DNA of 64,000 bases from Octopus sinensis (Eukaryota), in contig NC_043018.1 in assembly GCF_006345805.1 (NCBI RefSeq), forward strand, positions 25,172,001 through 25,236,000, written 5' to 3'. Below, piece after piece: positions 1 to 64,000 of this stretch. The notes beneath the pieces were generated by a model. The model was not told where the DNA came from and ran no database searches. It was given only the letters and a program-made list of their open reading frames with translations. Each line of letters begins with the position of its first letter. Positions within the stretch are counted from its first letter, which is position 1. The position numbers and the translations under genes were made by a program.

Positions 1-526
1 GTGTATTAAAGTATTGATTGGGTATCATCGGATAGTTGATGTTTTATTGATTTAAGTATGTTTCTCCATTCTCTAATTTTGTAGTATATATATATACCAA
101 ATTAATAAATAAAACATATCCAACCCATGCTAGCATGGAAAACGGACACTAAACGATGATGATGATGTACATACCTACATCTACCTGTATATATACATGC
201 ATATATGGGTACAGGACACAAAAAAAACGTCCAACACAATGAGAAACGAAAACATAAACACAAAACCAAGGAACTGGACATTTTTCTTAAACAACGAAAA
301 AATAGAGTACAGGACAAATAACACAAGGAAAATTCCCCTTCTTCAGTTGCCATTGTTTCATCTACTCCGCGTTTCGAAGGTGATATATACAGATAGATGG
401 ACAGACAGATGCACACAGAAAAACACACACACACACATATATATGACTTTGATAAGTTTCGGCCAGTATAGGCTAAGGCCATGTCTAACTTAATAGCACC
501 ACCTGGTGAAGTCTTTCAGTCATATA

Positions 527-626
527 TGGGGCACCATATATATATTATATATATACATCTATATAATATATATATATATATAGATATATATATATATATA
601 TATATCATGTATATTATATATATATT

Positions 627-690
<64 letters not shown>

Positions 691-793
691 CATGTATATT
701 ATATATATATATAGATAGATATAGATATATTTATATATATATATATCATGTATATTATATATATATATATATTATATATATACATACATACAT

Positions 794-826
<33 letters not shown>

Positions 827-842
827 TATAATATATATATAT
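527..842. repeat. (TA)n-rich compound microsatellite
   Basis: Directly visible; similar tracts at 9170-9237, 13193-13450, 15895-15968, 17345-17613 and 25400-25466. Confidence 0.95.
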
Positions 843-1304
843 GTTTGCCTGTATTTATTGGTATTTGCGTATACACACACACACACTATCTCTCCCCCAT
901 CCCTCTAGGCTGGCAATATTCCTTGATTCAGCATCTTGCTAATGGTCTGAAACCAAGGGAGGGAGATAGTGTCTACGTGTGTGTGTGTGTGTGTACATAT
1001 GTATGTGTATGGTTTGGTAGTGAGATAATTGTAGCTTCAGCTGTTAAAGAATTCCTTCCTGTTTTTCTTTTTGTTCAGTTTTTTTTCTTTCTCTTTCTTC
1101 TCCTCTGCTCCCCCCCTCCACCACCACCACCTTGCTATTTTATAGCTTATTGCTTATGTCAATAGAATTAAAGATATACTTTTACCTCCATCTGTTGTTG
1201 TTGTAGTTCAGAGACATACATATACACTCATGCCTATACATACATGTATTTACGTGTGCACAATTCACATGCGCACTATACATATACATAGATCACGTGT
1301 ATAC

Positions 1305-1660
1305 ACATACATATATGTATGTATGTATGTATGTGTATATAAATATGTATGTATATATATATGTGTATATTTGTGTATATGTATTATGCATATATGTAAA
1401 TGTGTGTGTATATATGTATATATATATATATATGTATGTATATATGTATGTATATATATATGTGTATATTTGTGTATATGTATTATGCATATATGTAAAT
1501 GTGTGTGTATATGTGTATATTTATATATATGTATATATATATTTATATATATGTATATATGTGTGTGTGTGTATGCATATATATGTGTGTGTGTGTGTGT
1601 ATGCATATATGTGTGTGTGTGTGTGTATGCATATATATGTGTGTGTGTGTATATACACAC
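1305..1660. repeat. Compound TA/TG microsatellite with internal higher-order duplication
   Basis: A ~55-nt unit recurs at about 1357 and 1457; similar tracts at 55820-56115 and 56650-57010. Confidence 0.9.
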
Positions 1661-2516
1661 TCACACCATGAACACTTGTACCAAACTTTCTCTCTTTCTT
1701 AGCCTCTTCTTAAAGAGCATTGAGTGAGGATTTTGCTCTGACTCTATACATGTTTTTATCTTTACATCTCTTACACACACACACACAGATGTTTTGCAAT
1801 CTAACTTCTTTCTCAGTCTCTCCTAAAATTAATGTTTTTCTGCAGTTTTAGTGGTCGTTAAGTTAAGGAAATCCCATGAAAATGATGGTGGGGACAGTGG
1901 CACCTGGAATAAAATTGTGAAAGGGGAATGTGTTTTTTTGGGTGTGGGGCGTGCTGGTCTTTGTCCTTCTACATCCATTTTACCATGCTTGTATGGGTCG
2001 AACAGATCTTCTTCAGCACATCATCTTGCCATATGTCATTTTTTTGTTATCTCCTTTATTAGGTTCAGCTTCCTGAGATCCCCTTTACCCAATACAAACA
2101 CACACACACATTCACAGAGAAACACACTACATCTATTCAGTCACACACACTTACATATGGCCCTGTATCTTTCATTCTCTTCACACCTCCCTCCCTCTCT
2201 CTTTCTCTCTCTCTCTTTGTCTCTCAGAGGCCCCGACTATCTAGAAAGGGTACAGTTGTAAATAGGGAACTGTCCCATCCATAGTTTAGCTAGAGGAATG
2301 TGGCTTGGTGGTTAGAGTGTTGAACTCAGGATCCTAAGATTGTGGCTTTGATTCCTAGACCAGGCGACACAGTGTACTCTTAAGCTAAACACTTCATTTG
2401 CCATTGCGACAGACCTGTGTCTTGTCCAGGCAGGGAATATATACGCCATGGAAACCAGGGAACCAGCCCCTATAAGTCTGCATTAGTCGAGAAAGTAACT
2501 TTACCTCTTTTATATA

Positions 2517-2890
2517 GGCGCAGACATGGCTGTGTGGTAAGTAGCTTGCTTACCAACCACATGGTTCCAGGTTCAGTCCCACTGTGTGGCACCTGCGACA
2601 AGTGTCTTTTACTATAAGCCTTGAGCCAACCAAAGCCTTGTGAGTAGATGTGGTAGACGGAAACTGAAAGAAGCTCCTTGTATATATATATGTGTGTGTG
2701 TGTGTGTCTGTGTCTGTTCCCCCCACTATCGCTTGACAATCGATGCTGGTGTGTTTACGTCCCCCGTAACTAAGCGGTTCGGCACAAGAGACTGATAGAA
2801 TAAGTACTTACAAAGTCCTGGGGTTGACTTGTTCAACTTAAGGCGGTACTCCATCATGGCCGCAGTCAAATGACTGAAACAAATAAAACA
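2517..2890 (+). mobile_element. tRNA-derived SINE, family A
   Basis: Head GGCGCAG..TGGCTGTGTGG (A-box-like) and GGTTCAGTCCC (B-box-like), internal (TA/TG)n, tail GACTGAAACAA; many copies in the window. Confidence 0.85.
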
Positions 2891-3586
2891 GTAGTTTAGG
2901 TGGTTGTCTTTTCCTTTAAAAGTCTCCTGTTGTAGACATCTGCTACTGAATGCTAGGGTCATGTGTAACACTATACACTCAGTTCATATAAAGGAACACC
3001 TCATTAGCTTAGACAAGGCGTTTTGCTAATATGGGTGGAGGACAGGTGTTCACTGTTGATTTTGGTACACAGGTGTTGTGTGTCTGTTAAAGAAGAAACT
3101 TGTTCTTTAGCCACAGGTCAGCACTTTCATAAGCAGACGGATTATCGAAGGTGTTCCAACCATGACCTCCCAAACTTGAGAGTGTAGAGTATGGTTTAAG
3201 GCAGATTTGATTACTGTTCTTAGTAGGTCAAGCAACCACATAGAGGCTTCGTCATTGGCTTATAGTGTAATATCCATATGAGGTATGTGGCTTTTAGGGG
3301 TGGAGGGAAATAGAGTGTGTGTTGGGGTCTGGAGAGCAATGGAATATATTTTTGATGAAGGTTTGATAATAGCTGAAATATTTTGAACTACTAAAATCAT
3401 TCTAGTTTGATGGTATAAAGATGACGACAGTGGAAGATAGATAGAGAGAGAGAGAATACAAGGCAGTTGACCTTCTAATTTGTTCTCCCTTCTAAAGACC
3501 TTGTCTGATCCTTTTTACCTGGGAATGATTGCAAGATCTCATGGGTATTGTCCCACTTTTTGTTTCTTCTACACACTTCCTTCATA

Positions 3587-4010
3587 AAGAAACATGGTTG
3601 TTGTCCAACTGGGCTGTGTGGGAAGAAGCTTGCTTCTCAACCACATGGTTCTGGGTTCAGTCCCATTGTGTGGCATTATGTTTCTTCTACTTTAGCCTCG
3701 GACCAACCAAAGCCTTGTGAGTGGATTTGGTTGACAGAAACTAAAAGAAGCCCATCATATAGATCTTTGTGTGTGTATGTGTCCTTGAGTCTTTGTTTGT
3801 CATCGTCTCCCTCCCCCTCCCCCAGTTGACAACAGGTGTTGGTGTGTTTACATCCCCATAACTTAACAGTTTGGCAAAAAGACCCTTATAGAATAAGCAC
3901 CAGGCTTGACAAAATATAAGTATTGAGATCATTTCAACTAAAAGTTCTTCAAGGCGGTGCCCCAGCTTGGCCACTGTCTAATGACTGAAACAAAGAAAAG
4001 ATAAAAAGAT
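3587..4010 (+). mobile_element. SINE family A, older copy
   Basis: Diverged match to 21712-22123. Confidence 0.7.
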
Positions 4011-4449
4011 GAAAGATCCAGTTAATTAAAACACTGAATGTGTACATTAACAAAGACTTAATTGAGTGGTTCACAGGTTTGCCCTACTAGACACATGTTC
4101 CAACCCACTGATGGCATTTTAGCCAGACCTGATACTTTATAGCATAATAGGTGTCCCTCAATACACCTATTTGTTTCTGAATGAAGGAGTTGTTGCAAAA
4201 TTTTGTCCTCTTTGTTAGATTTCTGATAAAAATTTGATGCTGTACTACTAATGTCATGACCAACCAACAAAACTTGTGTTGCTCCCACAACAACAACAAC
4301 AACAACTACTACTACTACTTCTACATTAATGGTAGAGAACTTGTGTGTTTGCAAGAAAACTTAACCCATCTGTCTATCACATCTTAACACTGATGGATAT
4401 CTCATAAGCATCCCAACCAACTTAAAGGTGTATAAGTAGGTACGTGTGT

Positions 4450-4482
<33 letters not shown>

Positions 4483-4668
4483 AGCGTAGTGACCCCCTTT
4501 CCTCGACTGATTCACCCCAGATGTTCGCATTCTACTTCCTGTTTACCCAGAGACATATCTAGCTTTTTCACTCAAATATCTCATTGGCACATTATGCATG
4601 TCCTGCTTGCTTCTTTTACACACTTCCTTCATAAACATTTCACCTCCACCCCTTCCCTACTTAAGCAT

Positions 4669-4706
<38 letters not shown>

Positions 4707-5402
4707 CCCAGCAAGCATTTGCTGTAAATATCTGACTAGCCAATAACACTATGTCCTGTTTCCTTCCAGCTCATAATGTTGGTTCCAGCACTTCCTGAAT
4801 AAACATGCCTGTCTATTCATCTGTCTATCTATCAGTTTGTCTGTCTCTCCATCTATGTATCTCTGTCTATTTGTCTGATTGTCTGTCTATCATCTATCTA
4901 TCTATTTATCTGGTTATCTCTCTATCTATTTGCCCGGCTGTTGGTCTCTCTTCCTACTTGTCTATCAGTGAGTAAAACGTCCTGTCCACTAAACACACAC
5001 ATGATAAGATCTCCTGGTCTATTAAGGTTGTGAAACTCCATTTGTCCAACTGAAATTACCCACACAATTGTAGACAAAAACTCCTTCTTTGGCAGTATTC
5101 AAAATTGAAAAAGAAATAGTAAAACAAGGAAGCTAAACTCCAATAAACTCACTTGATAAAAATTTTGAGGCAATATAGTAGATATTATATGATTCTGTGT
5201 TACCAAAAACAGCAATGCATTATCTCTGTGGTCTCGAAACTTCATTGTCTGTGTTGTCTCAAAACCTACCTACCGGCATTTCATCCATTTTTACATTTCA
5301 GTATAAATAACTCCAGTTTCTAGGTTTATGTAACCATAAGTGCAGATACACATTATTGTTATTATTATCATTTTGTTTTGCTTTTTATTTATTTTTATCA
5401 AG

Positions 5403-5560
5403 GTCCACCACGATGGTCATCTAAAAAGGCCCCAATCAGACTTGTGGCACGTCCACCAAGTTCTTGGGTCCAGTTGAAATGTCCGGCTATTGGGAACCCT
5501 AAGCCCAACATAACGTGGTATAAGTCTGGTAAACTTTTCAAAGAGGGCCAAATGAAACAG
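5403..5560 (+). CDS. FGFR: FGFR exon, Ig-like domain 2, first half (GPPRWSSKK...LKCPAIGNPKPNITWYKSGK...MKQ)
   Basis: AG acceptor 5401-5402, GTAAGA donor at 5561; phase 1 in, phase 0 out; Ig Cys and Trp motifs align with FGFR IgII. Confidence 0.95.
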
Positions 5561-6121
5561 GTAAGATGGAAAGATTTTAAAAAACTTTATTTTTTACCCC
5601 AAACTCAAGTGCCCTCCACCCCCACTTCCCATGCACCCATCTAGCAATTATTTAGACATGTAGCCTAAACCCCAACCTTAATCCATCCCTTAATCCTAAT
5701 CCTAAAACCTTGACCTAACTTTAAACCCTAAACTAATTCAGATCATTTCACAGTGTAGGCTATGGATACTGTGGCAGATCACATGCCAAAATAGCACCAA
5801 CATTCTGTGGTATTTTCAGCAGTGGTATCCTCTGGTATCCAGGCACAGCACACTTGAATGGTTTAGAAGTTCACATTGTGGTTTGAGGGAAATTTACTTA
5901 GCTGCTGTTTCCAGCAGCCTGGGGAAACATGTACAGGTTACGAAATGGATTTTTTTTTTTTTTTTGGATAGCTGGTCACTCATCTTGTTGCTAAACCATT
6001 GATCAAAGGAGGAGATAAAAGTGAGACCTGTTGGCCTAATTGTCAGCCAGTTAGACTGATAAAAAAAACCTTTTGCATTTTAGTTATTCAGCTATTAATG
6101 TATTTATATTTATTTGTTCAG

Positions 6122-6239
6122 GCAAGAAAATGGACGCTAACGATCAAGGATGTTGTTCCAGAAGATGCTGGGAATTACACATGCATTGTGAGCAATGAAG
6201 AGGGATCAATCCGCTGGACCTATGAACTCAAGATTGTTC
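6122..6239 (+). CDS. FGFR: FGFR exon, Ig-like domain 2, second half (ARKWTLTIKDVVPEDAGNYTCIVSNEEGSIRWTYELKIV)
   Basis: AG 6120-6121, GTTAGT donor at 6240; DxGxYxC motif; 118 nt, phase 0 to 1. Confidence 0.95.
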
Positions 6240-6747
6240 GTTAGTATTCTGGTATATGTTCTTAATCTGGTGTGGTTGTATTGTGTGTGTGTTTGTGATA
6301 TTGTGAGCTAGAGATTACTGAGAGTGGGGTTAAGGAGAGAGAGAAATACAAGGCGAGAAAGAAATAAGGTCAACCAACACATTGAAATGTAACTCTCTTT
6401 TTGAAAAGTCTTCCCTGGTGAAATACCCAATTAACCAGTTTCTATATGAAAATTTAAATTAAATAAATTTAATTGAAATAATTGGATATCGAAACGGCTG
6501 TAGGACTGGAATTTCAATAAATGGATTTAAATATCTATAAATAAATAAACTGATATCTGCATGTGAATTCCTCTATTTTCTCCTTTTTCTTATTCATATA
6601 TAGATATTTACATACAGAGAGAGAGACACACACACAGACTATGATTTGATAAATGCATGCACTTTTGCTGAGTTGATCACTGATTAAAAAAAAATTAAAT
6701 TAAATTTAAAAATTATTAAAAAAAGAAAAAAATTGTTTATGTTGTAG

Positions 6748-6935
6748 AGCGGGTGCCACATGCTCCCTTCATTGATGGACCAAAGAACCAAACGGTAACG
6801 TACGGGGAGACAGCCAAGTTTATGTGTAAAGTGATGATAAGTGATCTTCATCCGCACCTGCAGTGGCTCAGGCATTACGAAGTGAACGGCACCTACCAAA
6901 CAGAAAATGGGGATCCGTTTGTCCGGGTCATCAAG
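6748..6935 (+). CDS. FGFR: FGFR exon IIIa equivalent (QRVPHAPFIDGPKNQTV...FMCKV...LQWLRHYEVNG...VRVIK)
   Basis: AG 6746-6747, GTACGC donor at 6936; resembles the vertebrate ERSPHRP linker and IgIII first half; 188 nt, phase 1 to 0. Confidence 0.95.
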
Positions 6936-7204
6936 GTACGCTTTCATTACTAACATTTACATGTGAGTGTGTGTATGTGTGTATCAACACCTGACACATG
7001 GTACAGGTAGTACCTGTTCAGATAATGTCGTCTTGAGAGAGTGAGCTAATGTGCAATACAAACATTTGATCATTATAAACAAATCATTTGTGCAGGTCAT
7101 TCAGCAGAAGCTGAACACTCATTTGTTATCTTCGATGGAAGAGTCCATCATATATATATATATATATAGATATATATATACATATATATAGGGAGAGTTT
7201 ACGG

Positions 7205-7379
7205 AAAAAAACAAAAGACAAAGACAGGTGGTGTACAAAACAAACAGATGTATTAGTATAATGCTCAGGAATAGAAAAAGTCCTTTACATTTTGAGCCTA
7301 CACTCTTCTACCGAAAGGGACACAGAAAAAAGACAAGGAGAGAAAAAAAAATGTGTGGCTATCGATCTATGATGGCGAC

Positions 7380-7413
<34 letters not shown>

Positions 7414-7560
7414 GTTGAAATTTACAGTTAAACAAAAGACGAAGACAGGTGTATGAACAACAAGCAAGTGTATTAGTTTGACGCTCGGGAAAAATGAAGT
7501 CTTTCGTGTTTCAAGCCTATGCTCTTTGTCAGAAAGGAATAAGAGGAAATAAACAGAATG
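7205..7560 (-). mobile_element. Two tandem diverged Penelope-like terminal repeats with decayed hammerheads
   Basis: Related units about 7205-7340 and 7430-7560 separated by (TA)n; hammerhead-like segments at 7282-7318 and 7501-7536. Confidence 0.5.
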
Positions 7561-7698
7561 CACACACGCATACAGTGTCATATGGTGGAATACTCGACTG
7601 CTTCCACTGTCAGAATTCAATGAATAGTATGTAGTTCCTTTCATTAAATGACAGGAACATCATTGAAATCCATATAAAATTCGTGTGTGTGTAGGTAC

Positions 7699-8065
7699 AG
7701 GTTTGGCTGTGTGGCAAGTAGCTTGCTTCCCAACCACACAGTTCTGGGTTCAGTCCCACTGCATGGCACCTTGGACAAGTGTCTTTTACTGTAGCCTCAA
7801 GCCAACTAAAGCCTTCTAAGTGGATTTGGTAGATGGAAACTGAAAGAAGCCCATTATGCAAATATCTGTGTGTCTGTGGTTGTCCCCCACCACTGTTTGA
7901 CAGTTGGTGTTTATGTCCCTGTCACTTAGCAGTTTGTTGAAATGACAATAGAGTAAGTACCAGGCTTAAAAAATAAGTTCTGGGGTTTGTTTATTCAACT
8001 AAAATCTCGTCAATGCAGTGCCCCAGCATGGCCACAGTCTTAACAAGTAAAAGATAGAAGATAGA
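7699..8065 (+). mobile_element. SINE family A, older copy
   Basis: Diverged match to 21712-22123. Confidence 0.7.
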
Positions 8066-8806
8066 CACACACACACATTCATCATCATTTAACGTCCGTT
8101 TTCCATGCTGGCATGGGTCAAACAGTTTGACTGAGGTCTGGAGAGCCCACAGCTGCACCAGGCTCCAATCTGATCTGGCAAGGATTCTACAGCTGGATGC
8201 TAACACCAACCACTCTGAGAGTAGGTGCTCTTTACGTGCCACTGGCACAGGAGCCAGCCAGGCGGGCCTGGCATCAATCATATATATATATATATATATT
8301 TGTGTATGTGTGTACCCATGTGCACATACACCTATCTGCTAAATTCCAGATTTGGTTGGGTGGGGGCAGGACTTTTCCCTCAGCTTTCTTTTGAAAACCT
8401 ACTTTTCTTTCTCCATCTCCATATTTCTGGTAAGTTCTTTCTTTTACTAGGCCTCGTGCTGACCATTTTTAACAACTGAAGCAAAATGAAAGTAAAAATA
8501 TATCAAATGTTTCTTCTGTGTATTTTCCCTCTTTTTTTTTTTTTTCCTTTTTTTCTTCATAAATCTTTTAGGGTTCCAAGGTTCCATTTCTGGGTTGGAT
8601 GTTTTGGATATTACAGTACCCAGAGGGCACTTCATCTAATTCTGTCTTTTTTATTTGTTTTTTCTTTCTTTCTATTTCTCCTGTCTATTTGACTTTATAT
8701 ATAACAGATCTATTTCATATCTTTCTCTTTTTCTCTTCACACATCAGTACATTTTAATACATATATATAACATATATCACTAAATGTTATATATATATAT
8801 ATATAT

Positions 8807-8855
<49 letters not shown>

Positions 8856-8889
8856 ACAAACCTATAAATATCACAAAATCTAATATATA

Positions 8890-9135
8890 TATTCTAAAGA
8901 AGGAGAAAAAATAGAAAGCTTTTGACAATGCAGAAAGTTTCACAAAACCATTATGTTTTGGGCACAAAGGCCCATCTTCAAATTTGAATGGATTAACGGA
9001 ACCTGTTTATCTGGGCATTTCCCAGAATCATTTTGTTCTGAAGATGGGCCTTTGCACCTGAAATATAAAGATTTTGTGAAACTTTACGCAGTCAGAAGCT
9101 TTTAATTTTCTCTCTTTTTGTTCCTTCTTCAATAT
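8890..9135. mobile_element. Inverted pair of Penelope-like terminal repeats, each with a decayed hammerhead
   Basis: Perfect 16-bp inverted match 8965-8980/9039-9054 and a second match about 8935-8947/9072-9085; hammerhead-like cores at 8952-8981 (-) and 9038-9067 (+). Confidence 0.65.
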
Positions 9136-9165
9136 TATAATGCTTCAAGCTAACTACAACACTCT

Positions 9166-9239
<74 letters not shown>

Positions 9240-10840
9240 TTTTAATCTGTAGAAAAGTTACAAAAGTGACTTCAACGCTCAAGGCCTGAGTGTTTCGTGT
9301 GTGTATATAACTGTATGTGTGCTAATATATTGAATCAAAGGAGATTGTGTTAAATCCTTTCTCTTGAGTGGGTATGATTGTATAATTTTTTAAAATCTAG
9401 TTCCAAGCAACAGCAGCAACTTTTGTTGTTGATTACTGTATATATAATTATTATTTTTGGATCCAATATTTGATTTTGAGGTAATGGTTCTATAGTGCTA
9501 GGTGGCTCCTCCCTCCAATTGAATCTATCATTACACATAATAAATATAATTTCTTGCTTTTGGTACCAACTGACCCTGATTCTGTAGTTCATTAAGTGAT
9601 CTAAATTTAAAATGTCCATCAAAATTCCATGCTAATTTATGCTCTGAGCTGCAGTTTGATAATGACAAAGTTATTTTAGTAAATTCTTTATTATTTTCTA
9701 AAACAATTAGCAATATCCTAATAAAAGGGTGAGACCATTTGTCTGTAACACAAGCCCTGTTGTTGAAGGGTTTAACTTCAATCAGATGGTTGTGAGTTGA
9801 GGCCCTTTGGTTTTCATACCAGTTATATAATGAGTGGTACCACAATCATCGTCATCATCATTTAACATCCGTTTTCCATGCTGTCATGGGTTGGATAGTT
9901 TGACTGAAAACTGGTAAGATGGGGAGCTGCACCAGGTTCCAATCTGATTTGGCATGGTTTCTATGGCTGGATGCCTTTCCTAATGCCAACCACTCCAAGA
10001 GTGTAGTGTGTGCTTTTTACATGCTACCAACATTGGCCACCAGTTACATGCTTACCAACATTGACCACGATGACGATCTTACTTCATTTGACAGTTTTCT
10101 TCAAGTACAGCATATAACCAAAGGTCTCAGTCACTTATCACTGCCTCTGTGAGGCTCGGCATTCAAAGGATGCTTTTTATGTGCCACCAACACAGGTGCC
10201 AATTACGCGACACTGGCATTGGCCATGTCTACGATTTCACTTGGCTTGATGGGTCTTAATTAAATCCACTTAATAAATTTGTTCCTCGTATCCACAATAA
10301 ATTATTACCATATACAATCACAGTTGAAAAAAAATTTTGTTCTGTTATCTAGATCTAAAAGGTTTTTTGTTTATTTTGTTTTAAATATCTTAATTAAGTA
10401 TTCTAATTGATTTAGTAATCTCTGATTAGATAGGCTAGAATGGAATTTGTAATTGAAAGATCAATTATAAATGAATTTGATACTATTTCTTAATTGGACT
10501 TTAGTGTATACACTCTACTGCCCCAACCAACAGAATGAACCAGGATCATTAGTCTGTCTCTAGAAGGACTGAACATCTACTATTGTGAGGAACTCACTCT
10601 AGTGAGCCTTTCCTCCTGATCTCCCTACCCCCCACTTCAATTTCTTTCTCTCTCTCAGTAGTACCATTATCTCAAACTCTCGGATTATTAGATTAGAAAG
10701 ATTTAAGACTAACTCCAACATACTTCTATATAGTGTTTCACTTTGCATAACAACACTCACTATTTTAATTAAATTTAATCAGATTCTATTTCTTTTTCTT
10801 TCTTCTATTTTGTTTTGTCTCATTATTATTATTATTATTA

Positions 10841-10878
<38 letters not shown>

Positions 10879-12800
10879 TAAAATATTGCTTCTTAAAAGT
10901 GCATGACACAGTTTTAATATTTCTGTTATAATTTTCATTTTGTAAATAGTTTATATATATCGTGTGTATATATATATATATTTATATACATACATACATA
11001 AATATATGTATTATATGTGTATATTTGTATATTTAATTCCTCTTTTTAAATGATAAAAGAATTATCTTAGCAAGGAAGCATCAGAAAAGTAGGGTAAAAA
11101 AAATCTCAATGGCACAACATGGTGCCATGTTTCTTATATGATTAATTCATCATCATTATCATCATTTAACGTCCGCTTTCCATGCTAGCATGGGTTAGAC
11201 GCACTAATTAAGTATTGGGGTCTTCTATAGTTTCAGTTAGTCATGCTTAGGAATCCAGCCTGAAAATTGAATGACAGTTGTTTCTGCTAAGACCCTATGG
11301 ACAGCACTGGTTTAAAGCCAGTTCTGCCTGGGCAGAGAATGCGTTGATGAATTAAACCTTTTTATTGTTTAACTCTTTCAAGCTGGGTGGTACAGATGAA
11401 GTACCACTTATTTATATCAGTTCAAATGAGCAGTGGTACATAATTCATACTGAAACTTTAAAATGTTTTCACTGCATTGTCAGAAAACGTACCTCTTCAT
11501 CTATCCACCAATCAGAAGCTACCCTTTCATCTGGCAACAATTTCTGTGACACAAATGGAATATTTTATTCAGTTGAATCCATTTTGTGCCAAAGGTCAGT
11601 CAGCCAAAAAACAAGAGTACGAATTTTTGCTATAAATTTTTGCCCGTCTAGAGTTTTTTTGTTTTGCCTATCTCATGTCTGAAAGACTTCCACACGATTC
11701 TTTTTATCTTTTTGCGGGACAAGCAGATTTATTCCTATTTAACTGTGATATTTATTTTCTACGAAATGAGTGCCTGGCGACATCTGACAGGCCGAAGACC
11801 TATTTACAAACAGTATGTCAGCAATTATTTTGACTTATAGTAAAACATTAAAACTTTCATATGAGCTTTCAAATTTTAGCATGTCATTGTGGTCAATGCT
11901 AGAGGCCTAAGCCGTCAGTGCTTTTTGGTTGTGACTGGCATACTACACAAAGAATAAAGCATCGATCTTCAGCTTTTGTAGAGTAAAGGGGCCCACTGGC
12001 AAGTCTTTAATTGGTTCCCGGCACATCTTAGCACTGGCCCTACTGTTGGAAGCGGTACCTGAAAACTCTACCACCCACAATCTTTCTTGGAATAGTGGGC
12101 GGAGGTGGATGGATGAAAGTTTTTTTGTTTTGTTCTATAGTTTGTTAATCCTAATTCTCTGAACTTCTGATGATACATATCCCAGCTGTGATCATCCAGT
12201 CTTGTTACATGGTTCGGACTTTGTTGTACAAAGTGTTCTTCCTTTTTAGGTTGATCACACTACTTTCGTTTCTCTTTTGTAAGTGGAATGAGACTTTCTT
12301 TCTTTTGGCAATTTCACTGACGCCAAACACAGGGAAGTGGAAAAGAAAAAATTATATTCAAGAGGGAAAGATTGGTGATTCATAAGTGAAGGAGGAATTA
12401 AATATTTCAATAGGACTATATACATATACATTATATATATATATAGATATATACATATATGTGTGTGTATATAGGTATATAATATACATTATATATATAT
12501 ATATATATATATATAATATGTATGTATGCATGCATACGCTTATACATGTATGCATATGCTTTTACATGTATATCATACATATATAAGTACACAAACACTA
12601 TCTTTAGTCTTTTTAAGCTATTTATTTTGAATTTTTATGAGTTCAAAACATTTCATTTTTGTTCTTTTTTGTTGTAATTTTTACAGAACCGTAAGGTATA
12701 GTATTTTATTTTAATTCAAATTTTTTTTTTTTTCCTGGACTGTTTCTATTTAATTTTTTAAAAAATCAACATTTGGAAACAAAAAAAAAAGCCAAAACAA

Positions 12801-12832
<32 letters not shown>

Positions 12833-13199
12833 ATTTCCAGTGCATTTAATGTTAGTGTGTTTTTTTTTTCATTTTTGCATTGTGTTTTAATGCCCTTTCT
12901 CACTGGTGCCAATATGATTGCTAGGGGACCCACCAGAACTACTCAGACCACCCCCATTGACACACATACACACACCTTTTTTTGTTGTTTTTCTTCTGAT
13001 TGTCTTTGTTGTCGTTGTTGTTGTTTCACCACATGTTCTGTTCCCCATTGCCATGACCATCACCACAAAACTCATCTCCCACCTTCATCATCATCATCCT
13101 TATTATCACTAACATTGCTTGCTCAGGGTGGAGTTTTTCATTTCTCTTCTCTTTACCTTGCGCTTCAGCAAACTAGATCTGACAGCAGTCAATATATAT

Positions 13200-13261
<62 letters not shown>

Positions 13262-13281
13262 ATATATGTATGTATGTATGC

Positions 13282-13312
<31 letters not shown>

Positions 13313-13389
13313 CACATATATACATACATATGTATATATATATATATGTATGTATATATATATATAACATATATATATATATATATTAT

Positions 13390-13450
<61 letters not shown>

Positions 13451-13825
13451 CTTAAAACTTAACATTTTTATGAATTTCTTACATAAAACTAATCTGATTA
13501 ACCCTCTCATGAAAACAAAACATTCAGCGCGCGCACGCACACACGTACATTCCACTTGCACATAGACATATACATGTCTATGCTTATGTATTTTTACATG
13601 TATACACACTTTAGCGCCTTAATTAAGTCTGGATTAATCAAAATGTTTCATGTAAGCAAATATTTAACGTTCTTTACTAGAACTGCTAATATACATAGAT
13701 ATGTAATAAATCCATACCTGTTTATATAAGCAGATTTTATTATATGTGTATCTATATGTATGTGTGTGTATATATATATATTGTGTTTAATTCTTGTTGA
13801 TATCTCTTTATGTCTGTCGTCTCTC

Positions 13826-13876
<51 letters not shown>

Positions 13877-14094
13877 CTCCCATCCTGCTCTTGATATCTT
13901 GTCGCTGGCCAGCACAATCTTGGTGTTATCGCATTAAAATGTTTACCTCTAACAAAGATCTATAAAATCTGAAGGTGGTGGGGTGGCAGAGAGGGTGGGG
14001 GTGAAATTGGAACAGATGATGCTATATGTTGAGTTATGATACCAGTGGTATGGTATCTCCTTACCACTCTGGAAGTTAGGTTCACATATTGGAT

Positions 14095-14295
14095 CAGCGG
14101 TTTTCAACCAGGGTTCCGCCTGTACAGTCCAGGTGTTCCGCAAGAAGTTACAAAACTGCTAAAATCGTCAGTAATTTTTAATTCTCCTGTGCAGATATGT
14201 GTGCATAAGACTATTAAATTATTGCACAGGGGTTCCTCGAGCCAGTGGAATGTTTCCTTGGGGTTCCCCTCCAGCAAAAAGTTTGAAAAGCACTG
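14095..14295. mobile_element. hAT (Charlie-like) MITE
   Basis: CAGCGGTTTTCAAC...TTTGAAAAGCACTG termini; TSD TATTGGAT/GATTGGAT (7 of 8 match). Confidence 0.7.
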
Positions 14296-14443
14296 GATTG
14301 GATAAATAACTAAAGACTCAGTAACTTTGAAGTAGTCAAGCTGGACTGTAATTGCTGATAGATTATGCTTCACATGCTGCATGCTGTGTGTGCATCGGTG
14401 AGGTCAGTTTTGTCCAGATTGAGATACAATCTTTCACATTTAA

Positions 14444-14838
14444 CCTTTTAGCATTTAGATTATTCTGTCGAATGTGACGGTTATTAGTTAGCTTCAAGAT
14501 GTTGATGATGTAATTGCTTATTTTAAGAATGGCATTGTTGAGTAAGTATGAGAGGTGGAATCTGGCTGGTTTGAACATGAAACAGGGAGAATATTTGGAC
14601 TAGATATGGCCAGTTTAACCCTTTGGCAGTTAATCCGGCCATATCCGACCAAAATATTCTACCTGTTATATGTTCAAACCAGCCAGATTCCGCCTCTTGC
14701 ACCTGCCCTACAATGTCATTTAAAAAATAAACAATCACATCATCAAAATTACCAAACTACAAGACAATGCAGGATTAATTCAAAATGATGCGAATGGATA
14801 AGCTTTTGACAAAGAAATCTGAAGGATAAAAGGATTAA
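14444..14838. mobile_element. piggyBac-like MITE, family 2: two opposed copies, one apparently nested in the other
   Basis: Minus copy 14444-14614 and plus copy 14619-14834 joined at TTAA 14615-14618; the ORF track gives near-identical peptides on both strands. Confidence 0.7.
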
Positions 14839-15888
14839 TGCTGAACAAAATGACGGCACAACCACAGCTCTTAGGCATAAAAAACAAATCAACAGCTAAT
14901 TGATATTTATCTAATGATAGTTATATGGATCGTGATGATGATGATGCCATCAGATAAGGAAGACTCCACCTGCGTTCTCGATACGTAGGTAATATTATCT
15001 TAAGATTTAAGCTCTGTATTTTTTTTTTTAAGTATTGTTTCGACGGTACAGGTTCTGATCGTCCAAGCGCTCTTGAGTTCACTCTGTACTTATTGCTAGT
15101 CTGTATTCAGTATTTGAAATGCCAAATATCAAAGAACTCTGTAAATATTAACAACTTTGATAATTCCTCAAATTCTCCTCTCTCTCTCACCCCCCCTCCT
15201 CATTTTGGAAATTATGAGGGGCAGTGCCTGTGGACTCTACCTCCTCGACCCTGCCAGGACTAGTAGACAGAGAAGATGGATTCATGCCAACCTGGCTAAG
15301 ATCACCTCTGGTTCTATGAAATAAATTTCCTGTTCAGAGTAATTTTAATTTAAACCTTCCATCAAAATTCCATGTTAATTTGTTCCAAACAGCATCTTAA
15401 TATCAACAAAGTTATTCTACTAAATTCTTTGTTCTCAAAATTAATTGAAACGACGACAGTTTGTCTCAACAGAGATATAGTAACAGAGCCGTTCATGGCA
15501 ACAGAATGTGCCCAAAAGTAACAGATAATTTTGCATAGCAAAAGAGTTTTCCTGGGTTTCATCTAGTGACAGGAGTGAAAATGGTTTATTTTATACTACA
15601 CAGGAACTATAATTTTGATATTTTTTGTCTTTTTTTTTTATCCTTCTAGAAAGCTGCATAAATTAATGTAATTAATTATAGAATACAAATATCAAATAAT
15701 CAATTAATTAGATCTTGTTACAACCGTATAAACCCCTTCTGTGCACAGTTATATACTCAGCACTCAACATCATTTGATCTTTTTGTTTCTTTTCTTCTTG
15801 AATTCTTCGATCACGTTAAATAATATTCTACACCATCTGACTTAAGATTGCAGAACTAAACACAAATCAAAATTATTGAACACATAAA

Positions 15889-15956
<68 letters not shown>

Positions 15957-16779
15957 TAATATATATATGTCCTATGTGTTTTTTTTATTTTCATTGCTTT
16001 TTTTCTAACTTATTTTTTCTCTTGTTTCTATCCTACTGATGAAACTTTTTTCTTTAGAAGACCATGAAACTATTTTTTTCCTCCCATTTCCTCAAAATTT
16101 CTCTAATTATTGTGAAGCTTCTATTTTATCTTCATTTGTGTTTCTTAAATTTGTTTCTTTCTGTGTTTGTGTGTTTCAATCTATCGTATTAATCAATTCA
16201 TTTTCTTTCTTTCAACATCTTAACGACAGCTTCCAATGTATCTGGCTTCACCCTAATAGCCACACTAATAACCAACTACAAACATAGAGCATAGGGGCTA
16301 GCTCTTGCTTTTAGCATCATCATATTCTTATAAATTTCAAAGTTGACATGATAGAATGAGTTAAGGAATTTTTTTCCTAAAACTGAGTAGTGAGCACAGT
16401 GTTGACTGAATATTATTATTGTAATTATAATACCTGCTTGAGGAAAGAAATCTACAAATCATTCTAGGCATTAATTCAAAGCTGCTCAAATGAATTAAAT
16501 TGCAATATGCAATTTCCTTTTGGCATCTGCTGAATGTTATTTCACCAGACATTCCATGTCTAGATATGCCAGCATTAAATGAACACACACATATTTTATT
16601 TGTGGATTAACACTGCTACCAATGGTTTTATGCAGTGCATTTCCACAATTTTCTTCAAGTGTTCTACTTAAGAATATTGGTAGCAGAGTTAATTTCACAA
16701 ATAAAGAATATATTTATCTTCCAGATCCTGTCTTGAGCATATACTCACACTATTTGCCACTATCATGCTTGTGTGTATA

Positions 16780-16817
<38 letters not shown>

Positions 16818-17559
16818 AGGTCAATATTAATTAGATTTTAACTAAATACTAGTAACAGTAATATTGCCAAGTTATATTTCTCCTGTGCTGCAGTACAGTT
16901 ATTGCAGCTAAATCTACTATTTAATTACTATAGCTTACTTTAATATTAATTACTTAGATTTTAGCTAATTGCTAGTAAACTTAATATTGCTAAGTTATCT
17001 CTCCAGTAATCCATCACAATCTCATTACTATTCTGCTGTTCCTTCTATTTGTTTTATTGTTTCTCCACATGACTTCTCTGTGTGTTTCAAACTCTTCATC
17101 CACCTCCATCTTGTGGTGTTCCTTTATATTCTGGAATTGTGTGGATCACTTGATGTACTACACTTGCCACTACTATTACTACTACTGTTACCACTATTGT
17201 TCATTTCACTCCCTGAACCGCCACCCCCATAACAAATTGTTTCTGTCTGATCTGCACCTTTCAACATATTTACTTACGCACACTCACGTACGTATACATA
17301 TATATAAGTATATGTTGACTTATACACATATATATGCACACATAAATATATATATATATAAATATATAATATGTGTGTGTATATATATGAGTGTATATAA
17401 TATATTTATATACATGTATATATATAATCATCATCATCATAATATATTATACATATATGCATTATATATACATACATATATATGCATACATATATATATA
17501 TATGCATACATATATATATATATATTAATATATATATATATATGCATACATACATATAT

Positions 17560-17616
<57 letters not shown>

Positions 17617-19966
17617 ATCCTCACACACATTCATACACGACCCTTGTTTTAATGTGGTCTGTATTCTTGTTCTGGTGAAACTTGGCATGAGTAGTGGAAG
17701 GGAGTCGAGAAGCTACCAAATCGAGACAGTTCTCACACCATTTGTGAAAGACACTTCCCTATTTATTTACTGATAATTTATCATTTTACTGACACCCCCC
17801 CCCCTTATCTCCACTCCCTATGCTAATATTGTCTTGGGGGTGCTTTGATGCATAAGTAGGTCTTCTCCGTTTAACCTAACCTGCTAAATTTAAAGGTTTT
17901 GATTTCAGATTTTTTTTTTTTAAATATACCTTGTGCCAAAATTTAAAACCAATGTTTTAATAAATATGAGGCAGCAAGCAGGCAAAATTGTTGGTACACT
18001 GGGTGAAATGCTTAGCAGCATTTTGATATTCTGAGTTCAAATACCGCCGAGGCCAACTTTGTCTTTTGACCTTTTGGGGCTCAGTAAAATAAAATATCAT
18101 TTAGGCACTGGAGTAACTGATTTATGCAGCACCCCTTACCCTTAACTTGCTGGCCTTGTGCCAAAATTTGAAAACAATATTTTGATAAATTTTTAAATAT
18201 TAAAAGAATATATATTTAAAAAAATATCAAATACTTTTTTTTCTAAAAAATAGCAAAAAGTGTCTTTGAAAAATTTGTGAGAACTGTGCTGCCTTGGTTT
18301 TTTTTTTTTTTTTTTTTTTTTCGTTGACTCCCATCCATGCTCTCTATAATTAATAATAATAATTATTATTATAATGAATTTGTCTTGTCAAGGAATGCCT
18401 TTGCTGCATCCTAGCAGCTCTAGTAGTGTTCTGCAGTCTGATATGGCGTGGAATGCAGACAGACGTCATGTAAATGCATTGATTTCTTTTTCTTTTCTTT
18501 TTTTCTTCAAGATTAAACAACTTTTTTTTTCATCTCCAGTTTTTTTTATTACTTTTTTTTAAATTCATATTTGTATGTTTGCTGCCTTTTCTAAAAAATA
18601 TATTTCTTTTCTTCTTTCTTTGAATCAAAACTTAATTCTTTTCTCTTGATTTTTTTTTTTTTTTTTTCTTATCTCCTTCTACTCCCAAATATAAGCGATG
18701 CATTTTTTGCAGTCTCTGCAAACTCTGTCCTCTGATGTCTTTCCAATTTTGCATCAACTCAACAATTTGTCCTGTTTTTATTATCATTATTATGTTTTTA
18801 TTATTATTATTATTACTATTACGATTTCTTGCTGCTAACTCTTGCTGACTTTTCCCTCCAAATTCTCTGAAATCAATCTCACCATGATACACGTGTGTTA
18901 AAAAAAAAACCCAAAGAAATAATAATTAATTATAAATTGATCGTCTATTGATCATGCCTGAAGTATTCTACTCCTGCTGCCCATCATCCTTAACTAATAT
19001 AAATATATTCTTCATCTTCTTTTATATGTATGTGTATGTTTCTATGTGTATATGTATGTGTGTATGCTTCTTTGTGTATATGTGTTGAGAGGTCTTTTTT
19101 CTTAATTGTTGATTACAATGTATTTAATACAACCAAAGACCATCCTTCTCACTCACTCTCTCTCTCATTCCCTCTCTATCCCTCCCTCCCTCCCTCTCCT
19201 TTATAGTTATCTCTGTATGGTGGTAATGCATTGTTCTTTACTTCCAAGTCAACAGTGATTGAACAAGCCTATTGTCCAAGTTGTTCCAGCCACGACTCTC
19301 CCAGACTACATTGTACATAACATTTTTAAGGCAGTATGTTCTGATTTGAGAAAGATTTGGATGCTATTTCTAGCATGTTGAGAAATCATGCAGAGACACC
19401 CTCATTTGACACGTACTTTTTAGCATTTGCACATAACCTGCTAGAAATAGCAACCAAAATTCTCACATCATATAAAAAAAAAACCCTTCAGTCATGAATG
19501 ACCATGGAGCTGCACCCAGAAAATTCCCCTCCAAGCCACAAGTCTGGGCAAGGTTGTTTATGGAAGACCATTAGTTGCACATGCATACCAGCCTCCCCTC
19601 TCCACACTACTGCCCAATGTTATCCAAGAAGAAGGCAAAGGCAAAGGCCAATGCAGCTTGGCGCCAGTGATGTTGCAACTTATTTCTACAGCTGAGTGAA
19701 CTGGTGCAACATGAACTAAAGAGCAACACACAGCTTGGTCCAGGAATTGAACTCACTGTCTTGTGACTGTGAGCCTGACACTCTAATCTCTGAACCAAGT
19801 GCCTTCACTTCACATCATCTTAAAAACTGGAGGGCACATTGCATTATGTGGATGCTCAATGCAATGTGCTCTAAAAAAAAGATGAGGCAATTAATGCTTG
19901 AACACCTTTGATCATAGATCTACAATAACCTGACTGGAATATTGCTCTTTCTATATTGTCCTATTC

Positions 19967-20200
19967 AAGGCGGTGAGCTGGCAGAAACGTTAGCACGTCG
20001 GGCAAAATGCATAGCCGTATTTCGTCTGTCATTACATTCCGAGTTCAAATTCCGCCGAGGTCAACTTTGCCTTTCATCCTTTCGGGGGTCGATAAATTAA
20101 GTACAAGCTACGCACTGGGGTCGATGTAATCAACTTAATCCCTTTGTCTGTCCTTGTTTGTCCCCTCTGTGTTTAGCCCCTTGTGGGTAGTAAAGAAATA
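19967..20200 (+). mobile_element. tRNA-derived SINE, family B
   Basis: Head GGCGGTGAGCTGGCAGAA, B-box-like GAGTTCAAATTCC, central GGTCAACTTTGCCTTTCATCCTTTCGGGG..GATAAATTAAGTAC; further copies at about 17965, 21460, 35935, 49500, 49700 and 58460. Confidence 0.85.
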
Positions 20201-21670
20201 TATATTGTCCTATCTCTGTTTCTGTCACCTACTCCTTATCTGTGTATTTGTCACCTCCTTCCCTTCCTCTCCTTTCTATGTTTCTCACTCTCTTGCTCTT
20301 ATTTAATTCCTTCCTCTCTATATATTAGTTTCTCTCTCTCTCTTTCTCAAACACACACACACATTCCCTCTCTTGTCTCTCTTCTGCATGTGTAGTACAT
20401 TAACCAAAAATGACTGAATGAATGAGCTGGTGATATGGGCTATTACTGGTAGTCGACCGCATGATGTAGCAGAATGGAATTTGGACAAATAGACTTACTG
20501 ATATTATTTTTTTTTTATTCTTCATTCACTTGTTTTTGTTTATTATTGTTATTGCTGTTGTTGTTGTTGTTTATAATTGTTATTGTTACTGGTGGTGAAA
20601 TACAATCTATATTTATTTGTCTCAGCATATGTGATCATTGCATGCCATTGTGGTGATGATGGCTTTAGCAATCAACCGTTCCTGCTTTCAATAACTCTTT
20701 GTGATATTCTGAAGGTTTACAAATTCAAATCCGGTTGCCTTGTGTCTAACCAAAAACTGGATTATTTGAAGAAATTTCTCATCCTATGCAAAATGAAAGC
20801 TTTAATTTTATAACACTTGTTTTCAATATTTCAAATGTGACTTTCTTGTGGGAAGAAAATGGACAAAATTGAAATCTTGGGGACAAGTTTCAAAGAATTT
20901 TTTTCTTTTTTTTTTTTTTAAACATTATTGCATGCAGGCAATTATAATATCCAGCAATAGTTGCAGATTTATTGGCATCTGAAATGTGTGGATATGTTTA
21001 TGTTCATTCATCCACAACTGTTTGGCAACCAGTGTTGGTTTGTTTATGCCCCCTGTAACTGAGGACTTCAGTAAAAAAGGGAACTGATACACTAAGTACC
21101 AGTCTTTAAAAAGATAAGTGCTGGGGTCAGTTTATTCGACTAAAACCCTTCAAGGCTGTGCTCCATCATGGCCACACTCAAGTGACTAAAACTAGTAAAA
21201 GATAAGATATCCTGAACAGAGGTTGTGGGGTGCCTTACCAAAAACTTAACTTTGTTGTTGCCTTGAGAAAATATTCTGGGCACACATCATAAAGTGGTTG
21301 GCAGTAGGAAAGGTATCTAGTTGTAGAAACCAAACTAAACAGTACATTCAAACCCCAGCAGTGGCTCCCAATAAGAAATGGCTCAGGCTGTGACAACCTG
21401 TCCAAGACACACCAACATACAAAGCAGATACGAAATTATATATATATATATATATACTAACATGGTGAGCTTGCAGAAATGTTAGCATGGTGGGTGAAAT
21501 GCTTAGCGGCATTTTGTCTGTCTTTATGTTCTGAGCTCAAATTCCGCCGAGGTCAACTTTGCCTGTCATCCTTTCGGGGTCAATAAATTAAGTACCAGTT
21601 GTGAATTGGAGTTGACCTAACGACTGACCTCCTCTCCAAAAATTTCGGACCTTGCGCCTAGAGAAGAAAA

Positions 21671-21711
<41 letters not shown>

Positions 21712-21713
<2 letters not shown>

Positions 21714-22123
21714 CGCAGGAGTGGCTGTGTGGTAAGTAGCTTGCTAACCAACCACATGGTTCCGGGTTCAGTCCCACTGCGTGGCACTTTGGGCAAGTGT
21801 CTTCTACTATAGCCTCGGGCCGACCAATGCCTTGTGAGTGGATTTGGTAGACGGAAACTGAAAGAAGCCCGTCGTATATATGTATATATATATACGTGTG
21901 TGTGTTTGTGTGAATGTGCTTGTCCCCCTAGCATTGCTTGACAACCGATGCTGGTGTGTTTATGTCCCCGTTACCTAGCGGTTCGGCAAAAGAGACCGAT
22001 AGAATAAGTACTGGGCTTACAAAAGAATAAGTCCGGGGTCGAGTTGCTCGATTTAAGGCGGTGCTCCAGCATGGCCGCAGTCAAATGACTGAAACAAGTA
22101 AAAGAGTAAAAGAGTAAAAGAGT
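21712..22123 (+). mobile_element. SINE family A, young full-length copy
   Basis: Intact tRNA-like head and repeated AAAAGAGT tail; nearly identical to the copies at 34005, 35140 and 47261. Confidence 0.9.
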
Positions 22124-22211
22124 ATATATTGTTATACCTTGGGAGGGTCACTATGCCAATAGTAAATTCAATTTCACTTCTTTATTATAAGTCAATTGGT
22201 TACATATTTAA

Positions 22212-22432
22212 CCCTTTCGTTACCAACCCGGCTGAAACCGGCTCTGGCTCTTTAGTACAAATGTCTGGTTTTCAAAAGTTCTGAATTAAAACCTTCCACC
22301 AAACCTTAGTCACAATTTATGTCCCTAACTCTAGCTTAATGATAACGATGTTATTTTACTTAATTCTTTGTTATATTTAACATAATTGGAAGAAACACTG
22401 AGCATCTCAAAATAAATTCAGTAATGAAAGGG
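22212..22432 (+). mobile_element. piggyBac-like MITE, family 1
   Basis: TIRs CCCTTTCGTTAC / GTAATGAAAGGG flanked by TTAA at 22208-22211 and 22433-22436. Confidence 0.8.
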
Positions 22433-23734
22433 TTAACCAACTAACTAATCAATTGCTTGTAAAAGCCAAGTACAAAAAGGATGTATGTATCTGTATATAT
22501 ATAAAATGTGCTCTTGAATCAAAGATCAAGGAGACCAAAATCCAAAGAGGTCTCAATATGAGAAATTTGGATGAACTATAGACCAAATAATTTTGTTTAG
22601 CAAATTTATTGTTTTGGCAAAGAGTCTATGCAAATTCAGCTTTTGACCACCAGCCATATTCTTGCTTTCAAACTGGAAAAAGACCAATAAATAAATTTTT
22701 GTCTGCATATTGGTATCTTAAGTGTCTAGAATTAAGCAAAAATATATTTATTTCATTTGAAATTATAATGAGAAAAAAGACAAAATTGGTTAAGCTTTTA
22801 GCCAGAGATATTCTAGTTATCTGGAGACATTCCAAGCTACAACCAAATCATTATAGAATTGGTGCTGGCATAGTTTTGATTTGTCATTTCTAAAATTATT
22901 CCTGCAATGCATGATGATGATGATAATATTGGATATAATGGAACTGGATTGCCATGGTTACAGATTGTAAGGAAAGTGACAGTTTTTAAGAGATGTTTGG
23001 GGTTTTTTGTTTTGTTTTTTGTTTTTGTTTTTTTCATTAAGGTGTTAAATTCTCACCCTGCCCTTCATAATTATAGGTTAAGTTCCTGGTAAACCGTGTC
23101 CAGTTCACTGTATTTTGACTCCAGTTGTTCCAGACATAGTGAAGGCACGTGACTCAGTGGTTAGAGTGTCAGGCTCACAATCGTGAAATAATGAGTTCGA
23201 TTCCCACCCTGGGCTGTGTGTTGTGTTCTTGAGTAACACACTTTATTTCACGTTGCTCCGGTTCACTCAGCTGTGGAAATGAGTTGCGACATCACTGGTG
23301 CCAAGCTGTATCAACCTTTGCCTTTCCCTTGGATAACATTGGTGGCATGGAGAGGAGAGGCTGGTATGCATGGGCGACTGCTGGTCTTCCATAAAACAAC
23401 CTTGCCTGGGCTTGTACCTCAGAGGGGAGCTTTCTAAGTGCAATCCATAGTCATTCATAACCAAAAGGGGTCTTTTTGTTCCAAACATGATTGTCTATTT
23501 ACTCCCCAAACTTACAGGCCTTGTGCTTATAATAAAACAAAAATTATTAATTATTACTGTGAAGTTAACAAGCTGACAACATCATTAGCTTGCTGGACAG
23601 AATGCTTAACCAATAGATTAAGTACCCATTGAGCTCTTGAGTTGATGAAACTGGCTGCATTCCTCCCCCAAAATTTCAGGCCTTATGCCTATGGTGGAAG
23701 AATTATTATTACCATTATTATTTGATGCCCTTAG

Positions 23735-23954
23735 CCCTTTCGATATCAACCTGGCTGAAACTACCTCTGGCTCTGTAGTACAGATGTCTTGTTTACAAAA
23801 GTTCTGAATAAAAATCTTCCGCCAAACCTTAGTCACAATTTATGTTCCTGACACTAGCTTAATGATAATGAGGTCATTTTATTAAATTCTTTGTTATATT
23901 TAAAATTAATTGAAGGAAGCAGAGCATCTCAACAGAAATATGGTAACAAAAGGG
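23735..23954 (+). mobile_element. piggyBac-like MITE, family 1 (diverged copy)
   Basis: Aligns with 22212-22432; ends in AAAGGGTTAA. Confidence 0.7.
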
Positions 23955-25419
23955 TTAAGGTGACAAACTGGGAGAATCATTTGTATGACAAAACGCTTAG
24001 CAGTATTTCTTCTGGGTTTTACCACCACCAAAGTCAACTTTGCCGTTCATTCTTTGGGTGAGGTGATAAAATAGGTACCAGTTGAGCACTGGGATCAATC
24101 TGATTAACCTGCTCCCTATCCCAGAATTGCTAGCATCATGCTTATAGTAGAAAGGGTTATTTGAATCCCTTTTTTAAAATATTGTTGGTGGTCATACATT
24201 CTCCTTTCCCCTCCTACCCCATAATTTCCTGGAGACAATTTTTGTTACCGTAACAGGAGTTTTGTTAATGTAAGGGGCAACATCAGAAACTATATATCTC
24301 TATGTCTTAAACTTATTACCAGGAGTATCTTTAGGGGTTAGGTGGAAGGTGAGAATTTTTAGTTTGTGCAATATTGCTGTTGTTATTGTTGTTTTGTCTC
24401 TCCTCATTTCACCCACCCACCCTCCAATGCATAAAAAATATAAACAGCTAAGGGTTTTGTTTTTTACAGCTCTAATTTCACATACCTTTATATTTCCTCC
24501 TCCCACCCCCCTCAGCAAAAACAAGACACCTTTCCCCCTCCCCCCACCTACCACCCAAACTGTAACTTCACTTAATTTCATGTCTGCCTGATAACAGCTT
24601 TAATAAGATTATCATGTAAAGCAATTCCTTGGGACATTAAACATTCCCACGAGGCCATCGCCATCGGTACCACCCTACTCTCATCCACCCAACCAACCAA
24701 CCCCTCTCCTCTCTCAACCCCACCCACCCCACCACCACCACACACGCATAATCTTTCACTTGATAAATTAGATTGGGGGGTAAACTTATCTCATCATACC
24801 TCCAGGTAGATGGGGGTGGGGTGGACAAGCGGGTACTTACTATAAAGTAAGAGCAATCAGATATGTAATGTACATGATGAATGTGTGTGTGTATATATAC
24901 GCACACATACATATGTGTGTATGTATGTAAGATATGTGTTATATATTCAATGCAGAGAGATTTCTCCTTCCCCCACCCCCAGCCTATCAGCCACTCCCAA
25001 TCTATCACCCAAAGGACCATTATCTGTTACGCATGTTTTATCCTACTTAACATAACATTTTTTGTATTATTTCTCTCATTTGTATAAATACATACATATG
25101 TACATGTATGTGTGTGTGTGTATATACATATATATATATATATGTATGTATGTATATATATGTATATATGTCTAATTTTTGAATCTAAGCATGTTTTCCC
25201 CACCTATTGCCAATATATATTTTTTTCCTTTCTGTTAAAGGTCATGTTTTCTTTATTATAATTATTATTATTTCAAGCAGGAAATCTTCCATAAATCGCC
25301 GCCGGTCCCAGGTGGACGTTAAACTATTTGGCTATTAATGTTTAATAATGAATAATAATTGATTAATTAATTGTTCTCCAATTATTGACAGTACTGCTCT
25401 ATATACATATATGCATACA

Positions 25420-25467
<48 letters not shown>

Positions 25468-26678
25468 CAATACTATCTATTTACCAATAGTTTGTGGTAT
25501 TTGGTTTTATCCCCCTTACATTTCTGAGTTCAAATTTCATCAACGTTGATTTCCTTTTTCATTCTTTTGGGATATAAGTTTAAAGTATCATTGATGTACC
25601 AAGACTGATTAATTCACTTTACGCCTCTCCCCCTTAAATGTTTTCACCCTTGTATCTCCATTACAAATATCATTGTCATTTTTACCACTACTACTGCTAA
25701 ATTTACATTCATTAATCAAAAATAGAAGTGCTTTTTTGTTAATCATTTAACATATCGGGGTGGGGAGGACGAAACAATAAAAATAATTTATATTTGTTGT
25801 TAGATTTTTTTATAAATAATATTTGGTAAATTAAATATTTATAAAATGTAAAAATAATTTTTTTTCTATATTGTTTGTTCAAACATATTTGTTATATATT
25901 ATATGTATATATATATGTATGTTTATTTTATTTTATGAATCATTGGTTTCTTGATGCAAGTTTTCTTAAATCTTAACTCATTTTTCCCTTCGAAAGCATC
26001 ACGTACCATTTCGGTCATTCGTTCTTTTGCATGACTCTCTCTTTCCTCCGTCTACATGTTTCTGTTTTCTGCATGTATTTATGTATGTATGTTACTATAT
26101 GTGTGTGTGTTTATCCATATGGGAAGTATACAAATGCACACACATGCATGCACACACATGCATACATACATACATCTCAAAAACAAAAACATGGTGATGA
26201 TTTGGAATGTCGTAGATCTGATGTATTATGGCCCGAAGTCTCTTTCAATCATTCCTCTCATTCTTCTTATTATTATAACATTTTTCTTCTTCCTCTCTTC
26301 TTAAAATTAATCTTTGGAATGTCATTAACAAAAAGTAGTTTGAAATCAGCAACATATAAGGCATTTTATTTTATCAATCCTATTATTTTTTAAACTTGAT
26401 ATTATACCGTGTCTGCATTGTAATTCAGTGGAATTCAACACTTATTAGATACATTAACATGTAAAGACTTTTGTTTTTCTCCTCCTCCTCTTCTCTCTCC
26501 CACTCTGCTTCTCTTTATGTTGGTAAGATTTTAAAAGTTCGATCCTTCGACTTTAGTACATGCGGTTGGTAAGTATAGTTATTTCAAACATAGTCTGTCT
26601 AAATCTCTTCTCTTCATCTCTATCTTTTCTCTATAAATTAAATCCCAGGTTTTTGTTTATATATGTGCCCTTTAAGAT

Positions 26679-26922
26679 CAGCGGTTCTCAACCAGGGTCC
26701 ATATAAAATTTTATTTTATAAGCTATAAATTGGTAATATTTCTACAATACACAAAATATTTCAATTTTTTTTTTATTCAGTTCCTAATAATATTTAATTA
26801 TAAAAATATAATGGTACCTTTTTGTTTTCATGTTTATTAAATGTCCATGAAGTTCCAGTAGAGTAAAATTGGAACCAAAGGGGTCCATAGGCAAAAAAAA
26901 AAAAAATGGTTGAGAATCACTG
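26679..26922. mobile_element. hAT (Charlie-like) MITE
   Basis: CAGCGGTTCTCAACC...GGTTGAGAATCACTG TIRs; right flank CTCTAGAT, left flank TTTAAGAT (degenerate TSD). Confidence 0.7.
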
Positions 26923-27369
26923 CTCTAGATTTTTGCTGAAAATGTTAAGGAATTTTGTCAACCACTTTAGGGTACTCTTGTAGTTAGAATATGGATAAGA
27001 ATAGGGATTTTTGCAGAAATTCATTTACGTATGTTTTGAGTAAGGTACTATTGGTTTTTCAAATATAGAAAACTTTCTTTTTAAATGCATGTACACATGT
27101 GTACATGCATTCGTGTTTTCCAAGATTTAGTCTGGAGTTAGTATCTTTGGTCATAAACCATGTGGTCCCAGGGTTGATCTCACAGCACCATTCCTTGTGC
27201 AAGTGTTTTATACAATAGCATCAAACAGACCCAGTACCATACAAGTGAAAATTTGGGAGACAAACTGCAGATACAGATGGGGATGGAGGGAGGATGTATC
27301 AGTTTTTGGTCGCAAAATTATTGATCCTTTGTTCTGCTGTTCTACTTTTAGTGTAGTTATTTGATTTCA

Positions 27370-27501
27370 TCTGCATGTTCTGAATTCAGAGTCAATGAAA
27401 TAAGTACCAGTTGAATACTGGGGGGGGGGGTCAATGTAATCAACTAGCTCCCCCTCCCCACAAAAATTTCAGATTTGGTACCTATAGTAGAAAGGATGAT
27501 G

Positions 27502-27542
<41 letters not shown>

Positions 27543-28080
27543 CAAAGGTAGTGAGCTGGCAGAATCGTTAGCACACCAGGTGAAATGCTTAGTGGTATTT
27601 TGTTTACTGTTACGTTCTGAGTTAAAATTCCACCGGTGTCAACTTTGCCTTTCATCCTTTCAGGGTCAATTAAATAAGTACCTGTTATAATCAACTTAAT
27701 CCCTTCCTCCAAATTTGAGGCCTTGTGCTTCCAGTAGAAAGGATTATTATTATTATTATATTTTAAGTTTCGTCGAAGTTGACTTTACTTTTCATCCTTT
27801 TGGGGTTAATATAAAATAAGTACCAGTTGAACACTGGGGTCGATGTAATCAACTCATCCCCTCCTCCAAAACTGCTGCCCTTGTGACAAAATTTGGAACA
27901 TTATTATTATTTTATCATGGTCAATATTGCCCTTCATCCTTTCGGGGTCAACCAAGCTGTCGAGCTAGCAAAATCGTTTGCTCATTAGACAAAATGCCTT
28001 GCAGCATTTCTTCCAACCCTTTATGTTCTGAGTTCAAATCCTGTTGAGGTCAACTTTGCTTTTTCATCCAGTGAAAATTT
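27370..28080 (+). mobile_element. Cluster of SINE family B copies and fragments separated by (TAT)n
   Basis: At least four repeats of the family B central domain. Confidence 0.75.
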
Positions 28081-28556
28081 TGTAGAATATCCCGAATGGA
28101 AACCAGGAAGACCTAGATTGATCTGTTTTCTCATTTTATGTCTTGTTAGGTCCTCTTATTTTCTTCTTGTTTTATCTCCAGAACAGTTATGTCCATTCTG
28201 ATTTTCTAAGGGGTCTAAATTGTTTGTTTTTTTGTTTTTTCTTTTGAGAGCAAGAATAGGTTACTATTTCTAACAAGCCACTAAGAGAATCCTCCATTAT
28301 TACATTAGTTTGGTTTAATTAATAAATTCATGAGTTTCTTTGGAGTGAATTAACAGGTGTTATTACTAAGAATGTGACAGTGTTAACGATAACAATAACA
28401 TTATTATCATCAATGGTAGTCGATTCATTGCAGGTTACTAGTCGCCCTTCCTTTGTTGGTAATTACTTGCAAGTTAATTACTGGTGAACTTTTTTGTTGT
28501 TGTTGTTGGTACCTGTCTTCCAGTGAAGTTAAGAGAAAATTTTAAATACTTAATCA

Positions 28557-28850
28557 ATGTTTCCACAGTGGTAATAATCTTGTTAATAGATGCATAATAG
28601 AAACATCATCTATATTTCCACAGTGATAATCTTGTCACTATTTCCGCATTGATAATCTGCTATTTCCATAATGATAATTCCTCCTGTAGTGATAATTTTG
28701 TCACTAATTCCACAATGGTAATTATTAACATGGTGATAATCTTGTTGATGTTTTCACCATGATAATCTTTTGTCAGTTTCTCTTAAGTGGTAAAATTATG
28801 AAGATTTCTACTGTGGTAATAATAGTGTTAATATTTCCACAATAAAAATT
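28557..28850. repeat. Degenerate ~25-nt minisatellite (TTTCCACAGTG(GTA)ATAATCTTGT..)
   Basis: About nine diverged units visible upstream of the IgIII second-half exon. Confidence 0.6.
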
Positions 28851-29192
28851 CCATTTATTTCACTTAGAACTTTCTTCGGTTTTGTGAATATTTCTTCTGT
28901 CTTGACTTTAGGTTCTGAGTTCAAATTCCAACAAGGTTCACTTTGCCTTTCATCCTTTTAGGGTTGATAAAATAAGGACCAGTTGAACACTGGGGGTCAA
29001 CAAAACTGACTTGCTCCCTCCCCCAAACATACTGGCCTTTCTTCTATCTCTCTTCCCCCTTGTTCACTCTTCTCTCTCTCTTCTTCCAACCACCATTTGT
29101 GTGGACCAGTTGTCCCAATGTTTTGAGGCATACAAACCCCACCCATTATAAACTGTGCTTCATGTATTACATGTGAACATATTCTGTTGTAG

Positions 29193-29340
29193 CAATCCGG
29201 GCTGAATATCTCCAATCCTGAGGTGCTTTATCTTCCCAATGTCACTTACGAGGATAGTGGTTGGTATACGTGTGTTGCATCGAACTCCATTGGTGTCACA
29301 TACCAGAGTGCCTGGCTTGCTGTTGTCGAGCCTCCAGACA
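29193..29340 (+). CDS. FGFR: FGFR exon, IgIII second half ([49 protein letters not shown])
   Basis: AG 29191-29192, GTAAGT at 29341; NVT.EDxGxYTC.A.NSIG...SAWL.V pattern of FGFR IIIb/IIIc exons; 148 nt, phase 0 to 1. Missed by the ORF track. Confidence 0.95.
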
Positions 29341-30179
29341 GTAAGTAACCGTTCACTCTTTTGTTGCTGTTTAACCATTTTAATACCAGCCTACCCGAAA
29401 CCACCCCTTGGTTGTATGACACAAAACTCCTGTTTTAGAATTATCTTAAATTGAAAGTTTCCATCAAAATTTTGTGTTAATTTATGTCCCAAGCCCCAGC
29501 TTAAAAGTGACAAAGTTATTTTACTAAATTCTTTATCATTTTCAAAAAATTAAACTGTATTTCACCAAAAATATGGCAATGAAATGGTTAACCCCAAGTC
29601 AGCTCCTGACTGAACAAACCATTGTCGTCATCGTTTAGCATCTGCTTTCCCTGCTGACATGGGTTAGATGGTTTGGCAGCATGGAAAGCACGCGCTAAAT
29701 GATGATGATGGTTTGTTCAATCAGGAGCTGACCTTAGGGGTGGAGGATTACCCTTCTTTTGTTACCATATTTTGGGTGAAATATAGTTAATTCATCATCA
29801 TCATCATCATTGTTTAATGTCCGCTTTCCATGCTAGCATGGGTTGGACGATTTTGAGGGCTGGCAAACCAGATGGTTGCACCAGTCTCCAATCTTGATTT
29901 GGCAGAGTTTCTACAGCTGGATGCCCTTCCTAATGCCAACCGCTCCGAGAGTGTAGTGGGTGCTTTTTACGTGCCACCTGCACAGGGGCCAGTCAGGCGG
30001 TACTGGCAAAGACCTCGCTTGAATCCTTTTACACATGCCACCATTCTGAAAATAATAAAGTATTTAGAAGAATAACTTTGTCACTATTTGTAAAATCATG
30101 TGAATAAATAAACATTACATTCGGCTGAATAATTTAAAAGCTAATGGGTTAAACTGCCTGTTTTCCATTTGTTCTTCAG

Positions 30180-30366
30180 CTTCCAGCCAACCAAACCAGT
30201 TAGCCGTTTCTCAAGACACATCAAAATCTCACTTACACATCTTGGTTGGTGTCATTGTGACATTTCTCTTCATTCTAATTTCCATTTTAATTATCGTCTG
30301 TCTGAGACGTAAAAGCAGCATCACGGAGGCACCGACTACAAGAAACGTGTCATCGTTATGAAACCT
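30180..30366 (+). CDS. FGFR: FGFR transmembrane exon (TSSQPNQLAVSQDTSKSHLHILVGVIVTFLFILISILIIVCLRRK / frameshift / KQHHGGTDYKKRVIVMKP)
   Basis: CAG acceptor 30177-30179, GTAAGT at 30367; hydrophobic helix followed by RRK. Length is 187 nt but 188 is needed to keep frame with the next exon; see finding. Confidence 0.9.
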
Positions 30367-30468
30367 GTAAGTTTTTGTCTTCGCTTTTACACCGTTTCTT
30401 TCAATCATTTCTGAAAATAATGAAATGTACAGAAAGCCATCACTAAACCATATTCTCCTCATTTTTAG

Positions 30469-30626
30469 AATGACTTATATTACCAGAAAAATCCACAGAA
30501 CGTCATGCAGCCACTTGTGCCTCAAGTCCGAATTGAAGGTCCCAGACGGCGCCTGTCTTCAGAGTTGACCACTATGTCTGAATATGAGATTCCTTTGGAT
30601 AAAAATTGGGAATTTTCTCCTGATCG
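30469..30626 (+). CDS. FGFR: FGFR juxtamembrane exon (NDLYYQK...RRRLSSELTTMSEYEIPLDKNWEFSPDR)
   Basis: AG 30467-30468, GTGAGT at 30627; RLSS and SEYEIPxDxxWE motifs typical of FGFR; phase 0 to 2. Confidence 0.95.
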
Positions 30627-30696
30627 GTGAGTCTCCAAGATTTCTGTACTGCTTTCATTATACTGTTCTATACTATATTTCTGTATTTCAGCTTAA

Positions 30697-30826
<130 letters not shown>

Positions 30827-31624
30827 TATCTTCATTTCACTGGATTGATATTAGCCCTAAAACACCATTTGCTTATAGCATCCCACAGAGGTCACCAGCA
30901 ACACTCTGCCTGGCAAGTGAAAGGCTTCTGGGGTGTTCAGGCTCGATCAGAGGATCTCAAACTAGTTGTATCAAGGGCCAGTTTTGCCTTTCATCATTTT
31001 GGGGACAATAAAAAAAAACAAAGTGCCAGTGTTAGGACGGTAGGTTAGTAGAACTGTCAGAGCATCAGGCAAAATGCCATGCAGTATCTTTTTGTTATAA
31101 TGTGAATCTTTGTCCACTTAAATGCTATTGTCAGCACTGTAATAGTCTTGTCGCCACTATTATGTTGTGGTGGTATTCTGCATCTTATTATCTTTGACTC
31201 ATCTATCGTGCTATCACTGATAGCTCCACAAGACAATGACTTTAAGATGTCTACCTTGACATAACTCGAACTTGTATATATATCATATACCTGTCACTGA
31301 CTCCAGCTGAGAACTCATACAACAACTCTACTACTACTGACCTCCTACAATGACTGACTGTCTGACTTTATAGTGGCTGGTTCATACCACTTTGTCATGT
31401 GAGATGGAGTATACCATTTTCACAACACTTTTTCAGCTCTGAATGTTCTGAGTTCAAGCCCCACCTCATCACTGAAAAGCAGTGATACAGCTATCAGGAG
31501 TTATGACCAACATATAGTGTCAGCAAGTTGATAATCCAGTGCAAATATTGGGTTTTCCAAATAATCCAATCACAGTTAATTGCCACCACCATATTTACTG
31601 AAATTATTTATATGAAAATCTTAA

Positions 31625-31985
31625 CAGGCATGCTTGGGTAGTAAGAAGCTTGCTTCCCAACCACATGGTTCTGGGTTCAGTCCCACTACATGGCACCTTG
31701 AGCAAGTATCTTCTACTATAGCCTCAGGCCAACCAAAGCCTGGTGAATGGATTTGATAGATGGAAACTGAAGGAAGCCCATTCTATGTATGAGTGTGTGT
31801 GTCTGGTTGTCCCTCTCCACTGTTTGACAACTGGTGTTGGTGTGTTTACATCCCCATAACTTAGCAGTTCAGCAAAAGAAACTGGTAAAATAAGTACTGA
31901 GATTGATTCATTCAACTAAAAAAATTTTCAAGGCAGTGCCCCAGCATGGTCGCAGTCTAATGACTGAACCAAGTAGAAGATGAAA
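31625..31985 (+). mobile_element. SINE family A, older copy
   Basis: Diverged match to family A. Confidence 0.7.
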
Positions 31986-32108
31986 AATAAAATGTTAAAT
32001 CGTAATTCTCTAAAACATCTTCAATTTTTTAAGTAATTATCACTTCTATATCCATACCCTATTTTTTGTTTTTAATGGTAACCATGCCTCTCTTCTCTTT
32101 TTTTCCAG

Positions 32109-32224
32109 TTTAATTATGGGTAAACAGCTGGGATCTGGGGCATTTGGGGTTGTGATCAAAGCTGAAGCTATCGGCATTGGAGGCTGTAAAGGAAGAGTTC
32201 CAGTCGCTGTGAAAATGTTAAAAG
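32109..32224 (+). CDS. FGFR: FGFR kinase exon: Gly-rich loop and VAVK (LIMGKQLGSGAFGVVIKAEA...VAVKMLK)
   Basis: AG 32107-32108, GTAATT at 32225; GxGxxG and catalytic Lys; phase 2 to 1. Confidence 0.96.
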
Positions 32225-32419
32225 GTAATTTGTGTTTATATATGTTTATTGATGTTGTGTGTGTTCATCATCATCATCATCATCATCCAGTGATTTAAAT
32301 CCAGTTTTGTCCCCATTAACAGGGGTGAGAAGATCTATCTCAATGTCATAGCAACCGAAGTAGGCAAGTGTCCCCATTAACAGGGGTGGGCAGATCTACT
32401 TCAATGCCATAGCAACCGC

Positions 32420-32630
32420 CCTCACACCATGTTGCTATCTTGCCCGGTTTTGGGCATCCCCCCTTCTCAAGCCAACCCTCCCAATCTCCTCCTCCATGTT
32501 TTCCTCGGTCTACCTTGCTTTCTCGGTCCATTTGTGTTGATATTTGATGTCACTTCAGTGTGCAGTCTACCTGGCTGTTTACTCGTTAGTGTGCAGTCTG
32601 GCCCTGAGCCTCATTTCAGGTGTATGAATG
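32420..32630 (-). mobile_element. RTE-type LINE 3' fragment
   Basis: Minus strand encodes TSNINTNGPRKQGRPRKTW, the G.R..GRPRKTW C-terminal motif of RTE-clade ORFs; adjacent 61-bp tandem duplication at about 32309-32419. Confidence 0.6.
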
Positions 32631-33493
32631 TATGATTAATTCAAAACAATTTCAGTAAAAAAATATTACATTTAACTGAGTAATCTGAACACTAAAGGGT
32701 TAAACGTTGGGCCTCACGGAGGCAGTGACCTGTCAAGCCAAATGAGATCATAGTTGTGGTCGATATCTGTGTTATGTAACTGACACCGATGCCAGTGGCA
32801 TGTAAAAGGCACCCATTACACTCTTGGAGTGGTTGGCATTAGGAAGGGCATCCAGCCATAGAAACCGTGCCAAATCAGATTGGAACCTGGTGTAGCTCCG
32901 TACCTCACCAGTTTTCAGTCAAACTATCCAACCCATGCCAGCATGGAAAACGGATGTTAAATTATGATGATGTTTTATCTTTGTAACAGAAATAAAATCA
33001 TTATACTTTGTGACTGGAGTATTGTACTGTGTTGTGACAAGATTGCTGTAACTGTTGTACTGTCACACTGACTAACGTTACACTGAGTATCATACTACGA
33101 GTATGCAAGCATGAGAAATGGGTGTAAAGCAATGATGATGATAATGAGGTCCCTATGCGCATACTCAACCTGCTATAAATAGCAGCCAAATCTTAAGTCA
33201 TACCTTACCATCTTAAAAACAAACACCTTAGATAACGTGATTCTGGATTCGCTGTTTATTGGGAAAAAGTTGGGATAGTCATGGCTGGAGGTGAAACAGC
33301 TAAAGCACAATGACATACAGTACTATTTGTCATCCCCAGATATTTATCATTTGTGTTTCTAGTGAGTTTGTCATTGAATTAGACATGTTGATGCAGTTAC
33401 CATTTTAGCGAATGGTTCTTCCTTCTCTCTCTCTCTCACTCTCTCTCTCTCTCTCTCTCGTTATTTATCTACTTTATCTGTTCCTGCTTTCAG

Positions 33494-33604
33494 AGGACGC
33501 TACAGAGAGAGAACTGGCTGACCTTGTGCAGGAGATGGAGGTTATGAAAGTTATCGGGGCGCATAAAAACATTATTAACCTGTTGGGCTGTTGCACACAG
33601 AACG
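33494..33604 (+). CDS. FGFR: FGFR kinase exon: alphaC helix ([37 protein letters not shown])
   Basis: CAG 33491-33493, GTAAGT at 33605; 111 nt; [13 protein letters not shown] signature. Confidence 0.97.
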
Positions 33605-34004
33605 GTAAGTTGCTTTTAGATTTTTATCTTCTTTGATAATGTTGCTACTTCCCCCAAAATATCCAAAGGAAACTGTCCCTCTCTGCCTCACAGATGGCCA
33701 GTCTAGAGATATATGACCACATTTGATCAGCAAAAAGAATATTAAATGGCCTTGTTCTACAGAGATCAAAAAGCCTAATGCTGGACATACTGTTAAAAAC
33801 CTTTACCAATGCAGTTGTTCAACCTGTTGGAAATAGCAGCCAAGAAATAAGCTATTATATCATCGAAATCTCAAAGCTACGAAATAAAGCATGAATTAAT
33901 TCAAAACGATGTGAATTAATAAGGATTACGTTAGACAGAGTAATCTGAATGTTAATGGGTTAAATGGTTTCCTTGGCTAGCGTTAACTGAGGTCTTTTTT
34001 TTTT

Positions 34005-34212
34005 CTCTTTTATTTGTTTCAGTCATTTGACTGCGGCCATGCTGGAGCACCGCCTTTAATTAAGCAACTCAACCCCGGGACTTATTCTTTGTAAGCCCAG
34101 TACTTATTCTATCGGTCTCTTTTGCCGAACCGCTAAGTGACGGGGACATAAACACACCAGCATTGGTTGTCAAGCAATGCTAGGGGGACAAACACAGACA
34201 CACAAACATACA

Positions 34213-34278
<66 letters not shown>

Positions 34279-34438
34279 CACGACGGGCTTCTTTCAGTTT
34301 CTGTCTACCAAATCCACTCACAAGGCTTTGGTCGGCCTGAAGCTATAGTAGAAGACACTTGCCCAAGGTGCCACGCAGTGGGACTGAACCCGGAACCATG
34401 TGGTTGGTAAGCAAGCTACTTACCACACAGCCACTCCT
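34005..34438 (-). mobile_element. SINE family A, young copy
   Basis: Reverse complement of 21712-22123 with few differences. Confidence 0.9.
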
Positions 34439-35139
34439 CTGTCTACATGAGATCAAGCAAATGAGATTTTTACACAACCTGCTCATGAACCAAGTCCAAT
34501 GGCTTTATGCTTACTACTTTACATTAGTTGTCTGGCATTGGAACCAGATCAATTGGAAATGTGCTCGCTCACTCATCTTGCCATTTTCACCACGGGCTAC
34601 TTGTGATTGGCTGATGTGTGTCTGTGAGCAACAGTCAAATCCATGATGAATTCCTGATGCACCAGCTGTTCAGTAATGATGGAGGCTGACATGGACCACC
34701 ACTTGCTACATGTTAAACTCACACTCACGCACATAGTGTACACACCACTTGGTCAAGAGAAATTCCTCTATTACAGGCTGTATACACAACATTTTGTAGA
34801 CCAACCTTAACCAAGATGAATTCTTGCTATCAGCAGCATACTTGACCTGCCATAAATAGCAGTCAAATCTCTTCAAATTACTCTCTAGTGTCTTGACAAT
34901 GCAATTCTGGATATATTATTCCCAGTTAAAAGCCAAGATGGTCAGAACTAACAACAACAAAATCCAAATTTTGTAACTCTAGGGTATTACTATTATAAGG
35001 CATGGCTGTGTGGTTAGGAAGCTTGCTTCCCAGTCACATGGTTTCAGGTTCAGTCCCACTACGTGGCACCTTGGGCAAGTATCTTCTTCTGTAGCCTCAG
35101 GCTGACCGAAGCCTTTTTGGTAGGTGGAAATTACCATCA

Positions 35140-35538
35140 GGCGCAGGAGTGGCTGTGTGGTAAGTAGCTTGTTTACCAACCACATGGTTCCGGGTTCAGT
35201 CCCACTGCGTGGCACCTTGGGCAAGTGTCTTCTACTATAGCCTCCGGCCGACCAAAGCCTTGTGAGTGGATTTGGTAGACAGAAACTGAAAGAAGCCCGT
35301 CGTATATATGTATATATATATATATATGTGCGTGTCTGTGTTTGTCCCCCTAGCATTGCTTGACTACCAATGCTGGTGTGTTTATGTCCCCATTACTTAG
35401 CGGTTCGGCAAAAGTGACCGATAGAATAAGTACTGGGCTTACAAAAGAATAAGTCGCAGGGTCGAGTTGCTCAATTAAAGGCGGTGCTCCAGCATGGCTG
35501 CAGTCAAATGACTGAAACAAGTAAAAGTAAAAGAGAGT
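35140..35538 (+). mobile_element. SINE family A, young copy directly after an older 5' fragment (34998-35130)
   Basis: Full head to tail; near-identical to the 21712 copy. Confidence 0.9.
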
Positions 35539-35638
35539 ATCATGTGTGTAAGTTCTTGTGCCTCCTAACAGAGAGGGAGTGGGAACTTTTTTTTTTTCAA
35601 TATTTCTTTCATTTTCTCCTTTTCCCTTTTCTTTCCAG

Positions 35639-35829
35639 GACCCTTAATGGTTATTGTTGTCTATGCTCCCCATGGTAACCTTAGAGATTTTCTACGTGAC
35701 CATCGACCTCCTGTAAGGTCAGGAGACACCTATGAACGACCCGTAGCTACCAGATCTCTCACTCAAAAGGACCTCATATCATTCAGCTATCAAGTAGCAA
35801 GAGGAATGGAATATTTAGTATCAAAAAAT
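35639..35829 (+). CDS. FGFR: FGFR kinase exon: hinge and kinase insert ([20 protein letters not shown]...[14 protein letters not shown])
   Basis: AG 35637-35638, GTAAGT at 35830; 191 nt, phase 1 to 0. Confidence 0.97.
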
Positions 35830-36288
35830 GTAAGTTTCAAAATCTTGGTGTTTCCTTGTTTTATTTTTAATCCTTCACAAGCAGTTGATATCATCAGGCA
35901 ACATTATTGTTATTATTATTATTATTGTTATTATCAAGGCACTGAGCTGGCAGAATTGTTAGCATGCCAGGCAAAATGCTTAGCGGTACTTTGCCTGTCA
36001 CTGTGTTCTCACTTCAAATTTTGCCAATGTCATCTTTACTTTTCATCCTTTCAGGATCAATAAAAATAAGTACCAGTTGAGAGCTGGGGTCATTGTAATT
36101 GACTAGCCCATTCCCCAAAAACTTTAGGCCATGTGCCTATTGTGGAAATGTTATCCAGGTGGCTGTAGATTTTATTGACCCCAGAGCATAGCTAGAGTGT
36201 GTGCATTAAGCAAAACCTATTTTGTGTAAATGTGTGTGTGTGTATGTATATATATGTGTGTGTGTGTGTGTTATATATATATATATGG

Positions 36289-36354
<66 letters not shown>

Positions 36355-36919
36355 GAAGATTGCTCTACATTTTAAAACTGATGTAATACTTGTATTGTTT
36401 AATTAAATGGAGCCACATGAAACGATCGTACTGCATTACCTCTGGATATCCTTGTTGCTTATTTTGATTATAATCACCATTTTGAATTATATGGATAATA
36501 CCATACTAAATTCTGGTGCCTTTAACTTACGTACCATATTCAACTGAATCTAAATTTTTACTGAACCTATATATATATAACAGAAAACATCATCAATGAT
36601 ATCTCTATGTTTTTTCCTGTAGCTTTTTCAATAATCCTTACATAGTGCCCATAGAGAAATATTTTTTGATATTCCCAAATGATGTGATTCTCGCATATTA
36701 AGTAAAAACATGATGTAGGAATTATTGAAACAGCTGTAGAAATATATATTGAGATATCACTGGTGTTTTTTTTTGTTATTCTCTCCAATATATTTTGCTT
36801 TGTCCATAGCCTGTGTTGGTGGTAGATGCTACTATCTAAGTAATTATACACATTTATTAATGCATGTAGATTTAGGAGTTTAACACAGTAATATATTGTA
36901 TACAGTAGCATATTTTTGA

Positions 36920-37171
<252 letters not shown>

Positions 37172-37982
37172 TGAAGCAATAATAAAGCATTTATAATTAT
37201 TAACATTATATGAAGAAATCATTTGTATGTAGTCACCATCATCGTTTAACATCTGGTTTTCATGCTGGCATGGGTTGGATGGTTTGTCAAGTGTGTTTGT
37301 CCCCCCAACATCACTTGACAACTGCTGCTGGTGTGTTTACATCCCCGTAACTTAGCAGTTCGGCAAAAGAGACTGATAGAATAAGTACTAGGCTTACAAA
37401 GAATAAGTCCATATTAATGTGTTACTTGGTGTTTGGTATGTGAAGAAGGAACCATATATATATATATATCCCTGTCTCATAACTTTTCATCATCTAACAC
37501 AAGATCACTTCCTCCAGTGCCTCCTCCCCTCTCATAAGATTTTTGTCTTGCAAGTTACTTGGTGACCCTGCCAGTGCAGGTGCCACTTAAAAAGTATCCA
37601 GTCCACACTGTAGAGTGGTTGGCATTTGGTAGGGCATCCAGCTGTAAAAACCTAGCAAGAACTGACCTTGCCTGTGCTTGTGCCACGTAAAAAGCACTAA
37701 GTCCAAACTGCTGGGTGGTTGGTGTTAGGGAGGGCATCCAGCCATGAAAACCCTGCCAAGTCAAGGGCCGGCTTCTGTAAAACCATCCCACCTGTGCTAG
37801 CATGGAAAGCAGGTGTTAAACAATGATGATGATGATTGTGTCACATGCAGCCATCCATGGAGCAAATTTAAGTTAACCACATCACATCATCCGTTTATCT
37901 GTTAGTTTGCTGCTGAGGTTTTCTGTAATTATGTATCCAACATATTAAACATGCTTTTTTGTTTCTTCTCTTCTTACAACAG

Positions 37983-38053
37983 GGTCGGCTGCCAGTGAAA
38001 TGGATGGCACCAGAAGCTTTATTTGACAAAAAATATACCACAAAAAGTGATGT
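37983..38053 (+). CDS. FGFR: FGFR kinase exon ([24 protein letters not shown])
   Basis: AG 37981-37982, GTAAGT at 38054; 71 nt, phase 0 to 2. Confidence 0.98.
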
Positions 38054-38861
38054 GTAAGTATTTGTTTAAATTTCCTTCAATTAAACAGTTGTGTAGTAAA
38101 TAAATAAGTAGAGGACCTGTTTGTATTACTGGTACTTACATTGGTTTCAAATTTTGGTGCAAGGCCAGAAATTTTGGGGGAAAAGTTAAATCAATTTCTT
38201 CAGTCCCAGTGTTCAACTGGTTCTTGTTTTATTGACCCTGAGAGGTTCCTGAAAGGATGAGAGGTAAAGTCAACCTCAGCTGAATTTGAACTCAGAACAT
38301 AAAGACAGACAAAATGCCACTAAACATTTTACCTGGCCTGCTAACAATTCTGTTATCTCACACCTTAATAATCCTTTCTACTATATGTGCAAGGCCTGAA
38401 ATATTTGGAGGAAGAGGGGTCAGTCAATTACATCAACCCCAGTGTTCACCTGGTGCTTATTTTATTGATTCAGAAAGGGTAAAAGTCAGTCAACTTAAGT
38501 AGAGTTTGAACTCAGAACATAAAGGATGAAATGCCACTAAGCTTTTTGCCCAGTGTGCTAGTGATTCTGCCAGCTTGCCGCCTTTACTGGTTCATGTATT
38601 GATGAAACCCAAGACAGGTAAACTAGACAAGGCAATCAATCCTAGCTGACAGGATTTGAATTCAGACATTGTAGGTCATAGTCATAGGCAAACTGTGACC
38701 TGCAGGACTTTCTGAAAGGCACACCTAAACGAAATATGATCCTGAATATTTTTAGTAGTAGCAATTGTAGTAGTAGTAATAGTAGTAGTAGTAGTGTGCA
38801 GTTCACCTGAAAATGTGCCATGTCTCATGTTGTACACTTCTTGAGAAAGGTTGCTCATATA

Positions 38862-39090
38862 GGCGCAGAAGCGGCTGTGTGGTAAGTACCTTACTTACCA
38901 ACACATGGTTCCAGGTTCAATCCCACTCTGTGGCACCTTGGGCAAGTGTCTTTTACTATAGCCTCGGGCCAACCAAAGCCTCGTGAGTGGATTTGGTAAA
39001 CAGAAACTGAAAGAAGCCTGTCATATATATGTATATATATATATATATAAATATGACATGTTGTCAAGCAATGTTGTGGGGCAAACACAG

Positions 39091-39121
<31 letters not shown>

Positions 39122-39405
39122 TGTGTGTGTGTCTGTGTTTGTCCCCCACAACATTGCTTGACAATTAATGTTGTGGGGGCAAACACAGACACATACACAA
39201 CACACATATGTGTGTGTGTCTGTGTTTGTCCCCCACAACATTGCTTGACAATTAATGCTGGTGTGTTTTCGTCCCCGTAACTTAGTGGTTCAGCAAAAGA
39301 AACTACAGTACTAGGCTTACAAATAACAAGTCCTGGGGTCAATTTGCTCCACTAAAGGCAGTGCTCCAGCATGGCTACAGTCAAATGACTGAAACAAGTA
39401 AAAGA
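38862..39405 (+). mobile_element. SINE family A copy with internal foldback duplications
   Basis: Normal head and tail; central segment present as two tandem palindromes at 39061-39251. Confidence 0.85.
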
Positions 39406-39891
39406 ACACCAGCTGTAGCACATCAACCTCGATGCCTTCTCACACAGTTTCATGATTTTAGTTGTCTTTTTTCTCTTAAAGTGAATTCACTGAGCAGGAC
39501 TTGTTTCTGGTTATGTTTTCTACTCCTGCTTAGAATCCTTGAACTGTGGCCATACTGGGGCACTGCCTTCAAGAAATTATATCAACCCCAGTACTTTGTC
39601 CAATATTTTTGTTTATCTAGCGTGTATGCTTGCCCTGGTGCGTGTAAAAGGGATGTCACTGGCACAGATTAAAAACTGCAATATGTTTGTTCAGTTCACT
39701 GATTTATCAATCATTTCTTGCCAGTCCTCTCACACAACAAAATATGCTTCTTTCTGCACAGTTTCAATCTATCGAAGTTTCACTCCTCTGGCATTGATGA
39801 GTCAAAAGACTTGCTTTAGGTTGGACTAAACAACCACTGATATTGTTTAAGATTATGGTTACTATTGTTGTTTTGTTATTTTCTTTGGCAG

Positions 39892-40029
39892 GTGGTCTTA
39901 TGGAATCCTTCAGTGGGAAATATTCACATTAGGAGGTAATCCTTATCCCTCAATCCCAGTAGAAGAGCTGTTCAAGTTGCTGCGAGACGGCTACAGAATG
40001 GAACAGCCACCATATTCTTCAGATGAAAT
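39892..40029 (+). CDS. FGFR: FGFR kinase exon ([46 protein letters not shown])
   Basis: AG 39890-39891, GTAAGT at 40030; 138 nt, phase 2 to 2. Confidence 0.97.
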
Positions 40030-40451
40030 GTAAGTTGCTGTCTTTAAAATGTTTCACTAACCTGAATTTGTGATATGACCGAGTTTTATATATATATATA
40101 TATATAGTACAAAGTAAGATAGGGGTTATGAATGTAACCCACTATGGGATATCAGTTATCTAATATACTGTTGGTAAAGTACCCAAATTCTTAATACATA
40201 AATGCTTTTACTTGCAATGCAACTAATTCATTTATTGTATTAAATGGGTGAACGTAAAAAATATTTTTACTGTAAATTCATAATACAAATAAGAAAATGG
40301 AGAAACAAATTCATCGCGTTCATCAACTTACGGATATTACAATTTTACATTATTTATTAATTATACAAATGGGAACATCAAAACCAATATATATATAAAA
40401 TTTATGTGCTATAATTTCAGACAATGCACAAAGTGTTTTAACAATTTTTAA

Positions 40452-40673
40452 CCCTTTCATTACCGTATTTATTTTGAGATGCTCTGTGTTTCTTTCAATT
40501 ATTTTAAATATAACAAAGAATTTAGTAAAATAACTTAGTTACCATTAAGCTAGTGTTAGGAACATAAATTGTGACTAAGGTTTGGTGGAAGATTTTAATT
40601 TCAAAGCTTAAGAAAACAAGACATTTGTACTACAGAGCCAGAGGTGGTTTCGGCCAGGTTGGTAAGGAAAGGG
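40452..40673 (-). mobile_element. piggyBac-like MITE, family 1
   Basis: Reverse-complement copy of 22212-22432; TTAA at 40448-40451 and 40674-40677. Confidence 0.8.
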
Positions 40674-40864
40674 TTAATACAATTCCTAATAAGATTTAAT
40701 TATAAAAATTAACAACGATTTTTTTTTAAATACAGTAAGAATTTTTTTTATATACTGAACAGCTATGACAGTTCAGTAGAATAAAATGGAAACTAAAAGG
40801 CTCCATATGCAAAATCTGGTTGAGAACCACTGCTATACTGTTATACACCATCATATATATGTGC

Positions 40865-41365
40865 TCATCATCATCATCGTTTAACGTCCACTTTCCATGC
40901 TAGCATGGGTTGGACAATTTTGACTGAGGGCTGGCAAACCAGATGGCTGCACCAGGCTCCAATCTTGATCTGGCAGAGTTTCTACAGCTGGATGCCCTTC
41001 CTAACGCCAACCACTCCGAGAGTGTGGTGGGTGCTTTTTACGTGCCACCGGCACGGGGGCCAGTTAGGCGGTACTGGCAATGACCTTGCTCGAATCTTTT
41101 TACACAGGCCACCGGCACAGGTGCCAGTGAAGCAACGTTGGTAACGATCACACTCGAATGGTGCCCTTTTACGTGCCACAGGTACAGAAGCCAGTTGGCT
41201 GCTCTGGCAACGATCACGCTCAGATGGTGCTCTTGGCACCCTACTAGCACAGACATAAGTGCCAGTAAGGCGACACTGGTAACAATCATACTCGAATAGC
41301 CACTCTGTCAACAATCACACTCATATGGTGCTCTTTGCACCCTGCTAGCACAGATGCCAGTCATT
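40865..41365 (-). mobile_element. Retroposon family C with (GAT)n tail and internal tandem duplications
   Basis: Minus strand GGCGTTAGGAAGGGCATCCAGCTGTAGAAAC...AACCCATGCTAGCATGGAAAG..GACGTTAAACGATGATG; related copies at about 8070, 9845, 29800, 43140 (-) and 32700, 37540 (+). Confidence 0.75.
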
Positions 41366-41527
41366 GAATTGATTTTGATTTTGCTATATTAAATTAATTC
41401 ATCAAAAGTGTCTTTATTTCTGTAAATGAATTAATTCTACTTTTATTTTTCTGTCAATATATTTTCAACGCTTTGACTAACATTTCATTGTTTTTTTCTC
41501 TCTCTTTCTCCCTCTGTCTACCTGCAG

Positions 41528-41633
41528 GTATAGTATAATGCAAAAATGCTGGACACAAAAGCCGGAAGACCGGCCTACATTTTCAACACTGGTGCAAGAG
41601 ATTGACAAGATCCTCACGTCATTACTAAACGAG
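41528..41633 (+). CDS. FGFR: FGFR kinase C-lobe end exon (YSIMQKCWTQKPEDRPTFSTLVQEIDKILTSLLNE)
   Basis: CAG 41525-41527, GTGTGT at 41634; CW...RPTF motif; 106 nt, phase 2 to 0. Confidence 0.96.
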
Positions 41634-43484
41634 GTGTGTGTATCTCCTCGTAACTTTGGCAACAAGGACGGGACAATGTTGCAGATAATATTAAGGGTGT
41701 GTCTGATTATGAGGTAGTGAATGGGGAGGTAGATCAAGAATGGGAATGAAGTCTGTATTTGGTCTGTGTGTGTTTCGTATGTCTAAATGCGTGTATAAAT
41801 ATGTGCAAATTTGTGTGTGTTTTGCGAGCATGTCTGCTTTGCTGTATGCATGTGTGAGTGAGCCACCATGTAGCTGTGTGTACTGATTTTGTTATCGTTT
41901 CATCCAAAGTCAGCTCCGATTAAGCAGACACGTGATCAAAGCCATTCCAACCATGACCATCATGTCCTTTTATGTATCAGGGATTACATTTGTCCAATGT
42001 GTCCTTTTTTTAAAGACAGAGGTTATCAGCAATACTGTCTGCTTGGCAAGTGGTAAACTTTTTGGGAGTTCAGACCCTTTCAGAGGATCTCAAACTAGTT
42101 CTCTGAATTCAAATCATGCCGAGGCCAGCTTGTTCAATGAGTCCTTTTTGAAATCAACTGACAGTGATTTGGCTGCTATTTCTAGCGAGTCCACCGACCA
42201 TGTAGAAGCCTTTTTGTAAGTTTGTGTATGAAGCATGCATTATGTCTGCACACATGCATACATCTGTGCCTAAATGTATGTATAAGTGTTCTGGTTTGTA
42301 AGCATGAATACTCTGCTGTATGTGTATGTGTGAGTATGTATGCTTATGTAAGTATAAGGCATGGTCGAGGGGGTTAAGCAGTTCACTTCACAATCACTAG
42401 GGTATTGTGTTCTCATCCACTGTGTACCTGTGTGGCATCTTGGGTAAGTTAACTTCTGTTTTAGCCTCAGATCGACCAAATCTAGCCTAACTTAAACACA
42501 CCCCGTGTTACGCTAATTCTGGTTAAGGATTCCATCTCATTAAGTTTTGGGGGACACTGTACCTTTTACGCTATATTTCAGTGAATAAGCTTCTTCAGTT
42601 GATCAGACAACTGGAATGCTCATCGTTGAAACCAACAGTGGGTCCATTTGGTCATACCTGCCCCCAAGATCATGAACATGAAGTTCCAAATTCTATCTCC
42701 CTTGGGGCATGTCTTCTGCCATACATGCATAGTCTTAGTAAAACTAAATTGACAGAAACTGTACAGAAGCCTGCCAGATGGACCTTATTCTCTGATTAAG
42801 GGTACAAGTGTCAGTGGGACTTAGGGAACTGTACTTGTAATTCACTGAGTTAGGTTTCTCAGTTTCTATGGCGTATGTGTTCCCCAGCTGGATGGGATAC
42901 CAGTCCATTGCAGCGTTACTCATTTTTGCCAGCTGAGTGAACTGGAGCAACGTGAAATGAAGTGTTTTGCTCAAGAACACAATGTGTCGCCCAGTCCAGG
43001 AATTGAAACCGCAATCTTACTATCATGATGCTGACACCCTAATTATTATGAAAAGGCTCTGTGGCAGTTCAGTTGATTAAACCAACCGAAGTACTCAACA
43101 TTGAAACCAACACAAGATTCATTTACATGTATCTGGATATCATCATCATTTAACCTCTATTTTCCATGCTGGCATGGGTTAGATGGTTTGACTGGAGATG
43201 GTAAGCACGAAAGCTTCACCAGATTCCAGCTGTCTGTTTTGGCTTGGTTTCTACAGCTGGATGCTCTTCCTAATGCAAACCACTTTACAGAGTGTACTGG
43301 GTGTCTTTTCCATGTCACTAATATGGATGCCCTTTTACTTGTCACTGGCTCAAGTGCTCATTGTTAAAAACATCCGAGAGTCCATTTGGTCATACCTGCC
43401 CCCATGATCATGAACATGAGGTCCCAAATTCTATCTCACTTGGGGCATATATCTTTTGCCATTCATACATACATAATCTTCTTA

Positions 43485-43750
43485 AAATAATTAAAAATAC
43501 ATGCGCCCTTTTTAAAGCCTAGCCAGGTTAATGGGCCCGGTTTCCCAGTTTCTATGGCGTATGTGTTCCCCAGCTGGATGGGATACCAGTCCATCACAGC
43601 GTTACTCATTTTTACCAGCTGAGTGGACTGGAGCAACGTGAAGTGAAGTGTTTTGCTCAAGAACACAACGCATTGCCCAGTCCAGGAATCGAAACCACAA
43701 TCTTACGATCATGGTGCTGACACCCTAACCACTAAGCCACGTGCCTCCAC
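43485..43750 (-). mobile_element. tRNA-derived SINE, family E, with 14-bp target-site duplication
   Basis: Head GGAGGCACGTGGCTTAGTGGTTAGG, GGTTTCGATTCC; TSD ACATAATCTTCTTA at 43471-43484 and 43751-43764. Related copies at about 42840-43040 (-), 19440-19810 (-) and 23140-23480 (+). Confidence 0.85.
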
Positions 43751-45379
43751 ACATAATCTTCTTAGTAAAACTAAATTGACAGAAACTGTCAAACAACCAC
43801 AGATACGTGGTACCCTTTTATGTGTCACCAGCCCTATCCACAGCCATGATTTCACTTTCCCTTGATGTGTCTTCTCAAGCGCTGCTAATCACCAGATATG
43901 TTGGACAAAAACCAGATCTTTACTGTTGTATGTCAGCGTGATGTGTGTGTGTATGCTTTTTCAGTGTGTTAGTTGGTATATTTGACAGCATGTAAGTATG
44001 ATGTTTTTTTTTTATATATTCTTCATCTTGATTGTTTAAGTATTTATCTTAGTTAATCAGGAAATTGTCAAAAAATTTCATTACTGTTATTATTATTAAT
44101 TAAAGGGGACAAAAGAAGCCCCTTATTTTATCTTCATTATATTGTACATAGACTATCAAATTAGTTTTCTGTTAGCTGTCCTCATTAATTGTATATCATA
44201 GTTAGTTGAGACAATGAAACAAGTGCTCAGATACCCCTTAGAGTCTTCAATTTTGTCCCCTTACAGTCTGAAATCAAAACCTACTTGTTGGCCATGCTTG
44301 ATTTCCATTTTTAAAGGGGAAAAAATTGCTTAAAAATGGAACAAAACAAAAGCTAATAGAACTGCTATGTCACTGAAGACTGGGTCTAAGGATTCACTTC
44401 TGCTCCCATTAATGCCTTTCAGGCCATCCTTTAACTCCACTCAACACTAAGTAAAGGTAGAGTTACTTTTTAATGTCAGAATGTCAAGACATCAAAGAAG
44501 ATGCAGGAAATGCTAACTGACAATCAATCCTGATAGCATGAACCAATAAGAAAGCAGCTATGCAGTAGCTTGATCTGCTAAAAATAGCAGCCATATCTCA
44601 TCTCATTATATCGTACAATCTTAAAAACAGAAAGAGCCCTTTGGATAATGCATTCCTGGATATCCCTGAAATGACACACTGCTTACAGCTTAAGGGCCTT
44701 TGATCACATAGGGCTAATCAATTAGTCCTAACCTGGGGTTAAGCAACATCCAACTCCATTGTACAATATAGGAGAGGAAGGATTAAGCAAGTACCATTAA
44801 TATACTGGGGTTGATTCAATGAATTTCTCAGCTAATATAATTGCTATAAAAACTTATATAATGCCAGCCTAATAACCATATACGTACATTACTAAACCTT
44901 GCTTTCAAATCTATCTATAGCTGTAGCCTAAGGTTTTAGCAAGGTACCATTATACTCACCTGGTGGACACATTGCTTCTGGGTTTTCTCTTGGCCATTTG
45001 GGTTATTACAGCATCAGCACAAACACCTTGTTTTTACACCCATAGATGGCGGGGTCAGTTTTGAATCTTTCGTTCAGACATTTGTTGTACAATGAAATGA
45101 GTGCTCTTTCTGGTTCTTACCACTATTTTCGTCAGTCAGGCAAACTGGTGAAAAGAAGGGGTGTGCACCTTACTCAGGGTTACAACACAAAAATGTTTGA
45201 GCTGGTGATCAGTAGTCCAGCTCATTTAAACTCTATAACCATTGCACCTACATGATAGGGGTATCGTGTGTAGTTGTCAATGTCAAAACAAGATAACTTG
45301 ATTCAAATTACGTCTGAGTCACATTGGTAGTGGCAACTATAAACACCAGACTATTATTTTGCTACTGGACTCTGGCCAT

Positions 45380-46381
45380 ATTATGAGAGGATGAAGAGCA
45401 AAGTCAACCTTGGAGGAATTTGAGCTGAGAATGTAAAGAATGTAAACATTTGGTCTGCCATGCTAGTAATTCTGCCAGCTCGCTGCCTTTCTTCTTTTAG
45501 TCATAGCAACAACAACAGGTTTTTAAACATGCAATACAAGGCCTCATATTTTCAAGAGAGTTTATAGTTTGATTAAATAAATGCAGAAAGAATGAAAGGC
45601 AAAAATTGACTTTGGCAGTATTTGAAACTTTTGAACATAAAGAAATGTAGTTAAATATCACAAGGCATTTTATTCACCACATTACTAATTCTGCCATCCT
45701 AGCAGCAATAATAATAATAATAATAATTTCTACTTTAGGCACAAGGCCCCAAATTTTTGGGGAGGGTTCAGTCGATTAAATTGACCCAGTATGCAGCTGG
45801 TACTTAATTTATCAATCTCAAAAGGATAAAAAGGCAAAGTTGACCGTGGCAGAATTTGAACTCAGAATGTAAAGACAGACAAAATACTGCTAAGCATTTT
45901 GCCCGGCATGCTAACATTTCTGCCAGCTCAAATAAGAGTTTCAAATTTTGGCACAAGGCCAGCAATTTTGAAAGGATGGGTGCTAGTTGATTACATTGAC
46001 CGCCATGCTCAGTTGGTATTTTATCAACTCCAAAAGTGTGAAAGCCAAAGTCAACCTTGGCGGCATTTGAACTCAGAATGTAAAGAGCCAAAAAGTGCCG
46101 CTAAGCATTTTGTCTGGCGTGCCAATGATTAGTCCAGCTTGCTGCCCTCTGGGCAATAATAATAATAATAATTCTTTCTACTATAGGCATACGTGTTTTT
46201 TGTGGGGAGGGGAACAGTTGAATACATTAACCCCAATACTCAACTGGTACTTAATTTATCAACCCTGAAAGCATGAAAGGCAAAGTTGACCTCAGCAGAA
46301 TTTGAACTCAGAACGTGGTGACAGGCAAAATACCATTAAGCATTTCACCCAGCGTGCTAACGATTCTGCCAGCTTGCCACC

Positions 46382-46414
<33 letters not shown>

Positions 46415-46660
46415 TAATAATAATAATAATAATATTGATTCTTTCTAGTGGAAGTACAAGGCCTCAAATTTGGGGAAGGGATTAAGGTGATTACATCGAC
46501 CCCAGTGCATAACTGGTACTTATTTAATCGACCCCCCCCCAGAAGGATGAAAGGCAAAGTTGACCTCGGCAGAATTTGAACTCAGAACATGGCGACGGGC
46601 GAAATACCACTAAGCATTTCGCCCACCGTGCTAACAATTTTGCCAGCTTGCCACCTTAAT
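45380..46660 (-). mobile_element. Head-to-tail stack of about five SINE family B copies separated by (AAT)n
   Basis: Repeated GATGAAAGGCAAAGTTGACCTC..GAATTTGAACTCAGAAC units. Confidence 0.85.
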
Positions 46661-46844
46661 AATAATGATAATAATAATTACAACAGTGATGGCTGTGATA
46701 AGTGTACTTGTGTGTTCCTATGTTGTATATAATGAGCTAGGGTTTCAGAGTATCACCTTTTAAAGAAGGTAGCTGTTTCAGTTGATGCTGCTATTGTTGT
46801 TGTTGTTGTCAGCATGTGTGTACCAAAATGTTTCTTTCAAACAG

Positions 46845-46886
46845 CCTGACGAGAGCCACTCCGTCTTTGAAGTGCCGTGCTACTGA
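46845..46886 (+). CDS. FGFR: Candidate alternative FGFR terminal exon (PDESHSVFEVPCY*)
   Basis: TTTCTTTCAAACAG acceptor ending 46844; in frame (phase 0) with the preceding exon; unique CpG-retaining sequence; AATAAA at 47097-47102. Confidence 0.5.
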   Translation, partial: PDESHSVFEVPCY

Positions 46887-47260
46887 CTCTGGATCTTCGG
46901 CGCCGCCGTGCAGAAGGAAAGAGGACAAGAGGTCACGCACAAAACACACAAAAGGTGATTCTGTTGCCAAAGACCTAGGCTGCTGTTGTTGCTATATTTA
47001 TTTGAAGACAGAAATCTGCTACAGTTTAACCAGATTTAGTCGTAGTTGGTAGGTGTTCAGTATCCCCAGCCCATAACAAAAAAATATAATGAGTAAAATA
47101 AAACTTTGATCTCTGTTTTAGCAAAAAAAAAAAAATAGTTAAAATGAGGGGTTCTGTGTTTTTATCTTCCCAACTCTTCGTTTTGATTCTGTTTGCTTTC
47201 CTTTCCCTCCCATGCTAGTGGCTTGCATGCATGTTTGTCTTTAAGCTGGTTTGAACCACA

Positions 47261-47668
47261 TACTCTCTTTTTACTCTTTTACTTGTTTCAGTCATTTGAC
47301 TGTGGCCGTGCTGGAGCACCGCCTTTAGTCGAGCAAATCGACCCCAGGACTTATTCTTTGTAAGCCCAGTACTTATTCTATCGGTCTCTTTTGCCGAACC
47401 GCTAAGTGACGGGGACATAAACACACCAGCATCGGTTGTCAAGCAATGCTAGGGGGACAAACACAGATACACAAACATATACACACACACATACATATAT
47501 ATATACGACAGGCTTCTTTCAGTTTCTGTCTACCAAATCCACTCACAAGGCATTGGTCGGCCCAAGGCTATAGCAGAAGACACTTGCCCAAGATGCCACG
47601 CAGTGGGACTGAACCCAGAACCATGTGGTTGGTAAGCAAGCTACTTACCACACAGCCACTCCTGCGCC
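47261..47668 (-). mobile_element. SINE family A, young copy
   Basis: Reverse complement of the family consensus with intact head. Confidence 0.9.
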
Positions 47669-50316
47669 TATACACTTTGGAAATGTATCTTTTTATGAAA
47701 TGCGCAGACAATATTTTAGTGGGGAAAAGAAATGATAACTTTATTTTTCGATACATTCTCTCTCTACACAAATTACATTTCTTTCCATTGGGGTTGAACA
47801 TACATGTACCTGTCACAATTAATTTTGCTCCAACGGTTGCTAGGTGATGAATTGGCAGAGTCTTTAGAATGGTGGACAAAATAAATGCCTTGCAGTTTAT
47901 ATTTCAACACCTTGTGATCTGAGTTCAAATTCTGACAAGGTCAGCCATGCCTTCTGGAATCAATAAACAAAGTACCAGTCTCAGGTGGTTGACTTACTTA
48001 AGATGATGGGAAGAGAAGTGTTCTGTTTATTTCTGAGTTCAAATCCCACTGTGGCCTTCCTGGGTGGTGGACTTAATTTCTCATCTACTTTAACACTACC
48101 ACCTGGCTCTTGAGTGCCATGAGCAGAATCCTCTCTGTTACATGCATTTGGGCCAGGTCTCCTGAATCTCTCTCTCTCGTTTCATAAGCCTTGTAAAAGG
48201 GTTAAGGATCTTTTCCTTCTCCATTGACTAAAAGAAGCTCATTTCTGTTGCTTGGTAAGAATCCAGTAACATAGGACACCAGCAAAACTTGTCTCATCAA
48301 AATGCTGCATGGTCCATGCAGGCATGGAAAAGTGACACATGCGCATCACATATGCACACGTGCGCGCACACACACACACACAACAGGCTTCCACACAAAA
48401 CGTATTAGCCAATCTGGAGTAATAACAGAAGACATTTGTGCAATAGGTTTGAACCCAGATCCCCATGGTTATGATGCAGCCTTCTTAATCACACAGCCAT
48501 GCTTTTGCCCTTATCAATAACGTTGTTTGTTGCTTGCTTGTGTTGTGACCTTTCCATAGTTTAGAAAATAGGGAAAAGCTTGCCATATGGATGCATTTCT
48601 CAGCTCTATAGTACTCACCATTCTTTAATAGAAATGGAAAATGCAATAACAGTCATCTAACCTTGAGGTTAGCATTTGTTTTTAGCTTACACATAAGCCC
48701 ACGAATTTGGGTGAAGGGTTAGTCAAGTAAATCAACTCCTTCTCCAGGACTGAAGCTTAATTTTGCAACTCTGGAAGGACCCACTACTGTGGGCCCCAAT
48801 TTACTATATTGCTTGTGTGGACACCCTAAAATCCTATATGGACCCTGGTTGAGAATCACTGCCTTAACCCTTTCATTACCATATTTATTTTGAGATGCTG
48901 TGTTTCTTTCAATTAATCATCTTCAGACTACATCTCTCACCACTTCAATGGTCATTTGGCTAAAAGCTTATTATGTATTTTCCTAATTATTAATCTCATT
49001 TTGTGGGGTAAAAGACTTCAATATTTATACTGTTTTCAAAGATCAAATCGATTGAAATGTAGTGTAGACAAAAATAAAAGCTTGGCACTCCATCACTTAA
49101 AACAACGTGAGTTCCAGTTGATCCAATAAATGGAACAGCCTGCTCATGGAATTAACATGCAAGTGGCTGAGTACTCCGCAGACACAGATACCCTTAAAAG
49201 TAGTTCTCAGGGAGATACAGTGAAACACAGAATATGACAACGCGGGCCTTTTGAATTACAGCTACAACTCCATTTTGCCAGTTGTGTTGACTGGTACAGT
49301 GTGAAATAAAGTGTCTTGCTCAAGGATAACATGCTACTGGGAATCGAAGTTACGATCTTATGATCCTGAGCCAAATAGCCCTAACCACTAAGCCATGTGC
49401 CTTCACTGAACTGTAGTGTAGACATAGATATTAAAAAAAAAAAATTTTTATCTCTAAAAATGATAATTAATTCAAAGATTATAATATTGTTTTCTACTCT
49501 AGGCACAAGGCCTGAAATTTTGGGGTAGGGGGCCAGTCTATTAGATCGACCCTAGTATGCAAATGGTACTTAATTTTTCAACCCCAAAAGGATGAAAGGC
49601 AAAGTCGACCTCAGTGGAATTTGATCTCAGGACGTTAAGACAGGTGAAATACTGCTATGCATTTCACCCGGTGTGCTAACGTTTCTTATTTTTTTGCTGC
49701 CGACAAGGGGCTACACGCAGAGGGGACAAACAAGAACAGACAAAGGGATTAAGTCGATTATATCAAACCCAGTGCGTAACTTGTACTTATTTAATTGACC
49801 CCAAAAGGATAAAAGGCAAAGTCGACCTCGACAGAATTTGAACTCAGGACGTAACAGCAGACGAAATACTGCTATGCATTTCGCCTGGCGTGCTAATGTT
49901 CCTGCCAGTTCGTCACCTTTCAAAGATTTTAATATATTATAATGAGCAGCAACTCGTTTCATAGATTTATAAGTTCTTATAATGTTGACAGTAACCCTGG
50001 CCCTTTTTTCTTCTCAAACCTCTATCTCTTGCCACACGACAGTGTGACAGACACTGAATAATCAGAATCGAATCCTGGTCAATTCTGAGTTATATACAGA
50101 TCTTGAAGCACAGTTAGTGTTCAGTGACCTCTAGTTATCCACGTATGATGTGGCTGGAGTTTAGGATCCTCTGGTCAAACTGTTGCAGTATAAGATTGTT
50201 CATGAGCTGTCATCAAATAAATCCCTGTCATCGCCAATAGTTTTAGTTGTTGAGTCACTATCCAATTAGTTCTGCACACAAAAACACATCAAGCACAAAC
50301 ATAGTTGTGTGGTTAA

Positions 50317-50804
50317 CCCTTTAGCATTTAAACTGGCCATGTCTGGCCCAAATATTCTACCTGTCTTATGTTGAAACTAGCCAGATTTGACTTCTCACCA
50401 GAGCTGTGGAGTCAAAACAAAAAGCTTCGACTCTGACTTGGACTCCTGTACTATTGGCACCTCCGACTCCTCTTTATGTAATTAAGTGATTGTGGTATAC
50501 ATATCTCATAAAGCATATGCATACACTTGTACGGCCTATATGTTATAACTGGTTTATATTAAAGAATAAAGACATTGTGAGTCAGAGTTGGTATAGTTTT
50601 ATCAACTCTGACTCCAACTTCCCCTTAATTGTTTCTGAATCCAACTCTACAGCCCTGCTTCTCACATCTACCCTATAGTGTAATTTCTAAAAATAAACAG
50701 TCATACCATCGAAATCCCAAAGCTATGAGATAATGCAGGATAAATCCAAAACAATGTGAATAAACAACCATTGCATTTGGCAGATTAATCTGAACGTTAA
50801 AGGG
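50317..50804 (+). mobile_element. piggyBac-like MITE, family 2, interrupted by a hAT MITE
   Basis: TIRs CCCTTTAGCATT / AACGTTAAAGGG, TTAA on both sides (50313-50316, 50805-50808). Confidence 0.8.
50399..50657. mobile_element. Non-autonomous hAT-type MITE
   Basis: Imperfect TIRs CAGAGCTGTGGAGT / ACTCTACAGCCCTG with a perfect 8-bp TSD CTTCTCAC (50391-50398, 50658-50665). Confidence 0.8.
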
Positions 50805-52390
50805 TTAAAGATGCTTGCTTCAGAATCCCACGATTTGGGTTTTGATCCAGCTGCACGTGAACAGAGGCAAGGATCTTCATATTACAAGCAGACTTCAGTC
50901 ATTGGAAACTGTACAGAAGCCTGTTGTACATGTACCATTTGCTGAAAGACATAAGCAATATATATTAGTAACACTGAAAAGTAATATTTATCCCATTTTA
51001 TCTCCTTAAGCATTTGGATTAATCTGTCAGATGTAATGCTTATTTATTCACATTATTTTGAATTAATCATGAATTATCTTGTAACTTCAAAATTTTGATG
51101 ATGTGACAGTTTATTTTTAGAACGACATTGTAGGGTAGGTATGAGATGCCTGATCTGGCCAGTTTGAACATAAAACAAGTAGAATATATTGGCTGGTTGA
51201 ACAGCCCATACTGGAGCAGATACCACAAGAGAAACTCTCATATTGGCCATGTTTAAGTAGGGATAAATATTTACCTCTTGATGTAAACAATGGTGAGAAA
51301 ATCGAAAAAAAACTGATTTTTTCACTATCCCTCACCATATTTGTAAGATCTCAGTTGTAAGATCTCCCTTCTCGCTCCAGAAATCAGAAATGCTGTGAAG
51401 CAGAGGGATAAAACCTGTTTACAAAGCAACTGCAGCCAACAACTGTTGTTGATAAATTTTGGTATAAAATAAATAGACGAACCAGCAGAGATTTTGTGAT
51501 GACTTATAGTTGATGCACAGACTCGGACAGTATTTAGTTATGGGCAGTTCGTTTGCTATCCTTCATTCCTGTTATGCTCCTGGTCAGGTTTCATCAAAGT
51601 GACCAATGAGCAAATCCATTCCGTCTGTGCCCAGCATACCTTCAATTACAGTTCATATAAAACTAACATATCCTTTATTGTTTTCTTTTGTTTTTTTGGT
51701 GGTTGGGGTGTAAAGACATATAAGGAGATTTGACTGCTATTTCTAGTTGATCCTCTAATTTCTTGTCTACATTTTTTTATGTTAATTTGCAGCAGTTCAC
51801 TTTGTAACCATGTGATTCTTGGTTCAATCTTGCTGTGTAGCATTACTTTCATTCATTCATCCTCTGATGTGGCTGAACAACGAATGTTTACAGGATGAGT
51901 TGTACTGTTCATCTTTTCAACCACTAATTACAAAGCATGGCTAGCAAGGCCTCCGTCCAGATGATTTTCCTGAATCACCATCTCACCCTTGTATGCCAAT
52001 CCATCACAGGGTGACCCCATTTACATTTGAGTGGACTAGAGCAATGTGAAATGAAGGGTTTTGCTCCAGAACACAATGCATTGCCCAGTCTGAGAATCGA
52101 AATCACGAGCTAACCATCAGTTGACCAATTACATAATTGGAATTTTGGCTGGTGAAAACTGTGCAGAAGCCCCTCAGATAGGACTGAATTTAATTAACTT
52201 CTGTGAAAGAGATTGAACATCAGAAGAAAGCAATGGCAAACCTTCTCCTGTAATCAGCTCTCAAAATCTTCTTGGTGTTCCACCAGGTCACAACAAGTCC
52301 AAAATTTGATTTGACACTGCCACCTGGCTCTTGGATGCCATGAGCAGAATCCTCCTTGTTACATGCATTTGGGTCAGGTCTCCTGGATAT

Positions 52391-52433
<43 letters not shown>

Positions 52434-52726
52434 CCTCTCTCCCTCTCTCCAGAAGCCTTGTAGAAGGGTTATAGGTGTTTTCCTTTTCCATTAACTAAAA
52501 GTATCCAGTGACATAAGACAACAGCAAAACTGTTAGTTTAGTTTAATTCTTATGTATCTGCATGAATTGTATATATATACCGTTTCTTGGGTGTTTGCTA
52601 CTCAAATAAGAATGTAGGTGTTTGAAATGGTCACTTCTGTAACAGCTGACGTCATGGTAGATGGACAATTTGCTGACAGGACTATTGGCTGATTGGACAA
52701 TAAGTCGACATGGGGAAGTATCAATC

Positions 52727-52960
52727 ATGGAGTTCATCAAATCAGAACAAGGAGGCAAAAAGCTTCTTTACAAAGGGTACTCCTATATTATTGATAGAAC
52801 CAGAAAAGAAAAGACTTATTGGAGATGTGCAAATTGTAAACTGTGCAGTGCTAGACTGACAGCAATTGATGATGAAATTAGCCAGACTCCTGACCACGTA
52901 CGTCTACCTACGCCAATTGAAAATCATGCTGTCTGTCAGCGAATTGTCTGGACACGGTAG
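52727..52960 (+). pseudogene. FLYWCH zinc-finger fragment, probable Mutator/MULE transposase relic
   Basis: MEFIKSEQGGKKLLYKGYSYIIDRTRKEKTYWRCANCKLCSARL...DHVR fits the FLYWCH pattern (F..S..G...L...GY.Y......YWRC....C.A); final His is Arg; no DDE domain follows. Confidence 0.7.
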
Positions 52961-54102
52961 CCATCATACTCATTGTCCTTATCTCCAGTTCCTTGTCATC
53001 AATTTCTGTATGAGAGTGGGATTCAAGAGTTTCTGTATGCTTTCTGAAACTTAAAATGTTTGTTTGACCCTTAGCTTTCTACTTGTCTATATGAGATTTG
53101 ATCACGGTACTTTAGCAATGGATGCTATCAAACAACTGCATTTTAAGTTTCTTCAACTTGAGATAGTTGTGGCTGAGTATGTTGTTAATTTAACTGCAGG
53201 TCAGCCTGTATTGAGTATAACTACAATCAAAGACATTCCAGTTTTGACCTTCCCATCCTTCTCTCAAGCAATTGTGTATCTAGGACTACATTATCCAGTG
53301 AGCTGAAGGAAATTTGTCTGCTATTTCTAGCAGTTTGTGCAACCACTTAGAGGCTCCCTCTTTGACCCAGAGAGCGAATGTGTTGCCATCTTGCACTTGT
53401 TTGCAGTTGTTGGGTTGTGGCCATGCTGGGACTCTGCCTTGAAGGGTTTAGTTAAACAAATGAAACCCAGTATTTAATTTTATAAACCTGGTACTTGTTC
53501 TATTGGTCTCTTTTACCGAACTGCTAACTTCAAGGGATACAAACACACACACACACACATAGATATCAAACAATGAGAATGAGTGCTCAACACCGCATTG
53601 GTGGATAATGATTCTTTATATATGGATTAAGGCTACCATTGGTTTCGTGTTAAGGAAACCCTTAACAATTATCAAGCTGATTACATGGAACATTGGTGTT
53701 TGTTTCCATTTATATATATATATTTATATGCACACACACATGGTGGGTTTCTTTCATTTTCTGTCATCCAAATCCACTTTTTGGTCTGCCCAGGCTATAG
53801 TAGAAGACATTTGTTCAAGGTGTCACACAGTGGGGCTGAACCCAGAACCTTACCTGCTCCATGAAGACTTCAATAAACCTTCTCTGACTAACAATATTCA
53901 AGTCACTTGGCCATTGTCTGCAATTCCTCAACTCCCATCCTTACCAATATGTAAATCATCTATAAAAATACTAACTTTATCACTCATAGAATTGTTAAGA
54001 TTAGGAAAGAAAGAAAAATCTGTAAATTTTTTTTTTTTTTTTCTGTGAGAGATTCTGTCATCTTCATAATAATAATATTTGGTTTTCTTCTTCTTCTTGC
54101 AG

Positions 54103-54216
54103 AAATATCTTGAAATAGAAAGTCCAACAAGTACAACGTCAGACAGTCAGTATTCATCTATGTCACATAGCAGCACTAGTAGTACCGAAGGTGTTTCACG
54201 TTCAGAAAGCTCGTGA
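54103..54216 (+). CDS. FGFR: FGFR terminal exon (KYLEIESPTSTTSDSQYSSMSHSSTSSTEGVSRSESS*)
   Basis: Pyrimidine tract with AG at 54101-54102, phase 0; YLEI corresponds to the vertebrate YLDL PLCgamma site; Ser/Thr-rich tail; TGA 54214-54216. Confidence 0.9.
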   Translation, partial: KYLEIESPTSTTSDSQYSSMSHSSTSSTEGVSRSESS

Positions 54217-54247
54217 TCATTATCATATATGTGTGTGCGTGTGTATG

Positions 54248-54278
<31 letters not shown>

Positions 54279-56330
54279 CTATATATATGTATATATTCAC
54301 TCATACATAAACATAACTACATTGGCTGAACAAGCAAGCTTTGTTGATCCAATGTTTACTCTCAAACTTGTATACTCCTGCTGTTACCACTATTGTTGAT
54401 GCAATGAGTTATCACCAACTCTTCTTTTTCCTCTTCATCCTACTCACTCAACTACACAAATCATCATGACTACCACAAGGACCCAATCTCTCCCGCACAG
54501 ATGCCATTGGGACTACAAAGATTCTTCTCCCTACCTTCCTCGGTGATTTTTTTTTTTTTTTTGGTCTATGTGAAGTGTCCACCTGGTGCCTTCTTCTCAC
54601 CTGTTTGTGAAGTACTCACCTGTTGCCTTCCTTCTGACTCACCTCTGTTTGCTAGAGACATCAGCCGTGGAATACTCTGTGGTCAGCGATGATATTTTCT
54701 CGACCAGGAAAGACTAGCATGTAGTGAAAAGAAGAAGATAAAAAAAATATGTGATATAAATGGATTATGGATTCTTTTAGTCTGGCAATTTACATTTTCG
54801 CCAAGACTTCCTTCCTGCAACTTAAAAAAGACCTCATCATGAAAATATTTTATGCCTTACATCAACCAAAATACACATACACTGTAAAAAAAACATAATA
54901 AGAAACATTAATACCAAAATTTTCAAAAGTGTAAAAAAAAAAGCCCTTTGGGGAAACCGGAAATAAACTATAAGTTATGACCAACTTTGAGATAATTTTG
55001 GAGAAAGTGCTGACGGTTCACAGAATATTCTTGTGCTTTTGAACTTGTATTATAGACATTATAAAGAAAAACGTAATAATAATATTAATAATGATGATGA
55101 AGCTGTTGAAAACGAGATAAGAGAACTCTGGAATTTTCATTGAAGAATATTTTGTTTTCATAAAAGAGACAAAAATAAGAAAAAAAAACCTTTTCATCTC
55201 TGTGAAACTCTTTGAAAAGGTTATCATTATTATCATTATTATGGTCATGTCAATTAGGTAATCTGCATTTTTTTTCTAATTAAACAAAATCCCTGCATGG
55301 TAAATTAGAAACTTTGTATGCATGAGTGTATGTATGTGCCTGTGTGTATGTTTGTATATATGTATATATATATATATACATGCACACACACTTCGTAAAT
55401 GGAAGAATAATTGAACAAATGAAAACTTGAAATTAAAATATTAGAATGAAATGGTTTCAAGAAGGAAGTGGGTCAGGGGAGAAACTCCTGCCTACCATTA
55501 TTCAGCTTTCTTCGTTTAACCTTTGTGTTAATGGCAACAAAAACTGTTTTGAGGAGGACATTAGTAAAAACCTTTTATTTATGATTTATTCTTAGAAACA
55601 CTAGAAAGCCCTCCTATCTTTTTTTTTTTTTTTTTAACATTGTCAAGTCTTTCTTTTTTGACTTTCCCTACTGAGGTAAAAAAAAAAATTACAAGACCAT
55701 ATTAAAACTGAAATATAAAACACAACAAATTTTCGCATTGAAGTGTGAAATAATCAAAGAAAAAAAAAAGACTGCATCACTTTGTCAAAAGACTGGATTT
55801 TAATCTCAAAGTAAACTGTATGTATATATATATGTGTATATAAATATGTCTGCATGTAAATATGTGTATGTTTATGTATATATATATGCATGTGTGTGTG
55901 TATATATAAATGCATATATATGTGTGCTTGTGTGTATGTATATATATATATGCATGTGTGTATATACATAAATGCATATACGTGTGCTTGTGTGTATATA
56001 TGTATATATATATGCATGTGTGTGTGTATACATGTATATATATATATATATGTCTGCATGTGTGTGTATATAAATGCATATATATGTGTGTATATACATA
56101 TATACACACACACATGTTTCTTTATGCAGTGGAAGCTGCCTATTGTGATCACAGTGAGACGAAGCCTTTTCAATAACAATAACCAACCGGCTGATAACAT
56201 TAAGCAGAGGATATAACACTATCTGGGCCTTTGATTCTTTTTTAAAAAAAAAAAGCTGATAATTTTTAATTAATTTCAAATGAAGTTTGATAACATTATC
56301 GTGATTATAATAAACAGCTTCCTCTTTCAT
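54217..56330 (+). other. Probable FGFR 3' UTR; end uncertain
   Basis: Unique AT-rich sequence after the stop; candidate poly(A) signals AATAAA 54962-54967, ATTAAA 55701-55706, AATAAA 56309-56314. Confidence 0.5.
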
Positions 56331-56793
56331 ATATGACATGTATGTATATGCGTGTGTACATTATCAAAGAATTCTGTTACACTTATTTTTGTGACTGATA
56401 TAAAGTATTATAAGTATATTGTAATAGCAGTTGTACTAATCAGTCATATTTGTCACATAATACTACTACTGCTGCTACTACTACTACTATTAATTTAACT
56501 TTTTTTTTTTTGTTATATTCTAAATTATCAGAAGAAAAAAAATTTATCATTTCCTGCCTAGTTCATTTTTTTACTGTTATTCAGTTGGAGACGTAGAAGG
56601 GAGCAGTTATGCCCAACCTGTGTTAGGCTGCACACACGTTTGCAGTCATGTATATATATATATATGTATGTATATAAATATATCTGCATGTATATATATA
56701 TATATATATGTATGTATATATGTATATATATATATATATGTATGTATATTATATGTATGTATATAAATATATATATATGTATATATATGTATG

Positions 56794-56851
<58 letters not shown>

Positions 56852-56881
56852 TGTATGTATGTATATGTATGTGTATATATG

Positions 56882-56919
<38 letters not shown>

Positions 56920-57314
56920 TATGTATATATATATGTGTGTGTATATATATATATGTGTGTATATATATATGTATGTATATATGTGTGTGTGTGTGTATGT
57001 ATATAAATCTGTGTATTATACATACAGCTGTATAATTACACATACCATTTCATTACCCAACTGTGTTACTACTGTGCTCAAAAAAGGCAATACACTAAGT
57101 TTCACTGTGAAAGCTTGTTGTTTTTTTTTTAATTTAATTTTATTTTTTTTTTTTTTTCATTGTTAAAGAATGGTTTCAGAGGGAGTGACGTGTGTTGGTT
57201 TGTGTTCATATACTGACAAAAATATTTACAGGTGTGATAGTTTGCAAGCTGTACCTAATATCATCATATATATATATCGGTAAATGTAATATGTGACAAT
57301 TATTCGGTAGATGT

Positions 57315-57375
57315 GACAAGACTCCGAGTTTCAGATGTCGGGGTGGAAATCCACACCACCATCTCTTCAGTTATC
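57315..57375 (-). ncRNA. Type I minimal hammerhead ribozyme motif in a Penelope-like terminal repeat
   Basis: Minus strand reads GAUAA-CUGAAGA-GAUG...CAUC-U-GAAAC-UCGGA-GUC-UUGUC: stem I GAUAA/UUGUC, extended stem II, stem III ACU/AGU, GUC site. One extra U before GAAA. Confidence 0.7.
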
Positions 57376-57471
57376 CAGCCATCGGAAAAAATGCTATATA
57401 TATATATATATATATATAGTTTTAATTAAACCTATTGTCATTCCTTCCTTCACTTCCCTTATTAGCTTTAA

Positions 57472-57672
57472 CCCTTTAGTATTCAAAACAGCTATATCGG
57501 GCCCAAATATTCCACCTGTTTTAAGTTCAAACTGACCAGATCTGGCCTCTCATACTTAACCTACAATGTCATTCTAAATATATACATTCAATCACATCAT
57601 TGAAATCTTGAAGTTCTGAGATAATACATGTTTAACTATTACATCTAACAAACTTATTTGAATGCTAAAGGT
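57472..57672 (+). mobile_element. piggyBac-like MITE, family 2 (related copies about 51005-51200 -, 57760-57965 +, 62588-62812 +)
   Basis: TTAACCCTTTAG start and AATGCTAAAGG end; internal sequence matches the other family 2 copies. Confidence 0.7.
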
Positions 57673-58056
57673 TTAACCAAGTAGAGTTAATCGCCACATT
57701 AAAGTGACTTTTCTATGTTACTACTAGTTTAACCCAAGGCAGGTCTTCCACCAGCTGGTTATCGGTGCAGCATTTAATCTGGCTCAAATATTCTACATGT
57801 TTTATGTTAAAATCGGCCAGATCCATCCTCCTAGATCCTTCTAATATGTCATTCTGAAAATATAAAAGCGTAATTTTGTAATCTTGAAGCTTATAAGATA
57901 ATGCAGGATAAATTCAAAACAGTATGAATAAATAAGGATTATATTTGACAAAGTAATCTGAATATTACAGTTTTTCGAGATCAGTGACGAAAAGTTACTG
58001 GAAAAACGTTATAAGGATTTGCATTGGGACACCCTTCATCGAAAACCGGTGATTGT

Positions 58057-58101
58057 CGTATGCTGACGACAGGTCAATACCTAGAAACTGCAGTCCGTGC
58101 G
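58057..58101 (+). ncRNA. Type I minimal hammerhead ribozyme motif
   Basis: Stem I CGUAUG/CGUGCG; core CUGACGA 58063-58069; stem II AGGU-caau-ACCU; GAAA 58084-58087; palindromic stem III ACUGCAGU; GUC site ending 58095. The 10.1-11.1 position is a C-A mismatch. Confidence 0.75.
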
Positions 58102-59050
58102 TATCACTTAGGTTGACGAGGGAGGGATGACCTCCTTTTGCAAATACCATAAGGGCACAGAAAGTGTGCCTAAAGCCAGCTGGAGACGATGTTCTCCTGG
58201 AGCTACAAGCTACATAACACCCACCCTTAGTGGTTAGCCATATTGAGATGGCTAGTATATCTCACATAATTTGAATACTAAAGGACTGAAACTCGCCCAG
58301 GCACCGCTTTTAACTTATAATAAGGATTGGTTCTAAGAGTATGTATCAAATACTATTTCTGATGCTTTGTCATTTAGTACAACTCTCTGCCAAAATCCAT
58401 TTAAAGGAATTAACCACCTTCTGCTAATACTTATTATATACATGTGTGTTTATTATTAAGGTAGCGAGCTTTCAGAATCGTTAGCATACTAGATGGAATG
58501 CTTAGCGGTATTTCGCTCATCACTATGTTCTGAGTTCAAATTCCACCAAGGTTGACTTTGTCTTTCATCCTTTTTGGGGTCAATGAATTTAAGTACCAGT
58601 GAAAGACTGGGGTTGATGTAATTGACTTGTCCTTCCCGCTAAATTTTCAGGCCTTTGTGCCTATAGTAGAAAGGATTATTATTATTATTATCATTACATT
58701 ATGATGTCAGGAGGGAGAGCAGCATCCATGACTTTTTCTTTCTCCTAGCTCTTCCTTCCCACCACTTCCCGGACTCTCTAAGACTTGTTGGGTGAGGTAT
58801 CTGAAGATATGGGCAAAATGCTTGCAGCTGAGGGTACTTTGCTGACAGCATGCAATGAGCAAGTGGCAGTGGTAAACCAGAACAATCTGCTATTTCCAAA
58901 GCTTTGGTCAAGCTGAGGTTATAGCAGAAAACACTTGCTCAAGTGGTTGTACTGTGAGATTGAACCCAAAAGCTACAGCTGTGAAGCAAACTTCTTAACC
59001 ACACAGCCATGGCTACATTCAAATAGTGCATGTATGTGCATATGCATATA

Positions 59051-59425
59051 GGTGCAGGCGTGGCCGTGTAGTAAGCAGCTTGCTTCCCAACCATATGGTT
59101 CTCGGTTCAGATTCATTTGTGTGGCACCTTGGGCAAGTGTCTTCTACTATAGCCTCAGGCTGACCAAAGCCTTGGAAGTGGATTGGTAGGTGGAAAATGA
59201 AAAAAAGCTTGTGTGTGTATATGTATATATATTATATATGTATGTATATTTGTGTGTATCTGTGTTTGTCCCCCAACCATTGCCTGACAACTGATAATTC
59301 GGCAAAAGATACCAATAGAATAAGTATTAAGCTCACAAAGAATAAGTCCTGGGAGTCGATTTCTTTGGCTAAAGGCAGTGCTCCAGCATGGCTGCAGTCA
59401 AATAACTGAAACAAGTAAAAGAATA
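59051..59425 (+). mobile_element. SINE family A, older copy (another head begins at about 63952)
   Basis: Diverged match to family A. Confidence 0.75.
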
Positions 59426-61161
59426 TATATATAGTTCATCGATGAGATCCAGATATTCTCCTTATAGAATACACTTTGTAGTGCTCAAGAGGTTTAAACT
59501 TGAGCGGGTATAAACTATCTGTCTGTCTATCTACCTGTCTATTCGTCTATCTATATAGGAGCAAATGTAAGGATAAGCATGTTAGACAGGTCAATATACA
59601 GAGTATATCAAATACATGAAATGCAAAACGTGTATGCATATAAAAAGATCCAACTTACACAGAATACAAATGATGTGGAGAATTAAAGAGTTTGAAGAAA
59701 AATATTACAAACCCAACAGCTGTTTCTGGGGGTTTGGCAGTCCCAAATAATATTTGTAGATTGATTCCACCATTTTCTATTTGCTCTCTCTCTCTCTCTC
59801 TGACCTTAGCTTTTTTTTTTTTTTCCAGTATCTAAGACTCCTTTACCAACTCAAAACCTCCTAGCAATTATTTAGTTATGTTGGTTTACACCGGAACCAA
59901 CTCTCAAGAGTTAGACAAATGAAAATAAGTACCAGTTACATATTGAGGGTGAATGAACTGATATTTTTCATTTTGCAAAACCATAGCTTTTCATTCAAAG
60001 TGGTCTTTGATTTCGGTTTGAATTTTAACTGTTTGTGTGTGTGAGGGGGTACACCACATACTGTGTGATTTGCAGTTAAAGAAGAAACATGACACCTCAT
60101 TTGCAATGACAATTTTTCTTCTCACTTTGTAATGTCCCCCACTTTAGTCAAAATCGTTTACTAGAAACAACAGTAACACTACAATATTATTGAAGTTTGA
60201 CACAGAGCCCTAAATTTGGTGGAGAAGGAACAATGTCATCAGATGCCCAGTATTTAATTGTTACTTCTTTTATTGACCCCTTGGAGAATGAAAAGCAGAG
60301 GTGACTCTAGAGTGATTTGAATTTGAAATAAAATTTCAAATTTTAGAGGGAGAAATGGTTGAGTTCATCCATTTTACTCCTTTCCTAGATTTAAATGCTA
60401 AAAGCATTAAACCTCATATTTCACCCCAAAACTTCTGTTTCTATACATATTTCTTTTTTTGATGTTGTTGTCATGGCAGGATGGCTTACTTCAGTTTTGT
60501 AAGTAATTTTAGGGGAGAGAGAAGTATGTGTCTCAATCCCACACCGGTTTCTATCTTAGAGAAAGCGGAAGGAAGTGCTGGATGCCCTATTGTAACTGAC
60601 TCGCATGGGTAGGTACAAGGCCAGAAATTTGAGTGGGACGGGTTAGTGAGTTATGTTGAACCCAATGTTTGATTGGGCATCCTTGGCACTAGGAAGGGCA
60701 TCCAGATATTATTAAGAGTTGTATAAAAACATTATTGAAATGTTATATGTATTGTGCATAAATTTTAACAAAACCTTATATGGACCCCGGTTGAGAACCC
60801 GCTTTTTGGAGGAGGAAGAAAATAATGAACAATTATTAACTTCTGCTTGTTGCTCGCATCTACAATTAATGGTACAGCTTGTGATAGACTGACTGAATGA
60901 TTGATTAATTTTTATAAAACAACTTATTGCAAATTATTAAACAGCCTTAAGTTGTTTCTGTTTGTTTTGTTGTTTTAAACAAATTGAACCTGCCATGCAC
61001 AGACACAAATACTGAACATAGCACAATATTAATACCAAAGTAGCTACACCATATTGTGAAGAGCTATTTCCAGTAATTTCAACTTCTAACATCTCCATAC
61101 TCATAAATAGCAAATTATTTCCTGCCTTTTTTTTTTCTTGGAAAACACAGGTTTTTTTAAA

Positions 61162-61268
<107 letters not shown>

Positions 61269-63734
61269 CATTAATCTGATGGGGTTACTTTATACTTTAA
61301 ATTTATTATTCTGAAACAAGAATGCCGTTGACAGGGACTTCAAAGTTTCATCCAGTTAATCCCTCATCCAATGATGGCTTAGCTGGCCGAATATTCAAAG
61401 TCACTGTCAACGACATTCTTGTTTAAGAAATATATGGATGGTGGGGAGAAATAACTTGTTTAGGCCCAGATTAGTCCTAATTGAGAATACTTATGATATC
61501 AACTTCGTTCTGGCCATGGTCATCTTTTTAGAGGTTTCTTGGACAACATATCTAATGTCTCCTCTTTTTAAGAATGACAGAATTGTAATTTGAGGGAAAT
61601 TTGGCTGCCATCTCTAACAGGTTGAGCAACCACATTGAGATTCTCTGATTCAAATCAATCATATGTGAAATGATACTTATACATATGGCTAATGTATGAT
61701 CTTAAGTATGTGTAGTTTTAAGAGGTTTTTTTTTTTTTTGCCTCACCAGAGTAGCCAGTAATATTTCCAAACATGCCATACATGTTTGTTGTCTTTTAAG
61801 CATTTTGCTAAACCTTTATTCAAGTTTATACTTCAGGAACTGAAATAGTATCATTAAGATAATCAGTCATTTTGAGTCGTGCAATCCTTCATGAAATTTT
61901 GCTAAGAAATTACCAATGGTTTTTTTAAGGTGCAGTTTTTTTGAGCTCATTAAATCAGCTGCTTTGTACTTTTATAATTACTGATATTTCTCTCTCTCTC
62001 TCACCCTCTCTCTCTCTCTCTCTACAAAATACGTCTTTTTGCTATTGCTAATTTTGATCCTTTTTAACACCAGCCAACCAAAAAATTATTGATCATTAAA
62101 TACATCCCAACTTTCCATCATGTCAGTTAATATGGAATAATTTATATTTCTTTAACAGAAGATATCAGTAAGAACAAAAATAAAAGTGACTTTGGAATTC
62201 ACTGCACCTCTATAATTTTGTAAATAATGGTACTTGTTAAGAAATAGAATTAACATGCTAGAGTACAAACAAATGAACGGACAGGGTTACAATCCTGCCG
62301 TGAACCCTTGTGTTGTACTCTTAGGGCAATACATGTTAACCATGTTTCTTTCAGTCGGTTTTCAGTATAACAGCTTTGTATACTTCAAGAAAACTAGTCA
62401 TGGCTTGTGTCATCTGAAATTCTGTCAGTTTGTGAAATTTTGCAAGTTTGTCTACCATGGGAAGAGTGAGTTCCAGCTCTGTGACTAAGGGCCTTGCCCA
62501 AAATATTAAGAATTCTTATCTTTGCACATGGTACATGGACTTATCCAAATTTCGCAAGCTGTATTCACAGGCAAATTATTAACTTTAATCCTTTAGCATT
62601 CAAACTGGCCACATCAGACCAAAATATTCAACCTGTTTTATATTGAAACTGGCCAAATCCGGCCTCTTACACAACCCCCTACAATGCCATTCTAAAACTA
62701 AACAAGCTGATCGTCGAAATCCTCAAGCTATGAGATAATGTATGATTAATTTAAAAACAATATGAATAAATAAGCATTGAATTTAACAGAATAACCTTGA
62801 ATGCTAAATGGTTAGAGGAAATTGGCGTTGACATTTTCCACGGGCTAAACCATTCTTTTTGTGTCGAGACAGAGAGAACATAAGATGAAATTAACTTCTT
62901 TCGTTGAAGTTTGACAAAAGAATTATTAGCAGGCAACATTAACTATCATGTTAATCCTTATCATCTTTTATTACACCTGAACTTACCTGTTGTTATCAAC
63001 TTACCTGTTGTTATCAACACTAGCTGACTGATTTCCTTTCTCAATTGTTTTGTTTCAACAATCATTCTGTTAATTTATTTGTAAATATGTATTGGTGCAT
63101 AGAAAGAAAAAAAACAAATATAATATATATACATATGTGTGTGTGTGTATATATAATATAATATATATATGTAACATAATATATATATATTATAATTATT
63201 GTATATTATATAATTATTATATAATATATTTGGCACTACTCGTCTCTTCATTGATATATCAATCTCAGAACAAAGTTTGCCTTTCAATAAACATCATCAT
63301 TAAAGTACATTTTAAACATTCATATTCAGTCTTTACTACCACTCAAAAATGACCAATATAGAGCATATTATTATTATTATTATTGGCAGTATTGTTAACG
63401 CATCAGTCAATACTTTAGAGTATTTAGTGTTATGCTTCTTTTTTTTTTTCTTTTCTTTTAACATTTTGTATTCAAATCTTGTTGTGGTTAACTTTGCCTT
63501 TCCCCTTGATCAAATGAAGTACCACTCAAGTACTGAGGCTGATGATATCGACTAACCCCGACCCCCACCATCCCTTTGATCTTGCTGGCATTGTGTCTAA
63601 ATTAGAAAAATAATAATCTTCATCATGATCATCATCATCATTATTATTAATATTATTATAGCCTGTTCTGCCATGAAGTTTTCTGTTTTAGAAAGTTTCT
63701 GATTGTCTTGTTTGAATAATATCAAGATAATCCG

Positions 63735-63940
63735 TGCCAGATTAACCATTCTCCACGTTGCTGCTATTTCTAGTCTGTTCCGTACCATAAACATTTGCGG
63801 TCACAGTCCAGCGCATCTTTGCAGTGGAGCTTCTGGTGCCCACATCTAATGATGTGAATACCTACCAGCTTGCCATAGAAGATATTTCCATCAAGTCTCT
63901 GTTAAACAACCAACACCCAAGCCTTTTTCCAACAGAGACA
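63735..63940 (-). mobile_element. RTE-type LINE 3' fragment
   Basis: Minus strand encodes RLDGNIFYGKLVGIHIIRCGHQKLHCKDAL, resembling the RLP..IFYGEL..GKR..G.QK.R.KD.L RTE motif. Confidence 0.55.
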
Positions 63941-64000
63941 ATATGGTAACATAGGAGTGGCTGTGTGGTAAGTAGCTTGCTAACCAACCACATGGTTCCG

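What the first reader, a model, noticed from the sequence alone, without database searches (positions are those of the whole stretch)
46831..47130. Candidate alternative last exon giving an FGFR tail without the PLCgamma tyrosine
Seen: within the 12.5-kb last intron, a unique CpG-rich island starts exactly at an acceptor (TTTCTTTCAAACAG|46845). In frame with ...SLLNE it reads PDESHSVFEVPCY*, with AATAAA at 47097-47102 and T/G-rich sequence downstream. Known: vertebrate FGFR tails contain a ...DSVF...PC motif, the YLDL tyrosine (Y766 of FGFR1) docks PLCgamma, and FGFR2 has alternative C-termini lacking it. Inference: mutually exclusive terminal exons, one with YLEI (54103) and one without, forming a signalling switch in this mollusc receptor.
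Basis: partly seen in the sequence, partly recalled or inferred. Interest (0 to 1): 0.75.

Follow-up and report, generated by a model that had tools for sequence, protein, structure and literature searches.

The report
Possible tail-swapping exon in octopus FGFR

Summary
The sequence facts hold. The donor lies after ...SLLNE (41633, phase 0). There is an AG at 46843-44, the ORF PDESHSVFEVPCY* (46845-46886) and AATAAA at 47097. The last intron is 12,469 nt, and the canonical last exon carries KYLEI (54103). The patch is single-copy in the 2.72-Gb Octopus sinensis genome and CpG-undepleted (o/e 0.94 against 0.33 for the intron).

The patch is bracketed instead by a strong acceptor at 46813 and a strong donor at 46954, giving a 142-nt exon-like unit. 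Its only open frame is the one entered from the phase-0 donor. Inclusion would still abolish YLEI, by frameshift.

It reaches it through the 46813-equivalent acceptor plus a 34-nt mini-exon that is not preserved in O. sinensis.

The three other Octopus protein models found (O. sinensis, O. bimaculoides, O. vulgaris), 12 decapodiform FGFR proteins (an Idiosepius sequence and 11 from transcript-length Logan contigs) and a genomic retro-pseudogene all carry the canonical tail. The "DSVF...PC" resemblance is probably chance.

The parts
41528..41633 (+). Penultimate coding exon of the FGFR gene (end of the kinase domain, ...CWTQKPEDRPTF...SLLNE). Its donor is GAG|gtgtgt in phase 0.
   Evidence: Exact spliced match to XP_029649481.1 (P0165). 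Sequence read.
41803..41853 (+). Counterpart of the 34-nt mini-exon implied by the O. bimaculoides model P0157 (VQICVCFA...). The donor TGT|gtgagt follows 41853. In O. sinensis the stretch is 51 nt, with 17 extra nt flanked by TTTGC repeats, and it is preceded by AT rather than AG.
   Evidence: tblastn of P0157 matches VQICVCFA at 41803-41826. Sequence read. The donor ranks 11 of 728. The O. bimaculoides DNA itself was not available, so the indel is inferred from the protein.
46813..46954 (+). Exon-like unit of 142 nt. The acceptor is ttgttgttgtcag|CAT and the donor AAG|gtgatt. GC is 0.51 with 8 CpG. Only one frame is open throughout, and it is the one entered from the phase-0 donor at 41633. 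Because 142 = 3n+1, splicing on to 54103 would read E-I-S-stop (TGA at 54111-13).
   Evidence: Acceptor rank 19 of 726 and donor rank 13 of 728. Only 0.27% of placements in the intron are bracketed as well, and the minus strand has no comparable sites. Frames. The identity of the P0157 tail to the window breaks exactly at this AG.
46845..46886 (+). It is in frame with SLLNE only if the weak acceptor at 46845 (or the weaker one at 46782) is used.
47097..47135 (+). AATAAA (47097-47102) followed by an A13 run (47123-47135). This is a possible poly(A) site if the unit is used as a terminal exon, and also an oligo-dT internal-priming site.
   Evidence: 13 AATAAA in the intron and two A-runs of 10 or more.
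54103..54216 (+). Canonical last coding exon: KYLEIESPTSTTSDSQYSSMS...SESS*. It carries the PLCgamma-type YLEI and the lophotrochozoan SDSQYSSMS motif.

Best explanation
The CpG-rich single-copy patch is most likely a real but unannotated alternative exon of the Octopus sinensis FGFR gene. It is defined by the acceptor at 46813, and by either the donor at 46954 (a 142-nt cassette) or the AATAAA/A-run near 47100-47135 (a terminal exon).

When the patch is included after ...SLLNE, the receptor keeps its complete kinase domain. It loses the conserved tail: YLEI, the counterpart of the PLCgamma-docking YLDL, and the SDSQYSSMS serine cluster. From the phase-0 donor and the strong acceptor, the reading frame is the only one open through the unit (window:46813-46953:+, serine- and basic-rich). 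As a cassette it shifts the last exon's frame to E-I-S-stop.

Shown here: the anatomy, uniqueness, composition, splice-signal ranks and frames, and that a sister-species gene model uses this acceptor. Inferred: that the exon is used at all, and what it does to signalling.
For: The patch is single-copy in 2.72 Gb.

Of the seven CpG-dense patches in the 64-kb window, five are young repeats and one is a true FGFR exon. This one is the only unexplained patch.

Its CpG o/e of 0.94 and GC of 0.51 lie at the upper end of the gene's true exons (o/e 0.31-0.94, mean 0.62), against 0.33 for the intron. The richness ends at the donor.

The acceptor at 46813 ranks 19 of 726 and the donor at 46954 ranks 13 of 728. 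Only 0.27% of placements in the intron are bracketed as well, and nothing comparable exists on the minus strand.

Only one of the three frames is open across the unit, and it is the one set by the phase-0 donor.

The O. bimaculoides model P0157 joins at exactly this AG and is then identical over 23 residues.

A precise precedent exists: human FGFR2 E18-C3 and E18-C4, alternative last exons that replace the C-terminus; C3 is stated to lie in intron 17 (PMC9436779).
Against: No RNA evidence could be obtained.

The three other Octopus protein models found carry only the canonical tail, and none is accompanied by an isoform with this exon: XP_029649481.1 (O. sinensis), XP_014769539.1 (O. bimaculoides) and CAI9738965.1 (O. 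vulgaris). A search with the alternative tail found only P0157 among proteins of 272-865 aa.

Twelve decapodiform FGFR proteins all carry the canonical tail: the Idiosepius paradoxus sequence BAI67805.1 and 11 proteins from transcript-length Logan contigs.

The only processed copy of the gene in the genome records the canonical junction and 3'UTR.

P0157 looks like a homology or ab initio model: it has an intron-derived first exon, the gene is split in two, and its partner model has a repeat-derived last exon. It may therefore have picked up the same signals I did rather than a transcript.

The PWMs rest on only 12 sites each, and the thresholds were set after the fact. Pseudo-exons with good signals are common in long introns.

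Identity with O. bimaculoides is uninformative. Intron-derived parts of the same model are about 92% identical at the amino-acid level, which is the same as some coding exons.
Confidence: 0.5

Rival explanations
1. The patch is not an exon. It is a unique stretch of intron that by chance carries splice-like signals and short open frames. The O. bimaculoides model is a gene-prediction artefact that picked up the same signals.
For: Apart from P0157, every Octopus protein model, every complete decapod FGFR protein and the retro-pseudogene carry the canonical tail. P0157 has several hallmarks of an unsupported prediction. Six pseudo-exon pairs pass the same thresholds in this intron. Open frames of 88 codons or more occur 12 times in the intron. 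AATAAA is frequent.
Against: This leaves the undepleted CpG (o/e 0.94) of a single-copy 116-nt patch unexplained, when every other CpG-dense patch in the window is a young repeat or a true exon. It also leaves unexplained why the patch ends at a top-2% donor and begins just after a top-3% acceptor on the gene's own strand.
Confidence: 0.33
2. A mutually exclusive terminal exon starts at 46845, encodes PDESHSVFEVPCY*, is polyadenylated near 47120, carries a tail motif homologous to the vertebrate DSVF...PC, and acts as a regulated switch that removes PLCgamma docking.
For: The ORF, stop codon and AATAAA are real. The same 13 residues end the O. bimaculoides model P0157. SVF...PC on the + strand of the intron has a nominal chance of about 3%. 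Human FGFR2 has such terminal exons.
Against: The acceptor at 46845 ranks 144 of 726 and lies inside a better-defined unit. P0157 reaches this frame by a different path, which O. sinensis cannot follow. Five of the eight CpGs lie beyond the stop. Lophotrochozoan FGFRs have SDSQYSSMS where vertebrates have DSVFS, and it sits in the canonical exon. None of about 50 mollusc, annelid or brachiopod tails shows SVF...PC. The A13 run would mimic a 3' end.
Confidence: 0.12
3. The patch is a non-coding functional element, such as a protein-bound, unmethylated intronic regulatory site or part of an unannotated non-coding transcript. The splice-like flanks are incidental.
For: CpG is retained in a strongly CpG-depleted gene body. 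There is no protein family match in any frame.
Against: There is no Rfam match and no unusual RNA fold on either strand: z = +0.3 and +1.2. This reading does not explain the strand-specific acceptor and donor bracket.
Confidence: 0.05

Closest known systems
Human FGFR2 alternative last exons E18-C3 and E18-C4 (and C2)
   Same: These are alternative exon 18 forms used instead of the canonical last exon (C3 is stated to lie in intron 17). They leave the kinase domain intact and replace or delete the C-terminal tail. [quoted passage not shown] The octopus unit sits in the equivalent intron, directly after the exon ending the kinase domain. In every frame it removes the YLEI/YLDL tyrosine.
   Different: The octopus unit has a good donor, so it may be a frame-shifting cassette rather than a terminal exon. 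Its use in RNA is unproven. There is no sequence relationship to the human exons. If real, it arose independently.
UniProt A0A0L8HTJ0 (Octopus bimaculoides gene model, P0157)
   Same: It ends ...SLLNE-(12 aa)-CVYQNVSFKQPDESHSVFEVPCY. Its last 23 residues are identical to window:46815-46883, and it enters at the AG equivalent to 46811-12.
   Different: It uses an extra 34-nt mini-exon to reach this frame. The model is N-terminally truncated with an intron-derived start, and it skips 32 juxtamembrane residues. Whether any transcript supports it is unknown. The Gnomon-predicted XP_014769539.1 from the same species has the canonical tail.
Canonical lophotrochozoan FGFR C-tail (EEYLDLEP...SDSQYSSMS)
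   Same: The octopus canonical last exon (54103-54216) is a clear member: KYLEIESPTSTTSDSQYSSMS.
   Different: The candidate exon shares nothing with it. The vertebrate DSVFS motif aligns in position with SDSQYSS of this canonical tail, not with the candidate exon.

Membership tests
Fibroblast growth factor receptor (host gene) | Ig-like ectodomain, a single transmembrane segment and a tyrosine-kinase domain with [11 protein letters not shown], and orthology to annotated FGFRs | tested here: met
   Window exons match XP_029649481.1 (O. sinensis FGFR2-like) at 100% identity apart from HSP-edge residues. Pfam PK_Tyr_Ser-Thr scores E = 5.5e-100 on P0157. The kinase motifs were found.
Alternative C-terminal exon of an FGFR (kind: human FGFR2 E18-C3/C4) | Lies in the intron between the last kinase-domain exon and the canonical last exon, on the gene's strand | tested here: met
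   46813-46954 lies inside intron 41634-54102. The splice signals are on the + strand only.
Alternative C-terminal exon of an FGFR (kind: human FGFR2 E18-C3/C4) | Spliced to the upstream exon's donor in real transcripts (junction reads or cDNA) | not testable with these tools
The only indirect support is the gene model P0157, whose evidence base is unknown.
Alternative C-terminal exon of an FGFR (kind: human FGFR2 E18-C3/C4) | Inclusion removes the PLCgamma-docking tyrosine and the rest of the tail while keeping the kinase domain | tested here: met
   This was worked out in silico. Frame a from 46813 is open and then gives E-I-S-stop in the last exon. The PDES frame stops at 46884. Neither contains a Y-[LIV]-[DE]-[LIV] motif.
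Alternative C-terminal exon of an FGFR (kind: human FGFR2 E18-C3/C4) | Own polyadenylation signal and cleavage site (if terminal) | tested here: inconclusive
   AATAAA lies at 47097, but there are 13 in the intron, and an A13 run covers the expected cleavage zone. A good donor at 46954 argues for cassette use.
Alternative C-terminal exon of an FGFR (kind: human FGFR2 E18-C3/C4) | Conserved beyond the neutral level in related species | tested here: inconclusive
   23 of 23 residues are identical in O. bimaculoides. Intron-derived parts of the same model are about 92% identical as well, so the two species are too close to discriminate. No DNA of other cephalopods was reachable.
Vertebrate-type FGFR tail motif (DSVF...PC) | The motif is present at the homologous tail position in related (lophotrochozoan) FGFRs, so that the octopus peptide could be homologous | tested here: not met
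   Vertebrate (DSVF), amphioxus (DDVF) and chelicerate (EDVF, MDVF) tails have such a motif. About 50 mollusc, annelid, brachiopod and nemertean tails have SDSQYSSMS instead, in the canonical exon. None has SVF...PC.

The most novel reading that the evidence does not exclude
Octopods have evolved, independently of vertebrates, a regulated exon in the last FGFR intron. It swaps the conserved YLEI/SDSQYSSMS tail for a short unrelated tail, giving a kinase-competent receptor uncoupled from PLCgamma-type docking and from tail-mediated regulation. This would be a molluscan counterpart of human FGFR2 E18-C3/C4.
Probability: 0.3. Interest if true: 0.55.

Novelty: new member of a known kind. Interest (0 to 1): 0.35.

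Why it matters
C-terminal truncation of FGFR2 by alternative last exons is a well-studied way of changing receptor output in mammals. Whether tail-swapping of FGFRs exists outside vertebrates is not known. If the octopus exon is used, it would be an independent invention of the same trick in a lophotrochozoan. That would give a natural experiment on what the conserved YLDL/SDSQYSSMS tail does.

If the exon is not used, the case still has value as a caution. A short ORF, a nearby AATAAA and a remembered motif are not enough to call an exon, and an old gene model can repeat the same guess without adding evidence.

Tried and rejected

Protein databases.
- A phmmer search with the juxtamembrane exon gave mostly ORF fragments plus the oyster and Owenia FGFRs.
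- A word search with the Owenia kinase domain and tail recovered the octopus models.
- A search with the alternative tail of P0157 found only P0157 itself.
- The 37-aa ORF was too short to search.
- The 78-aa ORF in the other frame found nothing among proteins of 43-136 aa. That is no evidence about longer isoforms.

Retro-copied mRNA 3' end. AATAAA followed by an A13 run suggested a retro-copy of another gene's mRNA end, but no parent or other copy exists in the genome.

Repeat or transposable-element origin. Rejected: the patch is single-copy, and it belongs to no repeat family within the intron.

Structured RNA or miRNA. No Rfam hit and no fold signal.

Minus-strand exon. There are no good splice sites and no Pfam match.

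Paralogous FGFR with a similar exon. None was found. The second strong hit in the genome is a processed pseudogene.

Conservation with O. bimaculoides as evidence of constraint. Rejected as uninformative.

Papers. Nothing was found on cephalopod FGFR isoforms. The O. bimaculoides genome paper is not held.

Spliced models. Exons were searched by reference one at a time, and frames across junctions were worked out by arithmetic on the referenced coordinates.

Full report
WHAT THE WINDOW IS. The window is G000:C22:25172001-25236000 of a 2.72-Gb, 13,516-contig assembly. Its + strand carries an FGF-receptor gene. The exons match XP_029649481.1, [quoted passage not shown] (P0165, 780 aa), at 100% identity apart from residues at the HSP edges. 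By exact spliced matching I placed the junctions. The acceptors are 6122, 6748, 30180, 32109, 33494, 35639, 37001, 37983, 39892, 41528 and 54103. The penultimate coding exon is 41528-41633 and ends ...SLLNE with the donor GAG|gtgtgt in phase 0. The last coding exon starts at 54103 with KYLEIESPTSTTSDSQYSSMS.... The last intron is 12,469 nt.

THE OBSERVATION. There is an AG at 46843-44, then PDESHSVFEVPCY and TGA at 46845-46886, and AATAAA at 47097-47102.
- The stretch is single-copy. DNA searches of the whole genome with 46831-47130 and with 46690-47125 return only the window itself.
- The six-frame protein search also finds only the window at a significant level (the other six hits have E of 0.28 or worse), and a degenerate SVFEVPCY pattern finds only the window.
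- The patch lies between SINE-type repeats.
- It holds 8 CpG in 116 nt, o/e 0.94, against 0.33 for the intron. That puts it in the top 0.35% of windows.

I built crude position-weight matrices (PWMs) from the gene's own 12 acceptors and 12 donors.
- The acceptor at 46845 scores 0.3 and ranks 144 of 726 AGs in the intron, below 10 of the 12 true acceptors.
- Thirty-two nt upstream, ttgttgttgtcag|CAT (exon start 46813) scores 7.1, rank 19. That is typical of the true acceptors.
The GC- and CpG-rich stretch ends at AAG|gtgatt (exon end 46954), a donor ranking 13 of 728.
- AATAAA occurs 13 times in the intron. An A13 run at 47123-47135 sits where cleavage would be expected, so oligo-dT data would show a false 3' end there.

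WHAT THE PATCH LOOKS LIKE. The unit 46813-46954 is 142 nt with GC 0.51 and 8 CpG.
- Only 0.27% of placements in the intron have an acceptor and a donor of these ranks within 40 nt on either side. The minus strand has nothing comparable. The thresholds were chosen after the fact, so I take this as roughly p = 0.01.
- The 64-kb window holds seven CpG-dense patches. Four are repeats that recur within the window. One (57986-58122) is a young repeat with thousands of candidate copies at 94-96% identity. One is a true FGFR exon. This patch is the only one left.
- The gene's true exons have CpG o/e 0.31-0.94, mean 0.62. The two flanking coding exons have 0.84 and 0.90.
- Of the three frames, only the one entered from the phase-0 donor at 41633 is open across the unit.
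- Because 142 = 3n+1, splicing on to 54103 would read GAA ATA TCT TGA, that is E-I-S-stop. I worked this out by arithmetic on the referenced coordinates.
- If the donor is skipped, the same frame runs on to a TAG at 47050-52.

THE O. BIMACULOIDES MODEL. The search for octopus FGFR proteins turned up UniProt A0A0L8HTJ0 (P0157, 494 aa). It ends ...SLLNE-VQICVCFAVCMS-CVYQNVSFKQPDESHSVFEVPCY.
- Mapping the model onto the window shows its path. VQICVCFA is window 41803-41826, in the intron 170 nt past the donor.
- VCM matches 41844-41852 in another frame and is followed by TGT|gtgagt, a donor of rank 11 of 728.
- The rest is identical to the window from the base after the AG at 46811-12. The single mismatch (S against A) is the codon split by that junction.
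- The model therefore uses the 46813-equivalent acceptor and gets into the PDES frame through a 34-nt mini-exon.
- In O. sinensis the corresponding stretch is 51 nt. The 17 extra bases are flanked by TTTGC repeats, an indel I inferred from the protein because no O. bimaculoides DNA was available. It is preceded by AT, not AG.
- The same path in O. sinensis would land in the other frame, or would not exist at all. That argues against selection on the PDES peptide.

HOW FAR P0157 CAN BE TRUSTED. The model starts in intron-derived sequence (window 25196-25311). It skips 32 juxtamembrane residues through GT/AG sites inside exons. It is the 3' half of a gene split in two, and the 5' half (P0166) ends in a repeat-derived exon (window 10161-10256). 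From my own knowledge, the 2015 annotation mixed homology-based, ab initio and transcript-based models. I could not read the paper. P0157 may therefore simply have reacted to the same signals. It is a second opinion, not expression evidence.

EVIDENCE FOR THE CANONICAL TAIL ONLY.
- XP_029649481.1 (O. sinensis), XP_014769539.1 (O. bimaculoides, P0108) and CAI9738965.1 (O. vulgaris, P0109) all end KYLEI...SESS.
- A search with the last 50 residues of P0157 found seven candidates among proteins of 272-865 aa, and only P0157 itself scored. Their 90%-identity clusters hold no alternative-tail member.
- Twelve decapodiform FGFR proteins all end EEYLEIESPMSTTSDSQYSSMS...: the Idiosepius paradoxus sequence BAI67805.1 and 11 proteins from transcript-length Logan contigs.
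- The genome holds a processed FGFR pseudogene (G000:C19, locus L008, minus strand). It covers residues 537-757, is 94.6% identical and has stop codons. It carries the SLLNE|KYLEI junction and, after an internal deletion and a SINE insertion, the canonical 3'UTR.
- All of this shows that the canonical form dominates. It does not exclude a minor or tissue-restricted isoform.

THE MOTIF ARGUMENT. Vertebrate tails (sturgeon P0094, lamprey P0150) have DSVF. Amphioxus has DDVF and chelicerates have EDVF or MDVF. About 50 mollusc, annelid, brachiopod and nemertean FGFRs have SDSQYSSMS at that position, within the canonical last exon, and none has SVF...PC. The lophotrochozoan counterpart of DSVFS is therefore already in the canonical octopus exon. 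SVF followed within 12 residues by PC appears on the + strand of a simulated 12.5-kb intron in about 3% of trials, and the pattern was defined after seeing the peptide. I treat the resemblance as chance.

CONSERVATION. The 23 identical residues between O. sinensis and O. bimaculoides carry no weight. Intron-derived parts of P0157 are about 92% identical to the window, with one indel, and so are the Ig3 and transmembrane exons. More distant species are needed, and none was reachable.

OTHER READINGS CHECKED.
- There is no Rfam match and no unusual fold on either strand.
- There is no Pfam match for the 78-aa + frame or the 53-aa minus-strand ORF.
- There is no parent gene for a retro-copied 3' end.
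- Open frames of 88 codons or more are common in the intron, with 12 found.

VERDICT. The sequence facts are real.
- About 0.5: an unannotated alternative exon defined by 46813 and by 46954 or the poly(A) signal, whose inclusion swaps the FGFR tail. In kind this resembles human FGFR2 E18-C3/C4 (PMC9436779).
- About 0.33: not an exon at all.
- About 0.05: a non-coding element.
Junction reads would settle it quickly.

Noticed in passing
L008 (G000:C19:13898823-13901927), minus strand, locus positions about 919-2121: A processed, intronless pseudogene of this FGFR. It covers residues 537-757, is 94.6% identical at the amino-acid level and has in-frame stops. It carries the canonical SLLNE|KYLEI junction, an internal deletion of the serine-rich tail, a SINE insertion and then the canonical 3'UTR at 96.6% identity.
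   Followed up: yes
window 30305-30320: The reading frame of the transmembrane/juxtamembrane exon shifts by one base in an A-run (…CGT AAA A|GC AGC… where the protein needs AAA AAG CAG). This probably explains the 'LOW QUALITY PROTEIN' flag on XP_029649481.1. It is either an assembly homopolymer error or a real indel.
   Followed up: partly
window 30180-30626: Public models differ in the juxtamembrane region. O. sinensis has ...DYKKRVIVMKP-NDLYYQ-KNPQ. O. vulgaris lacks NDLYYQ, through a second AG 18 nt inside the exon, at 30487. O. bimaculoides XP_014769539 lacks DYKKRVIVMKP. P0157 skips 32 residues through internal GT/AG sites. This may be alternative splicing near the region that is alternatively spliced in vertebrate FGFRs.
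   Followed up: no
window 10161-10256 and 25196-25311: The two O. bimaculoides 2015 half-gene models use a repeat-derived terminal exon (P0166) and an intron-derived first exon (P0157). Both map to these intronic places.
   Followed up: partly
window 41827-41843: O. sinensis has a 17-nt segment flanked by TTTGC direct repeats that is absent from the sequence implied by the O. bimaculoides model. This looks like a slippage-type indel, inferred from the protein only.
   Followed up: partly
window 57950-58200: A young, CpG-rich, high-copy repeat, with 2,922 first-look candidates in the genome and scored copies 94-96% identical. It lies downstream of the FGFR gene.
   Followed up: yes
window 6941-29193: O. 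sinensis and O. bimaculoides proteins have three residues (NRK) between the exons ending at 6941 and starting at 29193, and the O. vulgaris model lacks them. No exact spliced junction across this 22-kb intron reproduced the protein, so a micro-exon is possible but was not located.
   Followed up: no
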